This document shows positions 1 through 64,000 of a stretch of DNA of 64,000 nucleotides, in pieces. Source of the stretch: an uncultured archaeon (GTDB taxonomy: Archaea > Asgardarchaeota > Lokiarchaeia > Sigyniarchaeales > SOKP01); the NCBI GenBank assembly GCA_964525635.1, contig CAZGJX010000001.1, positions 62,344 to 126,343 of the forward strand, in the 5' to 3' direction. The notes beneath the pieces are model-generated. The model searched no databases. It saw only the letters and a program-made list of their open reading frames with translations, and was not told where the DNA came from. Position numbers and translations under genes: made by a program. Every line of letters begins with the position of its first letter. Within the stretch, counting starts at the first letter, position 1.

Positions 1-930
1 AATAACAGACGATGATTCAATGCAGGGACAGTTAATGCTCTTACATCATCAGGAGTTACATAAGTTCTTCCTAAGATCGCAGCTCTTGCCTTAGAGCATT
101 TCATTAGTACTAAACTTGCTCTAGGACCACATCCTAATCCAATTTGAGGATGGTTTCTTGTTTTAAGAATTATATCTCTAATATATTTTAGAATTCTCTC
201 ATCGATATATACTTGATTTACCAAATTCTGAGCAGCAAGTATTTCTGGTCCACTAGTGATACGTTGGACAGTTGGTGAGTCTCCAGACAATTGTCGTCTC
301 ATGATTTCAACTTCTTCATCATGTTCTGGATAATCCAGCCATAATTTAAACAAAAATCTATCAACCTGAGCTTCAGGTAATGGATAAGTCCCTTCCATCT
401 CTACAGGATTCTCTGTTGCTATTACCATAAATGGTTTTTCGAGTTCCAAGGTTTGACCTTCTATTGTAATTTGCCGTTCAGCCATGGCTTCAAGGAGTGC
501 TGCTTGTGTTTTAGGAGCACTTCTATTAATTTCATCCGCTAATACGATGTTTGCAAATAAAGGTCCTTTTTGAAGCACGAATGTTCCTTCTTCTTGTGAG
601 AATATTTTTGTACCGGTAATATCTGCCGGAAGAAGATCTGGTGTGAATTGTACTCGTTTAAAACTTACACCTAAAGTATTTGCAAATGTTTTAGCCATTA
701 CTGTTTTACCTAGTCCCGGAACGCCTTTTAACCAAATAATTCGAATTGAATTAAATTTCTAGTAAGACGTGTCCGTTGACAAGTAAGGATACAAATAATT
801 GCTGAAGAATTTCTCCACATCCCACAATAACTCTACTTACCTCTGAGAGTACCTCCTGAGCAATTTCTCTTATGGGGGTAATATCTAACTCGCTATGAGA
901 AGCTGTTTTTATTTTACTTGGTGTTGACAT
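1..930 (-). CDS. moxR: MoxR-family AAA+ ATPase, split by a 31-nt intron-like insert; exon 1 = 930..759, exon 2 = 727..1 (runs off the window)
   Basis: Manual translation. ATG at 930 gives MSTPSKIK...[25 protein letters not shown]. After removing 31 nt it continues [15 protein letters not shown]...[15 protein letters not shown]...[32 protein letters not shown]...[22 protein letters not shown]...YVTPDDV, with no further stops. These are canonical MoxR motifs. Absent from the ORF track. Confidence 0.95.
728..758 (-). other. Putative bulge-helix-bulge (BHB) mRNA intron, 31 nt (AAAUUUAAUUCAAUUCGAAUUAUUUGGUUAA)
   Basis: Contains an in-frame UAA and shifts the frame; excision restores CTA GAA GGC GTT. 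Exon-exon helix ACGUCU/AGGCGU, central helix UACU/GGUU (one U-U), 3-nt bulges AG|A and AA|A, internal hairpin UAAUUC/GAAUUA. Confidence 0.8.
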
Positions 931-1012
931 ATTTTTTTATACCTTCCTTTTTTTATTTTTAATTTTTATATTATTTTTTTAATAAATTATTCATTTATAA
1001 CTAGATTTTAAA

Positions 1013-2782
1013 TTACATATTGTTTACAACCCATTCCATTTCAAAGAATAGGTCTTCAAATTCTATTTCATTTTTAATTTTTAATTTTCCTACTTTTAAA
1101 TTTAACATATTATCAATAAAACGTGATATTCTCTTTACTTTATTCCTTGTGATATTTGGATCTTTTCGTTGAACCAAATCAATTACGTTTTTTGTAGTTA
1201 TTTTCATATCTCCTAATTGAGCATGTAATTTTCTATCCAATCTTCGATTAAGTAAAGTGAGTGCTTTATTAAATTGTCTCTTTTCATGATACCACTCTAT
1301 TTTTTTTGCAAAAAATGATGAGGTTCTAAATCTCATTTTTTCCTCTTTTTTTTCTTCTTTTTCTATTTTCTTTTTCTCAGCTTTCTTTCCTTTTTTAGGT
1401 AGATACCTTCTTAAAGAATAAATAGCAAGTAAAGGATAAATCCAGGCCGTAATTGGATTTGTACTTAGATGTATAACATATTGTAATACAATTCCATAAA
1501 TTCCAGCGGAACTTAAATCTCTTGATTGTTCAGGGCGAATATGTGCTTCATCAAAAGCTATAACCCAATCATCTGGACCTTCATTATATGTAAGCCACTC
1601 TATTACATTCATTGCTAATTGTTTATTATCATAACCACCTCGATCAATTAGCTCATTATTCCATAAACTTGCATCAGAAGAAACAAATATACGCGATTTA
1701 GTTGTCTCTTTTGCTAGGAAAACGGCAGGTGTAATTGGGTAACCTAATGGAATCTTCAATAAATCGGGATCAACATCACCAAGAAATGAAGACATAAAAG
1801 ATAAATCTATAAAATCATCATTAAAATCATATTTTTTATCCCCATTTTTATCAACAAAACTATATTTTCCACTTGCTTCACCGACTAATTTCCATCCAAA
1901 AGCAGAAATTAAAGGATCTCCTACTGCTGCTGATGCTTTTGAAAGAATAACTTGATTAACATTATCAGTTAGGCCTTGATAATTATACAATTGAGTTATT
2001 TTTGGAAATTCGGGAGTTGTGTCATATGATTCATTATCTCTTAAATATCCTCTTGGAAATAAAGTCACTGGAACTAAATCAACCGGATCTGCTCCTTCAT
2101 GCAATAAACTTAAAGCACTTGCTATAAATATTTGCCATAATAATTCTGAAGTAGAACCATGATCATGACAAATCAAAATAGAATTACGACCCTGTAAAAA
2201 TTCAACAAAGTATGGAATTTCAAAAATGGGATTATAGAAAGAATTGGGGCCCATAAGTATCAATAGTATAGATTTATTTAACCTCTCTGTTGCACTTAAA
2301 CTTGTCTGTATTGACATTACGTCATACTCATAGTCATTATATCCAGGTTCTCCATCTTCTAAAAGTTCTCTAAATTCTGAACATCCATTCCAACGATTGT
2401 TATATATTGAAAAATTATGATCATTTATCCCTTTATCAATGACAGGTCCGAGGAGGGGAACAAAAGAAAATCCAAAAATTATGATGAATAATGCATTTTT
2501 ATATAGAGATCCTTGTGATTTACCTCTGGACTTCAATTCACGTGATTTTTGAGTTCTAACGTTCCTAATAAAAATGATGAGACCTATAAATGAAAAAATA
2601 GAGCCTAAATAACATACAAAAGGGATATAAGTTATAACAACAGGTAATTGTCCGGGATTTACCCTCTGAAGATAAATAATAAAATCTTCAAGAAAGAGAC
2701 CAACTACAATTAAATAAATTATAAAAAATGTATAAAGAATTCCTTTTGAGACTTTTACACTTTTTTTATTTGTATAACTCAT
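1013..2782 (-). CDS. DUF4350-like membrane protein of MoxR clusters
   Basis: N-terminal TM helices, FSIYNNRWNGCSEF, SRIFVSSDASLWNNELI...N..LA.N..EWL and IAFDEAH motifs; adjacent to moxR. Confidence 0.75.
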   Translation of the reverse strand: MSYTNKKSVKVSKGILYTFFIIYLIVVGLFLEDFIIYLQRVNPGQLPVVITYIPFVCYLGSIFSFIGLIIFIRNVRTQKSRELKSRGKSQGSLYKNALFIIIFGFSFVPLLGPVIDKGINDHNFSIYNNRWNGCSEFRELLEDGEPGYNDYEYDVMSIQTSLSATERLNKSILLILMGPNSFYNPIFEIPYFVEFLQGRNSILICHDHGSTSELLWQIFIASALSLLHEGADPVDLVPVTLFPRGYLRDNESYDTTPEFPKITQLYNYQGLTDNVNQVILSKASAAVGDPLISAFGWKLVGEASGKYSFVDKNGDKKYDFNDDFIDLSFMSSFLGDVDPDLLKIPLGYPITPAVFLAKETTKSRIFVSSDASLWNNELIDRGGYDNKQLAMNVIEWLTYNEGPDDWVIAFDEAHIRPEQSRDLSSAGIYGIVLQYVIHLSTNPITAWIYPLLAIYSLRRYLPKKGKKAEKKKIEKEEKKEEKMRFRTSSFFAKKIEWYHEKRQFNKALTLLNRRLDRKLHAQLGDMKITTKNVIDLVQRKDPNITRNKVKRISRFIDNMLNLKVGKLKIKNEIEFEDLFFEMEWVVNNM

Positions 2783-2866
2783 ATTTATCTATACCAATCT
2801 TTTATTATTCTTCTTAAATTTATAATAATTATTTTAAAATTGTGGAATACTTGATATTTTTCCAAT

Positions 2867-3232
2867 TTATAGATTAAAACCAAAATTCTTACCAGTAATT
2901 TCATTATATAAATTAGAAAACATCGTTAATGTAAATTTGAACTCATTTTGTGTTGGTTCTAATCCACCATAAATTATATCTTCTATTTTTTTTATGAAAG
3001 GATAAACGGATTCAGGTTTCTGACCTAATTCATTCACACATGTAATTGCATATTCTCTTATTGTTTGATAGGCCATTCTTGGTTTTTCATATTTATTTTT
3101 AATAAGATCATTGTAGATAAGATATATATAAGCAATAGCTTCTTTTGCTCTACCACTTTTCATAAGAACATTGAGATTTTCTTTCTTTCTATCAACATTT
3201 ATAAATTCTTCTTGATGTTTTGTACGAGCCAT
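2867..3232 (-). CDS. Stand-alone DUF4129-like helical domain protein
   Basis: QTIREYA...IEDIIYGG motif; visibly paralogous to the C-terminus of 3353..4957. Confidence 0.7.
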   Translation of the reverse strand: MARTKHQEEFINVDRKKENLNVLMKSGRAKEAIAYIYLIYNDLIKNKYEKPRMAYQTIREYAITCVNELGQKPESVYPFIKKIEDIIYGGLEPTQNEFKFTLTMFSNLYNEITGKNFGFNL

Positions 3233-3352
3233 TTTTTCACACTCACTATTCTATTTTTAATTTTTTTTTTTTTTTATTCTTTTTTATAGTTTACTTATTT
3301 CATAATGGTAAAATTACTTTTTATATGTTTATAATAATAACATAAAACTCCT

Positions 3353-4957
3353 TTAAAAGTTTAAAATAAAATTATATCCAGTTAATTGATGATAAATTGG
3401 TGAAAATAAATTAACAGTATCATAAAATTCTTTATCAGTTACTTGAAATGGACGAGCATAAATTATTTGTTCTACTTTTTGAATGAAAGGATATATTTTT
3501 GTTGGATCTAACTTAAAATCTTTAACAGAAATAATCGCAAAATCCCTAATAGTTTCATTTTCTTTTCGAATTCTTCCATACTTTGCTCCCACCAAATCTA
3601 TATAAATTGCATTAAATAAATATGAAAGTGATTCTTCTATTCTGTTAGAATCCTTTAATATTTTAAGATTTTGAATCTTTGATTCAAGAGGTATTTTTAC
3701 TGTCTGAAAAGTTGATAATTTTGTTTTATATTTTTTATAAATAAATATACTTACCACTGTGACACTTCCAATGATAATAGGAACTCCAATTATGAAAAAT
3801 AATTGTAGTGGAGTTAATGGGATTTCAGGAGGAGGTGGAGGTATATATGGTAAAACTTCAATATCGATAGAACTATCAAAGTCATAAACACTACTATACT
3901 CAACTAGAGAAATCCTCACAGTTTTATTATCTGATCCACTTGGAATTGTAAAACTATAAGAAAACCAACCAGTTCCATCTGTTTCAAAAGTATCTGTAAA
4001 ATCATCGACGAGGAGTGTTCCAAATCTAATTGAAAAATGACGATTATTAAGATAACGGGAATCATCATATAGATCGACTATATAACCTCCGATTGTTATT
4101 TGATCTCCTTCAGTTACTGATGATGGATATATATCCCATAAACAATCTAAATCTGTAAAAATTTCTATGTTAGGTATTATAGTATTTGAAGGTTCTGCAA
4201 TATTCGGTATTCTTACCATAGTTATATTCAAATTAATGCTTTCAGGAGATGCATCAGTAGGAACAGAGAAATCAACTGCATTAATATCCCCCTCTATATC
4301 TGTGTATATGGTATTTTCAGACCAAGTATCTGAAATAGAATACCAATTATACTTTAATTCTGCACTGGGAATAGGATCATTATTTTGCAATAATATATTT
4401 CCCGAAAAATCTGTATTTATTAATATTTCTCCAGCTAAATAGGGTAAACTCCCTTTTGTAATATTAATGGTGGATGTTGAATTTATATCTATAGTATAAC
4501 TATTATATAGATAAATTTCTAATGCAGGAACATCAACCTCAATTGTATGAGATAGATATACATCTAAAGATGTTTCTATTGTATAGGTAATAGTAAATTC
4601 GCCAAATGCGTTTGTAATATTATTAAATGATGGTTTATTTGTACCATCAATTGTTAAAATAACGGTTACATCTTCTAAGGGGTCTGGAAAAGGTAGTTCA
4701 TCAATTACTGTTCCAGTTATATCAATTGATGAACCAATGATAAACATTCTTCCATCAATTTCATTAGCATTCGTTAAATTCACTGAAGCGTCAATAGCAG
4801 AGATATTTAAATTATCGGTATTTTCTCTATTATCATCCCTTTCATTGTTTATTTTAAAAGATGGATTTACATAATAAAATGATAAAACTATAAATAATAC
4901 AGAAATTAATATAAAAAAAATCAATACGTTATTTTTAAGGTTTTTTTTTGTTTTCAT
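3353..4957 (-). CDS. Membrane-anchored protein with Ig-like beta domains, Pro linker, TM helix and C-terminal DUF4129-like domain
   Basis: N-terminal TM, beta-rich repeats (T-x-x-x-G-x-F), PPPPP linker, TM, then ENETIRDFA...VEQIIYA. Confidence 0.7.
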   Translation of the reverse strand: MKTKKNLKNNVLIFFILISVLFIVLSFYYVNPSFKINNERDDNRENTDNLNISAIDASVNLTNANEIDGRMFIIGSSIDITGTVIDELPFPDPLEDVTVILTIDGTNKPSFNNITNAFGEFTITYTIETSLDVYLSHTIEVDVPALEIYLYNSYTIDINSTSTINITKGSLPYLAGEILINTDFSGNILLQNNDPIPSAELKYNWYSISDTWSENTIYTDIEGDINAVDFSVPTDASPESINLNITMVRIPNIAEPSNTIIPNIEIFTDLDCLWDIYPSSVTEGDQITIGGYIVDLYDDSRYLNNRHFSIRFGTLLVDDFTDTFETDGTGWFSYSFTIPSGSDNKTVRISLVEYSSVYDFDSSIDIEVLPYIPPPPPEIPLTPLQLFFIIGVPIIIGSVTVVSIFIYKKYKTKLSTFQTVKIPLESKIQNLKILKDSNRIEESLSYLFNAIYIDLVGAKYGRIRKENETIRDFAIISVKDFKLDPTKIYPFIQKVEQIIYARPFQVTDKEFYDTVNLFSPIYHQLTGYNFILNF

Positions 4958-4983
4958 AAAAATCTCCTTGATAAAATATGATA

Positions 4984-7900
4984 TTAAGTTTGGTGTTGTA
5001 GTTCTCTATTTGATTCTTCAATATAACCCGCTTCTGGATATGAATAAGTATCATTTGGATAGAAATACACTGTAATTGTAGTTGTGGGTTCATTCCAATT
5101 ATCAGTAACAAGGAATGAATATGTAAAATCTCCTTGTGAATCAGTTAAAACAACAGTACTGTTTAGGATTCCTAAAACACTATCATAGACAATTATTTGA
5201 ACATACACATTTGTTATTCCTGTGCTATTATCCCAACTTAAAGTACCAAAAACATTACACATATCTCCAGTATACCAATCGGGAATAAAAGTTCTATTAT
5301 AAAATCCACTGATGGATGTATCAGCGGTTATATTAATAAATGTAAAACTACTCTCAAAATTTACCATATAAGGGCCTTCACTTAGGGAGATTGAACATCC
5401 TAAAAAAGGATCTGAATGCAATATTGCTCCTTTAAAGTCTATTCTAATCTTGTATTCTCCTTGAGCTAAGGTTTGATCAATATAAAGATTATTAAATTGA
5501 AACTCTCCATTGATATCTGTTCTAAGATATCGATTAGAGGTTATTATGTATGCTGATACATCTTGATTGAAGGAATCAAAAAGATTTATACTAACTTCCA
5601 CTCCTCTGAGATCCCCATAAATATCAAATACTGTTCCTGAAACTGAGAAACTTTCACTATCTCTTATGATACTTTCAGAAGCAGGAGCTAAAGGATTTAT
5701 ATCTATTGATGCACTTTCATTTATAATAATATAGGTAAGATTATATTTGTTGAAACCACCCCAACTTACTGTAATCAGGTGAATTCCTGCTTTCCAGTTC
5801 CCTGTACCTACTACAATATTACAATATCCATCTGGTATCTCAGAACCCGTATAAGTATAACTTCCTATTTCAGCACCATTCTGATCTTCATCATAGAATC
5901 TTACAGTACCACTGTCTACTCCAGTACCATACTGACTAACCCAAACTTCAAAAGAAATAGAATCTCCACGATTATATTGATTTGGTAAATTAAAATCATC
6001 ATAATTATAAGTATCGATTGCTGGAATTCCATCAATTTCAAATAGGATTTCTATGTTAGAGGGATCCATAACTTCCAAATCACTCGTAGTATCTGCTGCC
6101 GCATTGAAGTTTGGATGTCCTATGAAATTAAAATCAGGTTCAGCACCAGGATAGGTAAAATAACCATCAAATCTCACCTCAATTCTATAAAAACCTTCAG
6201 GTGTTATTGATGAAACCCTATGTTGAATATTAAAATATCCCGTATCGTCTGTTCGTAGAGTACTAGGAGCACTTCTTAGAATGAGATATGAAGATACCTC
6301 TGTGGGACCATCATACATATGAACTGTAAGATCAGCATTTTTTATTGGATTAGAAAAACTATCTCTTAAATATCCACTTATATTGAAAAGATATGTTCCA
6401 TCATAATCTGGAGTATTATCAATTTGAAAAGGCATAGGAGAATGATTAAGAACACTAAATGCCATTGAATCATTTAAAATATAATATGAACTATTTACAT
6501 TGCTAGTTCCTAACCTTGCATATAATTTATTTGGTCCAGCAGGGATGCTATTATTTACAGTATAATAGTATATCGCTTCACCATTTACATCTGTATCATC
6601 TCCACCAAGTAAGTTGAAATTAGAATCAAAGAATCCAATGGACTTATTAGGTACGGGTAATCCTAATTCATCCCGGACGATTGCTTTTAATTCCAGAGTA
6701 GATGATCGGGCGATTTCTGGTGAAGTTACATCACCTGCTTCAAAATCATTGATATAAAAAGATAAAGAATATACTTCTGGTTTGGTTATATTTATCTCTA
6801 TACTATCAGTATCATTCACAAGATTTTCAATACCATATAACCAAATTCCATTGAAAGATGCTTCGATTTCATATACTCCACTGGGAGTTACCCCCATATT
6901 AATGGTTATTATTTCCTTAATAAATTCTCCTGTTGAACCCGTAGTAATAAGACCATAGCTAAGTGCCCCTGGCACTAGCAGATGTGTGTATTTTGTATAT
7001 AGTTGAAATGTAACTACTCCAAATCTTCCCTTCTTGCTACTATTTAGAGGATCTGTTAGATCTCCTGATATTTCTATAGTTGGAGGATTACCTGGATAAT
7101 TTACTGTAGAGGGATTTACACTATTTAAATTAAGATAAAGATCATTATCGGGATCAGAAAAACTTCCTAAAACGCTATAAGTAACATTATCAATGGTTTT
7201 ACCATATGAAGCAACTATTTGGTGAAGCCCTGCGGTTTGACTATCATCAATACTTACGTATGCGGATGCTACACCATTCACATCAGTCTCAACAGGATCA
7301 GTCCCAATAAAGTTATCCATATAAGCATCATAAAAGAGAATTGGTCTACCAGAAATGGATTGATTTGATGATGATGTTAGAATAGCAGTTAGATTTGCTA
7401 CATGACCTACATTTCTATGCCCAGAAGAGAAGTTTGAAACTAAGGTAAGATCATAATCACCCGAAGATGCAAATGGATCGACATTACCACATACATCTAC
7501 TTGAATCCATTCTCCTGTTCCATCTATATCTGTTGGAATGAAGACTTCTGCCCAATTATACATATTCTTATACTTTATTGGTATATAATCACCTGTTCCA
7601 TCTGTTTCTTCAGCAATATAGCGACTATTAAATCCATCTACAAATCGACTGGGAATTCCAAAAACCCTTGCAAATACACAAAAAGTAGTAGCAAAATCTG
7701 ACCAAACCCCTTCTTCATTTTCACAGAACCAATAAGCTATATCTTCACCATCCTCAGGAGGATCAGCACTCATAGCATTAAATCCAAAATTAAAGTTATT
7801 TTGAAGATATGATTGAATTGTTAAGGCAATAGTAGCAGCATTATCAGTTGAGTTATCGATTAATGCATTTAATGCATTATAATGTAATTCAAAGTCTCCA

Positions 7901-8763
7901 TTGCGTTGTCTATATGTTACTCGATCTGTAGGTAATTGACCGTAGTCGTCATCCATAGATTGATTTATATGTTCCGCATTAACAGCACTTCCAAGAACAT
8001 CTGTCAAATCCTTAATTGAGCTTTCTAACATAGAATAAGTTATACTAAAATTATTTGTTGAAAGAATATCTACGGATAATGTAGCTGAGTTTAATTCATT
8101 TTTCTTCAATTGAGTTGCACTAGGATTGATATTTCCTAAAGGATCACTAACAACTGAATCGTAAATAATTGGAGTTGGAAATAAGGTAGGAATTGCAAAT
8201 GATGTAGGACCGGTTTGAGAAGGGGACATAGGCATAGAAACTTTCAGTTCATTTGAAGGATAAGGTTGAAAGCCAGGTTCATAACTATGACTTTCAAGAG
8301 AATAGGAACAGTCCCATGAACTTTCTAAAAATTGATCATAACATCCAAATTTCCATAAATTATCAGAAAGTCCCACTACACTTGCATAATCATATAGTCT
8401 GAACACTTCTATTTCTGAGAAAAAAAGTCCTGCAAGTAAAGCAGCGAGGGCAGCCAAGTCCAAATCGTCAAAATCTGCATCCAATAAATCTAATAAATCC
8501 TGTGGATCTAAACCTAATGCATCAAATAAATCTAGTAAATCTTCAATGTCCCAAGGGAAAGGGGGATCCGTAAGAATAGGGGTTTCAGGTTCTGTTCCCT
8601 CTAGTTGTTTATTAGGATTTAAACGCGGGGAACCAAAAAACCAGCTAAAAATTACAACAGAATAAGCAAATAATGCTACTAAAATAACACAAACGAGTGC
8701 TAAAGTAATAATTCTTTTTTTTGTAACTCTTGGACCAAGAAGTTCTTCATGTAATCCAGACAT
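4984..8763 (-). CDS. Large exported transglutaminase-like (TgpA-type) domain protein with Ig-like repeats; catalytic residues degenerate
   Basis: N-terminal TM; EGVWSDFATTFCVFARVFGIPSRFVDGF and NMYNWAEVFIP...GEWIQVD match the transglutaminase-like core; repeated TDxNGxA/F beta motifs. Confidence 0.8.
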   Translation of the reverse strand: MSGLHEELLGPRVTKKRIITLALVCVILVALFAYSVVIFSWFFGSPRLNPNKQLEGTEPETPILTDPPFPWDIEDLLDLFDALGLDPQDLLDLLDADFDDLDLAALAALLAGLFFSEIEVFRLYDYASVVGLSDNLWKFGCYDQFLESSWDCSYSLESHSYEPGFQPYPSNELKVSMPMSPSQTGPTSFAIPTLFPTPIIYDSVVSDPLGNINPSATQLKKNELNSATLSVDILSTNNFSITYSMLESSIKDLTDVLGSAVNAEHINQSMDDDYGQLPTDRVTYRQRNGDFELHYNALNALIDNSTDNAATIALTIQSYLQNNFNFGFNAMSADPPEDGEDIAYWFCENEEGVWSDFATTFCVFARVFGIPSRFVDGFNSRYIAEETDGTGDYIPIKYKNMYNWAEVFIPTDIDGTGEWIQVDVCGNVDPFASSGDYDLTLVSNFSSGHRNVGHVANLTAILTSSSNQSISGRPILFYDAYMDNFIGTDPVETDVNGVASAYVSIDDSQTAGLHQIVASYGKTIDNVTYSVLGSFSDPDNDLYLNLNSVNPSTVNYPGNPPTIEISGDLTDPLNSSKKGRFGVVTFQLYTKYTHLLVPGALSYGLITTGSTGEFIKEIITINMGVTPSGVYEIEASFNGIWLYGIENLVNDTDSIEINITKPEVYSLSFYINDFEAGDVTSPEIARSSTLELKAIVRDELGLPVPNKSIGFFDSNFNLLGGDDTDVNGEAIYYYTVNNSIPAGPNKLYARLGTSNVNSSYYILNDSMAFSVLNHSPMPFQIDNTPDYDGTYLFNISGYLRDSFSNPIKNADLTVHMYDGPTEVSSYLILRSAPSTLRTDDTGYFNIQHRVSSITPEGFYRIEVRFDGYFTYPGAEPDFNFIGHPNFNAAADTTSDLEVMDPSNIEILFEIDGIPAIDTYNYDDFNLPNQYNRGDSISFEVWVSQYGTGVDSGTVRFYDEDQNGAEIGSYTYTGSEIPDGYCNIVVGTGNWKAGIHLITVSWGGFNKYNLTYIIINESASIDINPLAPASESIIRDSESFSVSGTVFDIYGDLRGVEVSINLFDSFNQDVSAYIITSNRYLRTDINGEFQFNNLYIDQTLAQGEYKIRIDFKGAILHSDPFLGCSISLSEGPYMVNFESSFTFINITADTSISGFYNRTFIPDWYTGDMCNVFGTLSWDNSTGITNVYVQIIVYDSVLGILNSTVVLTDSQGDFTYSFLVTDNWNEPTTTITVYFYPNDTYSYPEAGYIEESNRELQHQT

Positions 8764-8992
8764 AAAAAATTTTACTCAATAAGCCTAAATATTTAGAATA
8801 TAATCTAAATCATAATATAAATAATTTTCTAAGTTTCTAAAAATTCTGATTGAAAGAACATAACTATATTGGTTATATGTGATCTAAATTTAAATGTTCA
8901 AGGATTATATAAAAAAATCCTATAAAATAATACTTTCTTAATTAAAGAATATATTATCCACTCCATTAAAAAAGGAAAATAAATAAAAGATT

Positions 8993-9790
8993 TTAGAATT
9001 CAAATCCACATTTAGTACAAATATTTTTTTTAGCGTAAGTTGGTTTAGGAATATAACTTATAATTCTGGTTTTATCCTCAACCTCTTTTATAGCAGGACC
9101 TGATGCTGCGCAATTTGGACATATTTTTCTTTTTGTATCAAATGTACTCGTTTCGATTGGAGCACTTGATATTGTACCATACGAGGATTGTTGTTCTGAC
9201 GTTCCTTGACCCAAACTTGAGGCCATAACGGCTTTAGGTTCTTTTAATTCTTCAATGCGTTTATTTTTATAGGATAGTTCTTGTTGTAGACCAGTTAATT
9301 GAGATTGTAAGGGTCCTATTTGTTGTTGAAGTGTCATATTTTCTTGTTCTATTTGTTGGACTTTTGTTTGTAATGTCCCTTTTTCTTGATTTATTTGGGC
9401 AATTTTACCCTCATATCCCTGAAGTTGGGCTTGAAAATTACTTACATTACCTCTTAATTGTCGAAGTTCTTTATCTTTTTCAAGAAGTATTCCATTTAAT
9501 TCATTAACTTGTCTCCTAAGAGAAGCAATCTCATCTTGGGAAGCTATAGAAGGTTGAGGTGGAGGTGAAATTCCTTGATCTTGTTGTGAATACATACTTG
9601 AGGGGGGAGTGGGGGGTGTTATTGGTAACGAAGATGGAGGTATTGGGGGGCCTTGTCTTGGAGGAGGGGGAATCATTGGAGGATGAATGCTTGGTGGAGG
9701 TATATTAGGAGGGGGCGGAATAGAAGGTCGTTCAAGACCTCTCCTTTGAGCTTCTTTCTTTTTTTGTTCATCATCATTCTGATACGACAT
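8993..9790 (-). CDS. Proline-rich / coiled-coil / C-terminal zinc-ribbon protein
   Basis: Poly-Pro N-terminus, Q/L heptad region, CPNC...CTKC. Confidence 0.75.
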   Translation of the reverse strand: MSYQNDDEQKKKEAQRRGLERPSIPPPPNIPPPSIHPPMIPPPPRQGPPIPPSSLPITPPTPPSSMYSQQDQGISPPPQPSIASQDEIASLRRQVNELNGILLEKDKELRQLRGNVSNFQAQLQGYEGKIAQINQEKGTLQTKVQQIEQENMTLQQQIGPLQSQLTGLQQELSYKNKRIEELKEPKAVMASSLGQGTSEQQSSYGTISSAPIETSTFDTKRKICPNCAASGPAIKEVEDKTRIISYIPKPTYAKKNICTKCGFEF

Positions 9791-9895
9791 AATATATCAA
9801 TTTAAAATAATTAGTAATTATATTTGATTAAACATAATAAATAAATTCGAACATATATATAAAATTATAGCAAAAAAAAGATTGAACGAATAAAT

Positions 9896-10984
9896 TTAAA
9901 AACAATGCCAAAATGAGGATAAATTAGATTTGAGTGTTGGAATTAATTTTCCATTTATATAATTTAACAAGTCTTTATCCGAATTTCTTGGGCTCTCTTC
10001 AATAAGATTCTTATCATCATTATTTAATACTCTTAAACAATTATATACTGCTCTTGTTTGTTTATCTATTTCATACCCTCCTTCTAGAGTTAGTAAAATT
10101 CTATCTTTAGCATATTCATGAGCTATTTCTTTTATTTTTTTTAAATAATTCGCTGGTCCATGATAAGTCCAACCCATATTCGTAAGTCTATCTGTCCAAT
10201 GTGTATCAAACCCCGCAGATATAAGTATAAATTCTGGTTTAAATTCTTGGCAAATAGGAGCTATAATTTCATTAAAAAATATTATATTAACATCGTCACC
10301 TGCTTTTGGAGGCATTGGAAAATTTATTATTGTTCCTTCTCCTTTTTTATTTCCAATATCATTAATAAATCCAGTTCCAGGATAGAGTGTCCTCCCATCC
10401 TGATGAGAATCAAAAAAGACAATTTTTCCATTTTCAGAACCATCATAAAAAATGTCAGATGTTCCATTTCCAGCATGACAATCCCAATCAATAATTGCTA
10501 CTCTATTAATTCCTTTTTCCCGAAATAAATACTCTGCAGCTATCGCTATATTATTAAAAATACAAAATCCAGAACATTTATATGAATTTGAATGATGTCC
10601 AGGGGGTCTTACAAGAGCAAAACAATTCTTTATATCTCCAGATATAATTTTATCAATTCCTTCTAAATTTCCACCAACAGAAAATAATGATGCTTCATAG
10701 GTTTTTGCAGAAATAGAAGTATCCATATCAAGACTTTGTATATGACCTGTTGAACCCGCTATTTCACTTAATTTCTTTATTTCTTCAATTAAATGTTCTG
10801 TATGAACATATTTGATTTGATCAAGTGTCGCCTGTCTTGGTTTTATTATTCTAAATTCAGAGTGATCCCAAATATGATTTTCTTCTAAGAAATGTTTTAT
10901 AGCTATTAACCGTTCATGTGATTCGACATGAAGCCCTATACGATGTTCTAAATATATATCATCATAAACAATACCAGTTGTCAT
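9896..10984 (-). CDS. Zn-dependent histone deacetylase-family protein
   Basis: RPPGHH, GFCIFNN, IIDWDCHAGNGT, YPGTG, SAGFD, LEGGY. Confidence 0.95.
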   Translation of the reverse strand: MTTGIVYDDIYLEHRIGLHVESHERLIAIKHFLEENHIWDHSEFRIIKPRQATLDQIKYVHTEHLIEEIKKLSEIAGSTGHIQSLDMDTSISAKTYEASLFSVGGNLEGIDKIISGDIKNCFALVRPPGHHSNSYKCSGFCIFNNIAIAAEYLFREKGINRVAIIDWDCHAGNGTSDIFYDGSENGKIVFFDSHQDGRTLYPGTGFINDIGNKKGEGTIINFPMPPKAGDDVNIIFFNEIIAPICQEFKPEFILISAGFDTHWTDRLTNMGWTYHGPANYLKKIKEIAHEYAKDRILLTLEGGYEIDKQTRAVYNCLRVLNNDDKNLIEESPRNSDKDLLNYINGKLIPTLKSNLSSFWHCF

Positions 10985-11111
10985 AAAAATATTCTCTTAT
11001 ATTGATCAACTAATCCAAATTACTTTTTTATTAAGGATTTAATTATTTTTATATTTATACGTTTTTTTTATTATTTAGAATAAATATAATTATGAATTCA
11101 GTAAAAATAAT

Positions 11112-11642
11112 ATGAGTGAAAAAGAGGATTTTAAGTTAAAAATTATTGTAATTGGTCAACCAGCCGTTGGGAAGACTAGCTTAGTTAGAAAATTTGTTTC
11201 CGGGGAATTTAATAAAGATTATCGAAGTACAATTGGTACAAATATCTATATAAAAGATGTTGTTTTAGAGGATGGTCGTAAAGTTATTCTTAATATATGG
11301 GATATTGCAGGACAGGAAAGATGGATTAGAATGAGAAATAGATATTATAATGGAACGCAGGGTGCTGTTATTGTAGGAGATTTATCAAGAAAAAGAACTT
11401 TTGAAAATATTGAAAAATTTTGGTACCCTGATTTAAAAGTACATAATCTTTTAATTCCAATAATATTAATTGGAAATAAACATGATCTCGAAGCTGAAAT
11501 CTCCAATCAAGAAGTTGAAGATTTAAAGAGAAGAATAAAGGCGGAATTATTTATAACCACTTCAGCAAAAACTGGAGAAAATGTAAATGAAATCTTCCAA
11601 AAATTATCAAAAAAAATATTAGATGCTATCAATAACAAATAA
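11112..11642 (+). CDS. Rab-like small GTPase
   Basis: G1 GQPAVGKTS, G2 STIG, G3 WDIAGQE, G4 GNKHD, G5 TSAK. Confidence 0.95.
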   Translation: MSEKEDFKLKIIVIGQPAVGKTSLVRKFVSGEFNKDYRSTIGTNIYIKDVVLEDGRKVILNIWDIAGQERWIRMRNRYYNGTQGAVIVGDLSRKRTFENIEKFWYPDLKVHNLLIPIILIGNKHDLEAEISNQEVEDLKRRIKAELFITTSAKTGENVNEIFQKLSKKILDAINNK

Positions 11643-11759
11643 AATGTTTAATGATTTATTACGAGAGAAACAAATATTTATTTATTATCTTAACCAAAAT
11701 CTCATTATATCTTTATTATTTTATTATTATTAATTAAATTTTAAGTAAATGATATTAAA

Positions 11760-12467
11760 ATGGAAGTTAGAAACGAAGAGCATATAAAAGGTGGGGAAAA
11801 AATTCGAAGTTTTATTTTGGGATTTAATGATGGCCTCATTTCTACTTTCACATTATTGGTTGGAGTAGCTGCTGCCACATTAGCTTCAGGAAATAATGCA
11901 ATAATAATTCTTACAGGTGTGGCAGCAATGGTTTCTGGTGCAACCAGTATGGGTTTGGGAGAATACATTTCATCAAAAAGTGAAGCAAAATATATTAAAA
12001 ATGAATTGAGAAGAGAAAAAGCAGAAATAAAATTATTTCCAGAAGAAGAAAAACAAGAAGTAAAAGAAATTTTGCAAACATGGGGTTTTGATGGTGATTT
12101 ACTTGAGAGAGGAGTTAGGAAAATAATATCTAATGAAGATATTTGGTTAGATTTTCTAATAAAGGAGGAATTAGGGTTAGAAGAACCAGAAAATCCATTA
12201 ATTGGGGGAGGGCTTACCTTTTTTGCTTTTATATGTGGTGCAATAACAACACTTTTTCCATATTTTTTAAAATTAGGAATGGTCTCTTTAATTTTATCTT
12301 CCATAATTTCCTTTGTAATGTTATTCAGTGTTGGTGCTGCAAAAACAAAGATTACAGGAGAAAAAGCAATAAAAAGTGCTATAGAAATGGTAATAGTGGG
12401 AATTATTGCATTTTTAGTTTCTTATTTTGTTGGTTTATGGCTTGAGCAAATTATACCTGCTTTATAG
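11760..12467 (+). CDS. VIT1/CCC1 family Fe/Mn transporter
   Basis: ILGFNDGL, SGATSMGLGEYISSKSE, EELG cytosolic loop, five TM helices. Confidence 0.93.
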   Translation: MEVRNEEHIKGGEKIRSFILGFNDGLISTFTLLVGVAAATLASGNNAIIILTGVAAMVSGATSMGLGEYISSKSEAKYIKNELRREKAEIKLFPEEEKQEVKEILQTWGFDGDLLERGVRKIISNEDIWLDFLIKEELGLEEPENPLIGGGLTFFAFICGAITTLFPYFLKLGMVSLILSSIISFVMLFSVGAAKTKITGEKAIKSAIEMVIVGIIAFLVSYFVGLWLEQIIPAL

Positions 12468-12544
12468 AATTTAGAATGTGGTCAAAACCTGACAAATTGG
12501 AAAATATATAACTTTTATTATTTGTAAGAAAAGTGCGTATTCTA

Positions 12545-13114
12545 TTAGATAATCTCCTTAAAAAATGTCTGATTATGATCACATATTGGACATTTTTCTG
12601 GAAGATTGCCAAATTCAATATTTCCACAAATTTGACACACATAAATTCTTTTTGATTTAATAGATTGCCCTTTTTTTAATAATTTCAAATATAAAGAGAA
12701 AAGTTTTGCATGAATCCTTTCAGCGTCTCTTGCTAATGAAAATGATAGTTCAGCTATATAATTACCTTGACTAATCGCGTTTTTTTTGAATTTTTTATAC
12801 ATTACTTTTGTCTCATACAGTTCACCATTAATTGCATTTTGTAAGTTGGAGAGTGTATCTTTCACCTTATTTTTTAACATTTCTTGATCAGGTATCCCTA
12901 TTTCTTTAAAGTTATTTGTAGAATTAGTAATAACAGATAGAGCTTTAAAATGGTTCTTTATATGAATGCTTTCTGCAAATGATGTAGCTCTAAAAAGATG
13001 TGCGACTTCATTTAAACTCTCTTTTATAGCATTCTCAGAAAATAATTCATATTTTATTTTAGCATTATTTTCTCCATTAATTGCTTCCTTTAAATTATCT
13101 ATAACTATGGACAT
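12545..13114 (-). CDS. rbr: Rubrerythrin
   Basis: Diiron ligands GE, AESIH, GELYE, AERIH; C-terminal CQICG...CPICD. Confidence 0.9.
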   Translation of the reverse strand: MSIVIDNLKEAINGENNAKIKYELFSENAIKESLNEVAHLFRATSFAESIHIKNHFKALSVITNSTNNFKEIGIPDQEMLKNKVKDTLSNLQNAINGELYETKVMYKKFKKNAISQGNYIAELSFSLARDAERIHAKLFSLYLKLLKKGQSIKSKRIYVCQICGNIEFGNLPEKCPICDHNQTFFKEII

Positions 13115-13169
13115 TTTAATTACTTAAAGTTTAGATTTTTTATATTTGCTTAAGTTGGTAATTCAATAT

Positions 13170-15257
13170 TTAATCCTTATTATTGATTAATTTATCAGCA
13201 GTAATAAAATTTAAACTTTTATTATATAACTTTCTGGTATTATGATAATTATCTTTAAAAGTTATTTTTTCATAAAGTTTTTTATCTAATTCTTCAATAA
13301 AGCGAGAGATTTTTAAACAATTATATTTTTTGTATGTATTAGATTCTTCAGGGGTTATTAAAAATAATTCATCTTTTGCTCGAGTTAAGGCCACATAAAA
13401 AATTCTTCTCTCTTCTTCTAATTTATATTGATCAGTAATATTTCCGACTGAGGGAAATAGGTTTTCTGAAAGTGATATAATAAACACAAATTTCCATTCA
13501 AGGCCTTTAGCTCTATGTATAGTAGATAAGACAACATGATCATTTAATTCTGCATCTTTATTAGTAGAGATATTTTTAATTTCATTGGTTCTTAAATTCA
13601 AATCATCTAATAATTCTTTAATTGTTGAAAATTCTTCATAAATTTCCTTCAATGTATTTATATCTTTTAATCTTTTTTCTGAATTATTATAATTCTTTAC
13701 AAGGTAATCTTTAATAAATTTCATAGTTTGATTAAAAATCTCAATGGGAATTGATTTAGAACTGAGATTCTTGAAATACTCAACAAATTCAGATACATTT
13801 TCAATTGACTTTTTATTTAATCTTATATTGCTTAAATTTTGAGGGGTCAATTCATATGAGAAAATAGATTCTCTTAAATTTTCTTCTGATATAATTTTTT
13901 GAATAATTTTCTCTGCATTTACTTTCCCCAATCCAGGAATAATCGCAAAAATTCTTCTCCAAGCTAATTCATCATGATGATTTAGAATGATTTTAGAGAA
14001 TGCAATGATATCTTTTATATGAGATTGCTCAAAAAAAGAAATTCCTGAACGAATTATAAAAGGTATTTTATGAGATTGAAGTTGTTTCTGTAAAGTCAAT
14101 GAATGAAAATTTGAACGATATAAAATTGAAATATCTGAATATGAGAATCCTCTTTTTCTAACTTCTTCAATTTTTTCAATAATAAAATTTGCTTGCTCAA
14201 GATCATTAATAACTGTTATATGTATTGGTTTCTTTTGATTTCTTCGAGTTGACATCATTTTTTTTGAGAATTGGATTTTATTATTAAATATTGAATTATT
14301 AGCTAAATCTAGAATTTCAGATGTTGATCGATAATTATGAGTCAATTTATATTTTTTCATATTAGGAAACCATTTTCCAAAATTTAAAAGATTTCTAAAA
14401 TTAGCTCCACGGAATCCATAAATACTCTGAGCATCATCTCCTACGACCATAATATTTTTATTAATATGAGCTATTTTATAAATTATCTGAGCTTGTAAAT
14501 AATTAGTATCTTGATATTCATCAACCAAAATATACTTTATTTTTTCTGCAATATTTTGAGCTATTTCTTTTGTATTGAGTAATTTATTCCAGATAACAAG
14601 AAGATCATTAAAATCCACAAAGTTATTATATCTTTTTCTTGATTCGTATTTCTTTGATATCTCTTTTAAAATATTGATATATTCACCCTTTGCATAGTAA
14701 GGATAGTTCTCTTTTAAGATTGTTATTATCGATTTATTTCTATTAATTGCATTTGATAAAATTTTAAAACATAATTTAGGAGAGGGTACATCTTCTAAGA
14801 TTTTATTTGTATAATTTTCATCAATTAGTAATTTAATTAAAGATAGAGAATCAGATTGGTCAATTATGGAATAAGCTGGTTTTAAACCTGCTTGTTGAGT
14901 ATAAATTCTAATAAATCTATTAGCTAGAGAATGAAAAGTCCCGCCCCATAAACCCTTTAGTTCATAACCTAATAAGGCTTCAACTCTTTTTAACATTTCA
15001 TCAGTTGCTTTATTTGTAAAGGTGACTAACATTATCTCAGAAGGTTTTATTCCATCACTTATTAATTTCGCTACACTGTAAGTGATTACCCTTGTTTTTC
15101 CTGATCCTGCTCCTGCAATAACAATCATAGGACCTATGATGTTATTAACTATTACTAGTTGTTCCTTATTTAAATTAGACTCAAAGAATTCATTATTAAA
15201 AAATCTTTTAGATTTATCCCCTTTTGGCTCCTGTAGGTTTTTTAAAAACTTTTCCAT
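13170..15257 (-). CDS. uvrD: UvrD/PcrA SF1A DNA helicase
   Basis: AGAGSGKT, TFTNKA, VDEYQD, VGDDAQSIYGFRGA, NYRST, STIHRAKGLEW, EEERRIFYVALTRA. Confidence 0.95.
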   Translation of the reverse strand: MEKFLKNLQEPKGDKSKRFFNNEFFESNLNKEQLVIVNNIIGPMIVIAGAGSGKTRVITYSVAKLISDGIKPSEIMLVTFTNKATDEMLKRVEALLGYELKGLWGGTFHSLANRFIRIYTQQAGLKPAYSIIDQSDSLSLIKLLIDENYTNKILEDVPSPKLCFKILSNAINRNKSIITILKENYPYYAKGEYINILKEISKKYESRKRYNNFVDFNDLLVIWNKLLNTKEIAQNIAEKIKYILVDEYQDTNYLQAQIIYKIAHINKNIMVVGDDAQSIYGFRGANFRNLLNFGKWFPNMKKYKLTHNYRSTSEILDLANNSIFNNKIQFSKKMMSTRRNQKKPIHITVINDLEQANFIIEKIEEVRKRGFSYSDISILYRSNFHSLTLQKQLQSHKIPFIIRSGISFFEQSHIKDIIAFSKIILNHHDELAWRRIFAIIPGLGKVNAEKIIQKIISEENLRESIFSYELTPQNLSNIRLNKKSIENVSEFVEYFKNLSSKSIPIEIFNQTMKFIKDYLVKNYNNSEKRLKDINTLKEIYEEFSTIKELLDDLNLRTNEIKNISTNKDAELNDHVVLSTIHRAKGLEWKFVFIISLSENLFPSVGNITDQYKLEEERRIFYVALTRAKDELFLITPEESNTYKKYNCLKISRFIEELDKKLYEKITFKDNYHNTRKLYNKSLNFITADKLINNKD

Positions 15258-15264
15258 ATAGATC

Positions 15265-18200
15265 TTATAAATCTTTACTTGTAAATTTTATATATCCAGT
15301 TCTTGGTTCATATAATATCCCTTGAGTAATTAAATCATCAATAGCTTTTTTTATATAATCGCCTTCCAATCCTTCTTCAAGATAAAGGATTTGAGCCACT
15401 GATTTTCTTTCAAGCATCTTCCAGTCATTTTCCTCAAATACTTCCTTAAGCCTGGTTAAAAGTTTATCAAATTTATTTAATTTACTTCTTGATTCTCCAA
15501 CAAAAATCCTATCCACATCAATTTTTCCAGTAGTTTCATCATATCCTGTATCTCTTAGATATCGCTTAAATAATTTAATAATTTCTATAACATCTTCTTT
15601 AAGAACTTTTTCTCTTAAAGCCATTTTAGCATGTGCTTCACTTAATCGGACGAGTGCATCTAAATTTCTCGCTAAAATTGAAATGATTGCATCTTCACTA
15701 CTATATTCTCCTCGCAGTTCTAAATAGAAATCTTTTATATATTTTTTTGCTTCTTTTGTTAAAGTTGGTTTACAGGTTCTTTTTGCATGCTTAATATATT
15801 TTTTTAACAATTCACCTGAAATTGGAGCAAAATTTTCTTCTTTTTCACTAAAATTTTCATTATCAGAATCTATCATTGCGCTTTGGAGGATAAATTCTGC
15901 CATTTGAGCATCATCAGCTTTATTTGGCCGATCAACAACAACAAATATTAGATCAAATCTAGATAATAATGAAGGGGGTAATCTTATATTTTGTGTTGGT
16001 GTTTTATATATATCATATCTTCCAGAATGTGGATTTGCGGCGGCTATAACGGCAGTCTCGGCTTTTAATGTTGCTACTATTCCTGCCTTTGCTATACTTA
16101 TAGTCTGTTGTTCCATCGCCTCATGCAGGGCAGATCTATCAGCTGTACTCATTTTATCAAATTCATCGATGGCCGCAACACCTCCATTTGCTAAGACTAT
16201 TGCTCCTGCTTCCAAATTCATCTGACCTGTATCTGTATCTTTGATTACCGCAGCCGTCAATCCCACAGCGCTTGCGCCCTTTCCACTAGTGTATAAACCT
16301 CTAGGAGATATATCTACTGATGATTTTAATATTTCGCTATTATGAACAATTAGATTTCCATTAGCTACAATAAAGTGATGATCCTTAGTTCCAATATCAT
16401 AAACATAAGTTTTTCTTTTTATTATATCAATTTTATCTATTTCATCCCATAATATATCCGATTCTGATAAAAGTTTTAACCATTTTAGATCATTGTTATA
16501 TTCCTTATCTCTTTCATTATAAAGAAGTTCTAGCTTTTTTATTACTTTTCTTAAATATTGTCGTCCTACTCTTTGTCTTTGTGTTTTAACACGAAGTTCT
16601 GCACTAAATTTCCGTAACCATGTTCCTCTACGATTAAAATTTCCTAATTCTCTAATTATATTCTGCAATATATCTCCAAAGTTTGGAATTATATCTTTTT
16701 TTTGGTATCTCGAAGTTTGAGATGCTAATTCTATAGATTTTTCTAGTTTAATTTTTTTTTCTTTTATTAGAAATCCTATTATCTTATAATATTTAATAGT
16801 CTCTTCTCCTGTTAGAATTATCGTATGATATAAATTCCCTTTATAGATTCCAGATTTTATTTCTTTAATTCCTATTGTTGCAAAAATTCCAAAAGAACAT
16901 AACATATCTGATAGATTATAAGCTAAATCTTTGCTAGCTGTACTAGCTTCTATATATAACATATTCTTTTCAATATAACTATCTCCAGTAAAATAAGCGG
17001 ATAATAATCCCCGACGAAATGTTTCTGGTGTAAATAAGATTTTTGATGAAATTTTTTTGAATTTAGCATGATTTCCAAAAAATTTTTTAATCCATTTCAT
17101 AAAAACTTCATTATGAATTTGAATTGTATTATCATAATTATAGATAGATACTTTATTGAAAATGGACTTGATATCTTTTTGAAGTATTTTAACAACATCT
17201 GGATTTGTATTTGTAATTCTAACAGAATTTTGACTAATATCTCCTTCAGCAATATAAAAACCGATTATTCTGCCAAATTCTTCATTAAGGGTTATGTTGT
17301 GTGGGATCCAATTATTATTTCTTTTTTTTCTTATCCAATCACCACTAGGGATAACATTAGGTTCTTTTTTATATAGTAATAATGTTGATTTTCCTATATT
17401 TGAGACTATTGCTGCATTTTTAAGAGATACTATCCCTTTGTTATATAATGATAGCTGTTCTTTTATCTTAAGACTACTTTGACAATCTTTTTTATTAATA
17501 AATGGAGACATATCAGCTTTATGATAATTAACTTCACATCTTAAATTCCTTGCTACAGGTAAGTAATACCTTTTTTTATTTTTTGAGAGTCTATTTGAAT
17601 TTTTAATTTCACATAATTGATTTGCATCAATTAATTCTAATTTACCATTTATTAAAGTTGTAAAGGAGTGGTTTGGAGTAGCTATAATTTTACGCCCATT
17701 TTTTGTATTTATTTTAATAAGAATATTCGTCATATGACGACTAATTTCATTTATTTGAGATATTTGAGTTTTAAAATTATTAAAATTAATAGAATAAGTA
17801 TATTGTTTAGGTGAATTTTCTAATTTTAGAACTTCTGAATCTCCTTTTAAAATTATTTTAGAAGGATTTTGATTCATTAATTCATCAATGAAATCACTTA
17901 TCTTTGTTAGATCCCAAATTTTTCCATTATTAATTTCTGTTCCTATATAAATTTTTTCTGATCCATGAATACTCTTTCCAGTCCCGGGATCACCTACAAA
18001 TAAAACATGGATATCCCCTCTTTTATAGTTGCCTCCTATTTTTTTTTTTCTTGTTCCGGCAAATAAAGTTAATGCACATGCCATTTTTAGATCATTTCTT
18101 CCATAAATCGTTGGTGCGATTGAACGAGTAATTTTTCTTTGAATGAATGGTTCTTTTGCGAGTTTTTCAATCTCTTTTTTCTCTTCTTTAGTTATATCGA

Positions 18201-19032
18201 TTTGTTCTTCACTTTTATCTTCCGGATCTATATAATTCACATCTATAAATGTCTTGAATAAAGTAGAATTATTACTATTCATGGATGTAGCAATGACAGA
18301 TTTGAATATACCAACTATTTTTATTCTATCCCCTGGTTTAACATAATCAACTAAATCATGTGTTAATATAGCCTGAATTGCTCTTGGAATCCTTCCAGGA
18401 GGTAAATCCTCCGGCACTTCTTGAACTGTAATGCTTTGCCAGTCTATGAAATCTGATTTTTTAGAAATTAGACGAAAATCTGATTTTGCTTTTGCTTTAC
18501 ATCTTTTATTATGACAGAAGTTAGGCCATCTTATACTTGAAGTAAGTTGTAATACTTCAAAAGCGGCTCCACAAATATTACATTCAAAAATAGCTTTTAT
18601 TAATTTTGGTCTGACTACTGAACTTCTAATTGTAATACCTTTTACACACACTAATTTATCAATATTTTTTGATCTTAAACCTCTTATACTAATTGTTAAT
18701 GGACTTTTTTCGTCTTTTGTAGTTATTCTCACAGAATACTCATCATAATTTATAGTTCCTCCAGAATGGAACTTTAAAATATTTTTAAATGCCTTTATCG
18801 CATCTTCTATAAGGATTTCAGGATCATTTTTTAGCATTTCAGCTATTTGAGAATCGAAAGAAAGAAGATCTTCATATAAGATTATTAGAGTTTTTCTACC
18901 TTTAGCATCAATATTTTTTATTTGTTCTTGATATTTATATTCTCCAGGCGTCTCCTCAAAGAGCCGATAAAAATCTTCAAATCTTTGAGTTTGATTAATG
19001 GGAGAGATTGGGCTTGATAGAGGTGTTACCAT
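15265..19032 (-). CDS. mcm: MCM replicative helicase with an intein (likely start is the ATG at 19032; the ORF track starts at GTG 19041)
   Basis: Zn finger CNICG..CHNKRC, GDPGTGK, GLTAAV, IDEFDKM, LHEAMEQQTISIAKAG, SRFDL, C-terminal wHTH. Confidence 0.97.
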   Translation of the reverse strand: MVTPLSSPISPINQTQRFEDFYRLFEETPGEYKYQEQIKNIDAKGRKTLIILYEDLLSFDSQIAEMLKNDPEILIEDAIKAFKNILKFHSGGTINYDEYSVRITTKDEKSPLTISIRGLRSKNIDKLVCVKGITIRSSVVRPKLIKAIFECNICGAAFEVLQLTSSIRWPNFCHNKRCKAKAKSDFRLISKKSDFIDWQSITVQEVPEDLPPGRIPRAIQAILTHDLVDYVKPGDRIKIVGIFKSVIATSMNSNNSTLFKTFIDVNYIDPEDKSEEQIDITKEEKKEIEKLAKEPFIQRKITRSIAPTIYGRNDLKMACALTLFAGTRKKKIGGNYKRGDIHVLFVGDPGTGKSIHGSEKIYIGTEINNGKIWDLTKISDFIDELMNQNPSKIILKGDSEVLKLENSPKQYTYSINFNNFKTQISQINEISRHMTNILIKINTKNGRKIIATPNHSFTTLINGKLELIDANQLCEIKNSNRLSKNKKRYYLPVARNLRCEVNYHKADMSPFINKKDCQSSLKIKEQLSLYNKGIVSLKNAAIVSNIGKSTLLLYKKEPNVIPSGDWIRKKRNNNWIPHNITLNEEFGRIIGFYIAEGDISQNSVRITNTNPDVVKILQKDIKSIFNKVSIYNYDNTIQIHNEVFMKWIKKFFGNHAKFKKISSKILFTPETFRRGLLSAYFTGDSYIEKNMLYIEASTASKDLAYNLSDMLCSFGIFATIGIKEIKSGIYKGNLYHTIILTGEETIKYYKIIGFLIKEKKIKLEKSIELASQTSRYQKKDIIPNFGDILQNIIRELGNFNRRGTWLRKFSAELRVKTQRQRVGRQYLRKVIKKLELLYNERDKEYNNDLKWLKLLSESDILWDEIDKIDIIKRKTYVYDIGTKDHHFIVANGNLIVHNSEILKSSVDISPRGLYTSGKGASAVGLTAAVIKDTDTGQMNLEAGAIVLANGGVAAIDEFDKMSTADRSALHEAMEQQTISIAKAGIVATLKAETAVIAAANPHSGRYDIYKTPTQNIRLPPSLLSRFDLIFVVVDRPNKADDAQMAEFILQSAMIDSDNENFSEKEENFAPISGELLKKYIKHAKRTCKPTLTKEAKKYIKDFYLELRGEYSSEDAIISILARNLDALVRLSEAHAKMALREKVLKEDVIEIIKLFKRYLRDTGYDETTGKIDVDRIFVGESRSKLNKFDKLLTRLKEVFEENDWKMLERKSVAQILYLEEGLEGDYIKKAIDDLITQGILYEPRTGYIKFTSKDL
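16339..17973 (-). mobile_element. Intein (545 aa) with LAGLIDADG homing endonuclease in the MCM Walker A
   Basis: Begins SIHGSEKIYI right after GTGK; block B TPNHSF; LAGLIDADG-like IIGFYIAEGD and LLSAYFTGDS; ends VYDIG...ANGNLIVHN followed by Ser+1. Confidence 0.95.
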
Positions 19033-19203
19033 ACAAAACACTATTCTTTTTTATTATATAACGGTTAATATTTATGATTTTATTTTAATTCGATTATTAA
19101 GGGTTAAATTTTATTAAATAGATAATAAAGATTATCTAAAAAAGAATAGAGATAATTAATTTAGTAATCTAGTAAAATTAAATATTATAAGTATCTAGTA
19201 GAA

Positions 19204-22200
19204 TTAACTTTCATTTAATTGATGAAATACTTTACAAATAATTTGATCTTGGGACATTTCACATCTCATTTTTAAAAGAGAAATAACTCTATTTTTAGTA
19301 TCATCATCTTCAACATTAATAGTACGTCCTAATATCAAAGCAATCGATCTTTGTAATTCAATTGAGAATTCATCACTAAGATGTTTTAATAGACTTGGTA
19401 ATAAATTCTTAAGACCTTTTCTTTTAATTAATTCAACCATAACATTAATTATTCGATTTCTTACATCTTTAGAGGGATCATCTAATAATGATATTATTTC
19501 ATCAAATACTTTTTCAATATTATCCTGAGCAAAAATCTTTAATAATCCCACAGTTGCTTCTCTTACATTTTCATCTTTATGGTTAATATTGTCTAATATT
19601 TTTTGAAAGGGTATTTTAGAAACGTTGATATCTTTGATATCAGAAAGTAAATTTAATACTGAGCGCCTTACCCAGCTCTCATTATCATCAAGAAGAGGAA
19701 TGAGTTTTTCAATAATAAAATCTTTATCTTCTATTTTATGAATAATATTACCAAGACTGGTAATAGCCGCTTGTCTTACGATCCAATCTTTGTCTATTAG
19801 AGTTTTATTTAGTAGATATTCAATTGATTTTTTATAATCATCAATATTTTCTCCAATTCTACCTAAAATCTTTGTTGCAGATTCTCTAATAAATGAGTCT
19901 TTATCATTTAATAAATTATCAATAGAATCTATTTGTATGAATTTTGGCGTTTTTTCCACTATTTCAGATAAAGATTTTACTAAGGTTATTTTTACAGTTA
20001 TTTCCTGTTGATTAAATATCTCAAATAACTCGGGCATTATTGATTTTATTAATTTTGGTTCGATTTTAGCGATATTAGTAAATAAATTTATAATTTCATT
20101 TTTTAATTTCACATCCCATGGTTTTTTTAAAATTATAATTAGAGGTTCTACGTCAATTAATTCAGGAAATTCAGTTGCAAGCCCTTCTAATGTGGATATT
20201 GCATTTAAACATATATCTTCTGTTTCTACCTTTATTATCTTATTCAATTTAGGGATTATATCTTTTGGATACTTTTTTGCTATTCTTATTAGAGTTCTTG
20301 AAATAATACCTTTTGTTAAGAATTTTGAAATTTCTGGGATTTTGATTAAATTATTAAATATTAAATCTGGATTTGATTGATATTTTTCAACAAAAATATC
20401 TGAGATTTTTTCTTTTATTTTGATATTATCATAATTAATAAAATTTGATAATATTTCAATAATTTTTTCAGGATTTTTATCCCATATTTTTCCTAATAAA
20501 ATTAAAATACTGAGCAATCTATTAGGATCTCTTTCATCTATTCTATTTATTATTTGGTTTAGTTCAATTGCTTTTGGTTTTTCCTCTATATATTTACCAA
20601 GAAGCAGTATTGAAGCATTTCGTACTTTTTCATCAGGATCAATTAAACCATCTAATAATGAAGTAAGAGAGATTGGGAGCTTATAAAAATCTTTAAATTC
20701 TGCTAATAATTCGTATAAGGATGCTCTAACTGAACTAGACGGGTCAGTCATTAATGGTAATACTTTTGAGATTAATTCAGATTTTAAATTATCTTTAGTT
20801 ATTAATTTAATGTGTTTAATTGCAGTAGCTCTAATATTTTTATTATTATGTCCTATTTTTTTTATTAAAATCTCAGTAGGAATAGTGGTTGATGATTTAG
20901 ATAATAGTTTTATTAGTTCAATTTGAATATTACTGTCTGGATTGTTTAATAACTCTTGAATGTTTAATTCTTGAATCAGGTCTTTATTATATTCTATTAA
21001 TCTTGAAATGATTTTTAACGATATTTCTCTCATTCTCCATTCAGGATCATTAATAAGATCAAAAAAGATACTAAGTTGTAATTTTTGAAGATGTTTTATA
21101 TCTACTTCTAATAATGATCTTGCTATTGGAATACTCTTATCATAATTAGGCGAATATAAAGCTTCTTTTATCCAAATTGCTATACTATTAGGTGAATCTT
21201 TAAGAAGTTGAGTAAAGATTCTATAACAAATCCTTCGTGTTTTAGCATCTGGATCACATATCCCATCAAATAAAGGATTTTTATATTTCACCTTATTTAT
21301 ATCATATTCTTTTTTCAGAGGTATCCTTTCATACATATTAATTAAAGTTTGTTCAGCATATTTTTGAATCTTAAGATCACTACTTTTAATAAAATTAAAG
21401 AGAGGGATTGGATCAAATTTTTGGCCACATTCTGTAATCTTAGAATGATATAAATTAATAGAGAAACTATTTTTTTTATTAATAAAATAATATAAAATAA
21501 AAATAACAATAAATATTTCTTCTATAACTGCAGGTATTGCAAATAATGGAAAATTAATAGGAATAGGGATTGGTTTTGTTAATACCCAAGCATTTAAAGT
21601 TTCTGTTAATTTTTTAATATTTACAATTAGGAAATTTACAAATATATTTATTCCAACTGCAGCCATAAGATAAGCAGCAAAATAGATATCTATACCTCTA
21701 TATTTTATCTTTCTTCCCCAAAATCGAGTAAAATATCCAATTACTCCAAAAAGTAAAGTAATAAATACCATTCCAGAATAAGAATATGTTGAGATTGCTA
21801 AAGATCCTGTAAATAGAAAATTTAAAGTTTGTATCATAGAAACCCATTGCCAAACAAAAACAAATAACATAAAACCAATAAGTATTCTTGGTAATGGATC
21901 ATTAGCAAATTCATTTAATGATCTCTTCGAATCTTCAAATCCAAGAAAGAGAGATCTATTTAAATCAGGTAAATGAAAAAAGGAATTTGTAATTCCAGCA
22001 ATATATCCCTTTGCGCCAAAATAGGTTAAGATCATCATTGGATAGATTAAAAACCAAGTTATCCAAACAATTATCAAGGGTACTCCTAAAAATGATATTA
22101 TGATGGGTGGAATTATAAAGACACCTATATATAGAGAAATAGCGATAAATACAGAAAGAATTTTTGAATTAAATCGGGCAATAATATTTTTTCCCAAGAT

Positions 22201-22572
22201 TTTATGAAATATCGTAAGCCCTTCATGTGATTTTGAACTCATAGCAATGAATATAAAATCAATTAATGGATATATAGAAATATATCCCAAACATAATGCT
22301 ATTGGTATGGATAACATTAGAGGATTAATATCCTCTTGAGGTTTAATTGTACTCAATTCCCAAAGTTCAGGAGATTTTATAGCAAATATAAATGCCATCA
22401 CCATTACAATCATAAGTGCCATACTAAAAACAATACCATAAAAAACACATAATAATCCATCTTTTAGAGAGAATTCTCCCTTTTTTACTAAATTGACTTG
22501 TTTATATATGATAAAGAATCCTAAAATGGCAAAAATAAAGAATATAATAAATAAAATTATTTCAGCAATCAA
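19204..22572 (-). CDS. Multi-pass membrane protein fused to a long HEAT-repeat alpha-solenoid
   Basis: About 9 hydrophobic helices in the first ~365 aa; then repeated D-x-x-x-x-VR-x-x-A/S motifs (DPEWRMR, DPSSSVR, DPDEKVR, DKDWIVR, DNESWVR). Confidence 0.85.
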   Translation of the reverse strand: MIAEIILFIIFFIFAILGFFIIYKQVNLVKKGEFSLKDGLLCVFYGIVFSMALMIVMVMAFIFAIKSPELWELSTIKPQEDINPLMLSIPIALCLGYISIYPLIDFIFIAMSSKSHEGLTIFHKILGKNIIARFNSKILSVFIAISLYIGVFIIPPIIISFLGVPLIIVWITWFLIYPMMILTYFGAKGYIAGITNSFFHLPDLNRSLFLGFEDSKRSLNEFANDPLPRILIGFMLFVFVWQWVSMIQTLNFLFTGSLAISTYSYSGMVFITLLFGVIGYFTRFWGRKIKYRGIDIYFAAYLMAAVGINIFVNFLIVNIKKLTETLNAWVLTKPIPIPINFPLFAIPAVIEEIFIVIFILYYFINKKNSFSINLYHSKITECGQKFDPIPLFNFIKSSDLKIQKYAEQTLINMYERIPLKKEYDINKVKYKNPLFDGICDPDAKTRRICYRIFTQLLKDSPNSIAIWIKEALYSPNYDKSIPIARSLLEVDIKHLQKLQLSIFFDLINDPEWRMREISLKIISRLIEYNKDLIQELNIQELLNNPDSNIQIELIKLLSKSSTTIPTEILIKKIGHNNKNIRATAIKHIKLITKDNLKSELISKVLPLMTDPSSSVRASLYELLAEFKDFYKLPISLTSLLDGLIDPDEKVRNASILLLGKYIEEKPKAIELNQIINRIDERDPNRLLSILILLGKIWDKNPEKIIEILSNFINYDNIKIKEKISDIFVEKYQSNPDLIFNNLIKIPEISKFLTKGIISRTLIRIAKKYPKDIIPKLNKIIKVETEDICLNAISTLEGLATEFPELIDVEPLIIILKKPWDVKLKNEIINLFTNIAKIEPKLIKSIMPELFEIFNQQEITVKITLVKSLSEIVEKTPKFIQIDSIDNLLNDKDSFIRESATKILGRIGENIDDYKKSIEYLLNKTLIDKDWIVRQAAITSLGNIIHKIEDKDFIIEKLIPLLDDNESWVRRSVLNLLSDIKDINVSKIPFQKILDNINHKDENVREATVGLLKIFAQDNIEKVFDEIISLLDDPSKDVRNRIINVMVELIKRKGLKNLLPSLLKHLSDEFSIELQRSIALILGRTINVEDDDTKNRVISLLKMRCEMSQDQIICKVFHQLNES

Positions 22573-22699
22573 TATAATTCACGGAAATTAGTAATATCTA
22601 AATAAAAAATTATATTTTAATTTTTCAATTAGTATTATAATAAAGTTACATTAAAGATATAAAATTATTTTAAATTATAAAAACTATTGAGTTGGAAAA

Positions 22700-23260
22700 T
22701 TGTTAAAAATAAAAGAAAATATGAGAGATTCTTTAAAGAGAATAAATTTTATTTATAAAAATCAAAAAATTTTAACAGAATGTATAAAAGATTTTAAAGG
22801 CTTCTCATTATTAAATGAAAAAATAGGTCCGTATCAAAAAGGAAAAACTTACCAAATAAAACTCTTTTTAGCTATACCCCTTATTAAAAATAACATTTTA
22901 AAGGTTGCACATGAAGATAAATGTGATAATATTGATGTACAAAGATATGCGATTAGTGAAAGAGATGATCTTAAATTAAGAAATTTAGAAAGTAAATTTT
23001 TTCTAAATAAAATTAAGGAGTTTGACTTTTTTATGAAAAAATCAGTAGATATAGGAGAAAAACCTAAATCAGATTTAGATAGGTTTAATTCTTATAAAAC
23101 TAATATCATAGATAGTAGACTTTTAAAGCTGTTAAGATTGGCAACAACAGAATTAACACTTTCAGATGAGAAAAGGTTAACTAATTCAGAACAAATTTTA
23201 TTTTCAAGTATCTCTGAACTTATATATATTTGGAGAAATTATTTTTTGAACCAGAATTAA
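22700..23260 (+). CDS. gins23: GINS23 (Psf2/Psf3-like) subunit
   Basis: B domain first (IGPYQKGKTYQIKLFLAIPL), then helical A domain (IIDSRLLKLLRLA...LTNSEQILF); close to mcm. Confidence 0.7.
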   Translation: MLKIKENMRDSLKRINFIYKNQKILTECIKDFKGFSLLNEKIGPYQKGKTYQIKLFLAIPLIKNNILKVAHEDKCDNIDVQRYAISERDDLKLRNLESKFFLNKIKEFDFFMKKSVDIGEKPKSDLDRFNSYKTNIIDSRLLKLLRLATTELTLSDEKRLTNSEQILFSSISELIYIWRNYFLNQN

Positions 23261-23332
23261 AAAAACATATCTGAATAAATTAACTTAAAGTTATCGATAA
23301 CTTTCAGACACCTAGACTCTTTTTTAAAGGTT

Positions 23333-23728
23333 TTAACTTTTTAAATTTTGTGATATATTTTTCGCTCTTTTAGCTATTTTTTTATTTGGATTATTTAATA
23401 AATTATCCAAGAATGGAGAAATATGATTAGCTGCTTTAACATTTGATTCGGATAATTCTTGAAATTTTTCAAGAATTGAAATTATTTCGTCCTGATCATT
23501 ATTTTCAAAAACTTTCTTTAATTTAGGAATTGCTATCGAGGTTAAAATCTCATCTAAATATTTAGAAATTTCATTTTGGACTTTATCATCACGATAACTT
23601 CTAAGTTTGTTATTTCGGATATATTCCACAAATATAAAAGATAATTCAATTGGCCAATTTTGTATCTTTTCTTCTTCAATTAATTGAATCACTCCTCCAT
23701 TTTCTTTATAGAATATTTTCATATCCAA
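23333..23728 (-). CDS. Hypothetical helical protein (HEAT-like C-terminus), overlapping the end of top6A
   Basis: 131-aa ORF overlapping top6A by 10 nt. Confidence 0.6.
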   Translation of the reverse strand: MDMKIFYKENGGVIQLIEEEKIQNWPIELSFIFVEYIRNNKLRSYRDDKVQNEISKYLDEILTSIAIPKLKKVFENNDQDEIISILEKFQELSESNVKAANHISPFLDNLLNNPNKKIAKRAKNISQNLKS

Positions 23729-24906
23729 TCACCAGTTGTCAATTTTTCAGGTAAATATGTCTCAGTTAGAAAATCAATTCCTTTTGAAGAAAAAGCTTGT
23801 ATTTCTGCTTTTGTTTTTAATTTAATAGATAATTTTATATCTTCTTCCCAATTTTTATTTTTCTTTACAAAATCTTCTTTTAACATATCATTAGCACGTT
23901 TTAAGTCCTGTTTTGTCATTTTTAGTCGTACATCATTTTTTATCTTATAAGTGTCTAAATCTCTGGTCAAAACCCCAAGTAATTTAATATTGGGGGTTGC
24001 AAGAAATGGTGTTTCATAGCTTAAGCGTTTAGATCCCCTTAAATATACAGAGTGAATATAATGACCATAAGGATCACTATCAACTAAGGTAAATGCAGGA
24101 AGATTTAATTCTTTAGTTAATCTTTTTAAGAACATACGGGTTGCCACGTTTCCAACACCTTGAGCAGTCAATAAAATACATGGATATGTACGCCAAAATC
24201 GAACTTCAGCTAAATCCATCATTGCTGCACTTTTTTCAATTACTAATATAAATTCAGCATCAGATTCAATTATCTCAATTTCATCCAACATGGGGGATAT
24301 TGTCCAAGCCCCACTTCCTTGATTCTCAAGATCAATAATATCATTTTTATCTCTGATTCGTAATCTTCCTACACATGAACCTCTCGGATTGGCAACTATA
24401 TGAGTGGCATTTCTTGTTGTATAGAGCATCGTTGCAGCATCTTCTATACTTTTATCACTATTTTTTTGTTCTTTAAATAAATCAACGTCCATATAAAAAA
24501 CATGTCTTTTTGTGATATGTCGGTTTTTTTTCAATAACTCATGGACTACTTCGAGAATTTTCATTAGGCGAGTAATATCTGCTACACTTGTAAGTGTATG
24601 AAATTGTTTTTCCATGATTTGTTTTCCTAGTAGTAATAAATCATTTTCTTCATCCCATATAATATTCGAACTTGCTCTAGAAGGTAAATGGAAAGAGGGT
24701 TTCCCATTTTCAAATATTTTTTCAATTAAATCATCAATTAATTTATATAATCGATTTAATGTGTCTTTTCTGTTGAGATCATCAATTTTCACTGTGTTTG
24801 GAGGGAGATTAATACTAAGATTTTCTAATCTCCTTTCTAAATAACTTTTAAATAACTCTTTAGTTGCTTTTAAATCATATTCTTTAATCTTTAATCTATT
24901 TTCCAT
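23719..24906 (-). CDS. top6A: DNA topoisomerase VI subunit A (start likely ATG 24906 after SD AGGTGA)
   Basis: TKRHVFY catalytic Tyr helix, ILVIEK, TOPRIM DSDPYG, KAEIQA. Confidence 0.95.
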   Translation of the reverse strand: MENRLKIKEYDLKATKELFKSYLERRLENLSINLPPNTVKIDDLNRKDTLNRLYKLIDDLIEKIFENGKPSFHLPSRASSNIIWDEENDLLLLGKQIMEKQFHTLTSVADITRLMKILEVVHELLKKNRHITKRHVFYMDVDLFKEQKNSDKSIEDAATMLYTTRNATHIVANPRGSCVGRLRIRDKNDIIDLENQGSGAWTISPMLDEIEIIESDAEFILVIEKSAAMMDLAEVRFWRTYPCILLTAQGVGNVATRMFLKRLTKELNLPAFTLVDSDPYGHYIHSVYLRGSKRLSYETPFLATPNIKLLGVLTRDLDTYKIKNDVRLKMTKQDLKRANDMLKEDFVKKNKNWEEDIKLSIKLKTKAEIQAFSSKGIDFLTETYLPEKLTTGDWI

Positions 24907-24916
24907 ATATTTCACC

Positions 24917-27900
24917 TTATTTTAATTTCCAATGATGTTTTCCCATTTTTGACATAACTAAAATTGTTCCTTTTCTCTCTAACTCTTTTAATTTGACCTG
25001 TAATAATCTTGCATCTAACATATCTTTAATCCTTAATTTAAAAATTAAATGTTTAATTGTTAACCACTCCTCCTTATCCAAGGCTTTCAAAATTACATCA
25101 TTTGTTAATATGGGCAATTTTGTTTGTTTTACCTTTGTAGGAGATGGAGTAGGAGAAGGTTTAGGTTTTATTATTGGTTTTGTAACAGATTTTTGTATTA
25201 TAGGTTTTGTAACAGATTTTTGTATTATAGGTTTTGTTACTGGTTTCATTACAGGTTTTATTATGGTAGTTTTTGCTATTGGTTTTTTTTCATCAAGGAT
25301 TTTTTTACTTATTATTAATTCTTCTTTTATTTTTTCTTCTTTTTCTACTTTTGGTTTTATGATTTCTTCTTTTTCCTTTATAGAAGATTCTAAGCTAGTT
25401 GCTGTCGATGATACAATAGGGATTGGTTTTCTAATAGCTTCTCTCATCAGAGTCTCTAGTTTATTTCGGGTTATTTCTTCTTTATACTTACTGCTATCAG
25501 AAGCAATGTTATAGAGACTTTCTACAAATTTAGGAATATATTTTTCTATAAGATTTGTCCTTTTTTCCATTCTATGCATTTTCTCTCTTCTATTAAGATA
25601 TATCCTTAATCGTCTCCCAACTGCTTCTAGACAATATTTTATTTCACTTATTAATCCTTCATCATCAGCTAAAGCATTTTTTGATTGAGATTTAAACATT
25701 AAATGAACATAAGGACCTGATACATTTATTAATAATCTTATGGGACCTTTAGGAAGCCCATTTTCAAAAAGTTCTAAATTGTAATTTTTCCATTTTACTG
25801 ATTGGACTGCTTTAGTAATAGCGCAATCAGCTGTATCTCTTAATTTTGGAGTTCTATTTACAAATCTAGATAAAACATCTCTTGATCTTTTTGGAGTTTC
25901 TAATTTATTTGAATATGCCATAACCGCTTCAACAACATAGGCTAATCCTTTTCCACTTGTTGGATTTCTTGTTTCTGCTGCAACAAAATCATCATCTTTA
26001 GTAAAATTATCAATAAAGTATTCAAATACTTCTTTATAATCATATTCTTTAGCTTCTTCAGAGGGAATTAAAAGTGAATCTATTTTATTAACTAATGTTT
26101 CTATTTCTATATTTTCATTATTTAACAGAAAAGAAGATAAGATTTTAGAATTGATATCTATTATTTCAGCTTCTTCTACTTTAACACTATCTAATTCTAT
26201 ACTTTCAGGATTTTCTTTTATAAGAGAATTCTTTTTTTCATATAATAGATCTTTTGATATTTGGGTTAAATCTTGCTCTGAAGAACCAAAATCATCCAGA
26301 TTTTCTGACACTCTTAAACCTAATTCTTTAATTAATGTATTTTCTAAAACAATATCTCCTACAGGGACAACTGTATCTGTTGGAGGGGCCATATATTTAA
26401 CAGACTTAAATGCATAGAATAATGAATTAAATTGATTATTAGTTAAATTATCTGGTTTTGCTTCAGTAATTTTAACTTCTTTAACCAAATCTTTATATTT
26501 ATTATTAATATTTTTGTTTTTTACTTCTTTAAAATCGGTAGCGTTAAATTTTATTATAATATTTATACTTTCCTTAATTTTTTCTTTCTCTATCGTGATT
26601 TTTTCAATATTTTGACGATGGGCCTTTACCTCTGCTTTAATTTGTTTAATTTCTTTTTTTGTATTAACATTTTGGATTTTATCTTTTAATTTTTTTATTT
26701 TTTTGTGAATATCTTCAATTTCATTATATTTTTTATCATAATCAACTATTTTATCCCAATATAATTTTTTTAAATCCTCTGAAATAATTTCATATATAAT
26801 AAGTTTATCTCTAGGTCTATCTGATCTTCCATAAACTCTTTTTTCAATTCGGATAAAGTAAATTGGTTGATTAATTTTTTTTGTTTTATTTATTGATCCA
26901 TCTTTTAGGACAAAAAAATTTAATTTGTCTTGTAGATCCTTTTCAGCAAGATTTGTCACCTCTCTTGCTGTTTTATTACTCATTCTTACGAAATTATCTT
27001 GTAGAAATGCTGATAAAGTGAGATTGTTTGATTTAGCTAATAAATCTTGAAGATCTCCTATATTTGTGGATGATGGATGTGGTTTTGCATATTTTGGTTG
27101 AGAAGGAAATGAGGAGACCTTACGTGGAAATATGAATTCCTTATTATATGGATCAATAAAAATAATTGTTGCATGAGGATTCATTAAAGCAGTTTGTTGA
27201 ATATAGGTATCGACATAACCTCTTACATATTTTATATTTAGATAATGAAGTTTTATATATGTACCATGAAGGAAAGGTGAATCAATTTCTGTAGGATGGA
27301 TAACATATTTTTTTTCATTTTTTGATGTTGTAAAAAACTCGGAAGCAGAAGCATATAAATTATCAATATCTTTTGAAATAACAACAATTGGGTTTCCTGT
27401 GGTATTTTGAGCATCACTAAAGGCACTTGGAGCACCAAATCCTTGACTACCTCGTGTTTGTTTTAATTCTGTACTTTTAGATGATGCTAGATATTTACCA
27501 TATTTTCTTAAATCTACTTTTGACATTCCATGTCCATTATCAAAAATTTCAAATTTATAACTCATTATATTTTTTGCGTCAATTTCTCCTGTCAAAAGCG
27601 AATGTGCTTCTGATTCTGTCATTCGAATAATAACTAATGGTTCTTTATCAATTATGTTAATATTATTAGCTGGTTGGAGAAGACTCTCCATATCTTTAAT
27701 GATACTTTTAACTTCTATTTCTTCTATTTCTTCCTTTTTTTTTGATAATAATACTGTCTTATCAACTTTCTTTTTATCATCTTCACGTAAATCATCATAA
27801 TGATATTCGGACTTTATTTCTTCAATTAGCGTTCGCTTAGCTTCATTATCGAGTTTTTGAGTTTTTTCTTCTTCTTTTTCTTTCATTAAAATTGAAAAAC

Positions 27901-28129
27901 TTTCTAATTGAATATCTTGATCTAAAGTATATATTATTTGAGAACCTTTTTTCTTTAATTCATCCCATTGGTAAGATTCAATCGCATCAAGTGCATTATC
28001 TAAAAATTCAGCACAATATTGTGTATGTTTCCAATATCCAAACTCAAAACCAACTAATTGGGTTCGCTTTCGCATAAACTGTGCTATTGTTCCTTGTTTT
28101 ATTTGTCCTTCCTCTTCATCACCAGTAAT
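24917..28129 (-). CDS. top6B: DNA topoisomerase VI subunit B, greatly extended; start probably upstream of the tracked ATG 28075 (ATT at 28129)
   Basis: EFLDNALDA, FDNGHGM, TRGSQGFG, NPHA, KPHP, RFVNRTP, FKSQSK; frame open 18 codons upstream (ITGDEEEGQIKQGTIAQF). Confidence 0.93.
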   Translation of the reverse strand: MTGDEEEGQIKQGTIAQFMRKRTQLVGFEFGYWKHTQYCAEFLDNALDAIESYQWDELKKKGSQIIYTLDQDIQLESFSILMKEKEEEKTQKLDNEAKRTLIEEIKSEYHYDDLREDDKKKVDKTVLLSKKKEEIEEIEVKSIIKDMESLLQPANNINIIDKEPLVIIRMTESEAHSLLTGEIDAKNIMSYKFEIFDNGHGMSKVDLRKYGKYLASSKSTELKQTRGSQGFGAPSAFSDAQNTTGNPIVVISKDIDNLYASASEFFTTSKNEKKYVIHPTEIDSPFLHGTYIKLHYLNIKYVRGYVDTYIQQTALMNPHATIIFIDPYNKEFIFPRKVSSFPSQPKYAKPHPSSTNIGDLQDLLAKSNNLTLSAFLQDNFVRMSNKTAREVTNLAEKDLQDKLNFFVLKDGSINKTKKINQPIYFIRIEKRVYGRSDRPRDKLIIYEIISEDLKKLYWDKIVDYDKKYNEIEDIHKKIKKLKDKIQNVNTKKEIKQIKAEVKAHRQNIEKITIEKEKIKESINIIIKFNATDFKEVKNKNINNKYKDLVKEVKITEAKPDNLTNNQFNSLFYAFKSVKYMAPPTDTVVPVGDIVLENTLIKELGLRVSENLDDFGSSEQDLTQISKDLLYEKKNSLIKENPESIELDSVKVEEAEIIDINSKILSSFLLNNENIEIETLVNKIDSLLIPSEEAKEYDYKEVFEYFIDNFTKDDDFVAAETRNPTSGKGLAYVVEAVMAYSNKLETPKRSRDVLSRFVNRTPKLRDTADCAITKAVQSVKWKNYNLELFENGLPKGPIRLLINVSGPYVHLMFKSQSKNALADDEGLISEIKYCLEAVGRRLRIYLNRREKMHRMEKRTNLIEKYIPKFVESLYNIASDSSKYKEEITRNKLETLMREAIRKPIPIVSSTATSLESSIKEKEEIIKPKVEKEEKIKEELIISKKILDEKKPIAKTTIIKPVMKPVTKPIIQKSVTKPIIQKSVTKPIIKPKPSPTPSPTKVKQTKLPILTNDVILKALDKEEWLTIKHLIFKLRIKDMLDARLLQVKLKELERKGTILVMSKMGKHHWKLK
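25176..25240 (+). repeat. 27-bp tandem repeat (2 perfect copies plus a partial) encoding the K/P-rich linker of Top6B (VTKPIIQKS)
   Basis: ggttttgtaacagatttttgtattata at 25176 and 25203, partial copy at 25230. Confidence 0.9.
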
Positions 28130-28480
28130 CTTAAAAACACCCCATTTTACATTTGAATATATTTTTTATAGTATTTTCATTACTCTTAATTTTTATATAT
28201 ATTAATATAGTAAGCATTATTCAATAATTGTTTTGATAATAGGTATATGATTAAATGTTTATAAACCCCACTTTCTAAGCTATATGTAGAATTTACTTCA
28301 CTTAATTTAAAATCTGATTTATTATTTAAAGTTTTTTGTTGTTATTAAATCTTTAACTTATGATGAAGAAATCAAGCTTAGAATCATATTTACTGATAAT
28401 TAATAATGATCTTTTTATAATAAGCAAGAAGAATGTTATATTTACTTTATTATTAAATTAAAATCTTAAATAATATGGTT

Positions 28481-29752
28481 TTAAAGATCTTTAATTCTAT
28501 AATTTTCTAAAACAACATCAATCAATTTAGAGGCAATATAGCGTTTAGAATGTTTTGCTATATGAGTTATATGTTTTTCTTTATCAATGATATAAACCTC
28601 ATTTTCTGTACTTTCAAATCCAATATCTTCTCTACCAATATCATTAGCTACTATAAGATCCACTTTAGATTTTTTTAGCCGAGAATATGCGCGATCAATT
28701 AATTCACTCCGAGATATATTTGATTCTGCTTTAAAAGCTACAATAAAAACTTTATTATTTACTTTCCTTGCTTCATTTATTATTTTGGGAGTTAAGGCCA
28801 TATTAACTTGAAGTTCTTCAATATCGTCAGAAGAAATTTTTCCTTCAATGATTTTAGTTGGACTATAATCGCTAATAGCAGCAGCACAGATAAATATATC
28901 AAATTCTTTATCAGTTAACTCTTTTTTGATTTTATCTATAAAATCTTGAGTTGTGGTAACATTAATTACATTTAGATAATCCGGTGGAGACACTGTGCTT
29001 TTTCCATTTATTAATAAAACATCTCCTCCTCTCGCTGAGCATTCTTTAGCAATTTCAATCCCTTGTCTACCTGAAGATTTATTGGAAACATACCTAACAG
29101 TGTCTATTGGTTCACGAGTAGGACCAGCAGTTATTAAAATCTTCTTTCCATGTAAATCTTTTTTAGATACTAATAAATCAATAACACGATCTATAATATC
29201 ATCAATTCGTGCAATCTTTGCTTTTCCTTCAGATATTCTTGGACCAAGTATTTCTACACCATATTTCTTTAATTTTTTCATATTTTCAGCAAGTATTTCA
29301 TGTCTAAACATACTTTCATGCATAGCTGGAACAATAATAATAGGTAAAGATGATCCGAAAGCAGTCGTTACTACAGTTGTAACAGGAGTATCATCAATAC
29401 CACAAGCAATCTTTGATATAGTATTTGCTGTTGCAGGACAAACTAAGATTAAATCAGCTCTACCAACCATTTTTGGTCTTTCTCCTGCTAAATATACATG
29501 TTCTACAGCACCTGATAAATTTGAAATTACTTTATTTCCAGTTGCCCAATGAATTAAAGAAGGTGATATTAATTCAGTAGCCGCTTTTGTCATAACTGCA
29601 ATAACATCAGCACCTTTCCTCATAAGTTCTCTCGCAATTATTGGAGCACTAATAATTGCAACACTTCCAGTTAAACATAAACATATAGTTTTTCCTCTTA
29701 GAATTGTACCTTCTAATTCCATTATATCTTTACTAGGATGTTTATATGACAT
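28481..29752 (-). CDS. coaBC: Bifunctional phosphopantothenoylcysteine decarboxylase/ligase
   Basis: TGSVA, PATANTISK, PAMH, TAGPTREPID.VRYVSNKSSG, AAAISDY, FKAE, IVAND. Confidence 0.95.
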   Translation of the reverse strand: MSYKHPSKDIMELEGTILRGKTICLCLTGSVAIISAPIIARELMRKGADVIAVMTKAATELISPSLIHWATGNKVISNLSGAVEHVYLAGERPKMVGRADLILVCPATANTISKIACGIDDTPVTTVVTTAFGSSLPIIIVPAMHESMFRHEILAENMKKLKKYGVEILGPRISEGKAKIARIDDIIDRVIDLLVSKKDLHGKKILITAGPTREPIDTVRYVSNKSSGRQGIEIAKECSARGGDVLLINGKSTVSPPDYLNVINVTTTQDFIDKIKKELTDKEFDIFICAAAISDYSPTKIIEGKISSDDIEELQVNMALTPKIINEARKVNNKVFIVAFKAESNISRSELIDRAYSRLKKSKVDLIVANDIGREDIGFESTENEVYIIDKEKHITHIAKHSKRYIASKLIDVVLENYRIKDL

Positions 29753-29917
29753 TTGAGCTTACCTCAAAATAATAAAAAAATCTTTTCTCTTATTAAGGTT
29801 TATAACTAGTAAAAAATACCATATCAAAAAAAATTTTCTCAACAAATTCTCTTGATAATTAAATTAATTTTATTTTCAATTAGTTCCCTTTTCATAGTAA
29901 AACGTTGACTCTACTAA

Positions 29918-31369
29918 CTAGTTCTCATTAAGATTTTTAAACCATCGATTAAAAAAATCTTTCCATAAGAGTAAATCAGCATAATTTTTAAATCTAAACT
30001 TATTTAAGATTGGGGTATAATTCTCTTTATAATCCCATATTAATTGTTTTAATGAATAATTTTTTGATACTTTTCTAAATACAGAATTCTTAAAATTATT
30101 TGAAGATAGTTTCCACCAGTTTTTAATTAATTTAGAATTATATTTTTTCTCATAATATTCAATATTTGCATAAACCGGAGTATTTGGATAACAAGAAAAA
30201 ATTGAGGGGCTAATTTGAATATTCTCATGAATAGCATATTTATTTATAAAATCGATTGTATCTGTAAATTTTTTTTTGGTTTCTCCGGGAAATCCACAGA
30301 GAATATTTATCCTACAATAAATCTGGGTTATTTTCTTATATTTTTCCAATAGCAATTTCATTGATTTAATATATTGAGAAGGAGACTCCGTTTTATGCAT
30401 TTCAATTAATAACTCTTTATTTGCTGATTCAAATCCAAAACCAACAATCATATTAGAATTTTGAATTTTTTTTAAAAGTATATCATTATTAACAAGAGAC
30501 TCAATACGACTTTGACAAGAGAATTTGTATTCTTCCTGTAAATTATTCTCAATAATATATTCTAGGATATGTTCACTTAATGGATTGTTAAAAAATGATT
30601 GATCAGCAAAGCTAATTTTTGTGTTTTTTTTATTGTAAATACTCACAATATTTGTAATTTTATTAAAATATTTTTGAAAATTATCGAAAGAATAGCTTCT
30701 GAAAGGATAATTTAGAGAACAAAAGGAACATTGATAAGGACATCCTCTTGACATATATAAATCAAAATTAAATTTGTCCTTAAATGGATATTTTGATAAA
30801 AATAACTCATAATCCGGAGGGGGTAAATTATTAATATCAATTAGCTCATCTGGATTTATAACTACCGGTTCTTTTTTTTTTATTGTTTTATTCAGGGCAT
30901 TTTTTTTAAAAAGATTATATAAAACAATTTCAGCTTCACCTTTTATAATAAAGTCAAAAGGTGAATTTTTAAATATAAAATCCCCAGGAACAGCTGAGGG
31001 ATGATATCCTCCTACAAATATTATTTTATCAGGGAATTCTTTTTTGATAAGATTGGCAATGGCAAGAGTTTGTTGATATTGATAAGAAGTATAACAATTG
31101 ATTCCAATATTTTGATATTCTTGGATATTATTTGATTCAAATATTTTTAAACAAAATTCATTGAATTTATTGATATTAATATTATTTATCTCTAATTGGT
31201 TATTGTTTTCTTCTTCTAAACGCATATCTATTATATCAGTTTTAAGATTAAGCTTTTTCTTTAAAAAAGAGGAGATTTGTAAAGTTCCAAGGGGGATATT
31301 ATTATTATATAATCTTTTTTGATATTCTTCTATGTTAAAAAACCCTGGTATAATAAAAAGTAAATTCAT
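29918..31369 (-). CDS. B12-binding radical SAM protein
   Basis: PLG, VGGYHPS, IIKGEAE, SRGCPYQCSFC (CxxxCxxC), GFES, GFPGET. Confidence 0.92.
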   Translation of the reverse strand: MNLLFIIPGFFNIEEYQKRLYNNNIPLGTLQISSFLKKKLNLKTDIIDMRLEEENNNQLEINNININKFNEFCLKIFESNNIQEYQNIGINCYTSYQYQQTLAIANLIKKEFPDKIIFVGGYHPSAVPGDFIFKNSPFDFIIKGEAEIVLYNLFKKNALNKTIKKKEPVVINPDELIDINNLPPPDYELFLSKYPFKDKFNFDLYMSRGCPYQCSFCSLNYPFRSYSFDNFQKYFNKITNIVSIYNKKNTKISFADQSFFNNPLSEHILEYIIENNLQEEYKFSCQSRIESLVNNDILLKKIQNSNMIVGFGFESANKELLIEMHKTESPSQYIKSMKLLLEKYKKITQIYCRINILCGFPGETKKKFTDTIDFINKYAIHENIQISPSIFSCYPNTPVYANIEYYEKKYNSKLIKNWWKLSSNNFKNSVFRKVSKNYSLKQLIWDYKENYTPILNKFRFKNYADLLLWKDFFNRWFKNLNEN

Positions 31370-31434
31370 TTTTTCATATTATATAAATTAACTTAATATA
31401 TGATTATTAGATACATTAAATTATAAGAGAGAGT

Positions 31435-31600
31435 GTGAACTACCACAACTTAAAGTTTGTGGTTTCCTACGAGTGCACAATCGCTTCTACTACGGATTGG
31501 TCTGTATATCGTAGAAAATCCTCCCATTGCGTTAGGAAGGATTCCTCGACCACAGAGGATTCATGCGATAGGAAATCATAACGATTCTGTTTTTTACACA
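31435..31600 (-). ncRNA. Predicted omegaRNA (reRNA) scaffold overlapping the tnpB 3' end
   Basis: Nested stems AATCCTTCC/GGGAGGATT, TTTTCTACGA/TCGTAGGAAA and the terminal hairpin; position is as established for TnpB. 5' end is approximate. Confidence 0.65.
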
Positions 31601-32773
31601 AAAGAAATTTGACCATAATATTAATTGCTGAGTTAAGATCTCGATCAATATGATTTCCACAACCGCAAATAATAGTTCGTTCATAAATAGCTCTCTTTTT
31701 TTTTTTTCCACATTTACAACAGACTTGGGTTGTATCTGATTCATTAATTCTTATTACTCTCTTACCTGCTTTTTCTGCTTTATAGGTTAAGAATTGAGTA
31801 AATCGAGATATAAACCCTGTATTTTTGACTGAATAATTCAATGTTTTAATTTGTTTATTTGTTGTATTATTCCCCGAACTTTTCTTCTTATTAGCCATTT
31901 GTTTAACCTTCAATTTTCCAACAATTATCGTATTTGCCTTGGTATGAGTAATAATTTGAGTTGAAAGCCAATGTTGATAATCTTTAAGTTGATATACACA
32001 TTTTTTCATCATCTTCTTTAGTTTTAACTGATACCAATTCCACTTCTTGCTATATTTTTTACAATGATCTCGTTTTGATTGGACCTGTTCAATCTTTTTT
32101 TTCCAATAGAGATCTGCGCGTCTATGAGTAAAATGAAGAGCTTTTCCCAGATAATTTACTCCAACAGTTTGATGAATACCTAAATCAAATGCTTGATAGA
32201 AGGAATTATCATAGTAATTTGGTGGTTTGAATTGATAGGTAATCGATAGGAACCATTTGTTTTGAGAAAGAGAAATCTCTACTTGTTTGATCTTCTCTTG
32301 TGGAATAAGATGAGAAGGAAGAGTAAATTGAAGGGTTAGTTTTGAAGGATGTTTATGAGAAAAAGTAATTGAATTATTATTGATTTTAAATCCAGATTGC
32401 TTATAACAGAGTGTTGTAAAATACTTCTTTCCTTTAAATCGTGGAGGTTTTACTGTTCTATCTCCCTTTTTCCATAAAGCAAAAAAGGATTTATAATCTC
32501 CATCGAGTTTTTCTAGTGTAGTTTGGAGAACTTTCGAATACACCCATTTATATTCTGGGTATGTTTCTTTTATTTGAGGTAATGTAGTTGATTGATCATT
32601 ATAGGTAATATAGTTGCATTCTTCTTTTGGTAGATTCTTATTTTTTTTCCAATTCTCTATTCTCTGTGCTAAAGCAAAATTAAAAATAAGACGACATTTC
32701 TCAGAAAAAATCCATAGAAGGTGTTCTTGCTCCGTTGAGGGAATGATCCGGATTTTTTGCGTAAGCAACATTA
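31467..32773 (-). CDS. tnpB: TnpB RNA-guided endonuclease (probable start MLLTQKIRI)
   Basis: KIRIIPSTEQ HTH start, PPRFK, RuvC-I AFDLG, LTYKAE, CCKCG...CGCG zinc finger, RuvC-III DRDLNSAINI. Confidence 0.95.
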
Positions 32774-32913
32774 CTATAGAAAGAATGTAAGAACCATTAA
32801 ATATAAGAAGACTCCAATAATTTATTAAGATAGAGAATCTCACTCAATTCATCCCCTCCCTAAAAGGAGGGATCTTCTTGAGTGTCAAAAGATAAAGTGT
32901 TATAAATTAAAAA

Positions 32914-33786
32914 ATGAAGATTGGAATTTTATTTAATAGAGTAACTTGGGAAATTAAGCAGATAATTAAAGAACTTGAAGAAAGAAATATTGAGTATAAG
33001 TTAATAAATAACCAAAATATTTTTTTCAGATTAAATAAGTTAAAAGATTTAGAATATAATTGTGATATTTTTCTAGAAAGATCACTTAGTTTTTTAAGGG
33101 GGTTATATACTACAGCGATACTTGAGGCGAAGGGATATAAGGTTATAAACAATTTTGAATGTTTGAATATTACTGGAAATAAATTATTAACAACCTTAGA
33201 ATTAATTAAGGAGGGTATTCCTACGCCAAATACTTGTATTGCCTATACAAATGATTCATCTATCAAGGCAATAGAAGAAGAAATAGATTATCCCGCCATT
33301 TTAAAACCTATTATTGGATCTTGGGGTAGATTAATAGCAAAATTGGATGATTATAATTGTGCTAGTGCAAACTTGGAAGTAAGAGAAACTTTAGGTAATA
33401 TTTTACAAAAAATATTTTATATTCAAAAGTATGTATCTAATGAGAATTCTGATAAAGACATTCCAACAGATTTAAGAATTTTTGTTATAGGAAATAACTG
33501 TGTTGCAGCTATGGGAAGATATCATACCAAACAAGATTTCAGGAGTAATATAGCAATTGGTGGTGTAGCAAAACCTATAGAAATCTCTTCTGAAATAGAG
33601 GAGTTAAGTTTGAAAGCATCAAAAGTCTCTAAAGGAGAAATTGTGGGAGTTGATTTGATGGAAGATAATGGGAAATTATCTGTAATTGAAGTTAATGGGA
33701 CACCTCAATTCAAAGCTGTAGCAACAACAACCAATATCAATATTGCTTCCGAAATTGTTGAATATATTACGAAAAATTATAATTAA
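32914..33786 (+). CDS. lysX: LysX/ArgX ATP-grasp LysW ligase
   Basis: IPTPNT, KPIIGSWGRL, FYIQKYV, DLRIFVIG, FRSNIAIGG, GVDLME, IEVN; upstream of lysZ and lysK. Confidence 0.88.
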   Translation: MKIGILFNRVTWEIKQIIKELEERNIEYKLINNQNIFFRLNKLKDLEYNCDIFLERSLSFLRGLYTTAILEAKGYKVINNFECLNITGNKLLTTLELIKEGIPTPNTCIAYTNDSSIKAIEEEIDYPAILKPIIGSWGRLIAKLDDYNCASANLEVRETLGNILQKIFYIQKYVSNENSDKDIPTDLRIFVIGNNCVAAMGRYHTKQDFRSNIAIGGVAKPIEISSEIEELSLKASKVSKGEIVGVDLMEDNGKLSVIEVNGTPQFKAVATTTNINIASEIVEYITKNYN

Positions 33787-33798
33787 ATGTGATGATTA

Positions 33799-34620
33799 TT
33801 GTTAGTTGTTATTAAAATTGGAGGAGCTTTAATTGCGAAAAACTTTGAAAATGTTATTAGTGATATTACAAATATTTGCTCACAAAATAAATATAATTTG
33901 GTTATAGTTCATGGAGGAGGTCCACAAATAAATGAATTACTTCAACAAATGAATAAGACACCAAAATATTTTAAGACACCTTCAGGATTTACAACAAGAT
34001 ATACAGATCAAGAAGCAATTGAAACCGCAATTATGGCATTAGGAGGAAAAAATAATAAAAGAATAGTAGAAGCTTTACAAAAAAAGAATGTAAATGCTTT
34101 TGGTTTTACCGGTATTGATGGAGGAATTATTGAAGCTAAGAGAAAGGAAAAAATATTAGTTTTAGTTGATAATAAACGAATCATGAAAAGAGGAGAGTTT
34201 TCTGGAAAGGTCACTAATGTAAAGACTAAAGTAATAAAATTTTTACTTGAAAATGGCTATTTACCTATAATTGGATCAATAGCCAAAAGTGAATATGGAG
34301 AGATCGTAAATGTTGATGGGGATAGAGCAGCTAGTTATGTGGCAGATGCTTTAAATGCTGATATTTTAATCAGTTTAACAGATGTCGATGGTATCTATAA
34401 AAATTTTAATGATAAAAATTCTCTGATAAGGACAATTGGTACATCTCAATTAAGAATCATTTTGGAGGATTTAGATGGAGGAATGAAAAAGAAAGCATAT
34501 GCCTCTTTGGAAGCTTTAGAAAAGAATATAAAAAAAGTAATAATTTGCTCAGGTTTGACAGCAAATCCGATATCTAATGCTTTAGAAAATAATACAGGAA
34601 CAGTGATTACAAATGAGTAG
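33799..34620 (+). CDS. lysZ: [LysW]-aminoadipate/glutamate kinase
   Basis: VIKIGG, VHGGG, SGFTTRYTD, NVDGDRAA, LTDVDG, GGMKKK. Confidence 0.9.
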   Translation: MLVVIKIGGALIAKNFENVISDITNICSQNKYNLVIVHGGGPQINELLQQMNKTPKYFKTPSGFTTRYTDQEAIETAIMALGGKNNKRIVEALQKKNVNAFGFTGIDGGIIEAKRKEKILVLVDNKRIMKRGEFSGKVTNVKTKVIKFLLENGYLPIIGSIAKSEYGEIVNVDGDRAASYVADALNADILISLTDVDGIYKNFNDKNSLIRTIGTSQLRIILEDLDGGMKKKAYASLEALEKNIKKVIICSGLTANPISNALENNTGTVITNE

Positions 34621-35773
34621 TAATCCTGTTGAATTTCTAAAGAAGTGCATTGAATTTTATAGTCCTTCTGGGAAAGAAGAAAAATATTCTGAATTTCTCG
34701 CGGAGTTTTTAAAAAAACATAACTTTAAAGTTAAATTTGATAAGGTTGGAAATTTAATAGCAGAAAAAGGTCATGGTAATCCTCTTATTTTATTTTCTTC
34801 TCATATGGATACAATTCCAGGGGAATTACCCATTATTCAAAAAGATGGAAAAATATATGGTAGAGGAGCTGTAGATTGTAAATCTTCCTTAGCTGCTATG
34901 GTCTATTCATTAAGTCATTATGATTTTGATCAAAAAGATACTGGAAAAATAATTTTTGCTGGAATAGTAAGAGAAGAAGATAGTTTAATTGGGATAAATG
35001 AACTGATAAAGACAGATATTCAACCTGATTTTGCTATATTTGGAGAACCCACAAAAATTGACCAAATATGTATTGGTTATAAAGGAAGACTTAGTATAGG
35101 ATATTATATTTCAACAGATTCTGGACATGTTGCTTGTTCATGGTTATATTCAAATGCTATAGAAATAGGAATAAATATCTGGAATATAATAAAGGAGGAT
35201 TGTAAAGTACTATCTAAAGAGTTTTGTGAAAAAGATAATAATACAAAATATTTTGATAAAATCATAACAAATCTAACAGTTATTTTTGGGGGAAAACTGA
35301 CAAATTGTGTTCCTTCAGAATGTAATATCCAAATTGATATTAGATTTCCTCCATCTATAAAATCTGAGATAATATTAGGAAAAATACGAGATCATGTTGA
35401 AAATTTTAATTTAAAATATAAAAAAAAGAAGAATTCAGAGCTTACTATTCAAGAAAATATTTATAGTCGTGTTGAAGGATTCGAAATTAAAGCAGATGAA
35501 TATATAATTGGAGCATTGAGATGGGCTATCTTTAAAACTATCAATAAAAAACCTAACTTAATTAAAAAGACAGGAACAACGTTTATAAATTCCATTGGTA
35601 TTCATTATAGAATACCTTCCATAACTTACGGTCCAGGAGATTCTAAACTCGAACATACAGATAAAGAATTTATAGAAATTGAAGAATATTTAAATATTAT
35701 TGAGGTTTATAAGAAATTTATAAAAAAATTATGTAATATTTACAACAAAAAAAAAAATGAGAAGAAAACTTAG
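34613..35773 (+). CDS. lysK: [LysW]-lysine/ornithine hydrolase (M20 family)
   Basis: YSPSGKE, SHMDTIPG, GRGAVDCK, VREE, GEP, YGPGDSKLEH. Confidence 0.88.
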   Translation: MSSNPVEFLKKCIEFYSPSGKEEKYSEFLAEFLKKHNFKVKFDKVGNLIAEKGHGNPLILFSSHMDTIPGELPIIQKDGKIYGRGAVDCKSSLAAMVYSLSHYDFDQKDTGKIIFAGIVREEDSLIGINELIKTDIQPDFAIFGEPTKIDQICIGYKGRLSIGYYISTDSGHVACSWLYSNAIEIGINIWNIIKEDCKVLSKEFCEKDNNTKYFDKIITNLTVIFGGKLTNCVPSECNIQIDIRFPPSIKSEIILGKIRDHVENFNLKYKKKKNSELTIQENIYSRVEGFEIKADEYIIGALRWAIFKTINKKPNLIKKTGTTFINSIGIHYRIPSITYGPGDSKLEHTDKEFIEIEEYLNIIEVYKKFIKKLCNIYNKKKNEKKT

Positions 35774-35867
35774 ATTTGTCTATTTATCTTAAATACTAAA
35801 TAGAACTATAATTATAGAAAATTATCTCAATAATAAAACTAAACATCAATTTAATTGATAGTAATAA

Positions 35868-36341
35868 TTATTTAAATTCAGTACCACAACTCGCACAAAA
35901 TCGTGCATTTTGTTCATTTATAACATTACACAACGGACATATTTTATTTATATATTGATCAACGGTTTTATTCGGATTATTAGGCATTACTGATGCATTA
36001 TCATTTGAATTCGATGTAATTGGCTTTATAGATTCTTCAAAATTCATTAAAATCGTTTTTAATTGATTAAAATAATTTAAGACTCTACTAATATCCTGTT
36101 TTTTACTTTTAGTGATTGTAATCCAAAGTATCTGTTGTGTAGCTTTAATTGGTTTAATCTTTATCACACATTTTAAGAATTCATTTGGTTCATTATTTAA
36201 TGTTTTAATAACACCAGAAGGTTTTTTAGCTTGGATAATTTTGAGTGTTGTATTTTGTTGAACAAATTCAAGAACTACATCAAATACTTCCATCATTGAT
36301 TTAGAAGTTTTAAATATCCATATTTGTTTATTTTCTACCAT
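35868..36341 (-). CDS. Hypothetical protein with C-terminal zinc ribbon
   Basis: CPLC...FCASCG. Confidence 0.7.
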   Translation of the reverse strand: MVENKQIWIFKTSKSMMEVFDVVLEFVQQNTTLKIIQAKKPSGVIKTLNNEPNEFLKCVIKIKPIKATQQILWITITKSKKQDISRVLNYFNQLKTILMNFEESIKPITSNSNDNASVMPNNPNKTVDQYINKICPLCNVINEQNARFCASCGTEFK

Positions 36342-36361
36342 TTAAAACAAATCTTAAATTT

Positions 36362-37267
36362 ATGTTAATTGATATTTTTATAATTATATCAAAATTATAT
36401 AAATATATCATAATGAATAAAATGACCATTAATAAGAAGAACAATTCTTATTCAAAAAATCCATATCCCTTCTTAAAATGGGTAGGGGGTAAGAGACAAT
36501 TAATATCTCAAATAGATCCAATTCTACCTGATATATTTGGAACTTATTTTGAACCATTTGTTGGTGGAGGTGCTTTATTTTTTTATCTCTTACCTAAGAA
36601 AGCTGTATTAATTGATAATAATCCTGTTTTGATAAATGTTTATAACGTTATAAAATATAAAGTTGATGAGTTAATAGCATCATTAAAAAATCATAAAAAT
36701 GAAAAAGATTATTACTACAAAATTCGTAATGTTGATAGAGAAGAAGAATTTAAACTTTGGAATGATGTTCAAAAAGCATCACGTACTATTTTTTTAAATC
36801 GTTGTTGTTATAATGGACTCTATCGGGTTAATAGTAAAGGACAATTTAATGTACCCTTTGGTAAATATAAAAACCCTCGTTTCTGTGATGAAGAAAATTT
36901 AAGGGTAGTAAATCAAATTCTAAAAAATGTTGATATAATTAATGGTTCTTATGAAATTGTATTAAAATATGCACAAAAAAATGATTTCATTTATTTTGAT
37001 CCCCCTTATATGCCCATATCCAAATCAGCCAATTTCACAAGTTATACTAAAGATAATTTTAGTGAAAAAGACCAATTGGATTTAAAATCTGTATACGATA
37101 ATCTATCTAAAATGAATGTGAAAGTAATGTTAAGCAATTCTTATTGTGATTTTATTTTAGATTTATATCAAGAATATCGTATTGAAATTGTTAAAGCAAA
37201 AAGGGCAGTTAACAGTGATTCATCCAAACGAGGTCAAATACGAGAAGTTTTAATTCTAAATTATTAA
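36362..37267 (+). CDS. dam: Dam-family (alpha class) N6-adenine DNA methyltransferase, orphan; true start probably 36413 or 36422
   Basis: PFLKWVGGK, EPFVGGGA, YNGLYRVNSKGQFNVPFG, FDPPY. Confidence 0.92.
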   Translation: MLIDIFIIISKLYKYIIMNKMTINKKNNSYSKNPYPFLKWVGGKRQLISQIDPILPDIFGTYFEPFVGGGALFFYLLPKKAVLIDNNPVLINVYNVIKYKVDELIASLKNHKNEKDYYYKIRNVDREEEFKLWNDVQKASRTIFLNRCCYNGLYRVNSKGQFNVPFGKYKNPRFCDEENLRVVNQILKNVDIINGSYEIVLKYAQKNDFIYFDPPYMPISKSANFTSYTKDNFSEKDQLDLKSVYDNLSKMNVKVMLSNSYCDFILDLYQEYRIEIVKAKRAVNSDSSKRGQIREVLILNY

Positions 37268-37522
37268 TTATTTTAAAATACAATAATTGAAGTATCTTCC
37301 CTCTTAAATGACAATATTGTTATTCTTAAATGTTCTTTACATCTCCAATTGGGAGCGAAATTCTTTCTTTTTAATATTATCATGAACGAGTAAAAAGATT
37401 ATTATATGAATAAAAACAAAATTCAATTAATTACATTAATCAACACTCATTTAATACATCATGATAAAAATGCTATAAGCATTAATTTTTGCAATAAATT
37501 AAAGAGGAGGTAGAATATCTAT

Positions 37523-38854
37523 ATGAGTACAGGATTTGTCAAAATAAATGGAACTAATTTTGTCGTAAATAATAAAAAAATTATATTTCGTGGTTTTGGA
37601 ATTCCAAATTTCTTAAATATTGAACACTTTTTAATTGGATTACCCGGTTCGGAATCCCAAATAAGAAGAGCTATAATAGATGCATATGGACAAAAAGAAT
37701 CGGAAATATTCTGGGAAAAATTTTATAAATGTTATTTAAATGAAAAAGATTTTGAATTTTTTAAATATATTGGAATAAACTCAATTAGGCTTTCATTTAA
37801 TTATCATATTTTTGAATCAGATCAAGATCCCTATAATTATAATAAAAAAGGCTTTAAACAGATTGATCGTGCTTTAGATTTATGTGATAAATATAAAATA
37901 TATGCAATACTCGATTTACATTCTGCGCCAGGAGGACAAAATCCTGACTGGCATTCTGATAACGCTATTGGAGAATGTTTATTCTGGGAATATGCTGATT
38001 TTCGAAATCGTACAATTGCTCTATGGGAATATATCGCAAATAAATATAAAAATAATCCATGGATTGCAGCATATGATCTATTGAATGAACCGTGTCTCTA
38101 TGATATTAATGGAAAACCTATTAATGACTTTTATGGAACAATTATCAAAAAAATCAGAAAAATCGATAATAATCATATTTTATTTATTGAAGGGGATTTT
38201 TATGCAAGGGATTTTACATGTTTTAAACAGTTTGATGATCCTAATATTGCTTACTCATTTCATTACTATGCTTTTTTTAATCAAAATAAATTTTTATCAG
38301 GAGATATATTGAAAAAAGTAGAAACGGATTTATTTGAAAATATTACACTTGATTATATACAAAATAAATTAAAGAAACCAATCTGGTGTGGTGAAACGGG
38401 TATTTTATTGAATTCTCTAAACAAGGAACTCCAAGAGAATATTTTAAAAAATACAATTATTATCTTAGAAAAATATAATATATCATGGAGTCTATGGGAT
38501 TATAAAGATGCTCGAAGCATGGGTTCACTTTTCCCATCAGATAACTCTAAATGGATGGAATTTTCAAGGAAAGCTTGTAATAATTGGGAATTCTGGCATA
38601 ATCAGAGAGAAAGTGAAGTAGAAGTAGAAAATTTATTTAAAAAATATTCTATAAATAAGAATGAAAAAAAATTAAATCTTAAATTAAAATTCAGGATTAT
38701 GGCAAATAATCAACTATTATATATTGAAAATTATAAAAAATTATTTTCAAAAATAAAATTTGAAGATCTACTAACATATCCAGAAGCATTTTTATTTGAT
38801 AAATGTGAGCAATGGAATGAAATAATAGAAATGATAAAACACTATAATAAGTGA
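37523..38854 (+). CDS. Glycoside hydrolase family 5 (no signal peptide)
   Basis: NSIRL, ILDLHSAPGGQN, YDLLNEP (acid/base), SFHYY, WCGETG (nucleophile); SD GAGGAGGT. Confidence 0.9.
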   Translation: MSTGFVKINGTNFVVNNKKIIFRGFGIPNFLNIEHFLIGLPGSESQIRRAIIDAYGQKESEIFWEKFYKCYLNEKDFEFFKYIGINSIRLSFNYHIFESDQDPYNYNKKGFKQIDRALDLCDKYKIYAILDLHSAPGGQNPDWHSDNAIGECLFWEYADFRNRTIALWEYIANKYKNNPWIAAYDLLNEPCLYDINGKPINDFYGTIIKKIRKIDNNHILFIEGDFYARDFTCFKQFDDPNIAYSFHYYAFFNQNKFLSGDILKKVETDLFENITLDYIQNKLKKPIWCGETGILLNSLNKELQENILKNTIIILEKYNISWSLWDYKDARSMGSLFPSDNSKWMEFSRKACNNWEFWHNQRESEVEVENLFKKYSINKNEKKLNLKLKFRIMANNQLLYIENYKKLFSKIKFEDLLTYPEAFLFDKCEQWNEIIEMIKHYNK

Positions 38855-38945
38855 TTGTATTTAAAACATATAAGATTTTTAACTTTTTTTTATATTAGAA
38901 ATGAATTTAGTTAAGTACTATCTAAAGTGAAAAGATAAATCTCGT

Positions 38946-39221
38946 TTATTTAGAGGGAGGATCTTTATCAACAAATTTGTATCTTATTATAATAATTAAC
39001 CAACTAAAAACAATTGAATTTCCAAGGATAAGTCCAATACTTATAATTAATAGTCCATAAAAAATCCAAAGAAAAACACCAATTGTCGTTAAAACAATCC
39101 ACCACCATGATAAATCTTTAGTAGATTTAGTTTGTATTACTCGAACTGTTTGGGGAAAAAATGCAATTATTGTAAAAATTGAAGCAATAATTCCAAATAT
39201 TTCAATAATATAATTCATCAT
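38946..39221 (-). CDS. SemiSWEET / PQ-loop transporter
   Basis: AFFPQTVRVIQTKSTKDLS...GVFLWIFYG; three TM helices. Confidence 0.9.
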   Translation of the reverse strand: MMNYIIEIFGIIASIFTIIAFFPQTVRVIQTKSTKDLSWWWIVLTTIGVFLWIFYGLLIISIGLILGNSIVFSWLIIIIRYKFVDKDPPSK

Positions 39222-39442
39222 TCATTTTCCATAACTTAAAACTTATCTAATTATAAATTTATCTTCTACTTAACTTTTCTTATTATTTTTTTGATTTAAT
39301 TTTATTTTACTATCTTTTTTAATAAAGGCGTAGTCTAACACTACTTATATATCAATCATGCTATTTATAATTCAAATTTATTAACAATAAATTATTTTTA
39401 ACTATTTTAATTTAGATATATAATAGTAAATATATGATTCAA

Positions 39443-39544
39443 GGGCCTGTAGATCAGTGGAAGATCGCGTGTTTATTTGATATAACATCTAATAAAGCGA
39501 AGTTCGCAATCACGAGGTCACGGGTTCAATCCCCGTCAGGTCCA
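39443..39544 (+). tRNA. tRNA-Ala(CGC) with a 30-nt intron (39472-39501) at non-canonical position 30/31
   Basis: Acceptor stem GGGCCTG/CAGGTCC with G3:U70 and A73; D-arm GATC/GATC; T-arm ACGGG-TTCAATC-CCCGT; after splicing the anticodon arm is CGTGG-TTCGCAA-TCACG. Confidence 0.92.
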
Positions 39545-39964
39545 TCTTTTAGCAACATCAGATTGACGTTGTATTTTTCCCCAAGGAGTAAAAATTAATA
39601 TAATCAAGCTAATTAAGTTCTAGGAAAAAAACCAGAATAAGGAAAAATTATCTCTAAAGATCAGTTTTATCTTAATTTAAATTAATAATCCCAATTTAAT
39701 ACAACAAACTTATGAATACTAAAAATTTAAAAATTCAAAAGAGAAAAGTATAAAAGAGAATTGTCTAAAGAACTACAAAGAAATATATTTTTTCAGTTTG
39801 AGTTTTTTTTAGATTATATAATTTGAATGATAGAATCTTGTAGTGTCAAGGTCGTTTAGCTTTCTGGAGAAATTATACGTTTATTTCTTCTATTTAATTT
39901 AAATAAAATAAACCTAATAAAAATATTATTATCAATTTTATATATAAAAATAAATGAAATTAAT

Positions 39965-40513
39965 ATGGTAGAAAATAGAAATAATCTATTTGGAATTATT
40001 GCGATTATTATTGGTGCATCAGGATTAGGATTTGGGATTTATTCAATCGTCAGTTTACAGAGTATTAATGATACTCAAAGTCCTCCTGGGCAAAATGAAC
40101 ATCTAACAATCGCAAAAGCTTTTCTTTCATCTGGTTATACAGAAGGGCCAGCAACTTATAAAATTAACTTTGATGAGAAATTATATGATCCAGATAATGC
40201 TTTTGATTTAGCCACAGATATGTATAATGTCCCAAAAGAGGGGTATTACCTTATTAATGCACAATTTACAGGGTTATCATTTGGAAATCTTATGTGGATG
40301 AATATTAATATAAGTAATGTTATTCAGCTTCAAGTAATGGTGCATGTTAATAGCGGTACAAATGGAGCTACTGCAAGTGCATCAGATATCTTTTATTTAT
40401 ATGAAGGAGATTCTGTAATTCTTGAAGCAGGAAGTAATACGGTTACTAATCTTGAAGTACTAGGGGATTCTAATGGAACACTAACATATATTTCAATATA
40501 TTATTTAATGTAG
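39965..40513 (+). CDS. Membrane-anchored C1q-like domain protein
   Basis: N-terminal TM; INFDEKLYD...FDLATDMYNVPKEGYYLINAQF...LYEGDSV...TYISIY matches the gC1q pattern. Confidence 0.75.
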   Translation: MVENRNNLFGIIAIIIGASGLGFGIYSIVSLQSINDTQSPPGQNEHLTIAKAFLSSGYTEGPATYKINFDEKLYDPDNAFDLATDMYNVPKEGYYLINAQFTGLSFGNLMWMNINISNVIQLQVMVHVNSGTNGATASASDIFYLYEGDSVILEAGSNTVTNLEVLGDSNGTLTYISIYYLM

Positions 40514-40616
40514 TATAATTTTTTAATTATTTTTTTTTCCTTCTTTTATTTTTTCCTAAACAACTAATCTATTTTATAATGACACAATATTAAATAAATT
40601 ACATAACAGTGGTTTT

Positions 40617-41264
40617 TTATATATCTAGAAAATTGTCAAAATAGTTTATTCTTTCACCAATTAATATCAACATTGTATGATATTTCGTATCTTTTGCATA
40701 ATTTTTTTGGAAATATTCAAATAGTTTAAAAATTTTTAAAAATTTAAAATCTTCACGGAGCTCATCTTCAGAAGAAAAGTGAATAAAATATTCACTTTGA
40801 AAAGAATTTGGATCATTTTTTACAGCTATACCTTTTCCATAATATTGCTTATCATTTGTAGAGAGTGTACTTAAGAAAAAAAAACCATTTGGTTTCAAAA
40901 TCTTCTGAATTTTAGAAATAAATGCCTTTCTTACTTTTAGATTAAAGAAATTATATACATTTGAAATATAAATGATATCATATTGAGTATCATCTAAATC
41001 TTTCCAATCAATACATTCAAATGTGATATTTCTTTTATTTGAATTTCGCTGAATTGCATTTTCTATAGCCTTTGATGAAATGTCAATTCCATGTATTATA
41101 AGATTATTTAAATTCATGGATATAAAGTCAATATCACGTCCATCGCCACAGCCGATATCAAGAAACGTGAATTGGTCAGAGATTCTAATTCTTTTTTTAA
41201 GAAAATTTAAAGTTACATTCGCTGTTTTACTAACTTTATCTTCACAACTATAAATTTTAGTCAT
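40617..41264 (-). CDS. Class I SAM-dependent methyltransferase
   Basis: FLDIGCGDGRD, GIDIS, YDII, LKPNG. Confidence 0.9.
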   Translation of the reverse strand: MTKIYSCEDKVSKTANVTLNFLKKRIRISDQFTFLDIGCGDGRDIDFISMNLNNLIIHGIDISSKAIENAIQRNSNKRNITFECIDWKDLDDTQYDIIYISNVYNFFNLKVRKAFISKIQKILKPNGFFFLSTLSTNDKQYYGKGIAVKNDPNSFQSEYFIHFSSEDELREDFKFLKIFKLFEYFQKNYAKDTKYHTMLILIGERINYFDNFLDI

Positions 41265-41307
41265 ATATATCCTTGAAATAAATGATTATCAAATAAAATG
41301 CGGTATT

Positions 41308-41805
41308 TTATATATTCCTCCTTAGATTTGGGATCCACTTTGGTACTTTTTCTTTATATTTAAGAAAATCATCTCCAATTAATTCTTCCAATTTCTTTTC
41401 TTCAAAATTAGCCATTTTATTATAAACTAAGAAAATAAAGACGAATAGAATAATACATATAATACTTACTGAGAGACATATTAAAGCAACATATATTAAA
41501 AGGATACCTAAATACATAGGATTTCTTACATAACCTAAAACACCATTAGTTAATAAAGTGTTTGGAGGCTCATGTTTCTGTTGAAATAATATTTTATGGG
41601 ATAATTGAATAAAGATTAAAGCAAAAATTAAGAATATAATAAAAAAAATGATACGTAGCCATAAAAAAATAAAATTATTTATCCAAATAGTTAATTTAAA
41701 AATATTAGTATCCAAAATCCAAATTGTTACAAAAATGATAGGTAAGATTGCATGATACATATGGGCATTATGTATCTCCCGCTCTTTACCTTTATGTCTA
41801 TTCAT
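41308..41805 (-). CDS. Isoprenylcysteine carboxyl methyltransferase (ICMT/PEMT)-family membrane protein
   Basis: LLTNGVLGYVRNPMYLG, EEKKL...Y...VPKWIP. Confidence 0.88.
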   Translation of the reverse strand: MNRHKGKEREIHNAHMYHAILPIIFVTIWILDTNIFKLTIWINNFIFLWLRIIFFIIFLIFALIFIQLSHKILFQQKHEPPNTLLTNGVLGYVRNPMYLGILLIYVALICLSVSIICIILFVFIFLVYNKMANFEEKKLEELIGDDFLKYKEKVPKWIPNLRRNI

Positions 41806-42105
41806 TTTAAATATCCTTTATTGAGTTGTTTGTGATATTTATTCAAAAAAATGAAATATTTCAATAATTATATTAATTATTATCTATGCATATTTATAAA
41901 TTAATTATATCTATTGATTTTCATTTATTTTAATCCACCACCTTATATGTCATAAAATTCTATAATTCTATTTTGTAAATCGTTATTGTGTGTTTTTTTC
42001 AAGAAATCAAATTTACTTTTTTTTTATATGATAATTATAATTAGAGTGCTTAAATGGAGAATACCTTTTTTATGTGAATAGAAATCTTAAAAAAAAAAAA
42101 ATTTT

Positions 42106-42324
42106 TTATAAACCTTTTGTACGAATTCCTATATACATTATTAACCAGCTTAGTAGTGCGAGTAAAAAACCACCATAAAAACACCATACGTTAGCATGTA
42201 TATCCAAAAAATAAAGTTCTTCTTTGATTGATTCTTGATATCCAGTGATAACCAATGAAATTCCAGCAATCAAGATTAATAATGACAATTCTACTGTGGA
42301 TTTTGTTGGGGGACTATATTTCAT
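42106..42324 (-). CDS. Small two-TM membrane protein (paralog of the next gene)
   Basis: SPPTKSTV...TM...TM...IGIRTKGL. Confidence 0.7.
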   Translation of the reverse strand: MKYSPPTKSTVELSLLILIAGISLVITGYQESIKEELYFLDIHANVWCFYGGFLLALLSWLIMYIGIRTKGL

Positions 42325-42343
42325 TTTAACATCTCCTTAATTA

Positions 42344-42568
42344 TTATATCCCTCTAAGTCTTGTCCCTATAAAGATCAAAAACCATCCAAAACCAATTAT
42401 AAAGAGTCCTGTATAAACTAAGAATTCATTAATTTCGATTCCGAAAATAACTGTCTCTGAAGAGAACAAGGAAAAATTACCTATTATTGAAACAATAATT
42501 CCAATAATAACAATAATGATAGAAATTATTACTGTAATTTTTTTTGGGGGGCTTACTGTCCATACCAT
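42344..42568 (-). CDS. Small two-TM membrane protein
   Basis: SPPKKITV...TM...TM...IGTRLRGI. Confidence 0.7.
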   Translation of the reverse strand: MVWTVSPPKKITVIISIIIVIIGIIVSIIGNFSLFSSETVIFGIEINEFLVYTGLFIIGFGWFLIFIGTRLRGI

Positions 42569-42702
42569 ATTATTAACACATTTTTTGTACTTTTTTAAGG
42601 GAATTAAATTATATAGATCTCCTTATTATTAATAAAGGTTTTTTTTTTTATTTATAATATATTTCAATTTAAGTTCTAATAATATAATCATTAGATATGG
42701 AT

Positions 42703-45354
42703 TTATGTAATTCTCTTTCTTTTTTTTAATATAAATAAACTACCTATGAAAACTCCAAAAAATGGTATTGAGATCCCTAAGACAAGGAATAACGTTGAGA
42801 AAAAATGATTATCTTCATCTTGATTTATAGGGTCGAAAATGGTTATGAAAAGATATGGGATATTTTTTAAATTATTGGATTTATTCATCTCTTGGATTAA
42901 ATCTAAAGGATCTATATGAATCGTTATTTCATATAACGTATTATTTATAAAATATTGTGTAAAATCAGTTAAATTGATAGAAAGAGAAATTCCTTCATCT
43001 ATTATTAAATCTATTGGATTTAATGTATTATTATAAAGAGTTAAAGCCAAATTATTTATATAGACAACGATAACAACTCCTGAAGCGTTATTATTCCCTG
43101 TATTATTAATTTGAATATTTAATATTCCATTTACAATTGAAGATTGAATTATGTTTAGATCGGGATAAAAAGTTATTTGTACTAATAACGGATTAAATGT
43201 TAATGGCTTGTTATCTTGACTATTAGGAGGGATAAGATAGGGTTGTTCACCAACTCCATCTCCATTAGTGTCATTTCCAAGATAATCACTCCAATAATTT
43301 CCATATAAACCATTGGTCCAATTAGTATTAGTTCCATCATCCGTAGCCTGTACATTATTTGAGATAAATGCATTCCAAAATATAATATTATCACTACTAC
43401 CAGCATCATTTATACATATGCCTCTATTATTCCCAGAGATAAAATTTTTCCTAGCAATGTTAAAATCTGCATTTGATGTGAGATATATCCCCTCTGTGTT
43501 CCCAACAATGGAATTATTTCTAACAAGGTTATTAATAGCATTTTGTTGAATTAACACACCAAAGTAATTATCAAGGAGATAATTCTCTAATATTTTTGTA
43601 TCTTTAGCACCGAATAATTCGATCCCTCGATTGTTATTTGTGAATGTATTGTTAAATAAAGTTGTATTATAACTATTCCGTATGTGAATTCCCCCTAATC
43701 CATTATAAGTAGCTTGATTTCCAACTATTGTATTATTTTCACAGTAAAAATCAAGCCATATCCCATAATTGCCATTATTATTAGCAGTATTATTTTCAAT
43801 ATAATTAAAATCTGTATTTTCTAAATCAAGACCTGCCGTATTATCATCTAGATCATTATCAATAATAATACTATTCCGACCACCCTTCTGATAAATTCCA
43901 TTTATACAATTATTAATTATGTTTTTTTTAATTAGGGTATCATTACAATATAAAAGTTGGATTGCCACAGATACATCTTGAAAAAGATTATTTGAAATTT
44001 CACAGTTTTCACTTGATACTAAAATAATTTGCCCAGCATTTATGAAATCTATAGGAAGTAAACTATTTTGATTAATGTAATAATAGATAGGTTTGCCTCT
44101 TGCAGTATTATTCCTATGAATAATATGTGAATTCACAGTTTGCTCAGTACCATCAAGAAATATACCCCAATCCATTGAATTATTTGATATATATGCATTT
44201 CTAGAGTCTGTTATGTATATTGAACGAGGACTAATCCCATTTAATTGAATTGTGTTATTGATAACTATTGTATCATCACTATTTATTTGCACCCGAATTC
44301 CATAAGCTCCAACACTGATATTATTTCGAATGATTTTATTAGAGTTAGCATTAGAACAATATATCCCATAACTCGTACTACTACCTGAAGAAATGTTATT
44401 ATCATAAATATCATTTAAACTACTAGATGTCCTGAGTTCTATTCCATGACCACTATTTATAATTGTATTATTTAATATCTTATTTTGGTTTGAAGTATCA
44501 TATATGTAAATTCCTTGATTTCCTCCTTTAAGGAGATTATTGATGAGAGTATTGTTATTACATTGATTTTTGAGATAAATTTGGGAATATGAGCAGAGGG
44601 TAAGGTTATTATTTTTTATTAGATTATGGGCACAATTATCATTTAAGTATATTCCATAATACATACGTCCATCGTACTTTTCACCATTATTATTTATTAT
44701 CTTATTGTTATTACACTCATTCTCCAAATAGATTCCAACCGCATTGTATATAGGGCTAGAACTGCTACAAGTTGAATAGCTTATATTATTGTTTTTTATT
44801 GTAATGTTCTCACAATAATTTTTTAAATGGATTCCATGAAAATTATATGATAAATTACAATTTTGGATCAAACCGTTTGTAGAATTAATAATTAAAAGTC
44901 CATCCTTATCAGGATCGATAGCACCCTGAATACTTATATTATTTAGTTCAAAATACACACTCCTTGAATTATTAATTGCTAATCCATAATCTGCTGATCC
45001 GGGGTTGTAAGTGATATTTTCAATAACATATGGTGTTTCAGGTGTACCCAAACCTGAGCACCATGGTTGACTAACTGCCCAATCCCAGTCTCCAGAATTT
45101 GAGGTATTAATTTTAGCATAATCATCAATTATAATTGTTGTGTTAGTCCAATAATTTGCATTTTTTAATAGATATTTATTTCTCTCTAACCCTATGAGAT
45201 TTTCATTATCATTCCAATAAGAATTTTTATTATTGATAATAAAGAAATTCATATTACCTCCAAGATTATTGACTAAAATACATAAAAGTAAGAGAAAACC
45301 AATAAATGGGAATAAATCGTATTTTCTTCTATTAATTCTACTCATTTGTTCCAA
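42703..45354 (-). CDS. Cell-surface parallel beta-helix (NosD/CASH-repeat) protein with CARDB-like domain and C-terminal anchor
   Basis: N-terminal TM, GTPETPYVIEN, many GIxL..NN.I..N repeats, GNYWSDY...D.NGDG, PDL...N.G...IDP...E....NN, C-terminal TM plus KKRKR. Confidence 0.88.
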   Translation of the reverse strand: MEQMSRINRRKYDLFPFIGFLLLLCILVNNLGGNMNFFIINNKNSYWNDNENLIGLERNKYLLKNANYWTNTTIIIDDYAKINTSNSGDWDWAVSQPWCSGLGTPETPYVIENITYNPGSADYGLAINNSRSVYFELNNISIQGAIDPDKDGLLIINSTNGLIQNCNLSYNFHGIHLKNYCENITIKNNNISYSTCSSSSPIYNAVGIYLENECNNNKIINNNGEKYDGRMYYGIYLNDNCAHNLIKNNNLTLCSYSQIYLKNQCNNNTLINNLLKGGNQGIYIYDTSNQNKILNNTIINSGHGIELRTSSSLNDIYDNNISSGSSTSYGIYCSNANSNKIIRNNISVGAYGIRVQINSDDTIVINNTIQLNGISPRSIYITDSRNAYISNNSMDWGIFLDGTEQTVNSHIIHRNNTARGKPIYYYINQNSLLPIDFINAGQIILVSSENCEISNNLFQDVSVAIQLLYCNDTLIKKNIINNCINGIYQKGGRNSIIIDNDLDDNTAGLDLENTDFNYIENNTANNNGNYGIWLDFYCENNTIVGNQATYNGLGGIHIRNSYNTTLFNNTFTNNNRGIELFGAKDTKILENYLLDNYFGVLIQQNAINNLVRNNSIVGNTEGIYLTSNADFNIARKNFISGNNRGICINDAGSSDNIIFWNAFISNNVQATDDGTNTNWTNGLYGNYWSDYLGNDTNGDGVGEQPYLIPPNSQDNKPLTFNPLLVQITFYPDLNIIQSSIVNGILNIQINNTGNNNASGVVIVVYINNLALTLYNNTLNPIDLIIDEGISLSINLTDFTQYFINNTLYEITIHIDPLDLIQEMNKSNNLKNIPYLFITIFDPINQDEDNHFFSTLFLVLGISIPFFGVFIGSLFILKKRKRIT

Positions 45355-45510
45355 AATTTATGTTTTTATAAAGTTATCTATAACATGTTTTTTAGATATT
45401 TAATATTATTTCAAATTAAGAGTGACAGAAAAAATAATAAATTAGTACCATATTTTACCTAAAATATTAACCTGAATCTTAGATGATTGATATATATATG
45501 ATAAGAGAGA

Positions 45511-45972
45511 TCAATTAACTATATATGGATATATTGAAAATATCATATTTAGAAAGTATGTAATTAGGGTAATAAAACCATACTTTTTTTCAAATCTAAA
45601 ACTATATCCTATAAGCCCCCAGAGTCCAATATAATATAAAAGGATATAGGGACCAACAATTGGAGTACTACGGAAATCGTATATTAAGATATAATCAAGA
45701 ATAAGTTCAATAACTATAAATAAAAAAAGTGGAATAAGAAGGTATGTTTCCCACTTGTCCCTGCAATTCTTTTTATTAAGATATGCAATATAACCTAATA
45801 TAAAACCCATAGTAATAACGATAATGCCTAGGATGTTTTCTATAACAGTTAAGTTGTAAATTCGAGCAAGAAATAAAAGAGCCATTAAAACATTGATAAG
45901 ATTAGCTAAAAATAAAACTATTAAATCGATTTTTTGATAATTATTGAATCTAGATATAATTTTCTCCTCCAT
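45511..45972 (-). CDS. Hypothetical multi-pass membrane protein
   Basis: 153 aa with about five hydrophobic helices. Confidence 0.65.
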   Translation of the reverse strand: MEEKIISRFNNYQKIDLIVLFLANLINVLMALLFLARIYNLTVIENILGIIVITMGFILGYIAYLNKKNCRDKWETYLLIPLFLFIVIELILDYILIYDFRSTPIVGPYILLYYIGLWGLIGYSFRFEKKYGFITLITYFLNMIFSIYPYIVN

Positions 45973-46205
45973 ATTATTTAGAATATTTATTTACTATATA
46001 AATTAGTTTGTTTAGATTATATTATTAGATTTTATGTAATGAGTGTAAAAAAATTTGAAGTTTTATCATATCCAATTCAATAAAATAATAATTTAAATAA
46101 GAATCAATAGACTCAAAAGTGATTTTTTATTATACATCTTAATTATTTAGTCACATTTAGTTTTTTTATCTAATTTTAAGATAATTATAAGAATTTTGAT
46201 GTATA

Positions 46206-48806
46206 ATGACTCAAGAAATAACTTTTCCAAAACGATTCAAATTCAATGAAATTCAAAAGAAATGGATTAAATATTGGAAAGAAAACGATATATATTCATT
46301 TGATATTGATAAAGAGGGTAAAATCTTTTCGATAGATACACCCCCTCCTTTTGTAAGTGGAACATTACATCTTGGACATGTGCTAAATCATTCTTGGATT
46401 GATTTTGTAGCTCGTTATCATAAAATGCGAGGTGAAAATGTCTATTTTCCACAAGGTTTTGATTGTCATGGGCTCCCAGTAGAATTAGCTGTTGAAAAAA
46501 ATTACGGAATTAGTAAAAATGATCGAGACCTCTTTCTTAATAAATGTATCGAATGGGTAGAAGAAAATATTGCTAATATGCGAAAACAATTTGATGATTT
46601 AGGCTATTCCACAGATTGGGATTATACCTATCGCACTATGGATGAAAAATACAAATATAAGGTTCAAAAATCTCTTTTAGATTTTTATAATAAAGGTTGG
46701 TTATATAGAGAAAAATTCCCAACTCACTTTTGTGTTAATTGTGAAACTTCAGTAGCTAAAGCAGAAGTTGGATATAAAGAAGAAAAAGGTAGTCTTTGGT
46801 ATGTTAAATTACCAATTGTAGGTGGTGAAAACGAATATATTACAATTGCTACAACCCGTCCAGAATATATGGAAGCTTGTGTCGGTGTTTTTGCCCATCC
46901 AAATGATGATAGATATTATCATCTATCTGCTGCTGAACTAAAAATCCCATTTACCGACCGAACTGTTAGAATTCGAATGGATAAAAATGTTGATATGCAT
47001 TTTGGAACAGGAATTGTATATTGTTGTACATATGGTGATGAGATGGATATAAGATGGAAATTTGAGTATAATTTAGATGAAATACAATTATTTACGGAAG
47101 ATGGTCATATGAATCAAAATTCCAAATATCATGGATTAACAATAAATGAGGCTCGCAAACAGATTGTTAAAGATCTTGAGGAGGAGGGGCTTTTAGAGAA
47201 AATTGTTGATCATGAACACAGTATAGTGATACATTCAGAACGATCATCCTGTCGAAAACCAATCGAATATTTACCTGTTTATCAATGGTTTATCAAACTC
47301 AAGGATTTTAAGGAGGAAATTATAAAAGCAGGTGAGGCAATGCAATGGTATCCAGAAAAGCATAAACAAAGATTAATTGATTGGGCAGAAGGATTAGATT
47401 GGAATTGGGTTATTTCAAGACAACGTATTTTTGGAACACCCATTCCATTTTGGTACTGTATTGATTGTGGTGAAATTATCGCCCCAAATGAAGAAGAACT
47501 ACCTCTTGATCCTGTTAAAATTAATCCCCCACTAGAAACATGCCCTAAATGTCAAAGTAAACAAATACAAGGGGAAAAAGATGTTTGTGATTGTTGGATA
47601 GACTCAAGTATTACACCTCTAGCAATAGGTAAATGGTTGGAAGATGAGCAATTTTTCAAAAAAACTTATACAAATGCTAAAGTTCATCGTCCACAGGGTT
47701 ATGAGATTATCAGAACTTGGCTCTTTTATACATTATTTCGATGTAATAAATTAACCGGACAGCCTCCTTTTGATGAAATCATGATTAATGGAATGGTTGC
47801 TGGTCCAGATGGAAGAAAGATGTCTAAAAGTTTTGGAAATATTGTTTCTCCTGATGAGGTTATGCCTGAATTTGGAGCAGATGCTATAAGACAATGGGCG
47901 GCATTAGGTACGCTAGGAGATGATTATCCATTTGAATATACATGGTATAATATACATACAAAACAACCTATAAAAGACGATCTTATTAAGAAAGAGAGAA
48001 TAAAATTACCAAGAGATAAATTTGACAAAAAGTATCGTAGAAGATTTGAACAACTAATAGGTGCTTCACGTTTCATAACTAAGATGTGGAATGCATATAG
48101 ATTTTTATATGTTAATTTACAAAAAATGGATATCTCTAATATTGATCAAGAAATTAATGAAATAACAACTGTAGATTCCTTTATTTATTCAGAATTCAAC
48201 AAGGTTTTAAAAGAAGTTAAATTTGCACTTGATGCTTATAATTGGCATGATGCATTTATATCACTAAAAACATTCTTTTGGAATGATATGTGCGATAATT
48301 ATATAGAAGCTATAAAGTATAAATTTTATTCTGATAATGTAATTGAATCAAACATTGCTATAAAAAATGCATTGCATATATTTTATCAGATGTTAAAAAT
48401 ATTTGGAATTATAATGCCATTTATAACAGAAGAGATTTATGATTTATTGTATAAACAGTATATAAAAATAAAATCGATTCATTTAGAGCAATTTCCTACT
48501 GATTATAAAAATTTATCTCAAAATAAAATAATACAAGGTAAGATTAGTCTTGAAATAATTAAAAATCTTAGAAATATAAAATCAAAACGTGGAATACCAT
48601 TAAATCAAGAGATAAAGAAAATTATCCTTATAATAGCAGATAGAACTGAGAACTTCAATGGTGAAATGCTAGCAAATATCAAAAATACAATAAGAATCAA
48701 TGATCTTCAAATTTTAGATACATTAAATGAAGATTTTAATGAAAATAAAAATATCTTTAAAGAAAGCATAGAAGAATTAGGTATTAGTGCATATATTTTT
48801 ACTTAA
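46206..48806 (+). CDS. valS: Valine--tRNA ligase (archaeal type)
   Basis: DTPPPFVSGTLHLGH, GFDCHGLP, IATTRPE, WVISRQRIFG, KMSKS. Confidence 0.96.
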   Translation: MTQEITFPKRFKFNEIQKKWIKYWKENDIYSFDIDKEGKIFSIDTPPPFVSGTLHLGHVLNHSWIDFVARYHKMRGENVYFPQGFDCHGLPVELAVEKNYGISKNDRDLFLNKCIEWVEENIANMRKQFDDLGYSTDWDYTYRTMDEKYKYKVQKSLLDFYNKGWLYREKFPTHFCVNCETSVAKAEVGYKEEKGSLWYVKLPIVGGENEYITIATTRPEYMEACVGVFAHPNDDRYYHLSAAELKIPFTDRTVRIRMDKNVDMHFGTGIVYCCTYGDEMDIRWKFEYNLDEIQLFTEDGHMNQNSKYHGLTINEARKQIVKDLEEEGLLEKIVDHEHSIVIHSERSSCRKPIEYLPVYQWFIKLKDFKEEIIKAGEAMQWYPEKHKQRLIDWAEGLDWNWVISRQRIFGTPIPFWYCIDCGEIIAPNEEELPLDPVKINPPLETCPKCQSKQIQGEKDVCDCWIDSSITPLAIGKWLEDEQFFKKTYTNAKVHRPQGYEIIRTWLFYTLFRCNKLTGQPPFDEIMINGMVAGPDGRKMSKSFGNIVSPDEVMPEFGADAIRQWAALGTLGDDYPFEYTWYNIHTKQPIKDDLIKKERIKLPRDKFDKKYRRRFEQLIGASRFITKMWNAYRFLYVNLQKMDISNIDQEINEITTVDSFIYSEFNKVLKEVKFALDAYNWHDAFISLKTFFWNDMCDNYIEAIKYKFYSDNVIESNIAIKNALHIFYQMLKIFGIIMPFITEEIYDLLYKQYIKIKSIHLEQFPTDYKNLSQNKIIQGKISLEIIKNLRNIKSKRGIPLNQEIKKIILIIADRTENFNGEMLANIKNTIRINDLQILDTLNEDFNENKNIFKESIEELGISAYIFT

Positions 48807-48813
48807 ATCTATA

Positions 48814-49599
48814 TTATTTTTGATCAAGACCCAATTGTTCAATCATAGCTTTTTTCATTTCTTCTTTATCCCTTGGAAGCCCAAACAATTCTGCATATTT
48901 ATCTGTAGTTGATAATTCTGCGGATCTTCCTTTTTTCTCAGAAATAATAAACTCATTTTCCTCAAGATATTTAATATGATCATAAGCACCAGAACCTCTC
49001 ATTTTTATTACAGTTGATTTTAATATGGGTTGTTTTAAAGCAATAATCGTAAGAGTTCTAAGATATTTTTCAGCAATGGCCCCTCCTTTAGCAAATTGAG
49101 ATATTTTTTCAGAATATTCAGGTCTTATTTGCATTTGATATGTTTCTCCAATAGTAAGAATAGTAAGAGAGCTTGATCGATTGTTATAGAGTTCAAGAAG
49201 TTCATTTAGTAATTCTTCTATTTCTTTTTTTTTTATTTCTAATTTTGTTGAAAGTTCTTCAATAGTAAGACCTCTTCCAGCAGCAAATAAGGCGCCCTCA
49301 ATTAAGTTCCTATAAATATCTCTTATTTCTTCTTCAGGAATGTCATCAGGAATAATTTCTTGTTTAGTTTGAATTATATTAGAATCATCAATCTCTTCCT
49401 CTGAAATCTCTTCATCCTCTTCTTCATTAGAAAGCATAGTTTCAGAGATCTCTTCATCATTTTCTTTATCAGAAATATTAGATTCTAATATTTTTTCATC
49501 TTCACTCTGGTTTACAATCAGATTTTCTGAATCATTTTCATCAATATTATTCTTTTCTATCTCTATTTTATCATCAGATTCATTATTATTCAATTTCAA
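48814..49599 (-). CDS. scpB: ScpB (kite subunit) with acidic N-terminal extension
   Basis: LIEGALFAAG, LRTLTIIALKQPI...RG...HIKYL, TTDKYAELFGL. Confidence 0.93.
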   Translation of the reverse strand: MKLNNNESDDKIEIEKNNIDENDSENLIVNQSEDEKILESNISDKENDEEISETMLSNEEEDEEISEEEIDDSNIIQTKQEIIPDDIPEEEIRDIYRNLIEGALFAAGRGLTIEELSTKLEIKKKEIEELLNELLELYNNRSSSLTILTIGETYQMQIRPEYSEKISQFAKGGAIAEKYLRTLTIIALKQPILKSTVIKMRGSGAYDHIKYLEENEFIISEKKGRSAELSTTDKYAELFGLPRDKEEMKKAMIEQLGLDQK

Positions 49600-49628
49600 T
49601 AATTCACTTCATTTTATTTTATAATAAT

Positions 49629-50630
49629 TTATCCTTTTAAGGCAATTATTATATCTTTAAAATCTTTATTTTGTTCAAGAGAGATTCTATTATTTGTACT
49701 TAAAAACATTAAAGCTAAAAACATTCTCACTAATTCATATTTTCTGCCTAAAACACTCTCTTCATTTACTTTGATAATTTTTATTAAGTCCAAGAAATTA
49801 GTATCTTCTTTATTTTCAAGTTTAATTATTGCTTTTATTTTTTTATGCCAACTATCAAGTAATTCTTCAATAGTTTGTTCCTTTCCAGTTATATGTTTTA
49901 GAATTTCCTTTGGAAGTTGAGCTGTTGCTGAAAGTTCCTTTCTTTTTCTGAGTTGTTCTTCTTTTCTTAATCTTTGTCTACGTAATTTTTCTTTTTTTTG
50001 CATTGTTTCAATTATTGCCGCTCTCATTGCCTCAAATAATTCATCCTTAGTTGTAATCTTTAATTTTGATTGAATTGGTTGAGAAAGCGTCTTAGGAATT
50101 CCCCTATGAGTCCTTTGTCTTAATTTCTCAATTTCTTCTTTTTTTTGAATTTCTTCTTCTTCTCTAATAATACTAGTGATTTTATGATGATGTAATGATG
50201 CAGAAGTCTTTAAAGCAATACCAGATACTTTATAATTTATAAAATTCTCGGTTAACATTTTATCAAAGAATTTATTTACCAGATTTGATAAATCATAAAA
50301 AGCCACCTCAGAATCTTTAGCTAACTCTAGATTAAGTAAGGTAGAGAAAGGTGGTTTTTGCCAGAATTTCAAATTTTTTTCTTCTTTCTTAAATAATGGA
50401 GCGACTTCATCCTCATCAAAATCAACAATAAGTTCTTCTTCAAAGTACTCTTCTTTTGTACTGTCAATAAATTCAGGATTAGAAACAACTTCTTCAAGTA
50501 ATTTGATAATATCATTTTTATTTGCACCTGATTTTAATGATATTTTATTTACAGCTGCAAATTCTCTTAATTTTTTAACTGTCCAATCTTTAAAATTATA
50601 TTCATCTTTTGAATTATCTTGTCCACTCAT
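49629..50630 (-). CDS. scpA: ScpA kleisin with extra N-terminal HEH-like domain
   Basis: Kleisin N-helix (INYKVSGIALKTSASL..K), C-terminal wHTH (VRMFLALMFL....ISLEQ...F.DI); directly upstream of scpB. Confidence 0.85.
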   Translation of the reverse strand: MSGQDNSKDEYNFKDWTVKKLREFAAVNKISLKSGANKNDIIKLLEEVVSNPEFIDSTKEEYFEEELIVDFDEDEVAPLFKKEEKNLKFWQKPPFSTLLNLELAKDSEVAFYDLSNLVNKFFDKMLTENFINYKVSGIALKTSASLHHHKITSIIREEEEIQKKEEIEKLRQRTHRGIPKTLSQPIQSKLKITTKDELFEAMRAAIIETMQKKEKLRRQRLRKEEQLRKRKELSATAQLPKEILKHITGKEQTIEELLDSWHKKIKAIIKLENKEDTNFLDLIKIIKVNEESVLGRKYELVRMFLALMFLSTNNRISLEQNKDFKDIIIALKG

Positions 50631-51023
50631 AATCTATTATTTATAATTGCTATACTATTAGTAATAAAACTGATATTTTAACAATTCTTTTTTAATTTTA
50701 AATTATAAAACCCAAAAATAATCTTATATATCTATTTATATAATAAAAAAAGAATAGTATTTAGTAATTTTCTTTTTTCATATAGGTTTTTTATTTAACT
50801 ATTTCTTCATTTTTATTCTTTATTTCAATAATAAAAGAAGATTTAGTATTAGATTATTATAAAAAAATCAAGTTTTTAAGAATTTTTAGTAAAATACTTT
50901 ATTTTATTCTATAAAAAATATTATAATGAAAAAAAAAGAGAAAATAAAGAATATAAGTTATCTAAAGATTTTAGAGAAAAGCATTTGTGTATGGTTCTAT
51001 AATGATGAACTAAAAAAAACGAT

Positions 51024-51566
51024 TTAATTTACACAAATTATATTAGAAATTATTGATTGAAAGACATCATCTATATTCTGACCTGTTTTCGATGAAGTTT
51101 CTATATAATCATACATATTGTTTCTTTCTATTATTTTTGGAATGAGGACATTCTTAACAACTGAACAATTATAAAGGTCACTTTTTGTGGCAACTAAAAG
51201 AATTGGTAACTCTTTATTTTCAGTTCTCAATAATTTTACCCACTTATCTAGTGAAATAAAACTACTATAATTCGTTATATCAAATAATAATAAAGCACCA
51301 TGGGCTCCTTTAATTGCGAAATCTACAATATAACGAAATCTATCTTGTCCACCTAAATCCCATAATTGCATTTTGCAAAAAATATTGGAATAAAATAATT
51401 CTTTACTATAATGATCAAGACCAATGGTCATTTTTGAACCTTTAATAAATTGACCTTCAATATATCGTTTTATAAGTGTGGTCTTTCCTACGCTAGCATT
51501 ACCTGCTATTATTATTTTCATATATTTTTCTTCTTGAGTTGGAGCTACTAACATATTTATTACCAA
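51024..51566 (-). CDS. Rab-like small GTPase
   Basis: GNASVGKTT, MTIG, WDLGGQDRF, ATKSD, ETSSK. Confidence 0.93.
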   Translation of the reverse strand: MVINMLVAPTQEEKYMKIIIAGNASVGKTTLIKRYIEGQFIKGSKMTIGLDHYSKELFYSNIFCKMQLWDLGGQDRFRYIVDFAIKGAHGALLLFDITNYSSFISLDKWVKLLRTENKELPILLVATKSDLYNCSVVKNVLIPKIIERNNMYDYIETSSKTGQNIDDVFQSIISNIICVN

Positions 51567-51750
51567 ACAAAATAACTTTTTAATAATAAGAGAATTTCAT
51601 TAACAAATAATAAAATGAGTCTGTTGGTTTTCTGAGATTTTTTTCTTTAAAAAGTATGATATTTTTTTTATCAATATTATTTAAAACTCCTTTAAAGTAC
51701 ATTATTAAAGTTATAATTAAAATCAGAGGAGTTAAAATAATCTAATTTAA

Positions 51751-53332
51751 ATTATCTTAAAACAAAAATCTTATTTCATAACTAAAAAAACAGATTTAAT
51801 ATGTTTATATGAAATATGGGAGAAATTTTTACAAAACTCTCATAAAAATTCATTTATTAAGAGCCTTATTGATGATTTTAATAAATCAGGATGTTGGATA
51901 AGAAATTTTCGGCCAACACTCACGTTTATCCAGTACTTAAAAGAAAAAAATAATGAATTAAAAAATACTTCCAAAAAAGATAGTTCTGAGGACATTCCAA
52001 GGAATATTGAAATCCTAACTGATTATATTATTTTAATAGAGCTAATTAGAAATCAAAATATATTATTCATTATCATTCAAAACCTTATCTTAGAACACAA
52101 GGGAAATTATAATGCATATAATATAGTGGATTGGCTTTTAATCAGTGATACCGCAGCTAGAAATCAATTAAAACGTATGATTAAGAAAGAGGAATACGAT
52201 CAATATGTTCGAACCCAAACCTATGTTTCTATAGACCCTATAAAAGAAATAGCTAAAAATAGAGGAGGAAAATGTCATTCAAAAAGGATAAAAAATGCAA
52301 AGTCAGAAATACAACTTGAGTGTTTTCAAGGACATATTTTTTTTACTACATATAATTCTGTAGTGTATATGAACACTTGGTGTCCTAATTGTAATATATA
52401 TCAGTGAAACTATCTGCAGAGAATTTTTTGAAAGAATTTTCAATAAACCTTTTCCAAAAAGTTATCCAGAATGGCTAATTAATGAAAAGGGAAATCAAAT
52501 GGAACTTGATGGATACAATAAGGAAATGGGTTTAGCATTTGAATATCAAGGTATCCAACATAGAAAAATAGCTTTTGGTATGACTAAAAAAGTTCTCCAA
52601 AACATACAGAAAGAAGATAAATTAAAGTTAGAGTTATGTGAGGAAAATAAAGTGATTTTACTTTAAATCCCTGACGAAGAAATTGTACCTTATGATGAAA
52701 TGCAAAGATATATTGAAAAAAAATATGAACAAAAAACGGGAAATGCATTTAAAAACATTCCTAAATATGATTACCGAAGTTTTATAATTTATGAAAATAA
52801 ATATGCTAAAAAATTTAGGAGATTTATTGAAAGTAAAGGAGGAAAATTACTTACTCCATATTTCTCAGCAAAAAAAGAAGTAAAAATTATTTGTGAGAAA
52901 GGTCATCAATGGACAACTACACCAGATTCAATTCATCATAATAATTGGTGTTCTCATTGTGCTAATAATATAAAAGGAAATGCAGAACTATATCAAATAA
53001 TAGCTAATAAATTCAATTGTGAATTAATAAGTGAATATATCAATGCAAAATCACCTATAGAATTTAAATGTTCAAAAGGACATAAATTCAGCAGAATACC
53101 ATATTGGCTTAAGAGAGTTTATAGATCTATTGATAGTATATGCCCAAATTGTAAATTGGATATCTATGCTAAGAAATTTAAGACTATTATAGACAAAAAA
53201 GGAGGTGAACTTTTAACTCAATATAACGGTCGTTTTAAAATAATTAAAATAAAATGTAGAAATAATCATATTTGGAAAACAACACCAGCAATAATATACC
53301 AGGGTAGCTGGTGCAGACTTTGCAAAAATTAA
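51751..53332 (+). pseudogene. Disrupted Zn-ribbon-repeat protein with a central PD-(D/E)xK-like nuclease domain
   Basis: Frame open from 51751; frameshift in ATATATAT near 52400; continuation SETICREFFE...MELDGYNKEMGLAFEYQGIQH; in-frame TAA at 52664-52666; repeats GGK....Y......C..GH.W.....W C..C. Confidence 0.85.
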
Positions 53333-53347
53333 TTCTCTTTTTACATA

Positions 53348-56300
53348 TTAACTTTCTTCTACCTTAACATCTTCTGGTTCTAATAGTCGTTTAGCTTCTT
53401 CTTCTAAATCAACACTAAACACATCTGTAATACCACTTTTTTGCATTGATACACCATAAATCCTTTCGGCATTAACGATGTTTTCTTCACGGTGACTAAT
53501 TATAATAAATTGTGCTTGGCTGGAAAACTCCTGAATGACTGTTGAGACTCTGTGGACATTTGGACCATCGAGAGCCGCATCAATCTCATCAAGAATATAA
53601 AAAGGGGCAGGATAAAATTCTTGTACAGCAAATATGAAAGAGAGGGCAACAAGAGTTTTCTCTCCTCCACTTAAAATTTCTAAGGAAGATATTTTTTTAC
53701 CTCTTGGTCTTGCTTCTATACTAATGCCTCCTTCAAAAGGTTTATCTGGTCTATCAAGGATCATTTTTGCTGATCCTCCAGGAGATAATTTTTGGAAAAT
53801 TCGAGAAAATTCTCTGTTTATTTCATGGTATGCTTTCATAAATGTTTGAGTTTTTTCTAGCTCTATTTTATCAATTGCATCGAGAATAGATTTTCTTTCT
53901 CTTTGTATTGTTTGTCTTCTCATATCAATCTCATCAAATCTTTCTTTTACGATATCATATTGTTTAATTGCTTTTAGATTGACTGGTTCTAGAGCTTCTC
54001 TCATTTTAGTCGCGTTTTTAATTTCAGATTCGAGGTTTACTTCGGTGATATCTTCAGTTATACGAGGTAATGATCCAAAATCCTTAGATCTCTGAAATAA
54101 TGTTTCTATTTGATCATTTGTAATTATCTTTTTTGATTCTAAATTGTTTAATTTAGATTTTTCCATGGAATAATCTGATTTTAGATCAGTGTATATTTTT
54201 TGATATTGCTTTTGTTTTTTCCAAGATTCATCTTTTCCTTCAACAAGTTTATCAATTTCTTTTTGTTTTTCGGCTTTTTCAGCTTTTACTTCTTCTAATT
54301 TATTTTTAACATTCTCAATCTTAACGTCTAGATCTTTAATTTGACTTTCAGTTTGTAAAATTTCTTGTGAAAGAGATTCTATTTTCTCTTCTCGCTCTTT
54401 ACTTTTATTTAGTTCATTTAGATTATTTTGTAATTTTTGGAACTCTTTATTTAGCCTATTTAAATTGTCTTGAGCTTTTTTCTGGTCATTAATTTCTTGA
54501 GTTTTATTTTTTCTTAGACTATTAATATTTTTTTGTTTATTATCAACTTCTTTTTGTATGTTTTCGACCTCTACTTTAATTTCCTCAATCTTCTTTTTAT
54601 TATCTTCAATTTTCTTTTCAGCATCTATATTTTCGTTTTTCAATTCCTCAATTGAATTGATTAATCTCATTATGTTCTCTAATGATCTTAATCGATCTAA
54701 GGTTTTTTCTAAAATTTTATTTTTTTCATCTATTTTTTCCTGTAATGATTTATTAATCTCCCAAAAATTATCTTTTTTTAGATTTAATTCTTCTATTTCG
54801 GTATCTTTTGTCTTACATTCTCTATTTTTATTTTTTAATTTTTCCTCAATTTCGATTATTAATATTTTTTTATCATCAATTGAATTGTTAAGTTCTTCAA
54901 TGTTTTGGTTTATATCTTCAATATTTTCGAATAAAGTTTCAATTCCTTTCAAATCTTGTAGATTTTTATCTAATTCAGAAACTTCTTTTTGTTTTTCTTC
55001 TGTTTTTTCTTGAATTTCAGATACAATTGACCAATGATCCTCCTTCAATTTCTTTAATTGTTCAATTTTTGTGTTTAATTCTTCTTCTTCCTTTCTTCTT
55101 TCCTGAATCGTACTATTTCTTTCCTCTTTTACTTTACTTGATTCTATATTTTTTTCATTTATTTCGGTGATTCTTTTTTTAATCTCTTCAAGTTTATTTT
55201 GTGAGGCAGTTCTATCCTTATTATTATGTATATTTTTAATCTGTAGTTCAGATATATTTATTCCAATCTCATTTACATCTTCGCCTTGATTTTGAATATT
55301 TTCAGCAATTTCTTCTACTTGTTTATATAGATCCTGAGATTTCGAAACTGTTAGTTTTCTGAGAGAAATATGGACATTTTCTAGGATTTCCATTAAATCT
55401 TGTACAAAGTGATCAAAATTTGAAGTAGAATCTTGAACAGCTACATCAACAGATTCTTTTATTCTATACACTAATTGTTCTATTGTTTGATCAGCATTAT
55501 CATTGAATAATGATAAAGTTTGAACAATTGAATCAAGAATAGTGGATACTTCTCCTTTCTTTGATTCTGATTTCACATCTTCTATAGTTTTCATCATTTC
55601 AATGATATCTAATATGAATGCTTTAAAATCTTCTGCTGACATATCAATTGCTTCTGCATTCGACTGTTGAATATTGCTTTTTATAGATTCTACAGAAATA
55701 TTTATATTTTGGGTCAACATATTTAAGATTTGAAGGATTCCATTGATATCTGATTTATCTTTTTCATATTCTTTTTCAGCATTGTCAATACGATCTTGAA
55801 TTCTTTTTTTCTCTGCATTTAATTCCTCAAGTCTGTGAATAATATTATCTTTTCTTTGATTTAAATTCTCAATATTCTTATCATTTTCTTCTATATTTTC
55901 ATTTAATTCTTCAACAAGTACTGTTAAGTTTCTATTTTCTCTTTCTAAATTAGTTAGTTCTCTTTGATATATTTTTTCTTTTGTTTGAATATTGCTTATT
56001 TTTGATTGGTTATCATTTATCTCCGATATAAGAGCATCATGTTTCATTTTTATTAATTCCAGTTTTTTTTCATTTCCTCTGAATTCGAAATTTTCATCTT
56101 TTAGTTTTTTCTTAAGTACTTCTAACTCTTGGTATAACTTTTTTCTATTTTCCAAAATTTTCTTAATAGCATTTTCATGTTTATCTCCCTTGCTAATATC
56201 TTCTATTTTCTGTTCAATTTTTTGTTTTTTATTCTCAAGGTTTTGTCTATTTTCATTGTTCATTTTTATTTCTGTATTAATAGATGATAAAGTAGACATT

Positions 56301-57793
56301 ATTTCAGATATATTTGAATTTATTTTGGTCTTTTCTTCTTGTTTAAGATTAATTAAATTCTCTAAATCCTTTCGATTTTTATTTTCTTCCGATATTTTAT
56401 TTTTTATAATTTCAATTTCCTTTCTGATTTTATTTTCTTCATCTTGGACTAGTTTAATTGCGTTTTCGATACTTTCAGCTTCCCCTTTTAAATTACTTAA
56501 TTCTTCTTCTAATTTTCCTTTTTTTAGAATATTTTTCTTTATATTTTCTTTAAGTCCATTAATGCTTGTTTCTTTTGATGATAATTGTTGTCTTAGTTTT
56601 GAAATATCTGCTATAAATTTTGCTTTTTCCTCTTCAATCTCGTTTATTTGATCATCTAATTTAACTTGACTTTGTTGTTTTAATTCAATTTCTTTCTTTG
56701 AATCTTCAATTTTACTTTCTATTTTTTCAATTTCATTTTTTAATTCATTGATTAAAGTATCCAAGTCTTGTCCTTCTTGTAATTCCGTTTGAAGGGTTTC
56801 TAATTTATTTTTTTCTTTTTTAAGTTTTTCTAACGATTTTTTAGCTAGGTCTGAAGTTGTTTGATTTGAGGATAATTCTGTTTTTAATACAATTATTTGT
56901 TCATTTATATCATCTCTTTCTTTCTCCCTCTGATTTATTGAGCTTTGAATATTATCCATGACTAATGATTCTTGTTTAAGTATTTCTTCCTGTCTATTTA
57001 TTTTTTCTTCAAATTCTTCGAGTAATTTTTGGGTTTCCTCAATATTCTTTTCAATTGCTTCCTCTTCTTTTTTTAATTTAGATATTTTTAACGCAATTAA
57101 TTTTACATTTAGGTCTTTAATTTTCTGGTCTATCTCTTTCCATGCTAAAGCATCATTTTTTTCTTTTTCAACTTTCTTGAGTTGAGAGGATACTTCTTTA
57201 AAAATTGCTTCAAATTGACCTAGATCCCGTTCAGCTTTTTCTAATTCTTTTATTGTTTCATTTTTCATTTCATCATATTTTTGAAGTCCAATTAGTTCCT
57301 CTATAAATTTTCGTCTTTCTTCAGTATTCATATGAGTTAATTCAACTATTTTACCTTGAAGGACAAATTGGTTACTCCCATCAGGATCAATATTAGCAGA
57401 AGCGAGTATATTTAGAATTTGTTGACGAGTGGCGGCCTTTCCATTCATTTTATATTTATTTCCTTTACCTTTTATGACTGTCCTCGATATTTCAAAGTCT
57501 TCAGTTCCTCCGGGAAAAATTCCATCTGAATTATCAAAATATAATGAAACTGAGGCTCTATTTGAAGGATTGTGTCCCCTTGAGCCCGCAAAAATAAGAT
57601 CCTCGAGTTTTTCTGCCCTCATTGTCTTTTTTGAGAGCCTTCCAAGAGCAAAACATAGAGCATCAATTATATTTGACTTACCTGCTCCATTTGGCCCAAC
57701 TACACATGTAAATCCTTGTGAAAGCTTTATGGTAACAGTACGATCTCCGAAGGATTTAAATCCTGTCATTGAAATTTTCTTAATATATGTCAA
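53348..57793 (-). CDS. smc: SMC chromosome segregation ATPase, 1481 aa, atypical hinge
   Basis: GFKSF, GPNGAGKSN, Q-loop VLQG, PVNLKAI.QY, LSGGEK, ILDEIDAALD, IISH; scpA and scpB nearby. Confidence 0.95.
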   Translation of the reverse strand: MTYIKKISMTGFKSFGDRTVTIKLSQGFTCVVGPNGAGKSNIIDALCFALGRLSKKTMRAEKLEDLIFAGSRGHNPSNRASVSLYFDNSDGIFPGGTEDFEISRTVIKGKGNKYKMNGKAATRQQILNILASANIDPDGSNQFVLQGKIVELTHMNTEERRKFIEELIGLQKYDEMKNETIKELEKAERDLGQFEAIFKEVSSQLKKVEKEKNDALAWKEIDQKIKDLNVKLIALKISKLKKEEEAIEKNIEETQKLLEEFEEKINRQEEILKQESLVMDNIQSSINQREKERDDINEQIIVLKTELSSNQTTSDLAKKSLEKLKKEKNKLETLQTELQEGQDLDTLINELKNEIEKIESKIEDSKKEIELKQQSQVKLDDQINEIEEEKAKFIADISKLRQQLSSKETSINGLKENIKKNILKKGKLEEELSNLKGEAESIENAIKLVQDEENKIRKEIEIIKNKISEENKNRKDLENLINLKQEEKTKINSNISEIMSTLSSINTEIKMNNENRQNLENKKQKIEQKIEDISKGDKHENAIKKILENRKKLYQELEVLKKKLKDENFEFRGNEKKLELIKMKHDALISEINDNQSKISNIQTKEKIYQRELTNLERENRNLTVLVEELNENIEENDKNIENLNQRKDNIIHRLEELNAEKKRIQDRIDNAEKEYEKDKSDINGILQILNMLTQNINISVESIKSNIQQSNAEAIDMSAEDFKAFILDIIEMMKTIEDVKSESKKGEVSTILDSIVQTLSLFNDNADQTIEQLVYRIKESVDVAVQDSTSNFDHFVQDLMEILENVHISLRKLTVSKSQDLYKQVEEIAENIQNQGEDVNEIGINISELQIKNIHNNKDRTASQNKLEEIKKRITEINEKNIESSKVKEERNSTIQERRKEEEELNTKIEQLKKLKEDHWSIVSEIQEKTEEKQKEVSELDKNLQDLKGIETLFENIEDINQNIEELNNSIDDKKILIIEIEEKLKNKNRECKTKDTEIEELNLKKDNFWEINKSLQEKIDEKNKILEKTLDRLRSLENIMRLINSIEELKNENIDAEKKIEDNKKKIEEIKVEVENIQKEVDNKQKNINSLRKNKTQEINDQKKAQDNLNRLNKEFQKLQNNLNELNKSKEREEKIESLSQEILQTESQIKDLDVKIENVKNKLEEVKAEKAEKQKEIDKLVEGKDESWKKQKQYQKIYTDLKSDYSMEKSKLNNLESKKIITNDQIETLFQRSKDFGSLPRITEDITEVNLESEIKNATKMREALEPVNLKAIKQYDIVKERFDEIDMRRQTIQRERKSILDAIDKIELEKTQTFMKAYHEINREFSRIFQKLSPGGSAKMILDRPDKPFEGGISIEARPRGKKISSLEILSGGEKTLVALSFIFAVQEFYPAPFYILDEIDAALDGPNVHRVSTVIQEFSSQAQFIIISHREENIVNAERIYGVSMQKSGITDVFSVDLEEEAKRLLEPEDVKVEES

Positions 57794-57930
57794 AATAAAT
57801 CGACTTATCTCAAATTATTATATAATTTAAATGAATAATTATGAGTATAAATTTTTTTTTTATACTCTCAGATTTTAGTTTATGAAACATAAGTTATAAT
57901 AAATATAAAATGTTGCTGTAAAAAAAAAAA

Positions 57931-59145
57931 TTAATTATATTGGTTAAGAATTTGATTTTTTTCAAATATAGCATCAATCATGGCTTTTAATTTCAATGGA
58001 CTTATTGTTATAAAATAAAATTCATCTAATATATTAGTTTTATTAAAGTTTTTTATATTTTGAGATAATAATTTTTTAGAAGAATTAATTAGTCCAATGT
58101 TTTTAGCATTTGATATTAAATGATTAAATTCTTCGAGATTTTTATTATATTCAAGTGTTTCACATGAAATTAAATAAAGTTCCTTTATATTTCTTAACGA
58201 AATATAAAAAATTGAGGGATGGTTAACAAAATAATTAGAAAGGTTATCTAAAAAAATCACATTTAATAAATCCTCTTCAGATAGATATGTAAGAATATTA
58301 AATTCATCAAGGGTAAGAAATGATTCAAAGTGATTTTCACAGATTTCTAACATGTGGTGATAATTTACTGAATCACTCTTTTGGAGATAAGGATAAAGAT
58401 CTCTTAATATGTCAATTCCTTTTCCAGGAATTGGGATATAATTGTCGAAAATTAAATCCGTCATGAATTCAATCAATTCTATATCAATTTCATGAGAAAA
58501 TGTTAGAGAGATTCTCTGTTTAAAAATGTAAAAAAGCTGGTTATAAGTAAAATAATTCAATTTTCTTTTATAATCATAATGAGATAAAATATCTATTGTG
58601 GAGGATTTTAAGACATTATTTATAGTTGATATAATAGTAATTTTTAATTCTTTACCAAAAGAGAGTAATTTTTTCAGGATTTTAGGTTCTAAATATTCAG
58701 TATTTTTGAGAACTATCACAATATTACTATTTAATCTTTTAGTAGCTAACTTTAAAATACTCCAAAGCTGGTAGATTTTTAAATTAACAATTGTATTGAT
58801 ATCTAATTTAAAATTTAAAAGTTTTAATAATATAGATAAAATGGACATTATTATCTCTTCAAGAGTTTTTTCTTTACAATCAACATCAATTTTTTTGAAA
58901 TCTTTAATATATTTATTTTGTTCGACCAAATCCTTTAAAACTTTATTAATTATTACTTTTTTTCCAATTCCTTCAATACCCTGATATAATATATTCATAG
59001 AAAAATCATCCGATATGCTATCTTTTAAAATAGAAAAAAGAGAATTTTCTTCCTTTTTTCTATACAAAATTACAGGTGGTATATATAATGGATCGAAGAG
59101 AGCCTTAGGACCAACAAAATCTATATTCTTTCCTGTTAAATTCAT
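57931..59145 (-). CDS. Cdc6/Orc1-like AAA+ protein with degenerate ATPase motifs
   Basis: LFDPLYIPPVILYRKKE, GIEGIGKK, IDVDC, Walker B position VIVLKNTE, FTYNQLFYIFKQR, C-terminal wHTH. Confidence 0.78.
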   Translation of the reverse strand: MNLTGKNIDFVGPKALFDPLYIPPVILYRKKEENSLFSILKDSISDDFSMNILYQGIEGIGKKVIINKVLKDLVEQNKYIKDFKKIDVDCKEKTLEEIIMSILSILLKLLNFKLDINTIVNLKIYQLWSILKLATKRLNSNIVIVLKNTEYLEPKILKKLLSFGKELKITIISTINNVLKSSTIDILSHYDYKRKLNYFTYNQLFYIFKQRISLTFSHEIDIELIEFMTDLIFDNYIPIPGKGIDILRDLYPYLQKSDSVNYHHMLEICENHFESFLTLDEFNILTYLSEEDLLNVIFLDNLSNYFVNHPSIFYISLRNIKELYLISCETLEYNKNLEEFNHLISNAKNIGLINSSKKLLSQNIKNFNKTNILDEFYFITISPLKLKAMIDAIFEKNQILNQYN

Positions 59146-59278
59146 ATTATTTTCTATTTGATTTTATTATATTTTTTAACTTTAGTATTTAAACCCCACT
59201 GAGAGAGAGGTGATTGGAAGTAAAAATAAAAGTAATTATAAAAATTTTTTATTAGATAAAAATTGAGTAAAAATAATT

Positions 59279-60091
59279 CTAATTTATCTTATTAACTTTA
59301 ATCAAATCTTTATCGATTTTTTCATTCAATCTTATTTGCCTTATTTTTTTAGGAAAATCCAAGTCTATATCATCATATATAAATCCATCTTTATTCAAAG
59401 GAGCTTCAATAATATGCAATATAGATGGTGTTATTGAATCCTTGATAAATGATATTATTTTACTATTTCCAAGAAACTTTTTATTATGCATAGTCGCTAA
59501 TGTATTACATGCTATAACAGGAATCCTGTTTTCAAGAGCTCGAGCTTGTAAATAGACTTTCCAATTATATAATCCAAGTTCACTAATTTGAGTAGGAGAT
59601 AATAATAAATCCGCACCATTTTCTATAGCTAATCTAGGGATTTCATAAAATGCCATATCAAAACAAATTAAAATGGCAAAATAATAATTATTGAGTTTGA
59701 ATAAATTTAAATTATTTCCCCTCTGGAAATATTTAGATTCAAAGGTATAGAGATGAATTTTATCTTGATTTCCAATTTCTTCACCTTTATTATTAAAAAA
59801 ATAACATGTGATAAATGGTTTTTCTATAGAATGTCTCTTTTCCCAAATTCCACCTGATAAAAGATTAATTGAATATTCTTCTGCTAAATTTTGTATAAAA
59901 GAATAATCGTCACCTCTCCGTTGTTGAAGGTTATCCTCAATTTTATCATAAAAAGGAATCCATCTTTCTGGTAAACAAATAAGATCACATTTATTATATT
60001 TCTCTAATAATGATTTCAAGAGGACCTCAATATGTTTATAACATTTCTTTCTATTTTCTAATATTCTAGGTTGAAGACAAGCAATTCTCAT
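59279..60091 (-). CDS. Carbon-nitrogen hydrolase (nitrilase family)
   Basis: LICLPE, DKIHL, ILICFD, ARALEN. Confidence 0.92.
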   Translation of the reverse strand: MRIACLQPRILENRKKCYKHIEVLLKSLLEKYNKCDLICLPERWIPFYDKIEDNLQQRRGDDYSFIQNLAEEYSINLLSGGIWEKRHSIEKPFITCYFFNNKGEEIGNQDKIHLYTFESKYFQRGNNLNLFKLNNYYFAILICFDMAFYEIPRLAIENGADLLLSPTQISELGLYNWKVYLQARALENRIPVIACNTLATMHNKKFLGNSKIISFIKDSITPSILHIIEAPLNKDGFIYDDIDLDFPKKIRQIRLNEKIDKDLIKVNKIN

Positions 60092-60096
60092 AATAT

Positions 60097-60849
60097 TTAT
60101 TTAGCTTGTATATTTAATTCGTCTATAATATCAAAGATTTCATTTAATGATTTTATTTCTTTGTCTGGTGTGATATCATGATATATTTCATTATCTGGAT
60201 TTAAAGAATCATATTTTCCACCCCTATGAATATAGATGCTATAGATATTATTTTTGATAGCAGGGTAGATATCTTTATCTAATCTATCACCTATATATAT
60301 ACTCTCTTGGCCTTTAATACCAAATTTCCTAAGACAATATTTAAATAATTTCGGATTTGGTTTTCTGATACCAATTTGATCAGAGATAACAACTAAATCA
60401 ATTAAATGTTCAATATTTAACCTTAAGATCTTTTCATATTGTTTTATTGGAATACCATCAGTAATTATAGCGGTTTTTATATTGTATTCTTTTAATTTGA
60501 GTAAACATTGTTCGACATCTTCATAAAGTTCAATCGAATCAATTTTTTCTTTATGGTATGCCATAACTGCAGCGGCAATATATTTATACTGCATATTGAA
60601 TGATAAATTAATATTTTCATCTACTTGATTCAATCTACGAATAAAATAATTATAATGTGCAGAGAAATTAGAACCATATTCTTCTACTATTTCCTTTAAA
60701 ATTTTAATGGCTTTTTCTCTTTTAATATCTAATCCTAAATTGATCATAGCATCAATTCCTTTTATGCGTGCTTTTCTTGAAAGTCCTGTAGAATCAAATA
60801 AACAATCATCTAAATCAAATCCAACTAATTTTATAGTCATATTATTCAA
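60097..60849 (-). CDS. HAD-superfamily hydrolase (subfamily IA)
   Basis: FDLDDCL, IITDG, KPNP, IGDRLDKD. Confidence 0.93.
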   Translation of the reverse strand: MNNMTIKLVGFDLDDCLFDSTGLSRKARIKGIDAMINLGLDIKREKAIKILKEIVEEYGSNFSAHYNYFIRRLNQVDENINLSFNMQYKYIAAAVMAYHKEKIDSIELYEDVEQCLLKLKEYNIKTAIITDGIPIKQYEKILRLNIEHLIDLVVISDQIGIRKPNPKLFKYCLRKFGIKGQESIYIGDRLDKDIYPAIKNNIYSIYIHRGGKYDSLNPDNEIYHDITPDKEIKSLNEIFDIIDELNIQAK

Positions 60850-61073
60850 AGATATTAATTTATTTTAATATATATATGTTTTAAACATATTTAATATAAC
60901 GATAATAGGATTTAATTAAATTTATTACTTTAATAAATAACTAGCCGCCAATAACATAAATTTATTTATTCTTAAGGATATATAATCTTTAATATTATTT
61001 TATATTCTATTATTATCTAAAGAGAGAAATTCGGATAAAGGTAAATTAAAATACTGTATTGGAGAATTACTAA

Positions 61074-62351
61074 TTGAAGAATATTTGTGCATTGTGTTAT
61101 TTTCATCGTAAAATAGGTCCATTAGTCTTCTATTCATATCCCGAAAATATATTAGATGATCAATTATCAACAAGAATCGCAAATATCATGGATCAGCAGT
61201 TTATAGAAGGCTTTTTTACTCATTCATTTGAAGATATCATTACTATGAATTATTATTTTGAAATTCAATCAGATTGGGCACGTGGAAATAAAGATATGTT
61301 GATGATATCTTTTATCTTTGATGAACAAATAACAACAGAAATTGAAGAAAAAATACAGTCTTTATGTAATGAATTCTCTGAAAAATTAAAATCCAATGAA
61401 GCAATTTACACAGCTTTTCACATTAGTGATATTAAAAATTTTGATAAAGAAGAACAAGAAATCATTGTTAAGAATAATGAATTAATCAAATTATGGGTAA
61501 GAGAGTTATATTGGGCAACTATAGAAATTACAAGAGAAAAAACAGAAGAAGAAAAATTAGCCAACCTTTTAAATAAAAAATATATCTTTTTAATATTAAG
61601 AAAACTTTCAAAAGGACCATTACCATTGGAATGGCTGAAGGATTGGTTTCAAGATAATTTTCTAGATATAAACTTTAGTGAAGTTATCGAAAGCTTAATT
61701 GAAAAACGATTAATATTTATAAATCAAATTGGTATTGTTGAAAAATATGTACTGCTACTAAAAGAGGTGAATGCAGAAAGAATTCCTCCAGATAGCGTTA
61801 TTGAGTATATAGATGAAACACCAAAATTAATAGAATTGATCCTTCCAAAAGTTCAGAAATTTTTTAGTATGTATGAAACCAAAACAGAGGAGGAGCTAGA
61901 AGAGGATTCTTTTCTTCTTTTTCAAATTATTGCAGATCCAAAAAAATATAATGTTCTCTCTGAATTAAGAAATGGTCTAATTCCTAGAGATAAATTACCT
62001 AAACTTGTATCAAAAAGAAATTTAGATGCTTTAAGTAAAGTAATAGATTTTTTAAAAGAACATAATATAATTGAAGAACTTAAGTATAAAAATGAAAGAT
62101 ATATTGTTCTAAAAACAAACTTGCAAATAACTACTGCTTTTCCTGAATATTTAAGAAAATTATTGCCAAAAGAATCTAAACCTGTTATTGCAAATATATA
62201 TAGTCCAGGAATCAGTGAAAAAGATAATATTGAAGGTATCTTTATAGATGAGATCAATACAGATGTTAAAAGCATCATTGATAATATTGAAAATAAAACT
62301 CTAAATCATAATAACCTAAAAAAGAAAAAAAAAAGAAAAAAAAGAAATTAA
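61074..62351 (+). CDS. Longin/uDENN-like N-terminal domain protein with wHTH-like segments and a polybasic tail
   Basis: YFHRKIGPLVFYSYP start resembles longin/uDENN F-x-x-x-x-GP-x-x-x-x-x-P; FEIQSDWARG; ends KKKKKRKKRN. Confidence 0.6.
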   Translation: MKNICALCYFHRKIGPLVFYSYPENILDDQLSTRIANIMDQQFIEGFFTHSFEDIITMNYYFEIQSDWARGNKDMLMISFIFDEQITTEIEEKIQSLCNEFSEKLKSNEAIYTAFHISDIKNFDKEEQEIIVKNNELIKLWVRELYWATIEITREKTEEEKLANLLNKKYIFLILRKLSKGPLPLEWLKDWFQDNFLDINFSEVIESLIEKRLIFINQIGIVEKYVLLLKEVNAERIPPDSVIEYIDETPKLIELILPKVQKFFSMYETKTEEELEEDSFLLFQIIADPKKYNVLSELRNGLIPRDKLPKLVSKRNLDALSKVIDFLKEHNIIEELKYKNERYIVLKTNLQITTAFPEYLRKLLPKESKPVIANIYSPGISEKDNIEGIFIDEINTDVKSIIDNIENKTLNHNNLKKKKKRKKRN

Positions 62352-62417
62352 ATGATTAATTTTATAAAAATAATTTTTTATTTTTTTTGAACTTATTTTA
62401 GGATTTGGTCAATAAGA

Positions 62418-62678
62418 ATGCCAAAAGAAGAACAATCTGATGAAGATTTAAAATATCTATTAGGTAATATGGGAGTTGAGATTTTTTTTGCAATAGATAA
62501 GGGAGCTACTAAATTTGATACAATAAAATTATTCTCAGGTATACCTATTGCATGCATTAAAGGGAGAATTCCTGTATTATTAGGTTTAAATTTAATAGAA
62601 AAAAAAAAAGAAGAATATTTCATCACAGAAAAGGGGATTCGATTTAAAAAAAAAATAAATAAAAATCGTTTAACTTAA
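62418..62678 (+). CDS. Small winged-helix protein
   Basis: EIFFAI..GA..F..I...SG......RI.VL..L.LIE....Y.ITEKG pattern. Confidence 0.7.
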   Translation: MPKEEQSDEDLKYLLGNMGVEIFFAIDKGATKFDTIKLFSGIPIACIKGRIPVLLGLNLIEKKKEEYFITEKGIRFKKKINKNRLT

Positions 62679-62796
62679 TTATTGCTATATAAGAATAATG
62701 ACATCAGTCTGGGGCAACATATTCATTGTTATGAGCAATAACTCTTTTATATTGTCACAAGTTCATCATCTGTCAAGATTCTTATTCTAAATTATT

Positions 62797-63465
62797 TTAA
62801 GTATCTCCATATATTTCAATCTCAAGATCTAATTCTTTAAGAGGAAGATCACTATATAAATAATCAATAAATTCATCAATTTCTTTTTGATCATCACCAA
62901 AAATTTTCAGAATAAATATTTCTTTTTCTTTCTGTTTTTCCACCCTATATCCAGATTTTTTCGCTTTTAAAGTATATGAATCAGCTCTATTTTCATCAGA
63001 AGTCTTGTATATTCCACATTTATTTCCTTTAGAAAGGATTCTGAAGGCAAAAGATGGAGCTTTCCTAATTTTACCATCATTCGATCTATATGTACAATCA
63101 CCATATATATTTACATTTTTCTCTAAAAAAATAACCTCATCGATTTCAGAAAAACAAAAGACTTTATCCCCTGACATTACTTTAGATAAAAACTTCTTTT
63201 TTTCTTCTTGATTTTTTGCTACATCATTATCATGATATTCTAACATATTTCTCATTTTAGGACAGATCTCTTGAATTAATCTTTCAAGCTCTTCTTTATT
63301 ATTCGATATAGTCAATTCGCCGAACATTTTAACAAAATTGCAGAGAACCTTTTTAATTCTGAAATTTACAATCTTACAGGGACAAGGATCATATGAATTA
63401 TAACATATTTTTTTTCCAATATTATCCATTAAATTATCCATTGTCAAGGTTATATGTTCCCTCAA
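62797..63465 (-). CDS. Hypothetical protein
   Basis: 222-aa ORF with no recognised motif. Confidence 0.55.
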   Translation of the reverse strand: MREHITLTMDNLMDNIGKKICYNSYDPCPCKIVNFRIKKVLCNFVKMFGELTISNNKEELERLIQEICPKMRNMLEYHDNDVAKNQEEKKKFLSKVMSGDKVFCFSEIDEVIFLEKNVNIYGDCTYRSNDGKIRKAPSFAFRILSKGNKCGIYKTSDENRADSYTLKAKKSGYRVEKQKEKEIFILKIFGDDQKEIDEFIDYLYSDLPLKELDLEIEIYGDT

Positions 63466-63646
63466 AATATTTAAATTTTATGATAGTATTAAATAAGTAA
63501 ATTACATGAACACATCAAGAGAAAGAAATCCACTTTTTATTATTCTAACAGCATAATCATATTTAAATGTTGGTCTTCGTTGAATAGAATCTGGAAATAA
63601 ATTTCCTGATGAAGAAAAATTAACCTAAAAAAAGAAGTATAAAAAA

Positions 63647-63829
63647 ATGAGCAATTTTATAAAAAAGAAAAGACTCACCCAAGAGGACATAGAAAGGATG
63701 ATGGCAAACGCACTTTTAGATGCATATTTAGCATGTCCCTATTGTGAATATGGAGATTTAGAGCTTGATTATGACACCTGTCCAGAATGCCAGAAAAAGA
63801 ATCCACTAAGTCAGCTTGGGATGATCTAA
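63647..63829 (+). CDS. Small double-CxxC zinc-ribbon protein
   Basis: CPYC...CPEC; followed by SD GAGGAGG and the next gene. Confidence 0.65.
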   Translation: MSNFIKKKRLTQEDIERMMANALLDAYLACPYCEYGDLELDYDTCPECQKKNPLSQLGMI

Positions 63830-63848
63830 TGAGGAGGGATACAAAAAA

Positions 63849-64000
63849 ATGAAAAACCTAATTTATGAAAGGATCTATAAAAAGCTCTCCCACCTAATCA
63901 ATTTTGAGAGGTTACAACAAAAAGAGTATATCAAATATAAGAGTACGGGACTCATGGATTTACATATCGATTTCCTACGAGTTGAGGAAAATAATGCGTT
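63849..64000 (+). CDS. Partial ORF (MKNLIYERIYKKL...KSTGLMDLHID), possibly DUF6908/DUF1249-like
   Basis: ATG after strong SD GAGGAGG; open to the window end; family assignment from memory of the motif only. Confidence 0.55.
   Translation, partial: MKNLIYERIYKKLSHLINFERLQQKEYIKYKSTGLMDLHIDFLRVEENNA

Follow-up and report, generated by a model that had tools for sequence, protein, structure and literature searches.

A moxR gene on the minus strand at the left edge of the window (the whole 64,000-nt stretch of DNA analysed here) is interrupted by 31 nucleotides immediately before its Walker A motif and is intact elsewhere, which raises the question of how, or whether, a MoxR protein is made from it. 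The evidence assembled below indicates that the insert is very probably a bulge-helix-bulge (BHB) intron that would be removed from the mRNA by the tRNA-splicing enzymes.

The interrupted moxR gene

The minus strand reads GGA CAC GTC TTA CTA G/AAATTTAATTCAATTCGAATTATTTGGTTAA/AA GGC GTT CCG GGA CTA GGT AAA ACA, where slashes mark the ends of the insert. In the register that restores the frame, the insert occupies positions 758..728 (minus strand, 31 nt, AAAUUUAAUUCAAUUCGAAUUAUUUGGUUAA) and brings a stop codon and a frameshift into moxR (AAA_3), between GHVLLE and GVPGLGKT. Exon 1 (759..930, minus strand) starts at an ATG at 930, codes for M...VNGHVLL and ends on the first base of a Glu codon; without splicing, reading goes on as EI and then meets a stop. 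Exon 2 (1..727, minus strand) completes the Glu codon, continues as (E)GVPGLGKT and comprises 268 codons in total, with its stop 82 nt past the left edge of the window. Exon 2 matches positions 15-131 of the AAA_3 profile (E 3e-56) together with AAA_lid_2, and it can be aligned over its full length with intact orthologues and has no second lesion. Exon 1 aligns with residues 1-58 of the same orthologues, and the exons joined across the E/G junction give the reading found in 25 intact orthologues. Sequence, Pfam match and orthologue alignment thus agree with the initial annotation, which had described an otherwise intact moxR broken at its Walker A junction.

The surroundings are those of a MoxR AAA+ ATPase. 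In addition to an AAA_3 domain with the Walker A motif GxxGxGKT and an AAA lid, an adjoining DUF58/VWA partner gene was found: directly downstream of moxR, beyond the window, lies a gene with DUF58 and VWA_2 domains. Upstream is a co-oriented gene of 589 aa with a weak DUF4350 match (1013..2782, minus strand), and the three genes together are the usual MoxR operon.

The initial annotation had proposed that reads be used to confirm the insert in DNA. In three other salt-marsh runs, contigs cross it (300-806, 300-941 and 300-896) without differences or gaps, so the insert is genuine DNA and not an assembly artefact; DNA-type contigs from four runs contained no joint across the insert. A single copy of the 31-mer exists in the 4.45-Mb, 26.8% GC genome, even when up to three mismatches are tolerated, and is therefore neither a repeat nor a copy of a mobile element.

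Distribution of the insert and its candidate BHB motif

The search for moxR covered 40 relatives first and later the whole family of 135 genomes, 126 of which had a match, and the junction was read in each. A homologous insert was present at the same E/G junction in five species-level genomes, namely every one of the four species in the window's genus (G000, the window's own genome, and G001, G002 and G003) and one species of another genus (G012). The insert is 31 nt long in G000, 30 nt in G001, G002 and G003, and 32 nt in G012. All remaining moxR matches in the family read a contiguous GAR GGN with no insert. An intronless lineage recovered at 94% identity by moxR protein search (P0001, locus L088) has an unbroken LLEGVPG, the same order of three genes as G000, and 83% nucleotide identity to G000, a value equal to that of G000's own congeners. 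The comparison of orthologues proposed in the initial annotation thus showed the insert to be precisely present or precisely absent. The MoxR tree is compatible with one gain followed by losses as well as with two gains or a transfer. A pattern scan of metagenomes for new variants gave two true matches, both in contigs identical to known intron types. Finally, different BHB introns interrupt moxR at other sites, at TP/D in G012 and at AMAE/KQV in G007, and both restore the frame.

In the predicted fold of the pre-mRNA (all positions on the minus strand), an outer exon-exon helix h would pair ACGUCU of exon 1 (770..765, extended by GGA at 774..772 past a bulged C771; strand 765..774) with AGGCGU of exon 2 (726..721, extended by UCC at 720..718; strand 718..726), giving 6 bp plus 3 past the 1-nt bulge. 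UACU, near the end of exon 1 (761..764), would pair with GGUU, near the 3' end of the intron (730..733), to form a central helix of three pairs and one U-U. The bulges AGA (758..760) and AAA (727..729) would lie on opposite strands. The remaining intron would fold into a short helix and a hairpin (inner helix h', 734..757): AA at 757..756 with UU at 735..734 (2 bp), a 2x1 internal loop, and a 6-bp hairpin formed by UAAUUC (753..748) and GAAUUA (742..737) around the loop 747..743. An (alpha-beta)2 splicing endonuclease would cut after the second base of either 3-nt bulge (AG^A, after G759, and AA^A, after A728, leaving A727 as the first base of exon 2). RtcB would then ligate ...CUAG to AAGGC..., with CUACUAG/AAGGCGUU as the predicted spliced junction, and the 31-nt intron would be released, probably as a circle.

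The motif is a relaxed BHB, with bulges AGA and AAA and a central helix of three pairs plus U-U in G000, G002 and G012; in G001 and G003 the U-U is replaced by U-A, which gives 4/4 pairs. The outer helix adds little to the evidence, since it is largely built into the GHV/GVP codons, as in the intronless orthologues, which average 4.7/6 of its pairs. That the exon-exon helix already exists in intronless orthologues suggests that the moxR site may have been pre-adapted. Two hairpin pairs of G012 have changed on both strands in a compensatory way (U-A to A-U, and U-A to C-G). Covariation of the helices among orthologues, which the initial annotation had proposed to look for, is suggested by compensatory changes in the stems, which amount to few events, drawn from four distinct intron sequences in two or three lineages.

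The initial annotation had also warned of a slipped register, and the warning proved apt. In the register described above (R1; UACU/GGUU with U-U, bulges AG^A and AA^A), 31 nt are excised and the frame is restored; in the other (R0; ACUA/UGGU, bulges GA^A and UA^A), 29 nt are excised and the product is out of frame, with CUAGA/AAAGG as the expected junction. The R0 central helix has 4/4 pairs and scores one base pair above R1. Energies were computed with central helix and bulges imposed on the fold: R0, which lies on the same helix as R1, was more stable by 2.1-2.6 kcal/mol in G000, G002 and G003, and R1 by 0.3 kcal/mol in G012; these constrained folds thus revealed no thermodynamic preference for the in-frame BHB register in G000, G002 and G003. 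For relaxed motifs cut by (alpha-beta)2 enzymes such a preference is no strict requirement. The insert region as a whole folds at -27 kcal/mol (z -4.2 against shuffled sequence), its minimum-energy fold lacking a BHB and combining the exon-exon helix with a single 3-nt bulge (UAA) and a hairpin, and the energy of R1 was reached by 13 of 3000 shuffles of the intron. Thus the BHB fold originally drawn stands as to its geometry, which all variants have and which brings each of them back into frame, but differs from the fold of minimum energy.

Comparative data favour R1 as the probable register. Its cut rule yields ...CUAG/AAGGC..., translated as LLE-GVPG, in each of the four variants, although their lengths are unequal (30, 31 and 32 nt), and the central-helix change in G001 and G003, the hairpin changes and a further change in G012 point in the same direction. 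In G012, G-C replaces A-U as the first h' pair, and an A x C mismatch appears in the helix of R0. These observations bear on the possibility that the transcript is spliced mostly through the 29-nt register and that competition from mis-splicing throttles or switches the output of MoxR. The greater stability of R0 in three genomes, its 4/4 central pairs and the conservation of both registers within the genus are in keeping with this. The idea is, however, purely speculative, and we regard it as unlikely: the changes in G012 break R0 and strengthen the in-frame register, and so speak for selection acting on the latter alone; protein-bound BHB motifs are poorly described by nearest-neighbour energies; and similar ties occur in several other introns of this genome that offer no reason for regulation. 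With splicing in the 31-nt register as the preferred reading, moxR poses a testable question, namely how an endonuclease would choose between two competing registers.

The enzymes presumed by the initial annotation are encoded in the host. EndA is represented by two paralogues, 202 and 204 aa long, at C18:18750-19358 (minus strand) and C105:9984-10598 (plus strand), both of which contain the N-terminal and the C-terminal endonuclease domain (PF01974, PF02778); RtcB is encoded by one gene, on C119 (PF01139, E 3e-166). By reading of the sequences, the catalytic His appears to be present in one EndA paralogue and lost in the other, and the predicted pair fits the (alpha-beta)2 type. Asgard EndAs are (alpha-beta)2 enzymes with an L1 loop linked to a broad, relaxed-BHB specificity (Kaneta et al., PMC5829648), and relaxed motifs are frequent among cbf5 introns (Yokobori et al., PMC2738675). 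Cleavage, ligation and the choice between the two registers are inferred.

Similar inserts in other genes

The initial annotation had guessed that such splicing might occur genome-wide. In a homology census, coding-like ORFs from 2.4 Mb of the single-contig relative G067 (MoxR 87% identical) were compared with G000, after a coding-score filter against antisense ORFs. Among 1304 orthologue-like pairs, 11 gene-splitting inserts of 30-40 nt were found in G000, in the genes for RNA polymerase A' (at GHFGH/IELA, 40 nt), RNA polymerase A'' (C71:20883-20912), aEF2 and aIF5B (both at GHIDHG/KT), CTP synthase, a Ras-family GTPase, a RagA-like GTPase, a DeoC aldolase, a nucleoside-phosphorylase-like gene, a small protein, and moxR itself as the positive control. 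When the exon-2 ORFs were scanned against Pfam, 10 of 10 began mid-domain. A BHB with at least 3/4 central pairs in the frame-restoring register was present in 10 of the 11 inserts, which bears out the guess. The exception is the RNA polymerase A'' insert, which was rejected as a clean BHB (2-3/4 central pairs in any product-preserving register). Three further census events of 21 nt (C40), 12 nt (C109) and 105 nt (C50) were dropped as unconvincing, and a plus-strand event on C109 is the antisense image of a minus-strand intron on that contig.

Together with introns in a thioredoxin gene and a CinA-like gene, the ten census inserts other than that of RNA polymerase A'' made up a test set of 12 introns. 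In all 12 the cut rule restores the frame with at least 3/4 central pairs in that register, and the frame-restoring register is best or tied-best in 10; that of moxR is second by one base pair. A blind genome scan based on BHB geometry and ORF restoration was without power, giving in-frame to out-of-frame ratios of about 1:2 at every stringency, also after a codon-usage filter, owing to adjacent same-strand genes in a 27% GC genome.

Inserts in about 1% of the sampled genes would extrapolate to a few dozen per genome. A Loki-type Asgard archaeon, among the closest prokaryotic relatives of eukaryotes, thus appears to need splicing for about 1% of its genes, including those for RNA polymerase, two translation GTPases and CTP synthase, with moxR as a clean, well-sampled example; this bears on mRNA splicing without a nucleus or spliceosome. 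A connection with the origin of eukaryotic introns or with IRE1/RtcB splicing, as raised in the initial annotation, is speculation and is unsupported by the present measurements.

A further reading, which we offer tentatively and consider rather improbable, is that the mini-introns are a spreading population and not relics, inserted by EndA and RtcB acting in reverse, or by a similar route, into exonic half-BHB sites. The unrelated introns of aIF5B and aEF2 lie at the same GHIDHG/KT spot with the same exonic half-site AUGG-AA, and moxR has three different intron sites across three genera; together with a pre-adapted moxR site, these observations would fit. Were it true, a Loki-type archaeon would possess a protein-spliced mobile intron system in about 1% of its genes, and register competition of the kind seen in moxR could let splicing tune expression.

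Selection, alternative readings and known systems

Within the genus, exon 2 has a dN/dS of 0.022-0.039 at a dS of 0.7-1.4, where synonymous sites are near saturation; the initial annotation had named relaxed selection on exon 2 as evidence against splicing, and the selection found is purifying instead. Exon 1 has a dN/dS of 0.10-0.28 among the intron-bearing genomes, and in the stretch from the insert to the first ATG the nine codons for GVPGLGKTV show only synonymous differences across the five genomes. Judged by these substitution patterns, moxR is under purifying selection across the insert and is not a dead gene.

Public annotation gives a different picture. For the window's moxR and for three other intron-bearing genomes, public proteins consist of a 259-aa N-terminally truncated ORF, and a full-length MoxR 100% identical to the joined exons was not found in the protein collection. 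As the initial annotation had anticipated, such genes are miscalled in Asgard gene inventories, MoxR being listed as 259 aa without a P-loop.

The insert might instead stay in the mRNA, the ribosome shifting to the +1 frame, with 10 extra residues, or hopping over it in the manner of gene 60. In G000, beyond the TAG, no stop closes the frame of exon 2 within the insert, a shift to +1 at GAA-A would be possible, and a hairpin lies 3' of the junction. However, the 30-nt variants of G001-G003 are in frame and contain three stops (TAA, TAG, TAA), and their +1 frame misses exon 2. No single recoding event would therefore serve all variants, and neither frameshifting nor read-through would rescue the 30-nt variants, for which only removal works. 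Ten residues added within the AAA+ beta1/P-loop junction would be unusual, and twelve unrelated genes have BHB geometry, and not a recoding signal, in common. Known cases of translational bypassing are T4 gene 60 and the mitochondrial byps of Magnusiomyces, which resemble moxR in that an otherwise intact gene has a gap in its coding sequence, some tens of nucleotides long, that contains a stop and a hairpin. Bypassing needs matched take-off and landing codons, whereas the moxR variants conserve no such pair (CUA to UUA in G000, with UAA as the landing codon in G001 and G003). We consider recoding very unlikely.

Even less credible is that moxR is a pseudogene killed by the 31-nt insertion, with no MoxR made. 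The stop and frameshift of the unspliced gene and the truncated ORF of the public annotation would agree with this view. It is contradicted by the low dN/dS of both exons (0.02-0.04 and 0.1-0.28), by an insert kept in five species-level genomes near synonymous saturation without a second lesion, and by Walker A codons that vary only synonymously although they lie 5' of the first ATG. In addition, RNA polymerase A', aEF2 and aIF5B have inserts of the same kind; no essential gene present in single copy can be a pseudogene, and the organism must therefore remove the inserts. Least probable of all is a split MoxR made of two polypeptides, one of 59 aa from exon 1 and one of 259 aa that starts at the ATG at 698: both ORFs are present and gene callers report the longer one, but this product would be without GVPGLGKT, whose codons are conserved 5' of its ATG with synonymous changes only, no ATG, GTG or TTG occurs from the TAG to the ATG at 698, and the tail of the exon-1 ORF varies between variants.

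Removal of the insert by splicing has a close parallel. A BHB intron in the pre-mRNA of cbf5 (a pseudouridine synthase) of Crenarchaeota was reportedly described by Watanabe in 2002 and Yoshinari in 2006. The cbf5 BHB intron of Crenarchaeota is treated by Yokobori (2009, PMC2738675). Like cbf5, moxR has a short intron in its coding sequence with BHB boundaries (often relaxed), its host has a hetero-oligomeric EndA of broad specificity, and the intron is gained or lost among close relatives. In contrast to cbf5, moxR is an AAA+ ATPase gene split just before its Walker A motif in a Loki-type Asgard host, and its intron is not a lone case but one of at least a dozen in a single genome. The splicing of cbf5 has been shown experimentally, whereas we infer that of moxR. 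The moxR intron is predicted to work like the cbf5 pre-mRNA intron, the sequence features expected of a BHB intron being present apart from a thermodynamic preference.

Protein-only mRNA splicing is also known from HAC1/XBP1, where IRE1 cleaves the mRNA and RtcB or Trl1 ligates it under stress regulation. The proposed splicing of moxR would likewise be spliceosome-free and protein-only, with stem-loop sites, joining by a tRNA ligase and a change of frame. It differs in using EndA in place of the IRE1 kinase/RNase and a BHB in place of two 7-nt loops, and no homology is implied.

A literature search for archaeal mRNA BHB introns returned only cbf5 and an intron in the 5' UTR of Haloferax HVO_1309 (PMC7714728, PMC2738675). 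The intron population in Asgard archaea is widespread and essentially undescribed. Cleavage of the HVO_1309 mRNA of Haloferax volcanii at its 5' UTR BHB intron was confirmed in vivo and in vitro (PMC7714728). This transcript, like that predicted for moxR, is an mRNA that serves as a substrate of the tRNA splicing endonuclease; its intron lies in the untranslated leader and leaves the reading frame uninterrupted, whereas that of moxR breaks the frame.

The tRNA introns of Asgard archaea, many of them non-canonical, are described in bioRxiv 10.64898/2026.10.13.758758, which leaves mRNA unmentioned, and in PMC5829648. They have motif, cut rule and presumed enzymes in common with the moxR intron. 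Unlike them, the moxR mRNA would need nucleotide-exact cuts to keep the frame and has no tRNA body to aid recognition. Five tRNA introns of the genome obey the cut rule, a loose calibration in that they were called with Aragorn, whose calls are mostly unreliable here, and one of the five has the same metrics as moxR (3 central, 6 outer and 2 inner pairs).

Inserts that split conserved genes

Besides moxR, conserved genes in the genome of the window's organism are split by 10 more inserts of 30-40 nt each (coordinates 1-based). These lie in the genes for RNA polymerase A' (contig C71:17580-17619) and A'' (C71:20883-20912), aEF2 (C151:5048-5079) and aIF5B (C19:11080-11109) and, with genes assigned by order of listing, in CTP synthase (C17:44839-44869), a RagA-like GTPase (C62:3369-3399), a Ras-family GTPase (C27:33768-33797), DeoC aldolase (C3:4428-4457), a nucleoside-phosphorylase-like protein (C109:3066-3095, minus strand) and a small protein (C105:6386-6416). 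A clean, frame-restoring bulge-helix-bulge (BHB) motif was found at nine of the 10; the exception, in RNA polymerase A'', is a poor match, with 2-3 of the four central pairs formed. The inserts in aIF5B and aEF2 break two different translational GTPases at the same point of the P-loop, between GHIDHG and KT, and have in common the exonic half-site AUGG and an AA bulge, while the introns themselves are unrelated in sequence. The moxR insert likewise adjoins the P-loop. This pattern could reflect preferred insertion sites or the spread of introns from paralogue to paralogue.

Presence and absence of introns in moxR

Within one family, introns occupy three sites in moxR, since orthologues from two other genera carry introns different from that of our genome. 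In G012, a 30-nt intron between QFTP and DLLP (locus L023 on contig C55, at about 1585-1614 of the locus) accompanies the intron between Glu and Gly and forms a textbook BHB, with the central helix CACC/GGUG and a 9-bp stem. The G007 gene contains a 29-nt BHB intron (GCAG/CUGU) between AMAE and KQV (locus L032, contig C26, minus strand). An intronless moxR is found at 1501-2478 of ENA contig k141_594543 (locus L088), from a lineage that is as close to our organism as its own congeners (83% nucleotide and 94% amino acid identity) and has the same gene order around moxR. Its Leu-Leu-Glu-Gly codons read CTT CTT GAG GGT, indicating that, where the intron is absent, conservation does not extend to the BHB's exonic half.

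Splicing endonuclease, tRNA introns and database annotation

Two EndA paralogues are encoded in the genome. Judged from sequence, the paralogue at C18:18750-19358 (minus strand), in which the catalytic His is present (LEHSPF), looks like the catalytic alpha subunit, and that at C105:9984-10598 (plus strand), which reads NEDSAKF at the equivalent place, looks like the structural beta subunit. Aragorn identified 50 tRNA genes genome-wide, including two designated tRNA-Stop(tta), and called introns in 18; many of these calls are oddly placed and lack a BHB at the called boundaries, and calling tRNA introns here needs a dedicated tool. In public gene calls of the intron-bearing genomes, MoxR is a 259-residue protein that starts at MAKTF and lacks Walker A (window 3-698, minus strand; database proteins P0126, P0121, P0124 and P0127). 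Databases list such intron-split genes as shortened proteins and do not flag them as pseudogenes.

Follow-up and report, generated by a model that had tools for sequence, protein, structure and literature searches.

What has taken the place of the hinge in an SMC protein that has canonical heads and is encoded next to scpA- and scpB-like genes, but shows no recognisable hinge at its midpoint? This question is raised by one gene in the window, by which we mean the whole stretch of 64,000 nucleotides of Lokiarchaeia DNA that was analysed. The hinge occurs in Smc, cohesin, condensin, and Smc5/6 complexes and, in reduced form, in MukB, and there is debate over whether dimerisation of the arms is its sole task or whether it also serves as a gate or as a site of DNA binding. 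An example of this debate, going by its title, is 'The SMC hinge is a selective gate for obstacle bypass' (PMC12647877). Published studies of how SMC proteins evolved in archaea, Asgard members included, distinguish canonical from SMC5/6-related forms and hint at a further duplication in some Asgard archaea. A description of a hinge-less Lokiarchaeia SMC was not found in this literature, though it may still be published; the only published 'hinge-less' SMCs found were variants of marine Actinobacteria with SMC-type heads and a coiled coil, but no hinge and no CxxC (PMC12153180).

The gene, the parts of its product and the two partner genes all lie on the minus strand and are listed below. The boundaries between arms and apex are estimates from composition and alignment.

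53348..57793, minus strand: smc, encoding the apex-type (hinge-less) SMC, 1481 aa, TTG start (ORF and translation, SMC and TIGR models)
57284..57793, minus strand: N-terminal head half, residues 1-170 (Walker A GPNGAGKS and Q-loop read directly)
55748..57283, minus strand: N-arm strand, residues 171-682, ~512 aa, with internal repeat (composition, autocorrelation, hhalign)
55583..55747, minus strand: apex repeat R1, ascending helix, residues 683-737 (hhalign against R2; near-invariant block 685-720)
55538..55582, minus strand: tip loop forming the hairpin turn, residues 738-752 (AlphaFold2 loop 742-748, pLDDT ~54)
55373..55537, minus strand: apex repeat R2, descending helix antiparallel to R1, residues 753-807 (AlphaFold2, hhalign, composition)
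55274..55372, minus strand: conserved post-R2 helix, residues 808-840, with the invariant block SLRKLT.SKSQ (conservation)
53894..55273, minus strand: C-arm strand, residues ~841-1300, with internal repeats (autocorrelation, hhalign)
53348..53893, minus strand: C-terminal head half, residues 1301-1481 and stop codon (LSGGEK signature, Walker B FYILDEID, H-loop)
49629..50630, minus strand: kleisin (ScpA-like), 333 aa (sub-threshold SMC_ScpA match, 22.6 bits, and Rad21/Rec8 C-terminal matches)
48814..49599, minus strand: ScpB (kite), 261 aa (PF04079, 116 bits)

Both ends of the protein are those of an Smc-type ATPase, as an earlier note made from the sequence alone had stated. The motifs of a split ABC-type head (Walker A, Q-loop, LSGGEK, Walker B, D-loop, and H-loop) are present, the SMC_N family of Pfam matches with 148 bits, and the score on TIGR02168 (581 bits) exceeds the cut-off of 567. 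On the archaeal equivalog model TIGR02169 the protein reaches 634 bits and stays under the cut-off of 729.4, a shortfall that fits the missing hinge. The N-terminal head covers positions 1-505 of this model with 299 bits and has column entropies of 0.06-0.7, and the C-terminal head covers positions 835-1165 with 302 bits. From the intact head motifs the protein is predicted to be ATPase-competent. Full-length orthologues of 1473-1487 aa were found across many genomes; this recurrence, together with the conserved apex described below, argues against a product of chance or an assembly artefact.

Downstream of smc and on the same strand follow the genes for the ScpA-like kleisin and for ScpB, which bears out the scpA/scpB neighbourhood reported before. 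In the window, smc and scpA are separated by small ORFs and a gene for a Ras-family GTPase; in four relatives (G135, G138, G143, and G149) apex-type smc, kleisin and scpB genes are contiguous and in the same order. Besides scpA and scpB, no conserved partner gene was found beside apex-type smc, and a second ScpB was not found in this genome. A scan for promoters and terminators was uninformative in the AT-rich archaeal DNA. Gene order leads us to predict that the apex-type SMC works with the kleisin and kite encoded downstream, a prediction that shares the probability given below for the explanation as a whole.

The interval in which the hinge had been missed (55340-55760, minus strand) corresponds to residues ~679-818, and the motifs quoted for it are present. 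In Pfam searches at E<=10 neither SMC_hinge (PF06470) nor the MukB hinge was detected in the 1481-aa protein, as the earlier note had expected; only SMC_N and AAA head families matched. Both hinges were likewise not found in three orthologues, and PF06470 was recorded among the precomputed domains of 0 of the 120 homologues listed. The search was sensitive, with the same HMM detecting the hinge of a divergent paralogue in the same genome (31-36 bits). Residues 683-840 contain three glycines, and the AlphaFold2 model of residues 600-920, calculated with a 41-sequence alignment (mean pLDDT 86), consists of a helix (601-741), a loop (742-748), and a second helix (748-919) with no beta-strands. 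The description of a helical, nearly glycine-free midpoint where a hinge would be expected therefore stands. The same holds for the reported absence of a Rad50 hook, since residues 640-880 lack cysteine altogether and thus cannot form a CxxC zinc hook. That a cryptic, highly diverged hinge is still present has a negligible probability in our judgement: the midpoint position of the apex speaks for it and nothing else does, while the negative Pfam searches, the strand-free all-helical model, the missing Gly-rich motif, and the ready recovery of the paralogue's hinge speak against it.

In the hinge position the protein instead carries a module of two related helices. Residues 683-737 and 753-807 align with each other over 55 ungapped columns (hhalign 95%, E 3.5e-8), and the apex is thus a tandem duplication of a ~55-aa helix. 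As the two copies are homologous and run antiparallel in the hairpin, they form a pseudo-two-fold unit. The tip loop between them is acidic (D/E 39%), variable and indel-prone, and is the sole gapped stretch of the apex alignment. Column entropy, calculated over 106 full-length orthologues, is 0.23 bits at residues 691-720 and 0.47-0.62 bits at 781-840, compared with 1.0-1.8 bits in the arms; conservation of the apex is head-like. Within the block 685-720, conservation reaches 90% or more at 29 of 36 positions, covering every helix face, among sequences that are just ~50-55% identical over residues 600-920. The composition is also distinct. Large hydrophobic residues make up 38-41% of the apex (41% in R1, with a peak of 49%) versus 27% of the arms (sd 4.6%, 28-aa windows), and the charged fraction falls to 7% versus 40% in the arms (sd 7%). 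With 7% K+R and a net charge of ~-17, the apex surface is acidic, which makes it a poor candidate for DNA binding.

Searches with the apex matched no known family. Against PDB sequences the apex HMM gave a best E-value of 0.96, and Pfam returned only sub-threshold amphipathic-helix families for the isolated apex. Foldseek against the PDB and VIA-align matched the model with generic long hairpins only, i.e. chemoreceptors, PrgA, and pieces of SMC, MukB, and Rad50 arms. A specific fold assignment for the apex was dropped, its structural neighbours being such generic hairpins. The best of these was the cytoplasmic signalling hairpin of chemoreceptor 2ch7, which has no sequence relation to the apex and whose Z-score of 14.3 (rmsd 9.1 A, 295 aligned; Foldseek E 1e-3) is within the range of any long helical hairpin.

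The apex profile matched only 36 cluster representatives among 1.84 billion, and the longer members scanned of these 36 were Lokiarchaeia-type SMCs and proteins of a second, two-module family. Members of the latter have 920-1180 aa without an SMC head or a significant Pfam domain; they carry the apex module at ~70-236 and again at ~330-480, followed by a beta-rich region and a Lys-rich H1/HC2-like tail. AlphaFold2 predicted the N-terminal 520 aa of one such protein as all-helical (pLDDT 82.6), with long helices, turns at the module midpoints, and the module packed against further helices of the same chain; a Foldseek search with this model gave generic bundles only. The two-module family was seen in family f3 only and was not found in this genome or most of family f1. 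Internally duplicated, matching no known family, and occurring also in non-SMC proteins, the apex module is an evolutionary unit of its own.

The arms leading to the apex also differ from those of known Smc proteins. The N-arm has the composition of a typical two-strand coiled coil (26% large hydrophobics, 41% charged residues), and the AlphaFold2 hairpin of residues 600-920, the arm composition, and the ungapped family alignment agree with a long intramolecular antiparallel coiled-coil arm. The autocorrelation of the N-arm peaks at a lag of ~195 (z 4.1), and hhalign aligns residues 281-369 with 476-564 (80%, E 1.4e-5). For the C-arm, lags of 90 and 180 (z 4.1 and 3.4) and an alignment of residues 900-1030 with 1080-1210 (85%, E 6e-6) were obtained. 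Arm length is about 500-510 aa per strand, with spans estimated for this purpose as ~171-682 and ~808-1300; in B. subtilis Smc an arm strand has 344 aa (PMC5344682). Each strand thus appears to be ~170 aa longer than usual, by means of internal repeats.

A profile search of the phylum detected the apex in 133 of 400 genomes, all but two of which belong to the window's own order. Apex-positive genomes were distributed over the families of this order as follows.

Family f1: 113 of 134 genomes
Family f2: 1 of 1 genome
Family f3: 14 of 14 genomes
Family f4: 2 of 4 genomes

The two genomes outside the order (G039 and G063) carry the apex on short contigs near-identical to in-order sequences and are probably mis-binned. 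Source labels of the apex homologues were Lokiarchaeota, Promethearchaeota or Promethearchaeia. With regard to the distribution across Asgard SMCs, which the earlier note had wished to see determined, the apex is confined to a single order and is not Asgard-wide.

For the identification of paralogues, 189 genomes of at least 90% completeness were scanned with SMC_hinge. Three kinds of SMC were found in the order.

Apex type: ~1480 aa
Canonical hinge type: ~1196-1207 aa, hinge E-values of 1e-30 to 1e-35
Divergent weak-hinge type: ~1150 aa (range ~1120-1170)

All three occur together in family f3, including three closed genomes (4.36, 6.04, and 4.32 Mb), and also in genera g2 and g9 and at least one genome of g10 of family f1. 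The window's genus and genera g4, g5, g11, g12, and g13 have the apex and weak-hinge types only. Where a gene for hinge-type Smc is present, it is followed by one for a short ScpB belonging to it (196-197 aa, 63-70 bits). Stand-alone hinge ORFs were observed in one genus. The genome of the window, 100% complete by markers, has a single SMC_hinge match, which lies in an SMC5/6-like paralogue of 1155 aa on another contig (C37); this protein scores 222-225 bits on Smc models, far under the SMC of the window. A remnant of hinge-type Smc was not found in this genome, as tblastn with a hinge-type Smc of the same family had no matches beyond the heads encoded by the gene in the window and a weak one in the paralogue on C37. 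These comparisons point to the apex-type SMC as one of two condensin-type paralogues of the order, the hinge-bearing sister having been lost here, and to apex-type SMC-ScpA-ScpB as the only condensin-type SMC complex of this genome. The condensin-like architecture proposed earlier is indeed unusual in its apex, but to regard the protein as 'the' Smc whose hinge was exchanged would be too simple, since the hinge-bearing paralogue persists in some relatives.

The relationship of the paralogues was analysed with a maximum-likelihood tree of concatenated head halves (45 rows, 399 columns) that comprised Asgard sequences only. The weak-hinge, SMC5/6-like clade splits off with 100% support. The apex clade and the hinge clade of the same order, each with 100% support, are both inside the canonical Asgard Smc group; the protein of the window accordingly does not belong to the SMC5/6-related archaeal SMCs. 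In this tree, obtained by a quick free search, the canonical clades form a polytomy that does not separate the order of apex and hinge clades. A constrained tree joining these two clades had a log-likelihood 14.5 above that of the quick free search and was not rejected by the AU test (p-AU 0.81); the data are compatible with a gene duplication at the order's base.

Among known systems, canonical Smc-ScpAB (B. subtilis and Pyrococcus; TIGR02168/TIGR02169, PF02463 with PF06470) is alike in heads, ATPase motifs, antiparallel arms, and kleisin and kite genes in one operon, and the heads of the apex-type SMC group with its Asgard members. The partner genes ScpA and ScpB are present here too, known from genes and synteny. 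Canonical Smc-ScpAB differs in having a hinge, matched by PF06470, in place of a duplicated helical hairpin, and in its arm strands of ~340 rather than ~510 aa; the TIGR02169 score of 634 against 729 bits and the hinge-bearing paralogue in some relatives likewise set the apex type apart. Rad50/SbcC shares SMC-like heads and a long hairpin arm that ends in a simple turn and not in a globular domain. However, the apex-type SMC has no CxxC, reaches only 85-107 bits on the Rad50 NCBIfam models (cut-offs 700-1087), and has kleisin and kite rather than Mre11 as partners. RecN is also SMC-like and without a hinge, and in Deinococcus it reportedly forms a dimer via the coiled-coil tip; it is a protein of ~550 aa with short coils and no kleisin, and the 1481-aa SMC scores 38 bits on TIGR00634 (cut-off 408). 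MukB, MksB, and JetC resemble the apex type in length (~1480 aa) and in having kleisin and kite partners, and the hinge of the MukB group is reduced relative to that of Smc; no MukB family was among the Pfam and NCBIfam matches, the heads are Smc-type, and the partners are ScpA/ScpB, not MukF/MukE. The hinge-less SMCs of marine Actinobacteria (PMC12153180) form a bacterial environmental clade unrelated to this apex.

The explanation we favour, with a probability of about 0.55, is that a canonical archaeal Smc exchanged its hinge for a dimerising helical apex, acquired longer arms, and kept the ring. The apex-type gene would have arisen, most simply, by duplication of canonical Smc at the base of the Lokiarchaeia order. 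In one copy the globular hinge would have been replaced by the new all-helical module, with its two homologous ~55-aa helices antiparallel at the tip of the arm hairpin, and each arm strand would have gained ~170 residues by internal duplication to reach ~510 aa, an estimated 75 nm versus ~50 nm. The hinge-bearing sister would later have been lost in most genera, including that of the window. In the protein, the conserved, hydrophobic, and charge-poor zone below the tip (685-720 paired with ~770-830) would pack on the same zone of a second SMC, so that two hairpins lie side by side as a four-helix bundle, an arrangement like that of the cytoplasmic dimers of chemoreceptors or of the Rad50 hook region in its rod form. 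This bundle would provide the constitutive dimerisation that normally comes from the hinge, and the SMC2-ScpA-ScpB2 ring would still close. Because of the acidic surface of the apex, DNA would be expected to make contact with heads, kleisin, and kite instead.

The proposed dimerisation, its geometry, and ring closure are suggested by composition and conservation. A content of ~40% large hydrophobics and conservation of all helix faces imply that the apex should bury more surface than two helices allow, for which a second SMC is the simplest partner; the long antiparallel hairpin of chemoreceptors, which pairs as a four-helix bundle, offers an analogy for such pairing. The retention of kleisin and kite argues for a ring and hence for hairpins lying side by side. 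A dimeriser other than a hinge can suffice, as B. subtilis Smc remained functional, with normal growth, after replacement of its hinge by the unrelated zinc-hook dimeriser of Rad50 (PMC5344682). For two copies of residues 600-920 with alignment, homodimer prediction gave a score of 0.00, controls not having been run, which speaks neither for nor against binding. Of the idea that a different dimerisation module replaced the hinge, the distinct all-helical module in the hinge position was found, and its function as a dimeriser is proposed from composition and conservation.

Other roles of the apex were considered. In principle the hairpin could be monomeric, the AlphaFold2 monomer model being a plain hairpin, and its conserved surface could instead bind another partner. 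In this case SMCs would pair via ATP-engaged heads and kleisin, and the apex would be a docking platform for some other factor, e.g. a chromatin protein, a cytoskeletal anchor, or a loader. Conservation of all helix faces would fit any tight interface. The module is furthermore present twice in each protein of the Lys-tailed non-SMC family, a possible binding partner of the SMC apex, and AlphaFold2 packs it there with an extra helix. Given this packing within one chain, the exposed face of the apex may be made for a third helix rather than a second hairpin. We nevertheless regard docking as unlikely: the apex is equally conserved in family f1 and in this genome, yet the two-module family was found only in f3; the kleisin and kite that were kept point to a ring needing a second closed interface; and smc has no conserved neighbour except scpA and scpB.

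A further alternative is a RecN-like arrangement, in which hairpins would overlap head-to-tail in an antiparallel, tip-to-tip dimer, i.e. a rod of ~150 nm with heads at opposite ends that tethers or bridges DNA instead of forming a ring. Homology and antiparallel course of R1 and R2 create a pseudo-two-fold axis that makes either packing direction sterically plausible. The operon, however, keeps a kleisin, which normally bridges the two heads of one dimer, and conservation peaks 25-60 residues below a tip that is itself variable; such a rod is accordingly improbable. Even smaller is the chance that the apex is an amphipathic element tying the SMC to a membrane or lipid surface. Such a role is hinted at by Pfam matches below threshold, to apolipoprotein (E 0.0016, 18.7 bits versus a cut-off of 90) and phasin, and by structural similarity to hairpins of PspA and ESCRT-III (Z 9-12), but these scores are far under the cut-offs and in the range expected of any long helical hairpin, polar positions are conserved as well, and SMC proteins offer no precedent.

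If dimerisation by the apex is accepted, the complex would be a hinge-free SMC-kleisin-kite motor in which a newly evolved, duplicated helical module, common to a Lys-tailed family of putative chromatin proteins, dimerises the arms as a four-helix bundle. In most of an Asgard order, which has closed genomes of 4.32-6.04 Mb among its members, this motor would have taken over from hinge-bearing Smc as the sole complex of condensin type. We consider the odds of this fuller statement to be about even. New in this study are the recognition of the paralogues and of the loss of the hinge-type complex, the non-SMC family with two modules, the statistics on composition, and the stand-alone hinge ORFs. 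The apex is a compact, unclassified helical domain and could be a useful dimerisation unit if its proposed function is true. The order would provide a natural hinge-replacement experiment among archaea near the ancestor from which eukaryotes arose, and thereby a test of what the hinge is for, with genomes that have the hinge-bearing sister and genomes that lack it as matched natural controls. The questions it raises are what a complex does that lacks a hinge and has arms of 1.5 times the usual length, whether an acidic helical apex is compatible with DNA entrapment or loop extrusion, and how arm length and apex changed jointly.

Internal repeats are present in both arm strands of the apex-type SMC, the hinge-less protein of the window, and explain the greater part of the ~170 aa by which each strand is longer than usual. 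The repeat lag is about 195 aa in the N arm, and lags of 90 and 180 aa are found in the C arm. These repeats and further features of the same region are listed below.

Features in and around the condensin operon of the window
54220-56770, (-), internal repeats in both SMC arm strands (hhalign 80-85%)
57931-59145, (-), 404-aa ORF immediately upstream of smc, weak Orc1/Cdc6-family match
51024-51566, (-), Ras-family small GTPase between smc and scpA (Pfam Ras, 135 bits)
50463-50630, (-), first ~56 residues of the kleisin, not spanned by its orthologues in other genomes

The 404-aa ORF adjoining the operon resembles a diverged AAA+ protein of the initiator-like type, its sole match being TIGR02928 (32 bits vs. 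a cut-off of 181). Small ORFs, together with the Ras-family GTPase gene, separate smc from scpA in the window, whereas the kleisin gene lies directly 3′ of smc in four relatives. A 40%-identical copy of the first ~56 kleisin residues is located elsewhere in the same genome (G000:C9:39430-39579).

The genome also encodes a second SMC, and relatives retaining the hinge-bearing paralogue (hinge-type Smc) carry a dedicated short ScpB paralogue as the next gene after it.

Second SMC and partners of hinge-type Smc
L010:1580-5047 (= G000:C37), (-), second SMC, 1155 aa, weak hinge (31 bits)
L065:8803-9393, (+), short ScpB paralogue after hinge-type Smc
L066:5373-5966, (-), short ScpB paralogue after hinge-type Smc

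The second SMC scores low on Smc models and groups within the SMC5/6-like clade. The ORFs on its flanks, of 418, 216 and 180 aa, may encode its kleisin and kites; the 216-aa ORF has a weak OapB-like match. At L065 and L066, the short ScpB proteins comprise 196-197 aa (63-70 bits), and no kleisin was recognised by Pfam beside hinge-type Smc.

Stand-alone SMC hinge ORFs were detected in two genomes of genus g6, which belongs to the same family as the window genome; both also possess the apex-type SMC.

Stand-alone hinge ORFs (PF06470, 88.8 bits)
L063:3524-4264, (-), 247 aa, genome G161
L064:3419-4132, (-), 238 aa, genome G162

They align solely to residues 453-676 of hinge-type Smc (36% identity), the surrounding genes are unrelated, and no head-coding DNA was found nearby. 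These ORFs may be what is left of the hinge-type gene after its loss, or they may encode free-standing hinge proteins.

Outside the order, apex-type matches occurred only in G039 (contigs C234, C256 and C278) and G063 (C70). Because these contigs are short and their sequences near-identical to in-order ones, they are probably mis-binned rather than transfers.

Within the order, the apex module also occurs twice in a non-SMC protein family of 920-1180 aa, seen in family f3 only.

Two-module non-SMC family
P0140, P0142, P0143, P0146, P0148, P0149, members
G138:C1:4603092-4603598, example locus
G143:C1:981107-981355, example locus

Its beta-rich middle has no Pfam match, and its tail is Lys-rich and H1/HC2-like. 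Its members may be chromatin proteins that either have the apex in common with the SMC or bind to it there.
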